Below are positions 1-64,000 of a stretch of 64,000 nt of DNA, piece after piece (positions within the stretch are counted from its first letter, which is position 1; the number at the start of each line of letters is the position of its first letter). The DNA comes from Macrostomum lignano (Eukaryota). The notes under the pieces are model-generated. The model was not told where the DNA came from, made no database searches, and worked only from the letters and a program-made list of their open reading frames with translations. The stretch spans positions 1 through 64,000 of the forward strand of contig NIVC01003031.1 in assembly GCA_002269645.1 (NCBI GenBank). Direction: 5' to 3'. A program made the position numbers and the translations under genes.

Positions 1-876
1 TGTCCCCCTGCTACGCAAATTCTACGAGCCGCACGCCCTGCTGGCCAATGCCAACAGAACCCGCCTATTGCAGACCCTGCTGGCCGGCCTGGAGCACTGC
101 GACCTGTCCTGCGTGTCCTGGGCCACCGTCACCTTCTTGGACGTCGCGCTGTCAGGACCGGCCCGCGCGCGATCGGCACCGCGGCGACACGAGTCCGGCT
201 CGTCTGGCTCACTCTCCGCTCTGCCTGACCCAGCCGAGGCCAACAGCCATCCGCAGGCGTCGTCAACTGGCTCCTCTCAGGATCAACAGCCGCCGTCATC
301 GTCTCGATCTTCGTCAACAATGCCTCCGACTGACGAGCGCAGCGGACGAGCCGCCGCAGCAGCAGGACCTGTCGTCCGATTTCAACAGCATCGCGATGTC
401 GCAGGAAGACAGTCTGGTGTGTTGAGCGCAAGCTGACGCATCGCCAGAAAACAGCAGCAGGCAGCCAACGGTGGCTCGTCATCCAACTATTATCGGCTGG
501 CGCTGGCGGACTCCGACGACGATGCCGACTGTTTTCCCGTTGCCGCTGGCCTGCTAGCCGACAATCACAACCAGCTGCAGCGGCTCGATAGCGATGAACC
601 TGACAGCTTACCTGACAGCCAACCTGACAGCCAACCTGCGCCCCCTGCTGCTGCTGAGCCTGTCAAACTGAATGGCGATGTTCGATCGTCCAGAAATCGG
701 CAACAACAGCAGCGACATCCTCGACCGTCTCTTCCGCTGCCAATGTCGATGCCGTTGTCCATGTCGGCGGCGGCGGCGTCGGGCAACCAACTCTCGCGGT
801 CCGGCCAGCAGCAGCCGCCAGTTTGGCCAGGTCGCTGGCCGACGAACTACAAGAGGCCGAAGCGGCTTTGCGAGCT

Positions 877-1075
877 GATGAGGATGAGGATGCTGATGCG
901 GATGCGGATGCTGATGCGGATGCAGATGCGGATGCTGATGTGTACACATATTCAGATGAAGCGAATGCCTATACGGATGCAGATGCGGATTCGGATGCGG
1001 ATGCGGATGCGGATGCGGATGCAGCCAGTGCCAAAGCTAAAACGGATGCTGACACTGACGCTGATGAATCTTTGT
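877..1075 (+). repeat. (GATGCG)n-type hexamer repeat encoding an Asp-Ala acidic tract
   Basis: Degenerate GATGCG/GATGCT repeats; frame 1 reads DEDEDADADAD...DADTDADES. Confidence 0.85.
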
Positions 1076-1403
1076 CGGACGATTCAGTGACATCAGATGC
1101 CGCCAAATCCTTTTGAACGGCGGCTCTCTCTAGCGACTACGCGTTGCCGTTGCGTCAGGTTCAGGACACGTTGGGCGATGCGACACTCAGCGCAGCTTAT
1201 AGAGCTCTGTGGTGGCGAGGCGACGCCTGGCGGCCTGCCTGCTGTGCCTGTCGCCTGGCCGGGTTAGACTGGTGTCTTCCGGTTCTCTGTCCAGGTGCGG
1301 AGTCTGCTTCTGTCACCTTTGTTTTCATTGTTGATTGTTAACAGTTTTTACCGTGTAATCAACTTGTAGTACATTTGGGACTGTAGGATTTCAAGGAGGT
1401 GGT

Positions 1404-1586
1404 GGCAGGGGGATTCCGGAGGGTTGAGGACCTGGCAGCGGAGGAATCGGAGGGTTGAGGGCCTGGCCAGCGGGGGATTCCGGAGGGTTGAGGGCCTGGC
1501 AGCGGGGGATTCCGGAGGGTTGAGGGTCTGGCAGCGGGGGATTCCGGAGGGTTGAGGGCCTGGCAGCGGAGGATTCCGGAGGGTTG
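1404..1586. repeat. ~32-33-bp minisatellite in an intron of the PLEKHM2-like gene
   Basis: About 5-6 copies of GGCAGCGGGGGATTCCGGAGGGTTGAGGGCCT. Confidence 0.9.
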
Positions 1587-2394
1587 CGTGTCAGTATTAC
1601 TCTAAATATTACAGCAGTAGATCACGCGATAACTCGCATACTCTACTAAAAGTAGTAGAATTCCATCCGCATTAACGCAGGCTGTGCGAATGGCGGCCGG
1701 ATTCGCTCGATCACGTGTGCCAGAGCGTCCAGGGCCACCTGCTTCACCTGGTCGGCGTGGTCCGCTCCGCCCGCCATTTTTGTCGCCTGCGTCGACCAGT
1801 CGATCGGCGAATCGGCGACCCGCGACTTGCGCCGCTGCCTGCCAACTGTGCCGCTGTTCCGCGCTCGCCCTGCCAAGACGTCGGCCTGGGCAAATGGCTG
1901 CGCGCGAGGCGTCCAATTTGTCTGGCGCGCCGATGCACTACGCGCTAACTACGCACGAGGTGCTGCTCGACGCCCGGCTGCCTGTGCGGCCGCCGCGCGG
2001 CGATTGGAGTCGCCGACGACTGCTACTTCCGGCGGCTGGCTGCTGGCGCGCTCCGGGCGACGGCGGGCCGCAGTGGTCGCTGGCCGGCTGTCGGGGATGC
2101 TGCCTGGTTCAGGACGCCGACAATGGCACGTAGTGGAGGTGACGCTGGCGGCCGCGTGACACCGTCATGATCGGCGGCCAGAGCTCTGTCACTTGGAAAC
2201 AGGCAATTTGCACCGCTCTGGTGCGCGGCGGCGCTGGCGGCAGCGGCAGCGGCGCCACTTCAAAGATTCTGACGCTGTTGGTTACTGAGCATGGCCTCGC
2301 TCTGGGCGCGAGCTGCCGCGGGTCTGGACGGTGAGTGCAGCTCTTGGGCGCGGATCTGCGGCTCCTGTGAAGTAGCATTTGAGCTGTACGTATT

Positions 2395-2694
2395 ATAGTG
2401 GCTTTCTATAGCTGTAGTTGAGCTGCAATCTGAGCATTCTATAGCTGTAGTGAGCTGCAATCTGAGCATTCTATAGCTGTAGTTGAGCTGCAATCTGAGC
2501 ATTCTATAGCTGTAGTAGTTGAGCTGCAATCTGAGCATTCTATAGCTGTAGTTGAGCTGCAATCTGAGCATTCTATAGCTGTAGTAGTTGAGCTGCAATC
2601 TGAGCATTCTATAGCTGTAGTTGGGCTGCAATCTGAGCATTCTATAGCTGCAGTTGAGCTGCAATCTGAGCATTCTATAGCTGTAGTTGAGCTG
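2395..2694. repeat. 33-bp minisatellite in the last intron of the PLEKHM2-like gene
   Basis: About 9 copies of TCTATAGCTGTAGTTGAGCTGCAATCTGAGCAT, some with an extra GTA. Confidence 0.95.
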
Positions 2695-2973
2695 TTTCTC
2701 ATTCTAAACTTCCAGGTAGAAACGGTCGATCTAGTCACTTTAGACGAGATCCGCAGTATTGGCTACGATCCGCACTACCCCACTTATCTGACCCTGCGGC
2801 TGCGCCCTCCCACCACCTGGCTGATCTGCCTGGGCTCCGCCGAGGAGCGGAACCGGCTGGGCCGCCTGCTGCGCCACCTGCTGCCCCGGCTGCCGCTGCG
2901 CCGCCTGCCGCCAGGTCGGGCCGGCGGACTTCGCGCCTCAGCCAGGGCGCTGACGCTGCTGTGCGAACAGACT

Positions 2974-3358
2974 CTGCCCTGACCTGGCGTGACCCCCGAG
3001 AGTAGAGCCTGTGCTGCCCTGACCTGGCGTGACCCGAGAGTAGAGTCTGTGCTGCCCTGACCTGGCGTAACCCCGAGAGTAGAGCCTGTGCTGCCCTGAC
3101 CTGGCGTGACCCGAGAGTAGAGCCTGTGCTGCCCTGACCTGGCGTGACCCCCCAGAGTAGAGCCTGTGCTGCCCTGACCTGGCGTGACCCCCAGAGTAGA
3201 GCCTGTGCTGCCCTGACCTGGCGTGACCCCGAGAGTAGAGCCTGTGCTGCCCTGACCTGGCGTGACCCGAGAGTAGAGCCTGTGCTGCCCTGACCTGGCG
3301 TGACCCCGAGAGTAGAGCCTGTGCTGCCCTGACCTGGCGTGACCCCCCCCAGAGTAGT
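2974..3358. repeat. ~39-bp minisatellite starting at the PLEKHM2-like stop codon
   Basis: About 10 copies of CTGCCCTGACCTGGCGTGACCCC(n)GAGAGTAGAGCCTGTG. Confidence 0.95.
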
Positions 3359-3959
3359 CTGTGTTGGACGATTCCTGACGTGACCTGCCTTGACCTTCGC
3401 GGTAGCTCTGCTATTGTCCTTTGGCGGTCTTTATTATCTGTGTGACTCGACTTAGTACGAGATTCAGAGAACCGTATGAGCCATACCTATTTCATTGACA
3501 TGGCCTACTCTCTGGGTCAACAAGGGAACCCCGATCTCACCAGAGTCATACTGCCTATTAATCAAACAATTTCAACTGTCATAATGCATGTACTGTACAG
3601 GCTTCAGTTCTATTATTATGGTAACTAATTATGACTAGGCTGTTATTAATTAAACTAAAGTTCAGCAGCCCATACTTTGATGTTAATCTTGTTCGTTCAC
3701 TCCCAGACGTGTACAGTGAGGCTTACGAATATGTATGTATGTAGCTTTAATTTCTTCAGTCTCTTTCATACAGGCCCTTGCCAAACTTAATTTGTTTTTT
3801 CTTCTGTGCATCAAATCATTTTGCCTGAGTCTGTACCACGCTGTGTGGTTTAGTTCGGCCAAATATGCTGTTTGCCTGTGTGTCTGCCTTTTATTGCCTT
3901 CAATTTTACCGGTTTCGTTAATTGGAGACTTTGTTTTGGCATCTGGCTTGCTCGGCATG

Positions 3960-4046
3960 CCTGTCTCGTTCTGGCCTGTCTCCCATTGTGTCTGTCTCAC
4001 TGTCTGTCTGTCTGTCTGCCTGTTTGTCTGTGTCTGCCTGTCTTAG

Positions 4047-4141
<95 letters not shown>

Positions 4142-4152
4142 GTCTGTCTGTC

Positions 4153-4236
<84 letters not shown>
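3960..4236. repeat. (TGTC)n microsatellite
   Basis: Near-perfect TGTC run at about 4046-4235 with a degenerate 5' part. Confidence 0.95.
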
Positions 4237-4237
<1 letters not shown>

Positions 4238-4789
4238 TTTCAGTTCAGTCCATCTCCACAAGCTGCCGTGGCCCGTAGCTGGCAGTCGAACTCCAGTACA
4301 AATATATTAATACTTTAGAATTACTAAAAAGTATTAACCGGCTCGAGCGCATCTATTTTAATCAATAATGCATCAATCGAACAAGCAGATTCACCGCTGA
4401 TTTCTTGGAGTGCGTTTCTACATGCGCGCTCTGTAAAGTTCAGTTATTCAGCATTGGCTCAGTCCGTTTTATAACCAGATAATCGCCTGGATTTTCCCCG
4501 ATTTTACTCGTAGTAAGCTTCTGAAACAATGTGTAGAGAAACTGTAGATTTGCTCTAATTATTTTGTTCATTTATTCTGTAATATTTTTTTCTGTTTGTG
4601 TACCTCAATTATAAAATCGTGTGTTTGGATGTGTTGTGGCTGGTAAAGATAGCATAATGATTGTAAAATACACACCGCCATTGACAAGGGAATATTCGTG
4701 TTTTTATTCCTTTTTATTTAGCTTAATTTTAAAGGTATTTCAGCAAGTTAGTGTTTAGGTCCATCGGCCCTTCATAATTTCCATCGCCT

Positions 4790-5350
4790 CCTCTTTAATT
4801 CCATCAGCCTGTCGTTAGGTCCATCAGCCTGTCGTTAGGTCCATCAGCCTGTCGTTTGGTCCATCAGCCTGTCGTTTGGTCCATCAGCCTGTCGTTTGGT
4901 CCATCAGCCTGTCGTTTGGTCCATCAGCCTGTCGTTTGGTCCATCAGCCTGTCGTTTGGTCCATCAGCCTGTCGTTAGGTCCATCAGCCTGTCGTTTGGT
5001 CCATCAGCCTGTCGTTTGGTCCATCAGCCTGTCGTTTGGTCCATCAGCCTGTCGTTAGGTCCATCAGCCTGTCGTTAGGTCCATCAGCCTGTCGTTGGGT
5101 CCATCAGCCTGTCGTTGGGTCCATCAGCCTGTCGTTAGGTCCATCAGCCTGTCGTTTGGTCCATCAGCCTGTCGTTAGGTCCATCAGCCTGTCGTTGGGT
5201 CCATCAGCCTGTCGTTGGGTCCATCAGCCTGTCGTTAGGTCCATCAGCCCGTTTTTAGGTCCATCAGCCCGTTTTTAGGTCCATCAGCCCGTTTTTAGGT
5301 CCATCAGCCGTTTTTAGGTCCATCAGCCCGTCTTTAGGTCCATCAGGCTG
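4790..5350. repeat. 20-bp minisatellite
   Basis: About 27 copies of GGTCCATCAGCCTGTCGTT(A/T/G). Confidence 0.95.
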
Positions 5351-5485
5351 TCGTTAGGCAATATGCGTCCTTAGTTCCATGAGTATTTTTAGGTCCATGT
5401 ATTACCTGTTATGCTATAACTAAAGAATACCTGCTATAAGTGTTCATATTACGTATTCCAATCGCTGAAAAACCCAATCCTTCAG

Positions 5486-6996
5486 TTACCGCGTCGGCTC
5501 CTCTCGTGGCGCCGCTTTTGCTGGCGCCGTCAGCTCGCCAGCACGGCCGGACCCGAGACCAACAATTCCAATGGAACTGGCGGCCCTGCAACAGTGAAAA
5601 CTGCCAGCGAATACCTGCAGCACCTGGGCCCGCTGAGCGAGACCCTGGTAACCTCGGACGCTTGGCTGCACAGGGCTATTTACACCGGGGTGCAGTTCAA
5701 ATTGCGCTACTATCTCAGCCCGGTGCCGGCTAAGAAGCACCAGTCTCAGCACGCGCTGTTCCTCCTGTTGGCGCCGTTTGGGCGCGGCTACTCGGAGGTT
5801 GAGACTCTCGGCCGCTATCTGGAGGAGGCCGGCCAACGGGTGCTGCTGCCGCTCTGGCCGGGTCTGGGCTCGCCCGGACACTCGGCTAAGGATGAGCGGG
5901 TGAGTCTGCTGGTGATTAGTAGTATGAGTCAATTGAGTAGTCATTGTCAATCGGTTAAGTATTCAGTAGTATGAGTCAATTGAGTAGTCATTGTCAATCG
6001 GTTAAGTATAATATTCAGTACTATGAGTCTATTCAGTAGTCAGTCAGTATAAATCGAGATAGTAGTCAGTAGTATAAATCGAATGAGTAGTCAGTAGTAT
6101 AAATCAAGGGTATAGTCAGTAGTATGGATCGAATGAGTAGTCAGTAGTATGAATCGAATAAGTAGTCAGTAGTATAAAAATCGAGGAAATGAAACAGTCA
6201 GTAGTATGAATCGAGCATCAACTGAGCACCTCACTAATCCTCGCAGGTATTCTCCTACTCGGCAGCTGAGAACTCCATCCTGCTGTGCCGGCTGCTCAGA
6301 AACCGCGCTCTCAGATCCATGCCCAACCGGCCCGTGCTAGTTGTGGCCTCCGGTCAGGCCTGCTGGCCAGCCGTTGCTATGGCAACCCTGGCACCGGAGC
6401 TGCTATCTGGCGCGGTGCTGACGGCTCCCAGCGACCCGGACCCGCTGCAGAAATGGTCGGCGCTGCGGCTACTGGCCGACTTAACCGCCGGCCTGTGGTC
6501 TCACTCTGTGCTGCGCGTCCTGCCGGCCGCCGCCATCGCCGCCTGCAGCCCGCTCGTCAACTGGCCGCCACTGATTGGCCGGCAGTGGCTGCGGCTCCGA
6601 GCCTATCACCTGCTGGGCCTGCGCCACCGCGACTCCGACAACGGCCGCTCGCTGGCCGTGGCGATGCGCTGCTCGCCGATGCACCTGACCGCCTTGGCCA
6701 AGGACAGTCGGCGGCTGCAGCTCCTGCTGTCCGAGGAGCCAATCGAATGGAGCGGCTCGGCTCTTCAACTGCTGCCGGCTAAGCGGCTCTCCGTGTCGGG
6801 CTGGCCTTATCCGGTCGGTTGCTATGGCAACGATAATGCCGATTATAGGCAGTTTGCCGACTATCTGGTCAGGATGGCCGGCTATTGCGCCAGATCTGCG
6901 GCGGTAACTTCGGTCGCCAACACGGGCAACCTGCTGGACAGGGCCGGCAGCCTCGCCTCCGAGTCGGCTGCCAGGCGACGGACTGCCGCTGTTTAG
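5486..6996 (+). CDS. Alpha/beta-hydrolase-fold (ABHD-like) protein with a degenerate nucleophile motif; start codon not present in the first visible exon
   Basis: Exons 5486-5899 (after TTCAG; donor GTGAGT at 5900) and 6247-6996 (after CGCAG) join in frame, phase 0. Motifs RVLLPLWPGLGSPGHS (compare D-x-x-G-H-G-x-S) and VLVVASGQACWPAVAMATLAPELLSGAVLTAP (compare LVGHSxGxxxAxxxAxxxPxxVxxxVL) fit the fold. Stop TAG at 6994-6996. Confidence 0.65.
5918..6210. repeat. Degenerate tandem repeats in the ABHD-like intron
   Basis: A duplicated ~51-bp unit (AGTAGTATGAGTCAATTGAGTAGTCATTGTCAATCGGTTAAGTA...) followed by about 7 copies of a ~27-bp GTAGTCAGTAGTAT(A/G)AATCGA unit. Confidence 0.8.
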
Positions 6997-7069
6997 TTTG
7001 CGATTTTGTTAACTCTTTGTCTGATACTGGCGCGTGAAAATGTACCTGCCGGGTCCACAGTTGAATATC

Positions 7070-7075
7070 AATAAA
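7070..7075 (+). promoter_or_regulatory. Putative polyadenylation signal of the ABHD-like gene
   Basis: AATAAA about 75 nt downstream of the stop codon. Confidence 0.5.
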
Positions 7076-7804
7076 GCTATAAGAAAGGCACAACAGATCA
7101 AAAGATAAACATTGGGTCTGCCTCATATCGAAAGCAATAACAATTTTATGCTAAAAAAATAAAAACTCCCTATCTCCGTTGTGTTTTTATCGGTAAAACC
7201 TGCTTCCTAAAATTTTCTAAGAAACGAAGTTTCCCGCCCTACTTGAGTAGTCCTTGAGTCCACTTTTATAGTCCTCAGGCTAGACCAATAGTCCCCTTTC
7301 ATGGTCCTCAGTCTTGATCAACAATCCCCTGTTATGGGCCTAAACTTCTACTACAAGTTCCCTACCATAGGCGTAACATTTTAACCTCTTTGAATGCTAG
7401 TGAATTGGTTTAGTTAGTGATTTTCATGTTTTCTGAACTTTTAGTACTATTTCTTATTTGTTAGTTGAAGTTTGTTATTCTCTTCATATTGCTCAACGCA
7501 TGCTGAGAATAAAGCCTCTTTCTGAACGCATTTCTACTGCCACTTGATTTTAAGATGTAATTGTATTCATGTAAAAAATGTACTGCAAATCGGTAGTGCA
7601 TGGATGCCGGGTGCTTTTGTTTAATTTTATTTATTTTGCGTTTTTTCAGGTGGTAAATAACTTTCATGTCTGAACTCTTACAAAGCTTTATTTCTCCTTC
7701 CTAATCCTAAGTTCCCGCCTAACTGACCGTGTACATATCCTAGGCCCCATATAGCTATCAGCCTTATTAATTCAAGTTCAATTTCTTTACCCTTAATTCC
7801 CCGG

Positions 7805-8275
7805 GCCCCACCTCACTCGGTGCCCTGCAGCCAGACTGGCCGTTTTCACACTCTATATCAGCCTTATCTCTCCACTCTACGCCTTCGAGGCCCCCACCTC
7901 ACTCGCTGCCCCTGCAGACAGACTGGCGGTATTCACACCCCATATAATTGGCAGCCTTATCTCTCCACTCTACCCCTTCGAGGCCCCACCTCACTCTCTG
8001 CCCCTGCAGACAGACTGGCCGTATTCACACCCCATATAATTGGCAGCCTTATCTCTCCACTCTACCCCTTCGAGGCCCCACCTCACTCTCTGCCCCTGCA
8101 GACAGACTGGCCGTATTCACACCCCATATAATTGGCAGCCTTATCTCTCCACTCTACCCCTTCGAGGCCCCACCTCACTCTCTGCCCCTGCAGACAGACT
8201 GGCCGTATTCACACCCCATATGATTGGCAGCCTTATCTCTCATCCCTATGCCTTCCAGCCCCCTTCACTCTGCGC
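7805..8275. repeat. 92-bp minisatellite between the convergent ABHD-like and DNAAF11 3' ends
   Basis: About 5 copies, 92-bp period (GGCCCCACCTCACTCTCTGCCCCTGCAGACAGACTGGCCGTATTCACACCCCATATAATTGGCAGCC...), followed by (CCAGA)n. Confidence 0.95.
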
Positions 8276-8724
8276 CGCTGCAGCCAGACCAGACCAGACC
8301 AGACCAGAATGTTGCTGAATGTATATGTAATGTATATATTTATCCAAAAAGTGGTCAATTAGTTCATAGGAAACATTGTGGAAGAGCCAAAAGCAGGCAG
8401 TTAAATTATCTTAAAAGCAATTGACGCTGAAAGGAATTATTGTTTCTCTATTTTGTAAGCAACAAATCAACTAAATTAAAATGGACGGCTAGGTGTGTAT
8501 TATCAAGTAAGTACATGTATATACGCTTGTACATGCAATTGGTATGAAATAAAGTTAAGCACAGTGACAAAATGCGCCAAATAATGCGGTAAAATACAAG
8601 TTTATTATTAATAAAACACTCAGAATGTTAAAGTAAAGTTTTGCTTGTTAAAGCAAAACTTTTTTCGATCATATCGGCAAAATGTGTCAGCTACGGGTAC
8701 ATGCATAATGAAAATACGAGTAGG

Positions 8725-11700
8725 TCAGATCAGCGGCGGCACGTCGGGATCGTCAACAAAACCCGGCGAATTCGGCCGCTCAACGGCGGTCTTCGCTGTT
8801 GACCGGCCAGCAAAGCCGCCGCCGTTTTTGCCGCCGCTGACCTTGTCGGCTTCTGGCGGCACCACACGGAGGTCGACGACGCCTCGCCTGCTGGATTCGT
8901 CGACTTCCAAGTAGGCGTGGCGCGGCTGCGACTCCGTTTTCGTTGTCGGCGGAACGGCGGCTGCCGGTTTGGCTACAGCCGCCGATGCCGCCGATTTTCG
9001 CAGCGGCTCTCCATGCGCCTTCGGCATGGTGACCAGTAGGTGGCCGGTGGTGGCTGAGCGTAGGGCCGAGGATTCGTCGGTGCGGACCTCGCCAGCAAGG
9101 CCAGTTGAAGCAGGCGGCCTTTGACGGTGACGCGGATGTACTGGGGCTGCACATCGCAGTCGATCAAGCTGGTGTCCATGTGCCTGCGGCGGGCAGGGAG
9201 AATTCTCTGAACATTCTAGTAATTCCCCGACTGTCCGAATCTAGTAATTCCCCGACTGTCCGAATCTAGTATTCCCGACTGTTCGAATCTAGTAATTCCC
9301 GACTGACCGAATCGAGTAATTCCCCGACTGTCCGAATCTAGTATTCCTCGACTGTCTGAATCGAGTAATTCCCCGACTGTCCGAATCGAGTAATTCCCCG
9401 ACTGTCCGAATCTAGTATTCCCCGACTGTCCGAATCGAGTAATTCCCCGACTGTCCGAATCGAGTAATTCCCCGACTGTCCGAATCTAGTAATTCCCCGA
9501 CTGTCCGAATCTAGTAATTCCCGACTGTCCGAATCTAGTAATTCCCCGACTGTCCGAATCTAGTAATTCCCCGACTGTCCGAATCTAGTAATTCCCGACT
9601 GTCCGAATCTAGTAATTCCCCGACTGTCCGAATCTAGTAATTCCCCGACTGTCCGAATCTAGTATTCCCCGACTGTTCGAATCTAGTAATTCCCCGACTG
9701 TTCGAATCTAGTAATTCCCCGACTGTCCGAATCGAGTAATTCCCCGACTGTCCGAATCTAGTATTCCTCGACTGTCTGAATCGAGTAATTCCCCGACTGT
9801 CCGAATCGAGTAATTCCCCGACTGTCCGAATCGAGCAATTCCCCGACTGTCCGAATCGAGTAATTCCCCGACTGTCCGAATCTAGTATTCCCCGGCTGTC
9901 CGAATCGAGTAATTCCCCGACTGTCTGAATCGAGTAATTCCCCGACTGTCCGAATCGAGTAATTCCCCGACTGTCCGAATCTAGTATTCCCCGACTGTCC
10001 GAATCGAGTAATTCCCCGACTGTCCGAATCGAGTAATTCCCCGACTGTCCGAATCTAGTATTTCCCGACTGTCCGAATCGAGTAATTCCCCGACTGTCCG
10101 AGTCTAGTAATTTCCCGACTGTCCGAATCGAGTAATTCCCCGACTGTCCGAATCGAGTAATTCCCCGACTGTCCGAATCTAGTAATTCCCCGACTGTCCG
10201 AATCTAGTAATTCCCCGACTGTCCGAATCTAGTATTTCCCGACTGTCCGAATCGAGTAATTCCCCGACTGTCCGAGTCTAGTAATTCCCCGACTGTCCGA
10301 ATCGAGTAATTCCCCGACTGTCCGAATCGAGTAATTCCCCGACTGTCCGAATCTATTAACTTCAAAAAGTTCTAATTTCACAATAAATTCCCTTGCATGT
10401 ACTTTCCGGATCTCCGGAGCCTCCCAGCCTCACTCACTTGAACACCGCGACGTCCAGAATATAGGCATTGTTCTCTTCATCGTCAGTGAGTGTGAAGTCG
10501 AGTCTGCAGTCCAGTAGGAGCTGGTTGGCTTGTGACAATGATTTTAAAGTAAGCCGAGCAATCAATTTTTGGCACGACTCACTTTGACTCGTTTATATTG
10601 TAGGGTCGGCCGTCCGGGAAAAACAGCGGGTGCTGCTTCGGGGCCGGTTTTTCGCTGCGGGGGCATCGATGGGGGAGGCTGGCTAAATTTATCCTGACAG
10701 GCAGACAGACAGGCAAGGCAGAGCAGTTCATGCCAGCTCAACTCACGGCTCGGGATTCTCGCGCCGCCGCTTCTCCTGCATAAATTCGTGCGTCTCAATG
10801 CGCGATTCGGGCGTGTAGGGCACCTTCTCCTGCATGAACCTGCGGGTGAATCAGACTGCGATCTGCCAGTGCCTCTGCCATCATCCCCAATCTGCCAGTG
10901 CCTCACTGCCATCATCCCCAATCTGCCAGTGCCTCACTGCCATCATCCCCAATCTGCCAGTGCCTCACTGCCATCATCCCCAATCTGCCAGTGCCTCACT
11001 GCCATCATCCCCAATCTGCCAGTGCCTCACTGCCATCATCCCCAATCTGCCAGTGCCTCACTGCCATCATCCCCAATCTGCCAGTGCCTCACTGCCATCA
11101 TCCCCAATCTGCCAGTGCCTCACTGCCATCATCCCCAATCTGCCAGTGCCTCACTGCCATCATCCCCAATCTGCCAGTGCCTCACTGCCATCATCCCCAA
11201 TCTGCCAGTGCCTCACTGCCATCATCCCCAATCTGCCAGTGCCTCACTGCCAGTGCCTCACTGCCATCATCCCCAATCTGCCAGTGCCTCACTGCCAGTG
11301 CCTCACTGCCATCATCCCCAATCTGCCAGTGCCTCACTGCCATCATCCCCAATCTGCCAGTGCCTCACTGCCATCAACCCCAATCTGCCAGTGCCTCACT
11401 GCCAGTGCCTCACTGCCATCATCCCCAATCTGCCAGTGCCTCACTGCCATCATCCCCAATCTGCCAGTGCCTCACTGCCATCATCCCCAATCTGCCAGTG
11501 CCTCACTGCCATCATCCCCAATCTGCCAGTGCCTCACTGCCATCATCCCCAATCTGCCAGTGCCTCACTGCCAGTGCCTCACTGCCATCATCCCCAATCT
11601 GCCAGTGCCTCACTGCCATCATCCCCAATCTGCCAGTGCCTCACTGCCATCATCCCCAATCTGCCAGTGCCTCACTGCCATCATCCCCAATCTGCCAGTG

Positions 11701-14652
11701 CCTCACTGCCATCATCCCCAATCTGCCAGTGCCTCACTGCCAGTGCCTCACTGCCATCATCCCCAATCTGCCAGTGCCTCACTGCCAGTGCCTCACTGCC
11801 ATCATCCCCAATCTGCCAGTGCCTCACTGCCATCATCCCCAATCTGCCAGTGCCTCACTGCCATCAACCCCAATCTGCCAGTGCCTCACTGCCAGTGCCT
11901 CACTGCCATCATCCCCAATCTGCCAGTGCCTCACTGCCATCATCCCCAATCTGCCAGTGCCTCACTGCCATCATCCCAATCTGCCAGTGCCTCACTGCCA
12001 TCATCCCCAATCTGCCAGTGCCTCACTGCCATCATCCCCAATCTGCCAGTGCCTCACTGCCATCATCCCCAATCTGCCAGTGCCTCACTGCCAGTGCCTC
12101 ACTGCCATCATCCCCAATCTGCCAGTGCCTCACTGCCATCATCCCCAATCTGCCAGTGCCTCACTGCCATCATCCCCAATCTGCCAGTGCCTCACTGCCA
12201 TCATCCCCAATCTGCCAGTGCCTCACTGCCATCATCCCCAATCTGCCAGTGCCTCACTGCCATCATCCCCAATCTGCCAGTGCCTCACTGTTCATCCAGT
12301 CCGGCACCCGCAGCCTTCAGTTTTTCCCGTTCCCGCTGCCTCTCGGCCGCTTCCTGGCGTTCGACCTCCCGCTGTCTGGCCCAGTCCGCCTGCGCTTGAC
12401 GCGTGCGCTCGTAAATAAACGGGTAGTTCTGTGCGCGTGATGATGGGTGGCTGAGTTTTAGTTGATAAGAAAGATAGGAATTATTGTAAGAAACTGATAA
12501 AAAATAAAAAACGGGTGTACTTTTAGAGTCGTCTTGAATTGTACTTTAACGTCTACCTTGATTTGTACTTTAGTGTCTGCCTTGATTTTACTTTAGTATC
12601 TGCCTTGATTTTACTCTAGTGTCTGCCTTGACTTGTACTTTAGTGTCTGCCTTGACTTGTACTTTAGTGTCTGCCTTGATTTTACTTTAGTATCTGCCTT
12701 GATTTTACTCTAGTGTCTGCCTTGACTTGTACTTTAGTGTCTGCCTTGACTTGTACTTTAGTGTCTGCCTTGATTTTACTTTAGTATCTGCCTTGATTTT
12801 ACTCTAGTGTCTGCCTTGACTTGTACTTTAGTGTCTGCCTTGATTTTACTTTAGTATCTGCCTTGATTTTACTCTAGTGTCTGCCTTGACTTGTACTTTA
12901 GTGTCTGCCTTGACTTGTACTTTAGTGTCTGCCTTGACTTGTACTTTAGTGTCTGCCTTGATTTTACTTTAGTATCTGCCTTGATTTTACTCTAGTGTCT
13001 GCCTTGACTTGTACTTTAGTGTCTGCCTTGATTTTACTTTAGTATCTGCCTTGATTTTACTCTAGTGTCTGCCTTGACTTGTACTTTTGTGTCTGCCTTG
13101 ACTTGTTCTTTAGTGTCTGCCTCGACTTGTACTTTAGTTTCTGCCTTGATTTGTACCCTAGTGTGTACCTTGATTTTTACTTTATTGTCTACATTTTTTG
13201 TACTTTAGTGCCAGTTATAGTTGTACATTTAGCGGCTACTGCACTAAGATTTGCACTTTAATGTCGACCTTAAATTTGCTTTTTGCGTCTATTTGACTTA
13301 CAAAGCGTCCACTAAAACCTTAGCATTAGAATTATACTTGTACTTTAGCAATGAACTAGATTTTTTAACGTCATTTAGAATTGTACTACTTAGGTTCCAA
13401 TCAAATTCGTACTTCAATAAAGAGTCACCTGTTCAGCTTTGATTCGCTCGGACCGGCTGATCTCTTCTCCATCAAGGTACTGAAAGAGGAAAGAGAAGAC
13501 TTCTTAATTTCGAAGGGAGCATCAAATTCTCAGAAGAGATCAGATGGTCAAACCTTGAGCTGCGGCAACGTGCAGATAACAAAATCTCTGTAGGATTCGA
13601 ACTGGGCGCAAGGATTCCAGTGAGGTAGAGCTCCCTAAGGTTCACCAGGCCTGTCAGGCTGGCCAAGGACAGAATATCTCCGATGAAGTTCACCGTCAGG
13701 TCGAGCTTCGCCAGAGACTCGCAGCCTTCGAGATTCTCCACTCGCTCAATGTTGTTTAGCGCCAAGTTCAAGTATTCGAGTTTCTTTAGCCGGCCAACAT
13801 TCTCTGCGTGCGGATACGGCGGGTTTGGGGTGTCAACATGTAAATAAGCTGGCCCAAGAACGCGCCAGAATTGGTTTGAGGGAGGTGGCGCCAGAACTGG
13901 TTTGAGGGAGGTGGCGCCAGAACTGGTTTGAGGGAGGTGGCGCCAGAACTGGTTTGAGGGAGGTGGCGCCAGAACTGGTTTGAGGGAGGTGGCGCCAGAA
14001 CTGGTTTGAGGGAGGTGGCGCCAGAACTGGTTTGAGGGAGGTGGCGCCAGAACTGGTTTGAGGGAGGTGGCGCCAGAACTGGTTTGAGGGAGGTGGCGCC
14101 AGAACTGGTTTGAGGGAGGTGGCGCCAGAACTGGTTTGAGGGAGGTGGCGCCAGAACTGGTTTGAGGGAGGTGGCGCCAGAACTGGTTTGAGGGAGGTGG
14201 CGCCAGAACTCCCTCTTTTTAATTGCACCCCACTTGAAGAAAATAGTGGCACCTCTGAATGTAAAATAAAAATCAGATTTTAATTAGGATCTTCAAACTC
14301 ACCAATTTTGCCAATCAGGTTGCTCTGCAAGTATAGAATTTTCAGATCTCTGCACCACTTGTCCAAGTGTTCGATTCTGTCAATAGAAAATATAATTAGG
14401 TTAAAAATTTGAAAATCTAATTGATAAATTAACAAGCAAATATTTGAGCTCACTTTTCAATATCTTGCTGATGCAGAGACAGCTCTTCCAAAGTGCTGAT
14501 CTGGCACTCATTGTGTTCAGCTCTTCGCCGAACTAGATCTTCTGTAACTGAAGTGATTGAGGGTAAGAGCACTGATATTGCAGCATTAAGATGGGTTTCT
14601 TCCACATTTTACAACAATATGCATTTCTTCAAATATACTTACTTTGTACCAT
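8725..14652 (-). CDS. DNAAF11: Dynein axonemal assembly factor 11 (LRRC6/tilB homologue); two apparent 1-bp deletions
   Basis: Ten GT-AG exons: 14643-14652 (ATG GTA CAA A), 14454-14547, 14303-14376, 13554-13803, 13429-13479, 12289-12428, 10747-10839, 10583-10678, 10438-10503, 8725-9183. Translation [62 protein letters not shown]...YTPESRIET...[21 protein letters not shown]...DDPDVPPLI* closely follows LRRC6. Frame must shift at about 13616 (restores TGNPC) and about 9091 (restores [13 protein letters not shown]). Confidence 0.93.
9215..10356. repeat. 25-bp minisatellite, DNAAF11 intron 9
   Basis: About 45 copies of GTAATTCCCCGACTGTCCGAATC(T/G)A. Confidence 0.95.
10860..12290. repeat. 31-bp minisatellite containing the 5' splice site, DNAAF11 intron 6
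   Basis: GCCAGTGCCTCACTGCCATCATCCCCAATCT with interspersed shorter sub-units; the minus strand contains CA|GTGAGGCA in each unit. Confidence 0.97.
12545..13195. repeat. 23-24-bp minisatellite with higher-order structure, DNAAF11 intron 5
   Basis: Variants GTGTCTGCCTTGACTTGTACTTTA, GTGTCTGCCTTGATTTTACTTTA and GTATCTGCCTTGATTTTACTCTA recur in fixed order. Confidence 0.92.
13866..14210. repeat. 26-bp minisatellite, DNAAF11 intron 3
   Basis: About 13 near-identical copies of GGCGCCAGAACTGGTTTGAGGGAGGT. Confidence 0.97.
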
Positions 14653-16258
14653 GTGAAACAGTTTATTAAGCACACTGAAATATAGAATATATGTAGGGTT
14701 AATTAGTATGTTAAATTTTTTAGTTTAGTCAAAAACCTAAAAATTTAAAATATATGATATATTCCCTTCGATCAGCTTTACAATAAAAATATACATCTAT
14801 TCTCTATTTTTAAAAATATAAAAGTGATGAAGGCCCTGTCAAATTTGATTTTAATTAGAAGCCTTTAATATAAAACACTGGCTGATTTGTTAGTAGTGAC
14901 TATCTATCACTTAGATATTTAAAATATTAGAAGTTAGAAGAACTAGTAATATTAATATTATTATAATACATAAATATAAAATGCAATAAAAATAAAGTAT
15001 ACACTTAATATATAAAATTAAGAGCTATGAGATGATGCAGTTGTTGGACTTAAAAATTGAATTAAAAAATTTATATCCGATCCGACCAACTTAATTGTCT
15101 TTGCCTCGCCTAGCCAGTAGTCTCGTGACTCTAGTCGATTTGAAAGGAATGTAATGACTCATGACTCTATGACATTCATCGCGGCAATTACCAAAAGAGA
15201 CTCAAATATTTTTATTTATTCTATACTGAAAATATTCTTATGTTTTAAAAAGTGTAAAATCACATAAAAATAAAATAAATACTCTCTAAAGTAAGGTTAA
15301 CCTTGAAAAAAAACTATGTCGCCGCAGTCAACTTAAACTCCCGCCCAGTTGTGGATTTAATGACTTTTTTGTTTTGCACAATCATTTGTATTAATTCTTA
15401 GATTGCTCAGACCTTTTGTAAATAATTAGGTCACATTTATAGTTCTATAATTTTTTACTTTTTTTAAAAAACAATACGTTAATTTTATTTTATTTCTATA
15501 AAATGCACACTTTTGAATTCAGCTTGACAAACGGATCGGCACAGTTCACTTGGACTACTCAAGAAGAAGGACGGGAAGCTTGGAAACTTTAGAAATTTCC
15601 AAATGGTTTTCTTCGAAAAAAATACACTAAGTAAATATGAAGTTTGTATTTTTCAGCACAAAAATATCATTGCTTTCGATAGGAGGCAGACCAGATGTCT
15701 TTGGGATGCTGTGCTTTTCTCATAGTAGCTCCATTACATGATAGTCATGAAGCTATTCGTTTAGAAAGTTAGGATTCTATGTTAATTTTTTATTCTACGC
15801 ACATCCCCTGTACCTAGAGATCATAGAACCTGACTCTTTTGATCTTCTACGACTAAATCCTTGCCCAAGTCTTGGGCTGAAAATCTTAACTTTTAAACGC
15901 ATGCACGTTTTCGTTAAAACAAACATTTCTTAACGCACTACATGTAAAGCTATGAAATAATTTTTCAAGACACATCCACATAAAGGGCAGGCAGTTTATG
16001 ATTCCATGAAGCAGCACTGAACTGCTGCAGCTCCAATACACACCAGATCCAGTTGTGCAAATATGCGGCGGAACAACGCTGTGCTGCCAACTGTCGCGTG
16101 TCTATTTCGATTCCAAAATTGCTATGCCTGCGCGTCACCCCTCACACGTTTCATGCATCTTGGCTTTCCCAGATAACACATCCCAAACTCAGCTGCTGCC
16201 GCTGCGTCAGGGCCCCAACCTTCGGTTTGTACTTTTGCCTTAGCTGCCTCTATGCTGG

Positions 16259-17151
<893 letters not shown>

Positions 17152-18096
17152 CAAGCAACTGTTCCTCTACAATTAACTTTATTTCCAGCAGTGCAGCTAG
17201 TGCACCCCCAGCAACTGTCTAAAGCTAGGGAGTTTCCGGTGCACGGATACCCTAAAAGCAGAAGATATCAATTTTTCCAGACCAAGAAGTCTGCTTTCAC
17301 GGGCAGAAGCTGCTGTTGAATTGCTTCTAGTTTAATATACGATGCCAAACGAGTGCAAGAAAAGCAGTTCCTTAATAACAGCCAGCGCTACCCCAATCCG
17401 GGACCAAGTAGTCAAGTAGTACTTCGCGCAGATGGCGCGGGTGTGGGGCTGGTTTCCACAGCCCCGCGCACGCAGCACGAATGATGGGCAATGCAGCGCC
17501 TGAAGCTTTGCAAGTTTTTCTTCAGGCAACTGTCTGAATTTTTCATTCGACTAAATCAACCGCCAGAACGTTGGCAATAGTGCTGCTCTGTAATAATGTA
17601 CTTCGTTATGGCTATTGGTAATTTGGAACTTTATCTATGGCTACAGCATTGGTTGCCAAGGAAGCACAGAACTGCTAAACTTACACTGGCTTCACCATTA
17701 ACTGTTCAAACACTACACATTTTTGCGTTCTATTTCGATAAAACTGCGTTCATGGTGAAGATGAAAATGAATGCAGTTTTATCGAATTAGAACGCAAAAA
17801 GACGTAAAACATTGGCTGGCAACGCTCAATGTGGTGCCCAATACGCATGGCTTCGACTGAATACAAGCTATATTTGTGCCTCAACTGAGAGGAAGCGAAT
17901 GACTGAGAGCGCCACCATTGGCTGCTAGCTGTGCCACCCAACCCGAACTAGATTGAACTCTAATATACATATGAACGGCCTCCTCTAAGCTTTTCGAGCG
18001 GTAAATCTCTACTGTTAAAACTCGCTCGCACGGCGCCATGCAGTAGTCTGGACAATATGCTGTGGACTCCCAGCAGTCTGGCCAGAGACTTGCAAA

Positions 18097-21000
18097 ATGA
18101 CGTCAGACTTGCAGCGCAGTCGTCGAGCGATGCTTCGCGGCTACGTACACAACTTCACCAGCGGTACAACGGCACACGGATTCAGCAGGATCAACTCCGG
18201 CCAGAACTGGGTGCGCATGGTCTGGATCGGCATTGTGTCGTGCGCCCTGCTTGGTGCCATCATTCACGCGACAAAACAGGTGACGACCTACCTGCAGTAT
18301 CCAGTGAGCAGCACCAACCGGCAGGAGCCGAACTCGTTCGAGTTTCCAGACCTGACCTTCTGCGACCCGCTCAATAAGCGATTCTTTCACAACAGCAGCG
18401 CAGAACTGGCAAAACAAGCCGACAGAGTGGACGAACGGGTGATCACCTATAGCCTGGTGTACAGCCACTTCGGCACCGAGAACGACTGGCGGAAGGAACG
18501 CAAAGCAATCGAAATGATCTATACCACCTGGGAGCACCTGCTCAACATCACCAACGTAAACATCCGGCCGATGGACATGGTGCTCTACTGCACATTCGAC
18601 GGCGAGCCCTGCAGTCATCACAACTTCCGGGTGTTCTACCACCGACTGTACACCAACTGCTTCACATTCAAGCCGCCGGCAAGGCACCTCCGCAGCAGCG
18701 GCATGGACCGGGGCCTCTTCCTGCTGCTCTACGTGCCCTCGGCTGACCCCAGCTTCAAGCTGGACAGCCTGGCCAGGCTTGCTTCCGGACTAGAAAATAA
18801 CGGCATCCGGTTCCAGATTCACCAGCGGGACACCATCCCGCACCCGTTAGAGTACGGAATCATGGCGCCCACCGGTACGCTGACCGCTGTCGGCCTCGAG
18901 CAGGTGAAAACCTCTCTGGCCAACACGCCCACGCATCCGTGCGTGCCGGACGTGCAGCTGGAGCTATTCGACAATCAGTTCAACTTCACTCGAAGCTACG
19001 AGCGTCAACTGTTCGACTGCATCAAAGCCGAGTACCATCAGGAAGTTTACAAGCTCTGCACCTGTCTGCTCGAGAGTCACGTGATCCTGAAACCTGGCTT
19101 CAACAGCACCACCGAGAGCTTTTGCCACGACTTGATCGGGGTGACGACTCCAGGCCGAGTTGCCGCTGTGAAGCGACTCTACAGGAAGGCTCTGGACAGC
19201 CTGGAGGGGCCACCCCAAGGCCTGGGCGATTACATCAAGATCGGCTTACTAATGCGACAGATGGACCCCAGCCTGGACGTGCCCCTAACCAGGATGATGT
19301 GCGCCGACAATGTGTCCGAGAATGCAGTGAAGCCGGAGAGCTGCTACGACTCCTGCAACTACAATAAGTACTCGTACAGCCTGTCCCAGTGCCCTTGGCC
19401 TGAAGACTCATTCAAGGTGCGCAACGCTCAGATTCAGATGATAAAAATTGCTCAGATGCTTGACGAGTACGAGCGACAGCACGGCGACGAGATGCCGGTG
19501 TCGGCTTTGGCACGGTCGATGCAGCACCACAAGCTGAACACCAACAGCTGCCAGACTTACGACACGCAGGACATGACGGTGCCGGAGCCAAAAGAGTGCC
19601 ACCGGGTGCAGCTGTTCGTGCGCAGATCCATAGTGCAGCTGCGGGTCTACCCGGAGACGCTCACCGTGCGGCACATCATTGAGGAGAGGAGCTACGAGCT
19701 GGTCAATCTCTGCTCGGACATGGGTGGTGCGTTTCTTTTTCTACAGAATAGGCTTTTATGGTGCTAACTGTGTTGTATTGTGTGGCTGTTTGGTGAGGTG
19801 GCTGTTTGGTGAGGTGGCTGTTTGGTGATGTGGCTGTTTGGTGATGTGGCTGTTTGGTGATGTGGCTGTTTGGTGATGTGGCTGTTTGGTGATGTGGCTG
19901 TTTGGTGTTGTGGCCTACTAAACATTATAACAACTGTTGCGGCACACTAACAATTAGAATTAGCCGTCGCATTCCTGCACGTGTGCCTTAAGCGTCAGGT
20001 GATTTTCGAATTATCTCAATCCAGCAGGGAGCTTTCAAAAAACAAGATTCTTCCAGCTCAGTAGAGTCTACCACTCTGCACTTCTGTTGTTCGGTAGGGG
20101 TATTACGCACTGAAGCACCACATGGCATGGGCAGTGTCAATTCGGGTTACAGTTAAAGAAAACCCCAGAACAGACGGTTATTGATTTGAACCCTGAACTG
20201 CTGTGGTACTGCAGGCAGGGGCAGGTCAAAGACTTCTCAAGTAGGAAAGGCACTTCAAAAATTTCATAGAACTGTTTTCGTAAAAGAAGGCTTTTCTACG
20301 TAAATCTTGTACACCCTGTGCGAGGGTGCGTCGGAGTACGTATACCCTGGTACGTTTACAGTAAGGGATCAGTGTTGGAAAATTTGGATCAGACAAGATA
20401 TATTCTTGTCTGCTTCTATCAGATAACCAGCTTAGGACCAAGGACCACCTTCTTAGTCCTTTCACGCGCAGCGTGCATGATTCAAGGTCAAATGTATAAA
20501 AATAACTTGACGGTGTGAAGTGGGATTACCTGGATCTTCCTGCTTTTATGACCCCCATGCCGTGTGGCCGACATAAGATGACGCGCAGACCTTTAGTCAT
20601 TAGCTAGCAGACGTGACGTCGGACTTAGGACCTATAAAGCCTAGCAAAACTGAGCAGCAGCCAACTAATGGCTTAATTAATAATTCCATGCTTTCCATAA
20701 TTCCAGTGATGACCGAGATTCTAAATCTATTTTTCTCTCGCATCGACAAGAGACGAAGATCTGTCCACCGAGAATTCCAAAGTATTCTTATAAAACCGGC
20801 TAATGGAATAATTAATAGCGCAGTATGAGGTTTGTTATGACAGCCTATCATAGGATAGTTATTCATAGAGTTAACAGAAAAATGGAGTCCCGGAGTCTGG
20901 AAATAGATTCCATGGACAACTGAAGTAGAAGGACGCTATACCATGGATGAATAATGTAACTGGATCGCCAAAAGCTCGATTTGTTTGGTCCTAGCCATAG

Positions 21001-22924
21001 ACAGGCACCAGCATCACAAGAAGCGCATGACGCCGTACTTTCACACATAGACAAATAGCAGTTGCAGAAGCTGCAAACCTTGACAAACAAACAATAAAAG
21101 GCGAAAACAAACAGCCAAATGAGTTGCAAGCAAACTTGACAAATGAGAGTCAAGTGAAGACAATAAATTCATGGCGTCATGAGCTTCTTGTGATGCTGGT
21201 GCCTGTCTATGGCTAGGACCAAACAAATTGAGCTTTTGGCGATCCAGATATATTATTCATCCATGCGCTATACACGGTTTTCTTTGAGAACTCATAGCGC
21301 TGAACGGGGTTTTGCTATAGACAGATTGTTGGGATTCCTTTCAAGGTCATGCTGCAGCTCGGGAGCGACTTTTAAGGTCTCATGAATTAGATACTTTCAG
21401 AGTCACGTGACTTGGTGTTTTTACCTTCAAGGTCAAGTGACTTCGGGGTTTTCAAGGTCATATGAAGGTCAAGGTCAGGTTTCTGAGTTCTGGGTGTTAA
21501 CAAAGGAAGACTATCTTGCATGGTTAAAGTTGCCTCACAGATAATCGTAGCTAACGGGGTCACACGAAATCGTTGGAAGCGGTTGAAAGCGGCGCGAACT
21601 GAAGGACTTCAAAATCTAGACTAAAGCTTCTGAGCCTACTGCGCTGCACTGGCAGACACAGTCAGTCATAAATCACCATAGCCGAAGCCAATAAGCTGGA
21701 CTATTGTTATTAATAAGCTTAATAAGCTATACGGTACGAACCGAACGGGGCATCCGTCAAGCGTCTTCCTGAACAGTGGAGCCTATAAGGACTGGTCGGA
21801 GACGCTAACCAAACCAATGTGATATAATTTATCGCGGAGTGATATTGAAATTCCGAACCATTGCGTATATACCAGTAGCCTATTAAGCGAAGTCTCTTCC
21901 TAGTCGCTAAACTATGAATAAAACAAACTAATAAAGCAGTCCATAGGCTAAACTGGTCTCAATCCTGCAGTTAAACGATTAGTCAGATCGAGAGACTTGT
22001 TGAGTATAGTTCCTGTTCCCAACCCTCCCAGCGCAAATGGTTCCACTGGCCACCGCATATCTGTCGCGTTGAAGTGTGCGAGAACGTAAGCTTCTAATTG
22101 GTAAAAAATTTACTATTGCAATGCTTATGCACCCCCTTCTACCCTGACCTGGTGCTGCCTCGATTTTAAGAGTCACTGCAGCCCGCAAGAGCTCAAGGGC
22201 TGCGGACTAACCCTGAGTGATTGAAATCTTGGCGACCCCACTCTCCCCACGAACCCGATTGGTGAAGCGACTTAGAATTTAAAACACGATAAAACATGAA
22301 TTTTTAAAAAGCAACTGTACCTATTAAAAGGCAAAGTCTTTCTGTTTTTTAACAGAAGCACTCAATTGCGACCTTTAACTGGGATGCTGCTTTTTTGTGC
22401 TTTGCGTTGCATCGAATCGAACCAGGGGTCGTGGCGCCAGAGTGGCGCGAACTGCTCTGCCCTATATTCTAGGGGCCTAGGTTGGCATAAGTGATTCCTC
22501 AGTTTCTCTCTATTAATCCCACTGGGGCTGAAAGAACGTGTAGGGAATGTTGATGCATACAAATGGACAACACTCCCAAACCAATGACCCCACTTGACTC
22601 TCCCCATCCGCAGGCGTCCTCGGCCTGTGGATCGGGTTCAGCATAGTGACCCTGTTCGAATTCGCCGAGCTGCTGATGGTGTGCGCGTCATACTACTGGT
22701 ACGAGCTGATCGGCAGCTTCACCAGGTCGAAGCGCAACCCCATGCGAATCCCCAAACTGCTGGCCGGCTCGTCCGGCCGGCCGGACCTGAGAGACGTTGA
22801 ACTGTTCATGAACGCTTCGATGTGCACCTCGCCGTCTGTTCTCAGCGCTCAGTCCAGGAGTACCGCAATGCTGGGCAGGAGCGGCAGCCGGCAAGATGGC
22901 CAACTGCTGCAGACTGCCAGCTGA
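18097..22924 (+). CDS. DEG/ENaC-superfamily amiloride-sensitive cation channel subunit (about 646 aa)
   Basis: Exon 1 18097-19726 (donor G|GTGCGT) and exon 2 22614-22924 (acceptor CCGCAG) join in frame. Features: N-terminal HG motif (TTAHGFSRI), TM1 (VWIGIVSCALLGAIIH), FPDLTFC, Cys-rich extracellular domain, pre-TM2/TM2 SYELVNLCSDMGGVLGLWIGFSIVTLFE. Confidence 0.95.
19781..19912. repeat. 16-bp minisatellite at the start of the DEG/ENaC intron
   Basis: About 8 copies of GTGGCTGTTTGGTGA(T/G). Confidence 0.9.
20942..21265. mobile_element. 324-bp MITE with 93-bp terminal inverted repeats and 8-bp TSD; P-element-like termini
   Basis: 20942-21034 is the reverse complement of 21173-21265 with 4 mismatches. 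CGCTATAC flanks both sides (20934-20941 and 21266-21273). Termini begin CATGGATGAATAA. Confidence 0.9.
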
Positions 22925-23027
22925 TTCGAATTTTTGCCTTGCGAAAATTTTTCATTGTCTGATGCGATATTGTGCAGCTGAGGGACTGGGAGGGACTTTA
23001 ACTTCTAATATCCGACTGAAACCTAGA

Positions 23028-24003
23028 ACTGGTAGCTTGTTACCCTGTTGCTTGTTACCTGGTAGCTTGTTACCTGGTAGCTTGTTACCTGGTAGCTTGT
23101 TACCTGGTAGCTTGTTACCTGGTAGCTTGTTACCTGGTAGCTTGTTACCTGGTAGCTTGTTACCTGGTAGCTTGTTACCTGGTAGCTTGTTACCTGGTAG
23201 CTTGTTACCTGGTAGCTTGTTACCTGGTAGCTTGTTACCTGGTAGCTTGTTACCTGGTAGCTTGTTACCTGGTAGCTTGTTACCTGGTAGCTTGTTACCT
23301 GGTAGCTTGTTACCTGGTAGCTTGTTACCTGGTAGCTTGTTACCTGGTAGCTTGTTACCTGGTAGCTTGTTACCTGGTAGCTTGTTACCTGGTAGCTTGT
23401 TACCTGGTAGCTTGTTACCTGGTAGCTTGTTACCTGGTAGCTTGTTACCTGGTAGCTTGTTACCTGGTAGCTTGTTACCTGGTAGCTTGTTACCTGGTAG
23501 CTTGTTACCTGGTAGCTTGTTACCTGGTAGCTTGTTACCTGGTAGCTTGTTACCTGGTAGCTTGTTACCTGGTAGCTTGTTACCTGGTAGCTTGTTACCT
23601 GGTAGCTTGTTACCTGGTAGCTTGTTACCTGGTAGCTTGTTACCTGGTAGCTTGTTACCTGGTAGCTTGTTACCTGGTAGCTTGTTACCTGGTAGCTTGT
23701 TACCTGGTAGCTTGTTACCTGGTAGCTTGTTACCTGGTAGCTTGTTACCTGGTAGCTTGTTACCTGGTAGCTTGTTACCTGGTAGCTTGTTACCTGGTAG
23801 CTTGTTACCTGGTAGCTTGTTACCTGGTAGCTTGTTACATGGTAGCTTGTTACCTGGTAGCTTGTTACCTGGTAGCTTGTTACCTGGTAGCTTGTTACCT
23901 GGTAGCTTGTTACCTGGTAGCTTGTTACCTGGTAGCTTGTTACCTGGTAGCTTGTTACCTGGTAGCTTGTTACCTGGTAGCTTGTTACCTGGTAGCTTGT
24001 TAC
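23028..24003. repeat. 15-bp minisatellite downstream of the DEG/ENaC stop
   Basis: About 65 nearly identical copies of GGTAGCTTGTTACCT. Confidence 0.99.
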
Positions 24004-24454
24004 CACATGGGAGCATGCAACCTAGGATCTTGTCCTGGTTGCCATTGATGGTACTTTGTTCCTAGAAACGGTAGAAACAGATCTCGGACGCACTCTACTT
24101 ACTCCACAAACTATCAAAGACAATCAATAATTAGCCAAATTTTGAAGTTTTACTGTACTAAGCTGATTGTGCCGTTCTTGTACTATGAGTTTTAGACGAA
24201 CTCCTTCGGGTATTGGTAAAGAGATTAAAATTTGCTGAATGACTCTAATCACTCTCCTCAACACTTCCTACTGTCTTCGCGGCTGATGAAATTGACCTTT
24301 TTATCTTTCATTTAGCTTTGACTTGGTAAAAATGTCATGGCGTCTGTCACGGCGCTGCAATCAATAAAAAATAAAACAAATGCAACTAAACTCTTGTTGC
24401 TTCCGTTGCAAAAATTTGCGATTGTCGATTGAAAGTCAAGAAAAAATGTAAGCC

Positions 24455-25380
24455 CACCTCATTCCCTGTCCCTCTCGACGCCAACCTCACTCCATGTCCC
24501 TCTCGACACACACCTCACTCCATGTCTCTCTTGACACCCACCTCACTCCCTGTCCCTATCGACACCCACCTCACTCCCTGTCTCTCTTGACACCCACCTC
24601 ACCCCTGTCTCTCTTGACACCCACCTCACCCCTGTCTCTCTTGACACCCACCTCACCCATGTCTCTCTTGACACCCACCTCACCCCTGTCTCTCTTGACA
24701 CCCACCTCACTCCCTGTCTGTCTTGACACCCACCTCACCCCTGTCTCTCTTGACACCCACCTCACCCATGTCTCTCTTGACACCCACCTCACCCCTGTCT
24801 CTCTTGACACCCACCTCACCCCTGTCTCTCTTGACACCCACCTCACCCATGTCTCTCTTGACACCCAACTCACTCCATGTCTCTCTTGACACCCACCTCA
24901 CTCCCTGTCCCTATCGAGACCCACCTCACTCCATGTCTCTCTTGACACCCACCTCACCCCTGTCTCTCTTGACACCCACCTCACCCCTGTCTCTCTTGAC
25001 ACCCACCTCACTCCATGTCTCTCTTGACACCCACCTCACTCCCTGTCCCTATCGACACCCACCTCACTCCCTGTCTCTCTTGACACCCAACTCACTCCAT
25101 GTCTCTCTTGACACCCACCTCACTCCCTGTCTCTCTTGACACCCACCTCACCCCTGTCTCTCTTGACACCCAACTCACTCCATGTATCTCTTGACACCCA
25201 CCTCACTCCCTGTCTCTCTTGACACCCACCTCACTCCCTGTCTCTCTTGACACCCACCTCACCCATGTCTCTCTTGACACCCAACTCACTCCATGTCTCT
25301 CTTGACACCCAACTCACTCCATGTCTCTCTTGACACCCACCTCACTTCCTGTTCCTATCGACCCCCAACTCGCTCCCTAT
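24455..25380. repeat. 27-bp minisatellite
   Basis: About 34 copies of CTCTTGACACCCACCTCAC(C/T)CCTGTCT. Confidence 0.95.
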
Positions 25381-26289
25381 TCCTTTCGTAACCTGCCTCA
25401 CCATAATACTAAAACATACACTTCCAGCTACGGTATTATAAAATAGAGCAATAATATAATGTTGTACAGTATAATTTAAGCCAATTTTATCAATGAACCA
25501 TCGAAATTCTGTGTCGGTGTAGTCCATGTGCACTATAATAAAGCCGCACTCTACTACCACAACAAGCAAGTGTGAGGCAATAAAGGGACCAGTTACTGGC
25601 CAAGTTGCAAGTGGCAGCTAATTCAGTTCGCGCGGCCACTCAAGCCCGGCCAGTCGTGAACAGCTCGGCAAAGGGAATTAGGAGGATCGCTTGTCGACAG
25701 ATCCCCAGGCTTGATTAGCTCCCCCGCTCTCCAAATCCCTGCAGCACTCTCAGCCCTGGGCAAGGAACGGTGTTAAGCTGGTAAGACCGCCATAGCCGCC
25801 ACTACACGTGTGCTACAGCACCGGCAACCGTGGATTGACCTCCACAGACGAATGCCAAAATGTCGTTCGTGCACGGTACAGAGCAACAGACAATTACTAA
25901 ACAGCGATATTTTCCTCATCTTCCGCGATTCATTGCAGCAGCGCAGCTGATACTGCAGTTTTCTAGTAAAAAAATTAACAGAAAGCTGGAGTTTTAGACT
26001 TTGCACTCGAATTTCAGAAGCGTTGGAAAATAATTGCCTAATCCTCATGCTGGCGCATTGGCCAAGAAAAAGACTGAAATTCGGCCATTTGGGGAAGGCC
26101 AAAAATCGGTGCTGTGGTTTGCAGATGCGAAGCCGAAAAATTAAAAAGTATACAGAGAGCACAAGTAGAACCGTAACTGCGTGAATTTCTGACAAAAAAG
26201 AAAGAAAATAAGACAATAAGAAAATCCTTGAGATTAAGGACGCCTACCTCACTCATTTCCCCTTAAGATGCCCACCTAAATCCAACCCA

Positions 26290-26790
26290 TCAAGACACCC
26301 ACCCCACTCCCTGCCCTTCTCGACACCCATCCCCTCAAGATACTCACCTCACCCCTGCCCCTCAAGACACCCACCTCACCAGCTACCCCTCAAGACATCC
26401 ACCTCACTCTCTACCCCTCGAGACACCCACCTCACCAGCTGCCCCTCAAGACATCCACCTCACTCTCTACCCCTCAAGACACCAACCTCACCAGCTGCCC
26501 CTCAAGACATCCACCTCACTCTCTACCCCTCAAGACACCAACCTCACCAGCTGCCCCTCAAGACATCCACCTCACTCTCTACCCCTCAAGACATCCACCT
26601 CACTCTCTACCCCTCAAGACACCCACCTCACCAGCTGCCCCTCAAGACATCCACCTCACTCTCTACCCCTCAAGACACCCACCTCACTCCCTGCCCCTCA
26701 AGACATCCACCTCACTCTCTACCCCTCAAGACATCCACCTCACTCTCTACCCCTCAAGACACCCACCTCACTCCCTGCCCCTCAAGAAAC
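26290..26790. repeat. 28-bp minisatellite related to the 24.5-kb array
   Basis: About 17 copies of CCCCTCAAGACA(C/T)CCACCTCAC(CAGCTG/TCTCTA). Confidence 0.93.
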
Positions 26791-27559
26791 CCGCCTCTCG
26801 TTCCAGTTCTATCCGTTAACTACATGTACATTCTTCATGAACTCTGATTGTAAATTATCTATATTTTCTCTCTCTCTCAGAATCACAAATATTCAGGACC
26901 CAAGAGCTATTTGGCTCAGTCTAGCTACAGAGGAGAGTCAGAGACACCAGAAAATTAGTTCAGTTTTTTTACTAGTTAGGAATTTTTCGCAACTTTCCTA
27001 CCCTTCCAATATTGATTGAAATTCGATAGAGAGAAAAGAACACTATTTTGCGCCATTACTATTGGCTAGCAACAGCGCCAGACAGCTGCTAGACAGACAA
27101 TCGATTCTGGGACAGGGTCCCGCTGACAGATAAGTGGCAGGCCAGATAGGAAATGTCCGCAGGCACATTAGGCAGAACATGTAACAAACATTGATGAATA
27201 ACGGTGCTGCACTTTTCAAACAAATTAAACTGCATGTTCTCCACAAACAAGATGGATAACTATGTCTTTCGAGGTTGAAACCTAATTTGATATCTGGGAA
27301 AGAAAAGAAGCTCCCAGATTCTGCTCCAGAGTTCCATATATTTTTAAAGATTTCTTCCAATCATTTATCATGATTTTCGCATTTCGCATCTGCATTTACT
27401 GGTGGTTCACTTTGTTTTATGAGCTGAGATAATTGACTGATGAAGTAGAGAAAATTTCATGCTTATAAGTGAGAAAAGTACATTAGCAAGCTCCTTGAGA
27501 TCCTTGAGATGAGATCCTTGATGACTGATGACGTCCTTTTTGATCTGATATTTTATGAC

Positions 27560-29125
27560 CCGATCTTCCATGAGCAGATCCTCCATGATCGATGACGAGA
27601 CCGTCCATGATTGAAGACCAGATCCTCCATGATCGATGACCAGATCCTCCATGATTGATGACCAGATCCTCCATGATCGATGACGAGACCCTCCATGATC
27701 GATGACCAGATCCTCCATGATCGATGACCAGATCCTCCATGATCGATGACCAGATCCTCCATGATCGATGACGAGACCCTCCATGATCGATGACCAGATC
27801 CTCCATGATCGATGACCAGATCCTCCATGATCGATGACCAGATCCTCCATGATCGATGACCAGATCCTCCATGATCGATGACCAGATCCTCCATGATCGA
27901 TGACCAGATCCTCCATGATCGATGACGAGATCCTCCATGATCGATGACGAGATCCTCCATGATCGATGACCAGATCCTCCATGATCGATGACCAGATCCT
28001 CCATGATCGATGACCAGACCCTCCATGATCGATGACCAGATCCTCCATGATCGATGACCAGATCCTCCATGATCGATGACCAGATCCTCCATGATCGATG
28101 ACCAGATCCTCCGTGATCGATGACCAGATCCTCCATGATCGATGACCAGATCCTCCATGATCGATGACCAGATCCTCCATGATCGATGACCAGATCCTCC
28201 ATGATCGATGACCAGATCCTCCATGATCGATGACCAGATCCTCCATGATCGATGACCAGATCCTCCATGATCGATGACCAGATCCTCCATGATCGATGAC
28301 CAGATCCTCCATGATCGATGACCAGATCCTCCATGATCGATGACCAGATCCTCCATGATCGATGACCAGATCCTCCATGATCGATGACCAGATCCTCCAT
28401 GATCGATGACCAGATCCTCCATGATCGATGACCAGATCCTCCATGATCGATGACCAGATCCTCCATGATCGATGACCAGATCCTCCATGATCGATGACCA
28501 GTTCCTCCATGATCGATGACCAGATCCTCCATGATCGATGACCAGATCCTCCATGATCGATGACCAGATCCTCCGTGATCGATGACCAGATCCTCCATGA
28601 TCGATGACCAGATCCTCCGTGATCGATGACCAGATCCTCCATGATCGATGACCAGATCCTCCATGATCGATGACCAGATCCTCCATGATCGATGACCAGA
28701 TCCTCCATGATCGATGACCAGATCCTCCATGATCGATGACCAGATCCTCCATGATCGATGACCAGATCCTCCATGATCGATGACCAGATCCTCCATGATC
28801 GATGACCAGATCCTCCATGATCGATGACCAGATCCTCCATGATCTAGGTCCAGATTCTCCACGATTGACGACCAGACCAGATCCTCCATGACCAGATCCT
28901 CTATAACCAGATCTTTATGACCAGATCCTCCATGACCAGATCCTCCATGACAAGATCCTCTATAACCAGATCTTTATGACCAGATGCTCCTCGATGACCA
29001 AGTCTTTTATGACCTGATCCTCCATGATCAGGTTCTCCATGACTGATAAAAATCATATATGACCGTGTAGACCCTCCATACCAAGATCCTCTATGACCAG
29101 ATTCTTCATGACCGATGATCAGATC
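27560..29125. repeat. 22-bp minisatellite with a degenerate 3' tail
   Basis: About 58 copies of GATCCTCCATGATCGATGACCA to about 28845, then shorter degenerate units. Confidence 0.97.
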
Positions 29126-31504
29126 CTCCATAAGCAATGAAGCATTTAAATTCGTGACATAAATTTAGATAAGTCAAAATCTGGGATTTCAGTTTAACCT
29201 CATCAGCCAAGAGCACCCATGCAGCGGGTTAGTTTTGAATCAAGCCATGATCGACAGGATTTTATAAATAAGAAGATTTCCAGCAAGCCTTCCGTTCCAC
29301 AGTTTGTCCGCCTCGAGGACGCATGCAGGAGTGGCGGTCTCCGGGGAGTTGAGGGGAGAGGCGGATCCTCCTGTTGAGCCGAATGAAGGTTGGGGCTGGT
29401 TGCGAAGAGATCGACAGGGGATGCGCTTATATAGAGACCCCGCGATCGAAACCCTTAAAACCCCGGGGTTCTCAGCTCTGCCAGTTGCTCGGGCAGCTCG
29501 GGCAGTCCTTTGAGCACCTACGCCGCCGCTTGCTCAAGTTGGTACAGAGGAAATTTTCTTGGAGAACTGCTCAAGATGTCGGGTACGGGCCCGGGCATGT
29601 GATGATTAGTCTAAGAGTTCACAGTTCCGAAATTGTTCAAGTTGTCCGGGCGGAAATCGCTATAAATATAACTACATGTATAACCGAGTGGACCAGTTTC
29701 AAGTTAAGCAGATTTGGTCCCGGTTAGTGCACAGTTTAATAGGCTGCTAACTGTAATAGAAGGACGATACGCTCGATTTTCTTAGAAATGAGCTTCCTTA
29801 GAAATGCGCGATAAAAATCTGATTGCTCTCCGGCTCATTTCTAACAAAATTGACTAAAGTGTCTTTATACTGTTCATAGTGGCCAACCTGCACTCTCGAT
29901 CATGAAGTTCGCGTACAGGGAAGAAAAAAGTAATTAAAAAAGCATAGAAATCGATGCAATTCCATTGATTGAATCATTGGATGAATTCCACTTGTTGAAT
30001 CAACAGAGTCTGCTCAATAGAGCTGCAGCTCTGATAGAGTCCGATGGGAAACTGAGCAGAGGATATGCAGGAAGAGAATTGGCGATCGAAGGAGAAGAGC
30101 GGCTGCGGCAGTCTGAGACGGACCCGAGGTTGGGTACGTGGATCAAGGTTATCTTCAACAAAATCCTGGAGTGGCGTGTGCATGCCTGACGATTAGACAG
30201 TCAAGGCCGATGTGTGCACCCTGTGTGAGCGGTGTATGAGTGCGCGCCTGAGTACAGTATTGGCGCTCTTGTATGCATGTGCTCAGGGGAGTCAGGGAAT
30301 GGGCAGAACTGGCGCCGCCCACAAGCCTACTGAAATTATTATTTAGAGTCCAAAAATCTAACTTGACTGTCTTTGAATCAAAACGGAAGCTATTGAGACA
30401 AAGCTTGAGCTCAAGTATTAAGGTAAAGCGTTTCAAATTTGCATTGATAACCGCTCTAATATTATTGTTAAACGTTCTACTCAAAGTTGTTCATAACCTT
30501 AGCTATGCTTTGGATGTCTCTAAAACTGCAATGCCAGACTCCAGACTTCAGATCTCCTTCTGACTGGAATGGCAGACCAGAGATTCGTCACACAGAGGCT
30601 CACTGGCCGCCCTCATCGCACAAAGAGGCGCTTGCAGACAGGCCAAGTGCCATGAAAGATAAAACCTGATAGGAGGGAGAGGGGAGGGTTCAGCCAGTGC
30701 GGCTCTAGCTGCCGCCACTTCTCGTTAAGCAGAATGATTGAAAGCGGCTGTAGCATTATCGAGACAGACTCTGGCAGGGCTCTGAAGGCTGCAATTCTCC
30801 AAATTGGGAATAGAGTGAGGCCGAGTAAGTTCAGAAAAGGACAAACAAGTCTGGCGTCAAGAGGAATTCAGACTTTGGGGAAAAAAAGTTTTAAAGGCCT
30901 ATTTAAAAGCGAATTTTTAGCGCCTAATATTAGCTAGTTGGATCAATGCGATCAAATCCATAAATTACTTGAATACTTGATACCTTTTGAAGCCTTCATA
31001 GGCCTCATAAAGAGACTTATCAAAATATTACGATGGGTGACCACAACAAACTAGGCCAATGTACTAGTGTCTATTAAAGACTGTTAAAACATCCTCTGAG
31101 ACTGAGTATATTGAATGTTTTCTAATCCAGAACTTGAGCAAATAAAAAACTGACCCAGTTATTGCTGAAAAAACTGTCAAATAACGAGTCACTTCCACAC
31201 GGTCCATATACGAGGTTGTATGTACTTCACTATGAAAGGCATGCACATTGTGAACTATAAATAGAAACACGCGGGATACTTCTCTGCAATGCGATACTAC
31301 TTTCAGTAGCAATTCAAAATTTATTTATAGAGTTTAACAAAATAAACAGTATACCTCAAAATGTCTTTATCGACAAATATTTGCAGGAGAGCTGCGGGCA
31401 CCCTTCGGCGATATGGTCCCACAGCCAGCGCTGAGGCGATTCAGCCCATTCCACTGAGTCCTGAGCACATACAAGAGAAAGTTATTTAGAAATGCTAAAA
31501 TTTC

Positions 31505-31738
31505 CGTTTCCAGTCCAGGTGCTACCCAAGTTAAAAATCCTGTTTCCAGTCCAGGTGCTACCCAAGTTAAAAATCCTGTTTCCAGTCCAGGTGCTACCCA
31601 AGTTAAAAATCCTGTTTCCAGTCCAGGTGCTACCCAAGTTAAAAATCCTGTTTCCAGTCCAGGTGCTACCCAAGTTGAAAATCCTGATTCCAGTCCAGGT
31701 GCTACCCAAGTTAAAAATCCTGATTCCAGTCCAGGTGC
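31505..31738. repeat. 36-bp minisatellite downstream of HYI
   Basis: About 6.5 copies of TTCCAGTCCAGGTGCTACCCAAGTTAAAAATCCTGT. Confidence 0.95.
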
Positions 31739-31834
31739 CGCTTTTTAGTACATTAGAAGTCCTTATCCGAAAGCATATCGGTGGCATAATTATTGAAAAT
31801 TGGAAAACTTTGAAGAGGCCGCAGCGGGTGGCGA

Positions 31835-33295
31835 TTAATGAGGCTGCAGGTAGCCCATCTCAATCAGCCAGTCGATGCCGGCCTCGGCACCGTCGCTCGG
31901 TCGGTACTCCAGTCCGACGCAGCCCGAGTAGCCGGCCTCACCAATCTGACGCAACACCGCGCCATAGTCGATATCGCCCGGTGCTCCGGGTTCTTGGCGA
32001 CCAGGTGCCTGCGCGATTTGCACGTGACCGGCCAGAGGCAGGTAGGCTGGCAGCGAGTCAAGCGAGCCCTCCAGCATCTGCAGGTGGAACAGGTCCAGCA
32101 GTAGGCGAAGGCCCGGCACGTCGTTAAGGATGGCCACCGCATCGGTGTACGAGTTCAGGTAATAATCGGCTATGTTGCTAATTGGCTCGATAACGCAGGT
32201 GACGCCGAGAGGCGCAAAAATTTGGACAGCTTCACGCAGACCGTCTACGTACGCGGCGCGGACCTCCGGACTCCGGACGGTCGTGCGGCCGGACATGACG
32301 TGAAGTGTCGGACAGGACAGAGCCGAGCACAGGTCGGCCGCGGCGGACAGGCCAGCGCGGAATTCTTCGCGTCTGCCGGAAGGAAAGTTCGAATTTTTGT
32401 TACAATAGTACATTTCGAACTTTTGATTTAAGATATTATGGTCGGTAGTGGCAGGCTGGTAGCCGTGTGTGCATTGGGGGATGGGTGGAGTTATTAGGGG
32501 CAGACTGAGAGCGTATGTACATTGGGGGATGGGTGGAGTTATTAGGGGCAGACTGAGAGCGTATGTACATTGGGGGATGGGTGGAGTTATTAGGGGCAGA
32601 CTGAGAGCGTATGTACATTGGGGGATGGGTGGGATTCTTAAGGGCAGACTGAGAGCGTGTGTACATTGGGGGATGGGTGGGATTCTTAAGGGCAGACTGA
32701 GAGCGTGTGTACATTGGGGGATGGGTGGGATTCTTAAGGGCAGACTGAGAGCGTGTGTACATTGGGGGATGGGTGGGATTCTTAAGGGCAGACTGAGAGC
32801 GTATGTACATTGGGGGATGGGTGGGATTCTTAGGGGCAGACTGAGAGCGTGTGCACATTGGAGGATGGGTGGGATTCTTAGGGGCAGACTGAGAGCGTGT
32901 GTACATTGGGGGATGGGTGGGATTCTTAGGGGCAGACTGAGAGCGTGTGCACATTGGGGGATGGGTGGGATTCTTAGGGGCAGACTGAGAGCGTGTGTAC
33001 ATTGGGGGATGGGTTGGGGTAGGCTAAGAATTGCCACTCCATTTCACCTATCAGGAAGGGCCGTTAAGCCAAGATCGCCGCTGGGCGGCCGGCAGGGCGG
33101 CGCATTGATGAGGGCGAACTGAAGTCCTCCAGCGCGCCTGCAGGCATCCGCTAGGCTGGCCGGGGTCTCGCCGCCGGCGTCCATCGCCTCCACGTAGCGA
33201 AAGCCGCGAGCCGCCGCGCGGCCCAGCCGCTCAACAATGCCAGGCCGGTCGGCGAACAACCAGCTGAGGTTGGCGGAGAGGCGCAGAGATGGAGC
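31835..33295 (-). CDS. HYI: Hydroxypyruvate isomerase (xylose isomerase-like TIM barrel); start codon not in the first visible exon
   Basis: Exons 33048-33295 (acceptor CTGCAG, donor AG|GTGAAA) and 31835-32372 (acceptor CGGCAG). Translation APSLRLSANLSWLF..GFRYVE..LINAP..GLTALPDRREEFRAGL..LHVMSG..VIEPI..LLLDLFHLQ..GHVQIAQAPGRQEPGAPGDIDY..GCVGLEYRP matches HYI motifs. TAA at 31835-31837. Confidence 0.93.
32470..33015. repeat. 48-bp minisatellite filling the HYI intron
   Basis: About 11 copies of ATTGGGGGATGGGTGGGATTCTTA(A/G)GGGCAGACTGAGAGCGTGTGTAC. Confidence 0.96.
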
Positions 33296-35323
33296 CTGCA
33301 GTTGAGCCAATTTTAAATGTAGAAAGAGCAATTGCCTTTTAGATTGCAATGTTCTGGCAGAGTTTATTTACCTATTATTGGATCTTTGTTATTAGGCAGG
33401 TACCAGTTCATATTTTATACTATAATAAATTGCTCATCAGAAAAATATGCTATTTGGTGCAGAAATTCTCATTGTTTGTACAACATAACTTTGAGATAAA
33501 CTTTTATATTGGAAAAATTATTATAATTTTATATTTAAAACTTAATATTAGAGACACTTTAGGTAAGGCAAAGCTTAGTCAAAGCATTAAATTAAATTTA
33601 ATTACAAATTAGTATTTTGACTTATTTTAATTAAATAGGAGCCTATCATTTCATTCATTTCTCATTTAAGATTTTAGTATTAATGAACATTAGAGACTTG
33701 AACAATATAGAATTATCATCTAAATTTATAGAAGATATATCTAAGAACAAACAAAAATAGATATCTCAACATTTCAGTAATTAAATTATCTATTATAAAT
33801 TCTTAGCTTCAATTATTTATTCAATATCAAACCTATAGCCTGTAATTGCATACAATAAGGAGAATTTTTACAGAGGCTAGTAGTTGGCTATAGGCCTAAA
33901 AATTTCAAAGCAAAGCTGAAAGCCAAATTGGAAAGCATTAAGTTTGAACACAAAATGATGAATTGAAAGTTTTTATTAGTTATGGAAAATATTTTTCTGA
34001 CTGTTCCAAGGCGCTTCTTTCAATTTCTCAAAGGGTTTCAAAGGGTTTTGTATTTAAAAAGAGAATTTGAAGATGTTATATACATTGTTGCAAAAATTTT
34101 GCTTTTAATTAGTTACTAAAAGCTTTCTAAAAGTTACTAAAAGTTTACTAGGAATGCTGTGTATCTAGGAATTCTGCCAATAATTAAAAAATGAACTCGT
34201 TAATCATGCCTGAAAAGTTCAGTTAAACTGGAAAAGTTAGCAGTTTTTTGTTTGAGATGTTTGACAAGACCGTGATCTGTTTCGTTGAAAATATTCTCTT
34301 TGAAATCGTCTGAGTACGAAAATTATAACAGAATTAAACGATTTACGACTCGTGAACTGGATGCACCGAAATAGAGTTAACGCGTCGATATCCAGATAGA
34401 CGCGAACAAATTGGGTATTTATAACATAGGGTTTATTAATCATTTAGGCTTTAATTGTGAGAATAATTAATTTGGTAGCCAGTATTTGAGATGCGACATA
34501 CACTTCAGCACTTAATCACTGTCTCTAGGCAAAATGTAAAGCAGCTTCCCGTAAGTCCCTGACACCAATGGCAATATACTCCTGCTCCTGTAGAAAAAAT
34601 TATTGAATCTGTTTCTTGACCGAAATCTTTCATCTTTATGATTTTGATTTTGATATAAATTGTATCGATCAAATCACTAATAAAATTCTTACACAAATAT
34701 GACTCTGTGCGACAGAAAACACAGGACGATCGCAATTTCCCAAGCGCGGTATAAATTGGTGCCTTACAAAACCGTCTGAAGTGCATTTCCTTATATCTAT
34801 ATATTTGATGCCGCGTAGGTATTGATCGATTAATATAGTAAAACACTCGCAAGACATATTATTATTGATTCATCACAAATGCGTCGTTTGCGCAGAATAT
34901 AACAGCTAGCCAAAATGAATGAATTAAGACAGACGACGAAGGAACGAAGGAAAAAGTATAATATCGACTTTTCCTTCCGCGCTACTTTCAGTACAATAAT
35001 TCAAAAGTAGAAAATACCAGCCTACGAAATTATTTCTAAAGCTAAAATGCGTGAGCTGTAATTATGACAGAAAGTTTTTTATGTCATTCTAAAATATTTG
35101 TGATTTGTACATGTGCATATCGAATAAGTTTTCAATATCACATGCACAACCACCAAAACAGAAATGCTTAAAAACTATAAGGTTCAATTCTTATTAATAA
35201 AACCATTACAGTACTGCCCATTCAATATAAGAAAACGAGTATGATTTATAGAGCAATAAAACTTCACAATACAGCTCAGATTCGATTCCAATATGAGATT
35301 TCGGTCAATTAAAAACTACAGAT

Positions 35324-49129
<13,806 letters not shown>

Positions 49130-50847
49130 TGCTGTGTATTGAAAGAGTCGATGAAAACCCGGCTGAACAATGCCTGTCTAAAAATACGTGCCCTAACAAG
49201 CGAATATGCAGCTTGTGTACTTGTACTCAAAGCTCAGATGGTCTGGGGAGCTATTAGCGTGGGGATTGAGCAGGTCGGGATGAATTGTCCCCATTGGCTG
49301 CATGGCTGACTTGCAGTCTGTGACGTTGCTAAATGCATCATAAATAATGAAGGTAGGACGCTAGCTCCGTATAAATTCGCTAGAGATCGGCTTTCGTTGT
49401 GAGACAGGAAGTTCACACGATACGAGTATTAAACACTACTAAGATTATTAACAACCTTACGAGCGGATGGACTTCCAAAAATCAAATGTTTTGTTTTGAC
49501 TTTTTCAGTTAAAAGTAAAGTTCGTTTGATTTGTTACTAACAGAACATTTTCGTTGATTATTTCAGCAAACAGGATAAATGGTAGCTGGGGTTTGCAAAG
49601 CATTGATATGGCCTGTCCCCCATGCATATTAATGATTATCTCTTAATTTGACTTGTAAATAGTTTGGCCATAGTTTCATACCAGGAGAATTTATCAATTG
49701 ACTTTACATAGGAAACATAGAGCTAATAGACATAGGTCTAAACCCTGTGGATTAGTCTATGGCTGTGCCAGAGTATATATAGTATTCTATGGTCTAAACC
49801 CTATGGATTAGTCTATGGCTGTGCCAGAGTATGTATAATATTCTTTGGTCTAAACTCACGCAGATTACTCTATGGCTCTGCCAAAAACGTAAGGCAATCT
49901 TATTGCCTGTGCGGCTCTTCAAGCAGACGGACACTACTGAATGTTGCCGAGTGCAAACAAAAAACCAATTACACTGTTCAAAGTCATGCAACAAACAAAT
50001 TAATAGTTAATAGCTCTAGGGGCAAAGCGGCACACGACCGCGACCTCGGGCGCGAGTATATTTGCCAATTCACTTCAATGATTGCATTGCTAGAGAGAAT
50101 AATAAGAATATAATAATTTATAGGCATGACTATGCAGTAAAGCATTATGATGCACATGTGGAGACGAAAGCAGTACGACAGGCAGACAGACAGGCAGGCA
50201 GACAGACATACAGATAGACAGACAGACAGGCAGGCAAACAGACGTACAGACAGACAACACTCTAAAAAGCAACAATGACAATCAAATCTCGCTAGATCAA
50301 AGCAGAGCCCAAAGCATCAATAATTCAAGAAGCTCTGCTAGAAGGTAGCTGAGAGAACAAAAAATGACAAGTATTTTTTGGCCATAATTAAAGAAAATAA
50401 CAAAGAGAAAAAAAATACTCGAATTTTCCAGATGACCGAACTGTCTTAGTCGATTTTTGAAAGCAGAGCATAACAAAATTAATTAGTAACTGTGGTGGAC
50501 AACCGGGGGCAGAAGAGCTTGCTAAATTAAGCGAATAAGGATCTGGCCAGCAAGCAAGAAGACCAAGCCAATTCAAAAGCACTCTAGCAGATGCAGGGGC
50601 AGAAAAACAGCTGCATCTTACATGTACAATTAATTAGCTCCTACTCAAGATCAGTTGCTTGTCTAATTTTTTTCAAACACCTCAGTAATTGTAAGCAATA
50701 AAATATAATTAGCCGATAAAGCACGCGGAAACGACTATAAGTATGAGAATAATTGGAAAAATTAGATGGCAAGAATTGCGGTACCGCTTTCGAAAAAATT
50801 GAGTATGCCCAATATTACTATGTTTTAGCATGATAACTGGCATAAAT

Positions 50848-51270
50848 GAGGGTGAGTCCAAGGCGGAAGGGGTTGCTGATCTGATAAGGGTGAGTACACT
50901 GTGGGCGGCAGGGGTTGCTGATCTGATAAGGGTGAGTACACTGTGGGCGGCAGGGGTTGCTGATCTGATAAGGGTGAGTACACTGTGGGCGGCAGGGGTT
51001 GCTGATCTGATAAGGGTGAGTACATTGTGGGCGGCAGGGGTTGCTGATCTGATAAGGGTGAGTACATTGTGGGCGGCAGGGGTTGCTGATCTGATAAGGG
51101 TGAGTCATTGTGGGCGGCAGGGGTTGCTGATCTGATAAGGGTGAGTACACTGTGGGCGGCAGGGGTTGCTGATCTGATAAGGGTGAGTACACTGTGGGCG
51201 GCAGGGGTTGCTGATCTGATAAGGGTGAGTACACTGTGGGCGGCAGGGGTTGCTGATCTGATAAGGGTGT
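50848..51270. repeat. 42-bp minisatellite containing GTGAGT
   Basis: About 10 copies of GGGTGAGTACACTGTGGGCGGCAGGGGTTGCTGATCTGATAA. Confidence 0.96.
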
Positions 51271-51761
51271 ACATTGTGCGGCATTGTTTATAACAATCAA
51301 CAACATTTAAAAGTTGCGAAATATAATCTATCAAATTCTTAACGTTAAACAGCAGTGCAAAAGAAGCAAGTACGCTACTTGAAGTAGCAACAACGGTGCC
51401 ATCTAAAACTATCAACACAGATATTAGAGGAAAAGCCAGAAAACAGTGTAGAGGCAATGCTGAATTGCCAGATATCACACGCAATTGTCATCCATATAAC
51501 GGGGAATAACTGACAGTCAGTAATAAGCAGGCAGATTCAGCGTGAATCAACTCATCAAAGCATAATTATATATTCACGAAGAGAAACAACGACAGTGCCA
51601 CTAGACTAGATGGTGGTTTAAAAGTTTAAAAGCTAACTTCACTTAAGCGATTGTACCAAACATCATTAGACGAGTTAAACATTATATATTATTGTCAGCT
51701 GTTAAAATAGGCGAACGATGAAAAATACTAGCGTATTAATTTTGCTTGTTTCATAGCCACC

Positions 51762-52915
51762 GGCTGGGGTGACTGCACAGCGGGGGCTGGGGGGGTTGGT
51801 CTGGGGTGCCTGCACAGCGGGGGCTGGGGGTTGGTCTGGGGTGACTGCACAGCGGGGGCTGGGGGTTGGTCCGGGGTGCCTGCACAGCGGGGGCTGGGGG
51901 TTGGTCTGGGGTGACTGCACAGCGGGGGCTGGGGGTTGGTCTGGGGTGACTGCACAGCGGGGGCTGGGGGTTGGTCTGGGGTGACTGCACAGCGGGGGCT
52001 GGGGTTGGTGATTGGTCTGGGGTGCCTGCACAGCGGGGGCTGGGGGTTGGTGATTGGTCTGGGGTGACTGCACAGCGGGGGCTGGGGGTTGGTCTGGGGT
52101 GACTGCACAGCGGGGGCTGGGGGTTATTGATTGGTCTGGGGTGACTGCACAGCGGGGGCTGGGGGTTGGTCTGGGGTGACTGCACAGCGGGGGCTGGGGT
52201 TGGTCTGGGGTGACTGCACAGCGGGGGCTGGGGGTTGGTCCGGGGTGCCTGCACAGCGGGGGCTGGGGGTTGGTCCGGGGTGCCTGCACAGCGGGGGCTG
52301 GGGGTTGGTCTGGGGTGCCTGCACAGCGGGGGCTGGGGGTTGGTCTGGGGTGACTGCACAGCGGGGGCTGGGGGTTGGTCTGGGGTGACTGCACAGCGGG
52401 GGCTGGGGGTTGGTGATTGGTCTGGGGTGCCTGCACAGCGGGGGCTGGGGGTTGGTGATTGGTCTGGGGTGACTGCACAGCGGGGGCTGGGGGTTGGTCT
52501 GGGGTGACTGCACAGCGGGGGCTGGAGGTTGGTGATTGGTCTGGGATGACTGCACAGCGGGGGCTGGGGGTTGGTGATTGGTCTGGGGTGACTGCACAGC
52601 GGGGGCTGGGGGTTGGTCTGGGGTGACTGCACAGCGGGGGCTGGGGGTTGGTCTGGGGTGACTGCACAGCGGGGGCTGGGGGTTGGTCTGGGGTGACTGC
52701 ACAGCGGGGGCTGGGGGTTGGTGATTGGTCTGGGATGACTGCACAGCGGGGGCTGGGGGTTGGTCTGGGGTGCCTGCACAGCGGGGGCTGGGGGTTGGTG
52801 ATTGGTCTGGGGTGCCTGCACAGCGGGGGCTGGGGGTTGGTGATTGGTCTGCGGTGCCTGCACAGCGGGGGCTGGGGGTTGGTGATTGGTCTGGGGTGAC
52901 TGCACAGCGGGGGCT
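51762..52915. repeat. 35/44-bp G-rich minisatellite between KCNQ1 and MEK
   Basis: About 30 copies of GGGGTTGGTCTGGGGTG(A/C)CTGCACAGCGGGGGCTG, some with a GTGATTG-containing insertion. Confidence 0.96.
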
Positions 52916-53157
52916 AAAGAGCTTGGTCTGGGCTATTCAAGTATAATAAAAGCATACTAATTAGTTTAACTAATCCGTTTAAATTTTAAGATAAGACTTC
53001 ACAACATTATTTATATATGCTAGAGTGCAATCAGCCAATATAGCGAAATCCCGGGACGAGACAGAGGACGGATGTTGCAAAGCGGCTAATGAGGCATTAG
53101 AGCTGATGAGGACACAAATTAGTACCTGCCAATTGGGTAATATCAGTGCCAATATCC

Positions 53158-56057
53158 TCACTGCGGATTAGCCAAAGAGGAGCTGCTAGACGAGGCGCCC
53201 AGCACCGGATGCCCGTGGTCTAATATAGCGCCCAGGTATTTGCCCAGACTGACTTCCGGTTCCTCTTCGTACTTTTTAGGGAAATCGTGACGCATCAGGC
53301 TCTCTAAGCCGACGCGTTCTTTGGGATTCTTGCGCAGGCAGCAGTCGACGAAGTCGCAGAATTCTTCGCTGAAGGCAAAGCTGGGCAGCTTGGGCGGCTG
53401 CTGGTAGACAATGTAGGATAGCAGCTCGAATATGGCCATCTGCTTCGGCCCGTTCTGGGGAGCCTCCATGCCTGCGGACATTTGTAGGAATTGGGTTGAT
53501 GTCCGCTTCAGCCTACTTTTAGTAACAGCTATAATTATAAGGTGAAGACAGTTTACAAAGTTTAGGGTGATTCTGAGGAAGTTCAGGGCAATTCTGAAGC
53601 ATTTCAGGGCGATTCTGAGGGAGTTCAGGGCAATTCTGAAGCATTTCAGGGCGATTCTGAGGGAGTTCAGGGCGATTCTGAGGCATTTCAGGGCGATTCT
53701 GAGGCATTTCAGGGCGATTCCAAACAGATCATAAAATAGTTTTTTTAAGATTTCGAGCATTGGATATTTGATAATAGTTTACAAAAACTACAAATATTAC
53801 AGATATTACAGTTTACAGATTTACTGAAATCGTGAGCTCACATCTCAGCCGTTTGCCAGTCTTGGCCGCTTCCATGTGCTCGCGCAGGTTCTGCTGCCTG
53901 TCGCTGCTGAATATGTTGGTGTAATCCCGGCTGTCCGGCTGCGGGATCGGGTACCGGCCCGTGGCCAGCTCAATCAGGCTGAGTCCCATCGACCAGATGT
54001 CGGACAGGATTGAGTACTCTTCGCCATTGAGCCTCTCCGGGGCCATGTAGGACCGGGTGCCCACGAAGCTGTTGGCCATGCTGTCAATCAGCTGGCCGGA
54101 GACGCCGAAGTCGCACAGTTTGCACTCGCCCTCCAGGTTGACGAGAATGTTCGACGGCTTCACGTCGCTGCGGGTTGAGGGAGAGACTTGCGGGTCAGTA
54201 TGCGGAATCCCTGCTGACCCAGTGGGTCAGGGTTGCGGGTCAGTATGCGGAATCCCTGTTGACCCAGTGGGTCAGGGTTGCGGGTCGGTATTCGGAATCC
54301 CTGTTGACCCAGTGGGTCAGGGTTGCGGGTCAGTAGGCGGAATCCCTGCTGACCCAGTGGGTCAGGGTTGCAGGTCAGTATGCGGAATCCCTGCTGACCC
54401 AGTGGGTCAGGGTTGCGGGTCAGTATGCGGAATCCTTATTGACCCAACGGGTCAGTACATGGGTCAAAACTAAAATCCATATTGACCCAGTGGGTCAGCT
54501 AATGGGTCAGGATGAAAAACCATATTGACCCAGTGGGTCAGCACGTGGGTCAGGATGAGAAGCATATTGACCCAGCGGGTCAGCACGTAGGTCAGGATGA
54601 GAAATGCATATTAACCCAGTGGGTCAGCACGTGGGACAGGATGAGAAATGCATATTGACCCAGTGGGTCAGGATGAGAAATGCATCCAGTGATGCATTTC
54701 TCAGAGAAATGACCCAGTGGGTCAGCACGTGGGTCAGGATGAGAAATGCATATAGACCCAGTGGGTCAGCTAATGGGTTAGGATGAAATCCATATTGACC
54801 CTGCGGGTCAGCACGTGGGTCAGGATGAGAATTGCATATTGACCCAGTGGGTCAGGATGAGAAATGCATATTGACCCAGCGGGTCAGCACGTGGGTCGGG
54901 ATTATAATCCATTTTGACCCAGCAGGTCAGTACGTGGGTCAGGATGAGAAATAAATATTGACCCTGCGGGTCAGTACGTGGGTCAGGATGACAAAACTCC
55001 GAAACTCACCGATGCAGGCAGTTGATATTCTGCCGAAGGTAGATGAGGCCCCGAAGCACAGAGAAGGTGATCTTAGACACGATAGGCTCGGGCAGCCGGC
55101 CGGCCTGCTTCAACACCAAGTCGAGCGAGCCAGCGTTCATGTACTCCATGCAGATGCTGATTGTGGCCGACGAGTCGACAAAGAATGCGCCGAAATAGCC
55201 CACAATGTACGGGCTGTTGCACGAGTGCAGCACCTGGCAGACGGTTCAATTATTATATTAGCTGAGAGTGCATGAGGATTTTGGAGTTCGAGTTTGAGGC
55301 AACTCTGAGGGAAGTTCAGGGTGATTCTGAGTGAGTTCAGGGTGATTCTCAGTGAGTTCAGGGTGATTCTCAGTGAGTTCAGGGTGATTCTCAGTGAGTT
55401 CAGGGTGATTCTGAAGTAGTTCATGATGATTCTGAATGAGTTTAGGGTGATTCTCAGTGAGTTCAGGGTGATTCTGAGGGAGTTCAGTGTGATCTGCATG
55501 AGTTCAGGGTGATTCCGAGGGAGTACTTTAGGGTGATTTTAAGTGAGTTCAGGGTGATTTCAAACAAATCATAAAACATTTTTAATAGACTTCAACATAA
55601 TAAATGTCTCAATACGACTATGGAGATGAAAAATTGATCAGCCAGAACTAACCTCCAACTCGCGAATAATCTGAGTGCGCACAGACGGCTTAATCTCCAG
55701 GTGGATCAGCTTCCTAGCCATCACCTGTTTAGTCGGCTTGTGCAACACTCGCTGTACAACACCGGAAGAGCCGCAGCCAAGCTCAACAATATCGGCAAAG
55801 TCGTCATTCTTCAGTTCGCCAATAGTGTGCTTGCGGCGCACAAACTCTACAAGCTTCTGTCGCTGGCTCTCGTCCAGCTCTTCGCCCTGCTCGTCCATCT
55901 TCTTCATCACTCGTTGCACATCGACTACGCCTGTGGCGCTTTTCTGCTCGGAGTCACTGCCGCTGCCGCCGCCGCCGCCGCCGCCACCGCTTCCACCACC
56001 TGCGCTTGATGTTGGGATTGTCAAATTCATTAGGTTTTTACGACCGGCTCCTTCCAT
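53158..56057 (-). CDS. MAP2K1: Dual-specificity MAP kinase kinase MEK1/2 (about 422 aa)
   Basis: Four in-frame GT-AG exons: 55653-56057, 55010-55233, 53842-54167, 53158-53471. Motifs: docking-like [98 protein letters not shown]. Confidence 0.97.
53545..53735. repeat. 21-bp minisatellite, MEK intron 3
   Basis: About 8 copies of TTCAGGGC(G/A)ATTCTGA(G/A)G(CA/GA), followed by CAAACAGATCATAAAA. Confidence 0.9.
54186..54985. repeat. 44-45-bp palindrome-containing minisatellite, MEK intron 2
   Basis: Two sub-arrays, both built around TGACCCAGTGGGTCA. Confidence 0.92.
55305..55577. repeat. 21-bp minisatellite, MEK intron 1 (same family as intron 3)
   Basis: About 12 copies of GAGTTCAGGGTGATTCT(C/G)AGT, followed by CAAACAAATCATAAAA. 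Confidence 0.9.
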
Positions 56058-56160
56058 GCTTTGCTGGCAGTGGCTGCAATGTGTAGGCAAGTTACCCGTT
56101 ACCTCAAATGTTACTGATAGTGTTCGTGCTTTAATGTGCACCATAGAGGGTTGATATCTA

Positions 56161-56462
56161 GGGGGTTGTAGCCTAGTGGTTAGAGCGTCGGACTCACGAC
56201 TGAAAGGTTGGGGGTTCGATTCTCGACCTACTCGGAACAATTTGTGTCCTTGAGCAAGACACTTGACTCTGCATTGCTTCAGTTCACCCAAGTGGGTGCC
56301 AGCATTAGCTGGGGTAATAATTGAGGCTGTGTGGCGACCCCCCCAGTCCTTGGACTGAACAGCCGTAACGCAGCCTTCAGATGCACCGCGCAATAGCTGC
56401 GGCTGAGCTGTCGGTTGCACATCTGGCCAGTAGGGTAGGCGCAATCAATTATTATTATTATA
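56161..56462 (+). mobile_element. tRNA-derived SINE with a conserved-type central domain and (TTA)n tail
   Basis: A-box TAGCCTAGTGG at 56169-56179, B-box GGTTCGATTCT at 56213-56223, then TGTGTCCTTGAGCAAGACACTTGAC...TTGCTTCAGTTCACCCAAG (resembles Meta/V/CORE-SINE central domains), ending in ATTATTATTATTAT. No TSD seen. Confidence 0.8.
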
Positions 56463-57234
56463 TTTGCTCCAAGATCGTTTAACACTTGCAGGTGAGCTTG
56501 GCTCAGTCCTAGCATTGACTCGAGACAAACTGAGAATTACAGACTGCATCGATGAGGGGTACCGGCAGGACTCCTGGGAAGCTTCCTGGCAAGTAAGCCG
56601 TGTGTTTAGGTGCTCCGTCGTCACCGTACTTTGTTACTAGTTTCTTCTAGGGCAATGATTAGGTCTCTGTCTAGTAGGTACAGGTTCTTCCCAGTCACCT
56701 TGTGCTTTCACTACAAGTAGACTTGGCTAGACAACAATTACATCTCTGCCAAGGCTATTAGCTAGAAAAAAACACAAAATTGCGTTCTTTTAATCACGTT
56801 TAATTCCTTTATGCCAAAGGTTTGCCTTCGTGATGACGCAGATTCAAGGAAGCGCTGATTAAAATTGATTTTCGTTTTTCAATTTGAAAAACCGCAACCA
56901 GCATTCTGATGCCATTGAAATAGAATATTAATATTAAAAAACAAAGCCAGTTGATGATAAAACCATTGAAAATGCGGAGACACTCCAAGGGTCTGGAAGG
57001 GCCCTGGGAAGGGTTGATGCGGATGTAGTATTCGAAAGTACAAACCCTGGCAGCTCTGATAATCCAGTTAAAATAGCCGAGTATATTGTAAGAGCCCTCA
57101 GCGCCATACAATATTCAGAATGCCCCAAGAGGCATAGAGAGTAGCTAGGGATTAACTGTAGCTTAGGGATGCAAATGGGATGACCGAAATACCACGGCGA
57201 GATAATAGAGAATTATGGAACCAATTCAACAAAT

Positions 57235-57805
57235 TAGCAGCAGTCAAGCTAGCAAACTGCGCGATCTAATAACACTTTGGCACTTTGCTACACTATGCTA
57301 ATCCTTTATCTTTCCCTCATATCTGTATAAGTTGGATACGCTGTGAACAAAGCAAAGCATATCTGCTAATGGAAGCTTTTGCCAAAGTGAGAGACAGAGT
57401 GATACACAACTGCATCTGGATGAGACAAACAATGGAGTGAAATACCTTGGCAATGTTGTGCACTATCTACCAGGGGATTCGTTTAACATACACAATCCAT
57501 ACATTGCTTTGCCAAATATAACTTCTGCTATGGCCAAACACCTGGCTGAAGCAGTTTCAAAGGTTAACTAACTGGCTGTCATGAGAGAAAAATACAACTT
57601 GTGATGCGTGGTGCAAAGAGTGGAGTTGCTGTGTGTCTGAAGAATCATGGATTCACTAGCCTACTAGCCTTGTTGATTTTGGCAGATGCTCTCTGCACCA
57701 CATGCACAATTGGGCTTATAACATTCGCGCTGCCTTGAAGCTTGGTGTCGCAGTTGAGACTATTGTGCAAGAAGTGTACAGAATATAAAGAAGCTCATCT
57801 TTTTG
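57235..57805 (+). mobile_element. Fossil hAT-superfamily transposase fragment
   Basis: Interrupted frames give CEQSKAYLL, LHLDETNNGVKYLGNVVHY (compare LxLDESTD...VRY), VMRGAKSGVAVCLK (compare D-x-A-x-x-M-x-G-x-x-x-G-V) and ALCHHMHN...VETIVQEVY (compare CxxHxLN/H); multiple stops and frameshifts. Confidence 0.55.
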
Positions 57806-60800
57806 CAATCGGTGAAGACTCACTAGCTACCAATTTTGCCCATTGTTGAGCACATTTTCAATATGTTCCAGTTATTTGTGCAATAGTTTTCCAAGTTGGT
57901 TCGAACTTTGCAAGCATTAAAGCCACTCTGAGACTGGGAGACCCATGATAGAGTTTTTTCCTCTGGTTTCTGGCCATAGAAATTTGGCTTGAAAAAATCA
58001 AGCCAGAAAAAAAGGCATTAAGATATGAACACTGGGGATTTACCAATAGAAAAAAAAATTGTACAAGTTTTATTAAAGCCTTTATAAAGTTAACTTAAAA
58101 ATAGAGATTTTTATAACAGCTATTGCCAAGGCTGTTTATTGGGTACCTGTGCACTTTAGATCTTGTCTTGATTATGAGTAGATTACTTGTGCAATAAAAT
58201 GCATTCTAAGAAATTGATATATTTGAACATATGAAATATTGTTAAAGACAATACGTTCAACTTGATTTTTAAGTCAAATTTTTTTGTAGGTTTTGAAAAA
58301 AATGCTATTTTAGTTGCTATTTCTAGCATGAAGCCTTGAAGTTCCATAGTTATACTTGGCCTTATTGAAAATGCACTTTTGAATTATAGGACAAAAAACT
58401 CAAATTAATTTTCTTGGTATAGGTTAAAATGCAATAATTTGAATTTATCTACTATGACCATATATTCCATATAGTTTTTAGCTAAGGGAATGGAAATTCT
58501 CTTTAAATTTTAAACTTATATAAGTCTTTTTATTTTACTTAATAACTTTTTTTTCATAAAATCCATAAAAACTTTAGATAGTCTTTGACTTTTTGACATG
58601 GCTACGCCAAAAACAAGGTGATATAGTATAGCTTAGTCTAGAAGAAGCAAAGCAATAACCTGCTTAAATAATTATATTTAAAGACAGTAAAATATTTAAT
58701 TATAGCATAAAATATATATTTAGGTCTATATACATATAGAGGCCATTATTTGATTGCTAAAAAAACAAAAAATATTAGTCATTATAAATAAGAAAACAAA
58801 AAGCAAGACCAAAGCAATTCCAAGTTGCATATAGCTTTAATTTGTACAAAAAGTTAGACATAGGTATAATATTTTATATAAAAATGCTTTCCACACAAAT
58901 TTTACTAAAAAAATATCATAGGCTAGCATAGCCTGGTGTAGTAGGGCATAATTTTAGGAACAGGAATTATTGTGGGTTTAATATGCTTTTTGCCTACTGT
59001 CAGTAGTTTTAGCTAGGGGAAATAATTAGAGTGGGGGAAATTTGCTAGTTTTGGGGTTCTTTTAGAAGTACAGAGCAGTTGGGCTCTTGGAAAAGCATCT
59101 CCCATCCTCTGGAATTTAACTTAGAAATTTCACGGAAAGAAGTGATAAGAAGGGGAGGTAAAAAAAGGAATATAATTTAGGCTTGCACACAGGAATCTTG
59201 CCTCCAAAACTAATTAGGAGTCTTGCTCAGAGCACAGGGAAAATAAGGAGTTAATATAGTAGCAAACCAACTTTTGTACTGTAACAATTAATTTTCTTCT
59301 CTTATTAAACTTGTGTTAACTAACTTTATCAGTGTCATGACTCAGTTCTTTAAACCTAAAGCTAGAATTAGGGAACAGCAAGAACCTGGTGGCAGCGAAC
59401 TACCAAAATCTCAAACCAGTAAACTCCACTAATAGAATCCTTAGTAATAATACAAACCAGTAGCCTAAACTGCATGTACTATGCCCATCCCACTGGCTAG
59501 GCCTAGATATAAAGTTGAAAAAATGAATTGAATTATAAGCCAAGAGCCATTAGCTATAGTTTGGATAGCAACATGTATACTGGGATTTCTTGGCATACAA
59601 CAAGGATACTTGCTATTTTTTTAGCATACATTAGCATATATCCTAGTAGACATGACACAGTGGAAACATTGTGTCAATGACACATTTTTGTAGTTTTAGT
59701 ATGTAAATGAGGTCTCATTTTTCTGGCATTAAATCCAGTATATACTAATATACTATCTAAACTATGGGCTAAGAGTAAGACAAAAAGGCATTCTTTCATT
59801 TTACAATCTCTAAGCAAGTCAAGTTTCATTTTACAATCCCCATTAAAAAGATTCAAAAAGGCACTTTAGTATATTAAAAAATGTTTTATATTTATTTTAA
59901 ATGGTAAAATTATTTGTAGGTGATTGTAAGATAAAACCAAAAGAGCTTTATTGGTTTCAAATTACAATTATATTAATAGTAAAAGTTGTATTGAAAGGAT
60001 TATTGTAAAATTTTATTTTGAAATTTTAGACATTCTGCAGAAGCAAGAAAGGGAGATTTACTTTAATTATTGCATCTACTTCTATTCCCCCTCACTTTCA
60101 TTTAATGATCCCCCAAGTGAAATAGATATATCTTTTATATTAAGAGTAGATTGTAAGACAAAAGTGAGGGGGTGCATAAGCTTATCATAATGTCCTAGGG
60201 GTTACTTCTGTCTCTAATAATAATTTCACACTGTCACCAAAAGCTGTCACAGGGCTAATTTACTAATCTCTTAAGTGTTCTTCTTAGGTTGGTAGCTGCC
60301 ACCAAGATTATTCGATTAATAAATTATGAGTTTATCAATATTAGAATAATCTGAGAAATGTTTCTTAGAATAGGTCTGAGTATAAGTCTTTAAGTATCAG
60401 TCTAAGTATAAGTCTAAGAATAAGTCTAGGTATATGTCTAAGGATTAGTCTAAGTATCTACTTCTATTGGTAGCGTTCTTAGTATATGTATTGGTAGCAT
60501 TCTTAGTATATGTATTGGTAGCGTTCTTAGTATATGCCGAGTGGTCTACTATTGGCCTGGAATGTATTTCTCAGAATGATCTTCCTTGTAATTCTTTTGT
60601 AGTTATTTAAGTGTCTGATCGTCTAGTCCAGTCGTTTAGGCGTTCCCGAGATTAGAGGGTCACGGCCTTCTCAATACTGTATATGTATTCCCGAGATCTA
60701 CTTTGTTTTACTTCAATCTCCTTGGTATTCTGAGTATCAGTAGTATCTGTGATATGATTAACTTCCACTTCACTCTTTGAATTGAAAAATTTACTAAGTC

Positions 60801-63614
60801 TTGAAAAGATTTCTAAGTAACAGTTTAAGGCTCAACAAGTAGCGAGACTTGAGACTAATTTAGGAACAAGCAATCAGCCAGTTGGTGGCTCTCTGGCCAG
60901 ATCCCATCTATTTATACTATTTTAAGACTTGATCAGTATTAATTTTGATATATGCAGCATTAAAACAAATAGGGCTAAAATTAGTTTTCGGTTTAAAAAT
61001 ACATACAAATTTTACATGAATATTATTATTAAACATTGGAAGATTAAAACAAATAATATGTGAATACTATTCTTGAGTGATAAAACTCGAAATTATTATT
61101 GACAAATTTATTTACAAAAACTATTATTATTACTATTAGTAGCATTAAGCGCTTGCACAATAATGAATAATTTTGCTCTCAACCCTATAGATTGTTGATG
61201 GAGATATATTGTTTGACATAGACTAGGATTCTGTTTCCATAGAATGAACATAATTAAACTGCAAATTTGGGACCATACTAATCTATTCAATTTTGTGATA
61301 TAATCCCTCTAATAAAATTCTACTTTTAGTATGTTTTTAATTCAAAACCAACAAAGCTCTTTTAATTTCATCTTGTAATCACCTATGTATAATTTTATTA
61401 TTTAGATGATTGTATGACAAAAAGGAATATAGGCTAGGCCTATGCTTCTATAACTTTTAATGCTACATTTCAATGCTTTGCAGTACTTATTTGAAGTGAC
61501 TTTGAAAATTCAGTAAAATATTAATAATTGTAACACAATAAGTGAATATAAGCTATATTCCTACAAAATACAAGACTTGATGCTACAATATTGCACTTAG
61601 AAGAGGTCCAATTTTAAACTAATTTTAAGAAAAAATTTAACTTTTTTTTGCCATCTTTTAAGGGGGAATATATATTGAAAGTCCTAATTCTTGTAAGGAT
61701 AATGCTATATAAAACAAAAGAATGCTAACAAAAAAGTGTATTAAATATATTACATTTTTTATTCTAAACCAATTTTATTGATTTGGACTTGTTTAAATCA
61801 AGAAGAAAAGCTCTATGTATACCATACGGCATACTTTGGATCTTGTAGTATTGTAATATATGCCCAAAAATTTGGCCATGCATCAGCCTTGCACACCAAA
61901 AATAGGCATGCACAGTTGGTGTGCATCATTCCTAAGAAAATACACCTGGCATGCACTTTATAGAATCACATAAAAGAGTTATTGTAAAGTAGAAGAAAAG
62001 ATAGTAAAGGTTCATTCTTAAACATAAATTTTCCACTTTCCAGGTTTTTAAGCTTGTAAAAAGGCATTTAAACAAATCTTTGCATGTATCAATTTTCCAC
62101 TGTGAATAGTGAATATTGTCACTAAAAAAGTAGAAAAAATCAACCAAATTATCTGTCAAAAAGGGTCTATTACACAATGAAAAAAGGTCATTTATTGTTA
62201 TACGGCAGGCATTGCCACTAAGTAATTAATTTGCGAACTTTTCAATTTTGAATTTTTGCATGCTAGGGTTGAAATTTTGTATTTTCTATTATTTGGAGTG
62301 ATGTCACTCCTGATATTGAATTTGCAGGTTTCCCTCATTATGCATTTGCTTACCCGACACTGGACGAGAGCCGTAGTTTTTGTTTCTCTATGTGTTTAAT
62401 GCCACCCCGTGATATGCCCCTTTGTGTGAATTTGCTTCCATGTTTATGCCTAGTTGATGCTCCAATTTGTGAACTATTATTCCTTTGTTTGGTATATTTA
62501 AACGCGATGCAACATGATTTTCTGCATGCGCTGGCTTACCCTTCCTCTTTCCTATCTCATCCTCATAGTGTAGAGTCGATTAAGTAATTTTTCAATTTAT
62601 CCAGCCTGCTAAATAATAATGCAACTTAATAAACTTGAATTTCCTAATATTTATTTGTTGAACCAAAGCCATAGTATTTCTTGAGTCATTTGCCCGTGGG
62701 GCATAAAAAAACCAAAGTTCTCAGCTCATAGAAAGCTCCGAGACTGAATTGTTCCGTAATACGTAAATTACGGTAGTGGCAACAACTACCCTACTGAAAG
62801 TAACCAGCTTAGCAAATCTACACATTAAGTTACGGTGTCAGAATCTCCGATGCAAGGACCACTAGAAGTTACTCTTGTATCAGGACGCAACACTCGTAAA
62901 TATTGTAAAATTATTTGAAGGCCCGCTTGTTTACATGTATTTATCGGTACTTGCCTTCAAAAAAGTGTTTTACTCGACTGTTTTAAAGAAGCATGGACTA
63001 CATTGAGCCTCAGAAGCTCCATAAATAGGTGTATTTATACTTTATTTAGGCTTTAATCTGTTAAATCTAGATATTTTAAGTAATTATATCCCTATATGCA
63101 ACTCGTTTTAGAATTTCCTAAGCCAAGGTTTTATGCAGACAGTTGACATATACTGCTAGTGCTAGAACTACTAATTCGACAAAGCTTAAGAAAAGGATCG
63201 GATGGGCTTCTAACTAATTAACTATCAACAAAAAAGTAGTTTAACAAGTATATTATTTTATAACTTATAAGTTATAACCTTAGCCTTTAGCTATAATGAA
63301 AGTTATCATTATCATACTAAACTAAAGCTAGCCTAGTAGGCCTAACAACAGCTAGCTAGCTTTACTATGCCTAGCCTAGGCCTACTATGATTAATTCTAT
63401 TCTGGTATTGTTTTAAAATAGGCCTAGCTAGTTAACTTAGATCTAGTTTTCCTATAGTCCTATATTCCTATATTTTAAGGTAAAAATTGTCAAATCAATA
63501 ATTTCCCTACATAGGGCTATGATATATCATGCCACATTCAATTATTAGGAGACTAGGGCAAGTAATAATCTCATGTAAGACCTACTCATGCTTAATGTTA
63601 GTGTCAGACAAGTC

Positions 63615-63909
63615 AGTAGTAGGGAAATGTACGCTTCTAGCCCCAGACCCCCCTTTTTAAAAACAGCAATTTGGAAGGCTAGAGGGGGGACACGGGGGGA
63701 AACCAAAAAACACACTACAACACACTACAACACACTAAAACACCCCCAAAAACCCCAAAAACCCAAAATACTCCTAATAAACATAAAATATCAAAAACAC
63801 TATTAACACACCCAATCACATCCAATCACACCCCCGTGTACCCCCTCTAAGCCTTCCAAACACCCATTTTTAATAGGCCTGATCTAGAAGCGTACATTTC
63901 CCTACTACT
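63615..63909. mobile_element. About 295-bp foldback/MITE-like element with a G-free central loop
   Basis: Perfect 26-bp inverted repeat AGTAGTAGGGAAATGTACGCTTCTAG (63615-63640 and 63884-63909) plus a second inverted block TTTGGAAGGCT..AGAGGGGG..ACACGGGGG. It can be read as GGGAAATG...CATTTCCC flanked by TA on both sides. Confidence 0.8.
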
Positions 63910-63922
63910 ACACACAAACACT

Positions 63923-63953
63923 CTAGTAACCCGTTGCCCGCGCCGAAGGCGCG
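63923..63953 (-). mobile_element. Probable Helitron 3' terminus (element would extend beyond the window)
   Basis: Minus strand: GC-rich hairpin CGCGCC-TTC-GGCGCG, a 12-nt spacer, then CTAG. The base after CTAG is A rather than the canonical T. Confidence 0.5.
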
Positions 63954-64000
63954 AAGGGTCTGAAATGTTCGCGAACTATTGTTCCATTATAGAGAGAAAG

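What the first reader, a model, noticed from the sequence alone, without database searches (positions are those of the whole stretch)
5417..5560. ABHD-like first exon lacks ATG; an SL-donated AUG would give an Arg-rich, mitochondrial-presequence-like N-terminus
Seen: acceptor TTCAG ends at 5485; the exon starts in phase 0 with TTA CCG CGT CGG; there is an in-frame TAA at 5417-5419 and no in-frame ATG until 6319. Established: flatworm spliced leaders end in AUG, which can act as the initiator (shown in Schistosoma). Inference: SL addition gives M-LPRRLLSWRRFCWRRQLASTA, rich in Arg with no acidic residues, like a mitochondrial targeting peptide.
Basis: partly seen in the sequence, partly recalled or inferred. 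Interest (0 to 1): 0.7.

Follow-up and report, generated by a model that had tools for sequence, protein, structure and literature searches.

The report
Spliced-leader start codon, flatworm hydrolase-like gene
This Macrostomum lignano (flatworm) gene has no start codon of its own and almost certainly borrows the AUG at the end of the trans-spliced leader, a mechanism already known in flatworms; the idea that its arginine-rich start sends the protein to mitochondria is possible but only weakly supported.

Summary
The sequence facts are all correct. CTTCAG ends at 5485, the exon starts TTACCGCGTCGG in phase 0, TAA lies in frame at 5417-5419, and the first in-frame ATG is at 6319 (codon 163).

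The window is Macrostomum lignano contig NIVC01003031.1:1-64000. The gene is BOX15_Mlig005851g3 (PAA53740.1), deposited as a 5'-partial CDS that starts exactly at 5486.

- **Spliced leader:** the single M. lignano SL ends in ...TTGCATG, and its published acceptor motif [T/C]TNCAG matches CTTCAG here.
- **Why the SL AUG is needed:** it is in frame. The first genomic ATG lies inside the alpha/beta-hydrolase-like core and is Leu in the only orthologue found.
- **What is missing:** SL-containing reads could not be reached, so trans-splicing at this site is inferred from the annotation boundary, not seen.
- **Mitochondrial presequence:** weak. There are 6 Arg, no acidic residue in 24 residues and an RQL|AS motif. 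But amphipathicity is no better than in shuffles, and 7.6% of DNA shuffles give the same composition.
- **"ABHD-like":** only sub-threshold similarity, with the nucleophile and oxyanion motifs replaced.

This is an ordinary new example of a known flatworm mechanism (Cheng et al. 2006). Interest is low.

The parts
5480..5485 (+). Probable SL trans-splice acceptor, CTTCAG
   Evidence: It matches the published M. lignano trans-acceptor motif [T/C]TNCAG (PMC8629364). The deposited CDS of Mlig005851g3 starts at the next base. It is conserved in copy g2; copy g1 has ATTCAG.
5417..5419 (+). In-frame TAA in the outron, which closes the frame upstream of the acceptor
   Evidence: The stop is identical in all three gene copies.
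5486..5899 (+). Exon 1 (138 codons, phase 0 at both ends), with no in-frame ATG
   Evidence: The CDS start is annotated at 5486. Codon-position GC3 is 0.76-0.79 throughout.
5486..5557 (+). Arg-rich N-terminal segment, LPRRLLSWRRFCWRRQLASTAGPE, preceded by the SL-encoded Met; a possible targeting peptide
   Evidence: 6 Arg, no Asp or Glu before residue 25, and an RQL|AS R-3-type motif. Amphipathicity is not above shuffles.
5900..6246 (+). Intron 1 (GTGAGT...CGCAG), made largely of 47-bp and 25-bp tandem repeats
   Evidence: The intron is 691 nt in copy g1.
6247..6996 (+). Exon 2, running to the TAG stop; contains the conserved ASGQACWP motif
6319..6321 (+). First in-frame genomic ATG (codon 163); not a plausible initiator
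   Evidence: It lies inside the region aligned to alpha/beta hydrolases (residues 77-237). The orthologue has Leu at this position.
4800..5358 (+). 20-bp tandem repeat (28 copies) in the presumed outron, 127 nt upstream of the acceptor
   Evidence: It is present in all three copies with unit variants.

Best explanation
The gene is Mlig005851 of Macrostomum lignano. Its pre-mRNA is trans-spliced at CTTCAG|TTACCG (5485|5486) to the 35-nt spliced leader CGGTCTCTTACTGCGAAGACTCAATTTATTGCATG. The last three bases of the leader then sit directly in front of TTA CCG, in phase 0, and act as the initiator. This gives a 388-aa protein, MLPRRLLSW..., translated from a 32-nt leader. The unspliced transcript cannot encode this protein, because the frame is closed by TAA at 5417 and exon 1 has no in-frame AUG. 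Expression therefore depends on trans-splicing. The product is a lineage-restricted, probably non-catalytic alpha/beta-hydrolase-like protein. Its Arg-rich, acid-free first ~20 residues may be a mitochondrial matrix-targeting peptide. Shown here: the sequence anatomy, the organism, the SL sequence (from the literature) and the deposited gene boundary. Inferred: trans-splicing at this site, initiation at the SL AUG, and, much more weakly, the targeting function.
For: Locus L002, from NIVC01003031.1:1-16996, is identical to window 1-16996, and its annotated 387-aa 'partial' CDS starts at 5486. All three genomic copies (g1, g2, g3) are deposited as 5'-partial and start 0, 3 or 6 nt after the acceptor; none has an upstream exon. 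The annotation pipeline (TBONE) sets 5' gene ends at peaks of SL-containing reads after trimming the SL (PMC5730564). The SL ends in ATG, and the trans-acceptor motif is [T/C]TNCAG (PMC8629364). The SL AUG is in frame, with no stop, for 388 codons. The first genomic in-frame ATG is codon 163. Weak hydrolase alignments start at about residue 77-84, and codon 163 is Leu in the orthologue L004, whose ORF continues upstream of it. The two neighbouring genes have their own ATG within 8-19 codons of the model start, so this gene is the exception. SL-AUG initiation is established in Schistosoma (Cheng et al. 2006, as quoted in PMC9851317) and inferred in Echinococcus, including for mRNAs of mitochondrial proteins (PMC3510090). 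Wiberg et al. 2023 call the final ATG of the Macrostomum SL a likely start codon.
Against: No SL-joined read or cDNA for this gene could be inspected. The gene id is absent from the searchable text and the held supplements. The deposited starts of the three copies differ by 0, 3 and 6 nt although the DNA is identical, so the boundaries carry some noise. The 'partial' flag is not specific, since both neighbouring genes carry ORFs extended to the transcript end as well. The 2.5 kb upstream is repeat-rich, where RNA-seq mapping is poor and an upstream exon could be missed. One phase-compatible ATG...GTGAGG mini-exon exists at 3680-3715. For the targeting peptide: the hydrophobic moment is not above residue shuffles (70% of shuffles are equal or higher), and 7.6% of dinucleotide shuffles give at least 6 basic and no acidic residues.
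Confidence: 0.75

Rival explanations
1. An unannotated upstream exon, cis-spliced to the 5485 acceptor, supplies the ATG, either always or in an alternative isoform. This could include an exon shared with the 862-aa gene upstream on the same strand.
For: The upstream gene is on the same strand and its CDS ends at 2982. The interval 2983-5485 is rich in tandem repeats that hamper read mapping. One phase-0 candidate with a consensus donor exists, ATG 3680...3715|GTGAGG.
Against: None of the three deposited RNA-seq-based models has such an exon. The candidate is a 12-codon AT-rich stretch just after a likely poly(A) signal of the upstream gene (ATTAAA at 3649), and nothing supports it. The acceptor fits the trans-splice motif.
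Confidence: 0.1
2. The mRNA starts at 5486, but translation begins downstream, either at a near-cognate codon in exon 1 or at ATG 6319. The Arg-rich stretch would then be untranslated leader, and its composition would simply reflect CG-rich DNA.
For: Arg-rich, acid-free translations arise in 7.6% of dinucleotide shuffles of the segment. The SL AUG has a weak context, U at -3 and U at +4 (SL sequence).
Against: The SL AUG is the first AUG and the only one opening the long ORF. The next AUG (5571) opens a 9-codon out-of-frame ORF. Starting at 6319 would remove about half of the hydrolase-like core, and that Met is Leu in the orthologue. GC3 of codons 1-25 (0.79) equals that of the rest of the CDS. 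SL-AUG initiation is documented in flatworms.
Confidence: 0.08
3. The locus is a decaying or non-functional gene copy, so the missing ATG has no functional meaning.
For: No homologue was found outside Macrostomum-like sequences among 1.84 billion representatives. The catalytic motifs are lost. Between copies g3 and g1 there are 5 nonsynonymous and 5 synonymous differences.
Against: All three copies keep an intact 387-codon ORF and splice sites. An orthologue at 52% identity keeps the ORF and motifs such as ASGQACWP, GLRHR-SDN and GWP-P-GC. The gene passed the expression-based annotation filters.
Confidence: 0.05

Closest known systems
Flatworm mRNAs that use the 3'-terminal AUG of the spliced leader as initiator (Cheng, Cohen, Ndegwa & Davis 2006, J Biol Chem 281:733; Schistosoma. 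Also Echinococcus granulosus, PMC3510090)
   Same: The SL ends in AUG. The acceptor lies directly before an ORF in phase 0. There is no usable genomic AUG near the 5' end. The SL AUG is needed to encode the N-terminal part of the protein.
   Different: This case is in a free-living, early-branching flatworm (Macrostomorpha), where use of the SL AUG has only been remarked on in passing (PMC10468722). Here it is inferred from the annotation and the sequence, not shown by cDNA or translation assays. The distance to the first genomic AUG is unusually long, at 162 codons.
slORFs, open reading frames created by SL addition (slORFfinder, PMC9851317)
   Same: The start codon is supplied in trans by the leader.
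   Different: That work used ribosome footprints in nematodes, trypanosomes and Oikopleura. No such data exist here.
Alpha/beta-hydrolase fold proteins (Pfam Abhydrolase_1; Est30-type carboxylesterases such as PDB 1tqh and 9jux; thioesterase domain 3qit)
   Same: There is weak local similarity over residues 77-237, in the order of the core strand, helix and nucleophile-elbow region.
   Different: All scores are below significance. HGF is replaced by APF and G-H-S-M-G by A-S-G-Q-A. No relatives exist outside the lineage. The fold could not be confirmed (AlphaFold pLDDT 35).
Mitochondrial matrix-targeting presequences with an R-3 MPP cleavage site
   Same: The N-terminus is Arg-rich and acid-free, about 18-24 residues long, has an R-X-L|A-S motif and is followed by a low-complexity linker.
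   Different: Amphipathicity is not above shuffles, no predictor or experiment was available, and the composition is partly explained by CG-rich DNA.

Membership tests
SL-AUG-initiated flatworm mRNA | The organism has an SL RNA whose leader exon ends in AUG | tested here: met
   The organism was identified as M. lignano. The SL, CGGTCTCTTACTGCGAAGACTCAATTTATTGCATG, is followed by the donor GTAAG (PMC8629364). No SL RNA gene lies in this window.
SL-AUG-initiated flatworm mRNA | The mRNA is trans-spliced at an acceptor immediately 5' of the ORF | tested here: inconclusive
   The evidence is indirect. The deposited CDS starts at 5486, right after CTTCAG, and the pipeline places 5' ends at SL-read peaks. 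No reads could be inspected, and the starts of the other two copies are offset by 3 and 6 nt.
SL-AUG-initiated flatworm mRNA | The SL AUG is in frame with the main ORF, with no intervening stop | tested here: met
   ATG followed by 5486... reads through 388 codons.
SL-AUG-initiated flatworm mRNA | No alternative in-frame AUG that would preserve the conserved protein | tested here: met
   The first ATG is codon 163, inside the hydrolase-like core, and is Leu in the orthologue.
SL-AUG-initiated flatworm mRNA | Initiation at the SL AUG demonstrated | not testable with these tools
   This needs Ribo-seq, N-terminal proteomics or reporter assays.
Alpha/beta hydrolase (ABHD-type) | Significant match to an alpha/beta-hydrolase profile | tested here: not met
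   Pfam Abhydrolase_1 scores 14.1 bits against a cut-off of 25.8, E = 0.039. PDB hits have E = 0.026 to 3.
Alpha/beta hydrolase (ABHD-type) | Nucleophile elbow G-X-S-X-G and HG oxyanion motif | tested here: not met
   GHSMG aligns to ASGQA. HGFTG aligns to APFGR. ASGQACWP is conserved in the orthologue.
Alpha/beta hydrolase (ABHD-type) | Alpha/beta-hydrolase three-dimensional fold | tested here: inconclusive
   The single-sequence AlphaFold2 model has mean pLDDT 34.9 and is unusable.
Mitochondrial matrix-targeting presequence | N-terminal 15-50 residues rich in Arg and lacking acidic residues | tested here: met
   There are 6 Arg and no Asp or Glu in residues 1-24. However, 7.6% of dinucleotide shuffles of the DNA do as well.
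Mitochondrial matrix-targeting presequence | Amphipathic helix | tested here: inconclusive
   The maximum hydrophobic moment is 0.29 (18-residue window) or 0.56 (14-residue window). With the 18-residue window, 70% of residue shuffles reach the observed value.
Mitochondrial matrix-targeting presequence | MPP cleavage motif; import shown or predicted by trained tools | not testable with these tools
   An R-3-type motif, R16-Q-L|A-S, is present, but the motif is degenerate. TargetP, MitoFates and import assays were not available.

The most novel reading that the evidence does not exclude
A Macrostomum-specific, catalytically dead alpha/beta-hydrolase-like protein depends entirely on SL trans-splicing both for its start codon and for exposing a mitochondrial targeting peptide. 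Trans-splicing would then act as an on/off gate for making an organelle-directed protein. This would also be a clean, testable case of obligate SL-AUG use in the earliest-branching flatworm model that has transgenesis.
Probability: 0.3. Interest if true: 0.35.

Novelty: new member of a known kind. Interest (0 to 1): 0.25.

Why it matters
It explains why this gene, and probably many other M. lignano genes, is deposited as '5'-partial'. The SL, including its ATG, was trimmed before ORF calling, so the true N-terminal Met is missing from the database entries. Restoring the SL AUG in M. lignano gene models would correct N-termini and therefore predictions of signal and targeting peptides. As biology it adds one example to a mechanism known since 2006, and it extends that mechanism with an unusually clear case (162 codons without any genomic AUG) to a basal free-living flatworm in which reporter transgenesis could test it directly.

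Tried and rejected
- **SL RNA gene in the window:** none, even allowing 3 mismatches. Rfam at gathering thresholds also found nothing.
- **Comparative test of the 5' exon:** a word-based search of 5.8 billion proteins and a full HMMER search of 1.84 billion representatives found only the gene's own copies, two frame-shifted old models and one orthologue fragment covering the C-terminal half. Acceptor conservation across species could therefore not be tested.
- **The three M. lignano copies:** they are almost identical and carry little information.
- **Gene id in papers and supplements:** no occurrence.
- **The 'partial' flag as proof of SL-AUG use:** rejected, because both neighbouring genes are also extended to their 5' ends yet have their own ATGs.
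- **Signal peptide reading of the N-terminus:** rejected by inspection. No uncharged hydrophobic run is longer than 4 residues within the first 17.
- **Schistosoma phytochelatin synthase as a precedent for an SL-dependent mitochondrial isoform:** rejected, since that mRNA is not trans-spliced.

Full report
**Observation**

- CTTCAG occupies 5480-5485, and the next bases are TTA CCG CGT CGG.
- TAA at 5417-5419 is in frame. An in-frame ATG at 5411 runs straight into that stop.
- Exon 1 (5486-5899) ends in phase 0 at a GTGAGT donor. The intron is 5900-6246. Exon 2 (6247-6996) ends in TAG.
- The joined frame is open for 387 codons, and its first ATG is at 6319 (codon 163).
- The only other ATGs in exon 1 (5571, 5892) are out of frame. 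The ATG at 5571 opens a 9-codon ORF.

**Identity of the locus**

The conceptual protein matches, at 100% identity, NCBI proteins named 'hypothetical protein BOX15_Mlig005851g1/g2/g3, partial [Macrostomum lignano]'.

Fetching their contigs showed that locus L002 (NIVC01003031.1:1-16996) is identical to window 1-16996. The window is therefore the start of that contig of assembly Mlig_3_7 (GCA_002269645.1).

In L002 the deposited CDS of copy g3 (PAA53740.1, 387 aa, beginning LPRR) runs 5486-6996.

Copies g2 and g1 lie on two other contigs. Their DNA across the acceptor and exon 1 is nearly identical, and the g2 CDS is identical to g3. Both are also deposited as 5'-partial, starting 3 and 6 nt further in.

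**What is known about this organism**

- M. lignano has a single 35-nt spliced leader, CGGTCTCTTACTGCGAAGACTCAATTTATTGCATG, followed in the SL RNA gene by the donor GTAAG.
- About 30% of its genes are trans-spliced, and the top motif at trans-splice acceptors is [T/C]TNCAG, placed right at the junction (PMC8629364). CTTCAG at 5480-5485 fits this motif.
- The Mlig_3_7 annotation was built by trimming the SL from reads, mapping them, and cutting transcription units at the resulting SL peaks (TBONE). ORFs were then called with TransDecoder (PMC5730564).
- Because the SL, including its ATG, was trimmed away, an ORF that depends on the SL AUG would necessarily be deposited as 5'-partial and would start at the first base after the acceptor. 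That is what is seen here.
- Flatworm SLs characteristically end in AUG. This AUG was shown to act as initiator in Schistosoma (Cheng et al. 2006, as summarised in PMC9851317 and PMC12582326).
- The same use was inferred for many Echinococcus mRNAs, including mRNAs for mitochondrial proteins (PMC3510090).
- Wiberg et al. 2023 note that the final ATG of the Macrostomum SL is a likely start codon, and they deliberately left it on reads for that reason (PMC10468722).

**Why the SL AUG is needed here**

- The 'partial' flag alone proves little, because the two neighbouring genes are also deposited with ORFs extended to their 5' ends.
  - The DNAAF11/LRRC6-like gene on the minus strand starts 1 nt after a TTTCAG acceptor (14675-14680). 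It has its own ATG 7 codons in (14652-14650), and there the SL AUG would be out of frame (AUG UGU GCU UAA).
  - The 862-aa upstream gene has an ATG at codon 19.
- The gene under study is different: there is no in-frame ATG for 162 codons.
- Weak but mutually consistent alignments to alpha/beta hydrolases place the core from about residue 77 to 237.
  - Pfam Abhydrolase_1 covers residues 104-210.
  - PDB 3qit covers residues 115-237.
  - Est30-type carboxylesterases cover residues 77-129.
  - Starting at Met163 would therefore remove about half of the domain.
- The only orthologue found is a Logan contig from run SRR31628394 (L004), 52% identical. It has Leu where M. lignano has Met163, and its ORF continues upstream of that point.
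- With the SL attached, the first AUG of the mRNA is the SL AUG. It is in phase 0 and opens the whole 388-codon ORF.

**Alternatives**

- *A cis-spliced upstream exon* cannot be excluded without reads. The 2.5 kb between the upstream gene's stop (2982) and the acceptor is largely tandem repeats. However, none of the three deposited models has such an exon. A scan for ATG-initiated, stop-free segments ending in phase 0 at GT[AG]AG found only one candidate: a 12-codon AT-rich stretch at 3680-3715, just after a probable poly(A) signal of the upstream gene.
- *Downstream or non-AUG initiation* is disfavoured by the arguments above.
- *A dead gene* is disfavoured by intact ORFs in three copies and by a conserved orthologue. 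The count of 5 nonsynonymous to 5 synonymous differences between g3 and g1 is too small to say more.

**Operon question**

The upstream gene is on the same strand. From its likely poly(A) signal (ATTAAA at 3649) to the acceptor is about 1.8 kb, or about 1.0 kb after subtracting tandem repeats. That sits right at the 1-kb repeat-adjusted threshold used to call operons in M. lignano. Whether this gene is a downstream cistron is open. Either way, the start-codon argument is unchanged.

**The N-terminal peptide**

With the SL Met the protein begins MLPRRLLSWRRFCWRRQLASTAGPETNN.
- It has 6 Arg, no Lys, and no acidic residue until position 25.
- It contains an R-X-L|A-S (R-3 type) motif that would place cleavage after Leu18.
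- A low-complexity linker follows.

This fits a matrix-targeting presequence and does not fit a signal peptide, since there is no hydrophobic core. The support is thin, for three reasons.
- The helical hydrophobic moment is not higher than in shuffles of the same residues (70% of shuffles reach it).
- Translating dinucleotide-preserving shuffles of the same CG-rich 63 nt gives at least 6 basic and no acidic residues in 7.6% of trials.
- No trained predictor was available.

I put mitochondrial targeting at roughly one in three.

**The protein**

- No homologue exists beyond the lineage among 1.84 billion representatives.
- Similarity to alpha/beta hydrolases is below every curated threshold.
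- The positions of the oxyanion HG motif and of the G-X-S-X-G nucleophile elbow read APF and ASGQA. The latter is conserved as ASGQACWP in the orthologue.
- The single-sequence AlphaFold model was unusable (pLDDT 35).
- 'ABHD-like' is therefore at best a description of distant fold-level resemblance, and the protein is probably not an active serine hydrolase.

**Verdict**

The core interpretation, an SL-donated initiator, is well supported indirectly and is a known flatworm mechanism. The organelle-targeting addition is plausible but weak. This is a new example of a known kind. Its main practical value is for annotation: N-termini of M. lignano proteins that were trimmed of the SL ATG.

Noticed in passing
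window 14650-14680 (minus strand): The DNAAF11/LRRC6-like neighbour starts 1 nt after a TTTCAG acceptor. With the SL attached, the SL AUG would be out of frame and open a 3-codon mini-ORF (AUG UGU GCU UAA) just ahead of the gene's own ATG at 14652-14650. This is the contrasting 'SL AUG not used' situation within the same window.
   Followed up: partly
window 12317-14673 (minus strand), compared with L001 13241-18417 and L003 13521-18161: The same LRR/DNAAF11-like gene is modelled as 203 aa on this contig but as 443 aa on the two other copies. Large tandem arrays (25-bp units at 9215-10359, 31-bp units at 10861-12000+) lie where the missing 3' exons should be.
   Followed up: no
window 2974-3346: The stop codon of the upstream 862-aa gene (TGA at 2980-2982) sits in the first unit of a 39-bp tandem repeat (9.6 copies), and each unit repeats CTGCCCTGA. 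Array length changes could therefore alter that gene's C-terminus or 3'UTR.
   Followed up: no
window 5900-6246, compared with L003 10248-10938: Intron 1 of the gene consists mostly of 47-bp and 25-bp tandem repeats and is twice as long in copy g1 (691 nt against 347 nt).
   Followed up: partly
window 6340-6363 (residues 170-178): The motif ASGQACWP, at the position of the alpha/beta-hydrolase nucleophile elbow, is identical in the 52%-identical orthologue. APFG replaces the HG oxyanion motif at about residues 95-98. This suggests a conserved non-catalytic, or non-canonical, function.
   Followed up: partly
proteins P0002 and P0003 (UniRef A0A1I8FPM5 and A0A1I8FHQ1): Two UniProt entries from the older ML2 assembly are named 'Exostosin domain-containing protein' and 'Pecanex-like protein'. 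They are frame-shifting translations of copies of this same gene that read through the acceptor (NPIIQLPRR...). The names look wrong.
   Followed up: no
window 5531-5533: A second CAG inside exon 1 (GTCAG|CTCGCC) would also put the SL AUG in frame, giving M-LASTAGPE... without the Arg-rich segment. It does not fit the YTNCAG motif, and no model starts there.
   Followed up: no
window 3989-4235 and 4800-5358: A (TGTC)n microsatellite of about 63 units and a 20-bp repeat of 28 units fill much of the presumed outron. The 20-bp array is shared by all three gene copies, with different unit variants.
   Followed up: partly

What the first reader, a model, noticed from the sequence alone, without database searches (positions are those of the whole stretch)
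33255..33375. HYI starts one codon after the expected Met, at a splice acceptor: start codon probably supplied in trans
Seen: the acceptor CTGCAG is followed in phase 0 by GCT CCA TCT CTG CGC CTC TCC GCC AAC (APSLRLSAN). The frame upstream is closed by TAA at 33368-33370 with no ATG, and the next in-frame ATG lies well past the conserved SANLSWLF motif. The nearest donor-like site (33371) is preceded by TAG. Established: human HYI begins MAPLRFSANLSWLF, and flatworm spliced leaders end in AUG usable as initiator. Inference: SL trans-splicing yields M-APSLRLSANLSWLF, so the gene would be untranslatable at full length without trans-splicing.
Basis: partly seen in the sequence, partly recalled or inferred. 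Interest (0 to 1): 0.75.

Follow-up and report, generated by a model that had tools for sequence, protein, structure and literature searches.

The report
Flatworm HYI gene lacking own ATG
In the flatworm Macrostomum lignano the hydroxypyruvate isomerase gene begins exactly at a splice acceptor with codon 2 and has no start codon of its own, so its AUG most likely comes from the trans-spliced leader RNA, a mechanism already known in flatworms.

Summary
The gene lies on the minus strand. CTGCAG (33301-33296) is followed in phase 0 by GCT CCA TCT... = APSLRLSANLSWLF. An in-frame TAA sits 75 nt upstream with no ATG between, and the first in-frame genomic ATG is codon 38 (33184-33182).

The window is identical to Macrostomum lignano scaffold NIVC01003031.1. 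This species' single 35-nt spliced leader ends in ATG, and its trans-splice acceptor motif [T/C]TNCAG matches CTGCAG.

The protein is collinear with HYI/YgbM from residue 2-3, so only the Met is missing. Two other genomic copies keep the same ATG-less architecture with intact, constrained coding sequence. All eight public protein models of this gene lack a Met or are marked partial. No convincing upstream ATG-bearing cis exon exists in the 2-kb spacer.

The transcript-based NCBI models start 30-33 nt inside exon 1, not at the acceptor.

The mechanism has been established for flatworms since Cheng et al. 2006, so this is a new member of a known kind. Its main use is to correct the annotation. 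Interest is modest.

The parts
33296..33301 (-). 3' splice acceptor CTGCAG (AG = 33297-33296). Proposed site of spliced-leader addition.
   Evidence: Sequence. Matches the M. lignano trans-splice acceptor motif [T/C]TNCAG (PMC8629364). Identical in the two other gene copies L002 and L003. G+C is 0.33 upstream and 0.70 downstream.
33048..33295 (-). HYI coding exon 1 (248 nt). It runs from codon 2 (GCT = Ala) to the split Arg codon 84 and ends in phase 2 at donor GATAG|GTGAAA. It contains no start codon before genomic codon 38.
   Evidence: Translation. 98-100% identical to M. lignano HYI models that begin APSLRL. Aligns to YgbM 1k77 from its residue 3.
32373..33047 (-). Single cis intron (675 nt, GT..AG), mostly a 48-bp minisatellite of 11.5 copies at 32464-33014.
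   Evidence: Splicing gives ...LPDRREEFRAGL..., collinear with homologues.
31835..32372 (-). HYI coding exon 2 (538 nt including stop TAA at 31837-31835).
   Evidence: Pfam AP_endonuc_2 matches residues 27-255 of the spliced product.
33368..33370 (-). In-frame TAA that closes the frame 75 nt upstream of the acceptor. There is no ATG in the 24 codons between.
   Evidence: In copies L002 and L003 an in-frame TAA lies 51 nt upstream, also with no ATG between.
33182..33184 (-). First in-frame genomic ATG (codon 38). Starting here would delete the N-terminal 37 genomic residues of the barrel, including the conserved RLSANLSWLF.
33264..33265 (-). Internal AG (AACCTCAG|C) next to where the NCBI partial coding sequences start. 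Leader addition here would read MLVVRRPAWHC*, out of frame.
   Evidence: P0041 starts at SWLF; P0042 and P0043 start at WLF.
33296..35323 (-). 2,028-nt spacer with 30% G+C between the stop codon of the upstream KCNQ1-like gene and the HYI acceptor. It is the presumed outron or intergenic region and contains no credible ATG-bearing phase-0 exon.
35403..35404 (-). Cryptic donor ACG|GTGAAC inside the last coding exon of the upstream gene. One public gene model (A0A1I8JS92 = P0046) uses it to fuse that exon in frame to the HYI acceptor.

Best explanation
This is the Macrostomum lignano hydroxypyruvate isomerase (HYI) gene: two exons on the minus strand encoding a xylose-isomerase-like TIM barrel. 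Its genomic copy lacks codon 1. The most likely mechanism has three steps:
1. The pre-mRNA is cut at the acceptor CTGCAG| (33297-33296) and the upstream AT-rich outron is discarded.
2. The 35-nt spliced leader, which ends ...UUGCAUG, is joined to GCU at 33295.
3. The leader's terminal AUG then sits in phase 0 and initiates M-APSLRLSANLSWLF..., a 262-residue full-length enzyme.

Shown: the gene, the acceptor, the missing ATG, the frame, collinearity with orthologues, and conservation of this architecture in three genomic copies. Taken from the literature: the leader sequence and the acceptor motif in this species, and the ability of flatworm leader AUGs to initiate translation. Inferred: that this particular acceptor receives the leader and that ribosomes start on its AUG.
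For: 1. Species and leader. The window matches M. lignano Mlig_3_7 scaffold NIVC01003031.1 with 0 mismatches over 21,431 nt. The best protein hit is M. lignano HYI at 98% identity. The M. lignano leader is CGGTCTCTTACTGCGAAGACTCAATTTATTGCATG; 30% of its genes are trans-spliced; the acceptor motif is [T/C]TNCAG (PMC8629364). The window has CTGCAG.
2. Only this AG gives a full-length frame with the leader ATG.
3. The N-terminal region must be translated. RLSANLSWLF is the conserved start of the family from bacteria to vertebrates. Query residues 6-253 align to residues 3-254 of E. coli YgbM 1k77 (E = 3e-33). No in-frame ATG lies between the upstream TAA and codon 38.
4. Three genomic copies (L001 = window, L002, L003) keep the acceptor, an upstream in-frame stop and the absence of an ATG, despite a 24-nt indel in the outron. 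All three coding sequences are intact. Coding divergence is 6-9 of 786 positions, against 23-24 of 579-675 in the intron and 72-77 of 1804 upstream for the two comparisons that involve L003. The upstream region of L001 and L002 is nearly identical (13 of 1976).
5. All eight public protein models are Met-less or partial. None has an ATG-bearing upstream exon, even in the RNA-seq-guided annotation.
6. Cis candidates in the 2,028-nt spacer fail. Exact ATG|GT sites have poor donors. Candidates with acceptable donors are frameshifted or lost in L003.
7. Precedent. More than 40 S. mansoni cDNAs need the leader AUG (Cheng 2006, as cited in PMC9851317). Leader-AUG use is conserved in E. granulosus (PMC3510090). 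All reported flatworm leaders end in ATG (PMC12582326). The Macrostomum leader ATG is called a likely translation start codon (PMC10468722).
Against: - No read or cDNA joining the leader to GCTCCATCT could be reached.
- The three NCBI coding sequences, which derive from genome-guided transcripts, start 30 or 33 nt inside exon 1, not at the acceptor. The published pipeline therefore apparently did not place a leader site at 33296. In the same locus the upstream gene's partial coding sequence starts 1 nt after an AG.
- The Met-less UniProt models could come from protein-to-genome alignment rather than from transcripts, so they do not prove that the acceptor is used.
- One model (P0046) joins an upstream exon in frame to the same acceptor.
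- The -3 position before the leader AUG is U, which is not optimal. The +4 position is G.
Confidence: 0.78

Rival explanations
1. The acceptor at 33296 is used in cis. An upstream exon supplies the ATG: either an undetected 5' exon, or an exon of the KCNQ1-like gene 2 kb upstream as in model A0A1I8JS92. HYI would then be made with an N-terminal extension or as a fusion protein.
For: P0046 fuses ...[11 protein letters not shown] to APSLRL through the donor ACG|GTGAAC at 35404-35403. HYI's own intron also uses a GTGAA donor, so that donor type works here. A KCNQ exon ends in phase 0 at a GTAAGG donor (36433). Parasitic flatworms share 3' acceptors extensively between cis- and trans-splicing (PMC12582326).
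Against: P0046 itself has no Met, changes frame within its upstream part and reads through the HYI stop, so it looks like an error-prone prediction. A potassium-channel tail fused to a TIM-barrel enzyme has no counterpart among the 40 homologues, which start 4-8 residues before ANLS in most cases. Three RNA-seq-guided models contain no upstream exon. Candidates in the spacer are either not conserved or have poor donors.
Confidence: 0.08
2. The mature mRNA really starts about 30 nt inside exon 1: at a transcription start, or by leader addition at the internal AG 33265-33264. The leader AUG would then be out of frame. Only an N-terminally truncated product from codon 38, or none, would be made, meaning the gene is decaying or translationally silenced.
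For: NCBI partial coding sequences begin at SWLF (offset 30) or WLF (offset 33). The latter is what a transcript starting right after CTCAG| would give.
Against: The 5' starts implied for L001 and for L002/L003 differ and do not both fall on the AG. CCTCAG does not fit [T/C]TNCAG. RLSANLS, which lies upstream of that point, is conserved with distant homologues and so must be translated. All three copies have intact, constrained coding sequence. The neighbouring KCNQ1-like models are also fragmentary, so the transcript models here are incomplete.
Confidence: 0.07
3. Translation starts at a near-cognate codon in the 72 nt between the TAA and the exon, for example the CTG of CTGCAG or an upstream TTG, on an mRNA that keeps this stretch.
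For: In-frame TTG, CTG and ATA codons exist there, and the 24-nt indel between copies preserves the frame.
Against: The stretch is 33% G+C against 70% in the exon. It differs by an 8-codon indel and substitutions between copies that have identical exon starts. It has no counterpart in homologues. It also ends in a consensus acceptor.
Confidence: 0.04

Closest known systems
[quoted passage not shown]
   Same: The leader ends in AUG. The acceptor lies directly before codon 2. The leader AUG is in frame, and no genomic AUG gives the orthologue-length N-terminus.
   Different: The species is a free-living macrostomorph, not a neodermatan parasite. The gene, HYI, is not reported as a case in any paper I could search. 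Here the junction and the initiation are inferred, not demonstrated.
Echinococcus granulosus SL-bearing transcripts (PMC3510090)
   Same: Many cDNAs are full length only if the leader ATG is the start. Several need it to match the conserved N-termini of orthologues, which is the same argument used here.
   Different: Those cases rest on sequenced SL-cDNAs. This one rests on genomic sequence plus the published leader sequence and acceptor motif.
slORFs: open reading frames created by spliced-leader addition (slORFfinder, PMC9851317)
   Same: The start codon is donated by the leader to the recipient mRNA.
   Different: slORFs in nematodes, Oikopleura and trypanosomes often use near-cognate NUG codons and create new or alternative reading frames. 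Here the leader AUG would restore the canonical, ancestral reading frame of a conserved enzyme.
Downstream genes of M. lignano operons resolved by leader trans-splicing (PMC8629364)
   Same: There is a same-strand upstream gene (KCNQ1-like) and an acceptor of trans-splice type at the 5' end of the downstream gene.
   Different: The distance from the upstream stop codon to the acceptor is 2,028 nt, with no repeats detected within the window. The published operon criterion is under 1 kb after repeat subtraction, and the typical spacing is about 100 bp. Operon membership is therefore unproven and not needed for the mechanism.

Membership tests
Flatworm mRNAs initiated on the spliced-leader AUG (Cheng et al. 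2006 class) | The organism has an SL RNA whose leader exon ends in AUG | tested here: met
   The window is M. lignano. The published 35-nt leader ends ...TTGCATG (PMC8629364). No SL RNA gene lies in the window, as expected for a factor supplied in trans.
Flatworm mRNAs initiated on the spliced-leader AUG (Cheng et al. 2006 class) | [quoted passage not shown] | tested here: met
   CTGCAG| at 33301-33296 fits [T/C]TNCAG. It is conserved in three copies. There is a sharp G+C step at the junction.
Flatworm mRNAs initiated on the spliced-leader AUG (Cheng et al. 2006 class) | The leader AUG is in frame with the main reading frame and gives an N-terminus matching orthologues, with no nearby genomic AUG alternative | tested here: met
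   A phase-0 junction gives MAPSLRLSANLSWLF. Homologue N-termini are, and the 1k77 alignment. The next genomic ATG is at codon 38, with a TAA upstream.
Flatworm mRNAs initiated on the spliced-leader AUG (Cheng et al. 2006 class) | No competing upstream cis donor or exon supplying the start | tested here: inconclusive
   No conserved candidate with a good donor lies in the 2,028-nt spacer. Donors in the upstream KCNQ1-like gene, including the one used by model P0046, cannot be excluded from DNA alone.
Flatworm mRNAs initiated on the spliced-leader AUG (Cheng et al. 2006 class) | cDNA or RNA-seq reads with the leader joined to this exon | not testable with these tools
   No M. lignano transcript data were reachable. 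The NCBI transcript-derived coding sequences start 30-33 nt inside the exon.
Flatworm mRNAs initiated on the spliced-leader AUG (Cheng et al. 2006 class) | Translation initiation on the leader AUG (ribosome profiling, reporter or N-terminal peptide) | not testable with these tools
   This needs an experiment.
Hydroxypyruvate isomerase (HYI/Hyi/YgbM; xylose-isomerase-like TIM barrel, Pfam PF01261) | Significant full-length match to the family model and to solved members | tested here: met
   PF01261 E = 1.1e-32, 114 bits against a cut-off of 31.1, residues 27-255. 1k77 YgbM E = 3e-33 and 3ngf E = 1.9e-32 over residues 6-253. Named HYI homologues are 35-42% identical over 94-97% of the query.
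Hydroxypyruvate isomerase (HYI/Hyi/YgbM; xylose-isomerase-like TIM barrel, Pfam PF01261) | Hydroxypyruvate-to-tartronate-semialdehyde isomerase activity | not tested
   This needs an enzyme assay. The name rests on homology only.
M. lignano operon (polycistron resolved by the spliced leader) | Same-strand upstream gene less than 1 kb away after repeat subtraction (criterion of PMC8629364) | tested here: inconclusive
   The upstream KCNQ1-like coding sequence ends 2,028 nt before the acceptor, and no repeat was found within the window. The poly(A) site of the upstream gene is unknown, so the true gap is not known.

The most novel reading that the evidence does not exclude
Two alternative leader-addition sites 32 nt apart could act as a translational switch. 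Addition at 33296 puts the leader AUG in frame and yields full-length HYI. Addition at the internal AG (33265-33264), which is where the transcript-based NCBI models start, puts the same AUG out of frame. That gives an 11-codon dead-end reading frame (MLVVRRPAWHC*) and silences the enzyme. Expression would then be set by acceptor choice rather than by transcription.
Probability: 0.08. Interest if true: 0.5.

Novelty: new member of a known kind. Interest (0 to 1): 0.3.

Why it matters
- **Annotation.** All eight public protein models of this gene are Met-less or marked partial. The reason appears to be biological (a start codon supplied in trans), not a poor assembly. The correct product would be the 262-residue MAPSLRL...QPH.
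- **Evolution.** It would be a clean case, outside the parasitic Neodermata, of a conserved metabolic enzyme that depends on the leader AUG. It is kept in three gene copies of a polyploid genome. That would fit the idea that initiator use of the leader AUG is old in rhabditophoran flatworms.
- **Practical use.** M. lignano is the flatworm with stable transgenesis, so this outron and exon 1 would make a convenient reporter of trans-splicing-dependent translation.
- **Limits.** None of this changes current understanding of the mechanism.

Tried and rejected
- **Direct transcript evidence.** I searched papers and supplements for Mlig001525, Mlig031072, HYI and hydroxypyruvate and found nothing. 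The 90% cluster of this protein holds only UniRef and NCBI genome-derived models, none from read assemblies. Wasik et al. 2015 is not held, so I could not check how the Met-less UniProt models were made.
- **Leader gene nearby.** There is no match to the leader or its 3' half in the window or in the paralogous loci, and no Rfam family hit. This is expected and not informative.
- **Upstream ATG|GT exon ends.** Five sites lie within 8 kb, all with poor donors (GTTCGA, GTGCGG, GTTTTG, GTGACT, GTTTTA), and four of them lie inside the KCNQ1-like gene. Rejected.
- **Open reading frame MSCECFTILIDQ... (34857 to the GTAAG donors at 34767 and 34692).** It is frameshifted by a 2-nt deletion in copy L003. 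Rejected as a coding exon.
- **All 16 phase-0 GT sites with an in-frame ATG in the spacer.** Those with at least 5 of 9 consensus matches are not conserved in L003. Those conserved in all copies have 4 or fewer matches.
- **Naming the upstream gene from the database.** A protein search with its C-terminal reading frame returned nothing, which cost one capped search. Pfam on short fragments was also empty. I identified the gene from concatenated N-terminal exons instead.
- **Paralogue comparison as a test of outron versus exon.** The copies are only 1-5% diverged and mosaic, so power is limited.
Full report
**What is in the sequence**

The feature is on the minus strand.
- The hexamer CTGCAG occupies 33301-33296.
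- It is followed in phase 0 by GCT CCA TCT CTG CGC CTC TCC GCC AAC CTC AGC TGG TTG TTC, which reads APSLRLSANLSWLF.
- Reading the same frame backwards gives 24 sense codons with no ATG (INSARTLQSKRQLLFLHLKLAQLQ), then TAA at 33370-33368.
- The donor-like TAG|GTAAAT has its GT at 33371-33370.
- The first in-frame genomic ATG is at 33184-33182, which is codon 38.

**Gene structure**

- Exon 1 is 33295-33048 and ends at the donor GATAG|GTGAAA.
- A 675-nt intron (33047-32373) follows. It is mostly a 48-bp minisatellite.
- Exon 2 is 32372-31835, after the acceptor TTCCGGCAG|, and ends in TAA.
- With a Met added, the spliced product is 262 residues.
- It matches Pfam PF01261 (E = 1.1e-32).
- It matches the solved family members E. 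coli YgbM (1k77, E = 3e-33) and 3ngf.

**Organism**

- The best database hit (98% identity) is 'Putative hydroxypyruvate isomerase', Macrostomum lignano A0A1I8H9T6.
- Fetching the DNA that encodes the NCBI protein PAA53743.1 returned scaffold NIVC01003031.1, positions 21835-43265, of assembly GCA_002269645.1 (Mlig_3_7).
- That stretch is identical to the window at the same coordinates, with 0 mismatches in 21,431 nt.
- The window is therefore M. lignano, a free-living flatworm.

**Spliced leader in this species**

- Ustyantsev & Berezikov 2021 (PMC8629364) report a single 35-nt leader, CGGTCTCTTACTGCGAAGACTCAATTTATTGCATG.
- About 30% of genes are trans-spliced.
- [T/C]TNCAG is the top enriched motif exactly at trans-splice acceptors. 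The window's CTGCAG fits it.
- That motif occurs at 0.0026 per nt in the window, so landing on the codon-1/codon-2 boundary by chance is unlikely.
- G+C steps from 0.33 to 0.70 at the same base.
- Among all AG sites from -80 to +130, only this one puts a leader-derived ATG in frame with a full-length product.

**Why the N-terminal segment must be translated**

- Residues 6-253 align with residues 3-254 of YgbM.
- RLSANLSWLF is shared with bacterial and vertebrate homologues.
- Most homologues start 4-8 residues before the ANLS motif. Naked mole-rat HYI starts MAPLRFS|ANLS.
- The window supplies seven residues before ANLS, so exactly one Met is missing.
- Such conservation in a lineage this distant means the segment is read as protein.
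- A start at codon 38 would delete the N-terminal 37 genomic residues, including that conserved motif.

**Paralogous copies**

Two further loci were fetched, L002 (NIVC01001051.1) and L003 (NIVC01002811.1).
- Both keep the same acceptor and exon start.
- Both have an in-frame TAA upstream, 51 nt away because of a 24-nt indel in the outron, and no ATG between.
- All three coding sequences are intact.
- They differ at 6-9 of 786 positions. The intron differs at 23-24 of 579-675 positions. The upstream 2 kb differs at 72-77 of 1804 positions for the comparisons with L003, while L001 and L002 are almost identical upstream (13 of 1976).
- The gene therefore appears to be maintained, and the missing ATG is not an assembly error.

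**Public annotation**

- All eight members of the 90% cluster lack a Met.
- Four UniProt models begin APSLRL.
- Three NCBI models are 'partial' and begin SWLF or WLF.
- One UniProt model (A0A1I8JS92) is a fusion, discussed below.
- The Mlig_3_7 pipeline trimmed leader sequences from reads and transcripts before mapping, then ran TransDecoder (PMC5730564). That would yield 5'-partial reading frames for genes that depend on the leader AUG.
- Wiberg et al. [quoted passage not shown] They did not trim it, in order to avoid annotation problems.

**Search for a cis alternative**

- Within 8 kb upstream there are five exact ATG|GT sites. All have poor donors, and four lie inside the upstream gene.
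- In the 2,028-nt spacer (30% G+C), 16 GT sites are preceded by an open in-frame ATG.
- Those with acceptable donors are broken in L003. An example is MSCECF... at 34857, which carries a 2-nt deletion there.
- Those conserved in all copies have weak donors.
- The fused model P0046 uses ACG|GTGAAC (35404-35403) in the last exon of the upstream gene. The model has no Met, shifts frame and reads through the HYI stop. I regard it as a prediction artefact or a minor cis-splice from a read-through precursor.
- It cannot be excluded without RNA data.

**Unresolved point**

- The NCBI coding sequences start at offsets 30 (L001) and 33 (L002, L003) inside exon 1, next to an internal AG (33265-33264).
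- Leader addition there would give MLVVRRPAWHC*.
- The starts implied for the copies differ, and that site does not fit the acceptor motif.
- The adjacent KCNQ1-like models are also fragmentary. Incomplete 5' assembly of a weakly expressed, triplicated gene is a plausible reason for the internal starts, although I did not test it.
- It does mean that the published pipeline gives no positive evidence for a leader site at 33296.

**Comparison with what is known**

- Use of the flatworm leader's 3'-terminal AUG as initiator Met was shown by Cheng et al. 2006. [quoted passage not shown]
- It was extended to E. granulosus, where its use is conserved among orthologues (PMC3510090).
- All reported flatworm leaders end in ATG (PMC12582326).
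- The present case fits that class on every feature testable from DNA. The two defining experimental features, a leader-exon junction in RNA and initiation on the leader AUG, could not be tested here.

**Verdict**

- The mechanism is already known, and HYI of M. lignano is a new member of that class.
- The value lies in correcting the annotation and in providing a handy reporter and an evolutionary data point.
- Interest is 0.3.

Noticed in passing
window 35324-49177 (-): The gene upstream of HYI on the same strand is a KCNQ1-like (Kv7) potassium channel. Concatenated exon translations match KCNQ1 structures at E = 1.3e-62 and Pfam Ion_trans. Its public models are fragments: 375 aa in L001, 456 aa in L002 starting at the Met inside the S4 motif [16 protein letters not shown], and none called in L003.
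   Followed up: partly
window 39430-39433 (-) (= L001 3833-3836): The partial coding sequence of the KCNQ1-like model starts 1 nt after an acceptor (AACCCAG|G) in the middle of the channel gene. This may be an internal leader-addition site whose AUG would be out of frame with the annotated frame, or simply a truncated transcript model.
   Followed up: no
UniProt A0A1I8JS92 (P0046); window 35403-35404 to 33296 (-): A public gene model fuses the C-terminal exon of the potassium channel in frame to HYI through the cryptic donor ACG|GTGAAC. It also reads through the HYI stop codon in a shifted frame. It is probably an artefact of the older, indel-rich assembly.
   Followed up: partly
window 22900-24070, 27400-29140, 31506-31738, 32464-33014, 35856-36074, 37054-39235, 41360-42290: The region has an extraordinary density of minisatellites in introns and spacers: 22-bp x 41, 36-bp x 6.5, 48-bp x 11.5 (inside the HYI intron), 31-bp x 7, and 24-bp x 30. 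Long repeat arrays create spurious open reading frames of 300-700 codons on both strands. Copy number differs between the gene copies: the intron alignments show 48-152-nt gaps.
   Followed up: no
L001/L002/L003, upstream 2.6 kb to 3' flank of HYI: The three HYI loci are mosaics. L001 and L002 are about 100% identical over roughly 1.8 kb upstream (from about -2.36 to -0.4 kb relative to the acceptor) but differ in exon 1 and the intron. L002 and L003 share the 24-nt outron deletion. This suggests recombination or gene conversion between homeologous copies of this polyploid genome. L002 ends in TGA where the other two end in TAA.
   Followed up: partly
window ~21835-22924 (+) (= L001 20342-21431, -): A gene for an amiloride-sensitive sodium channel (Pfam ASC, PF00858, 646 aa) converges on HYI from the opposite strand. 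It is also present next to HYI in L003.
   Followed up: no
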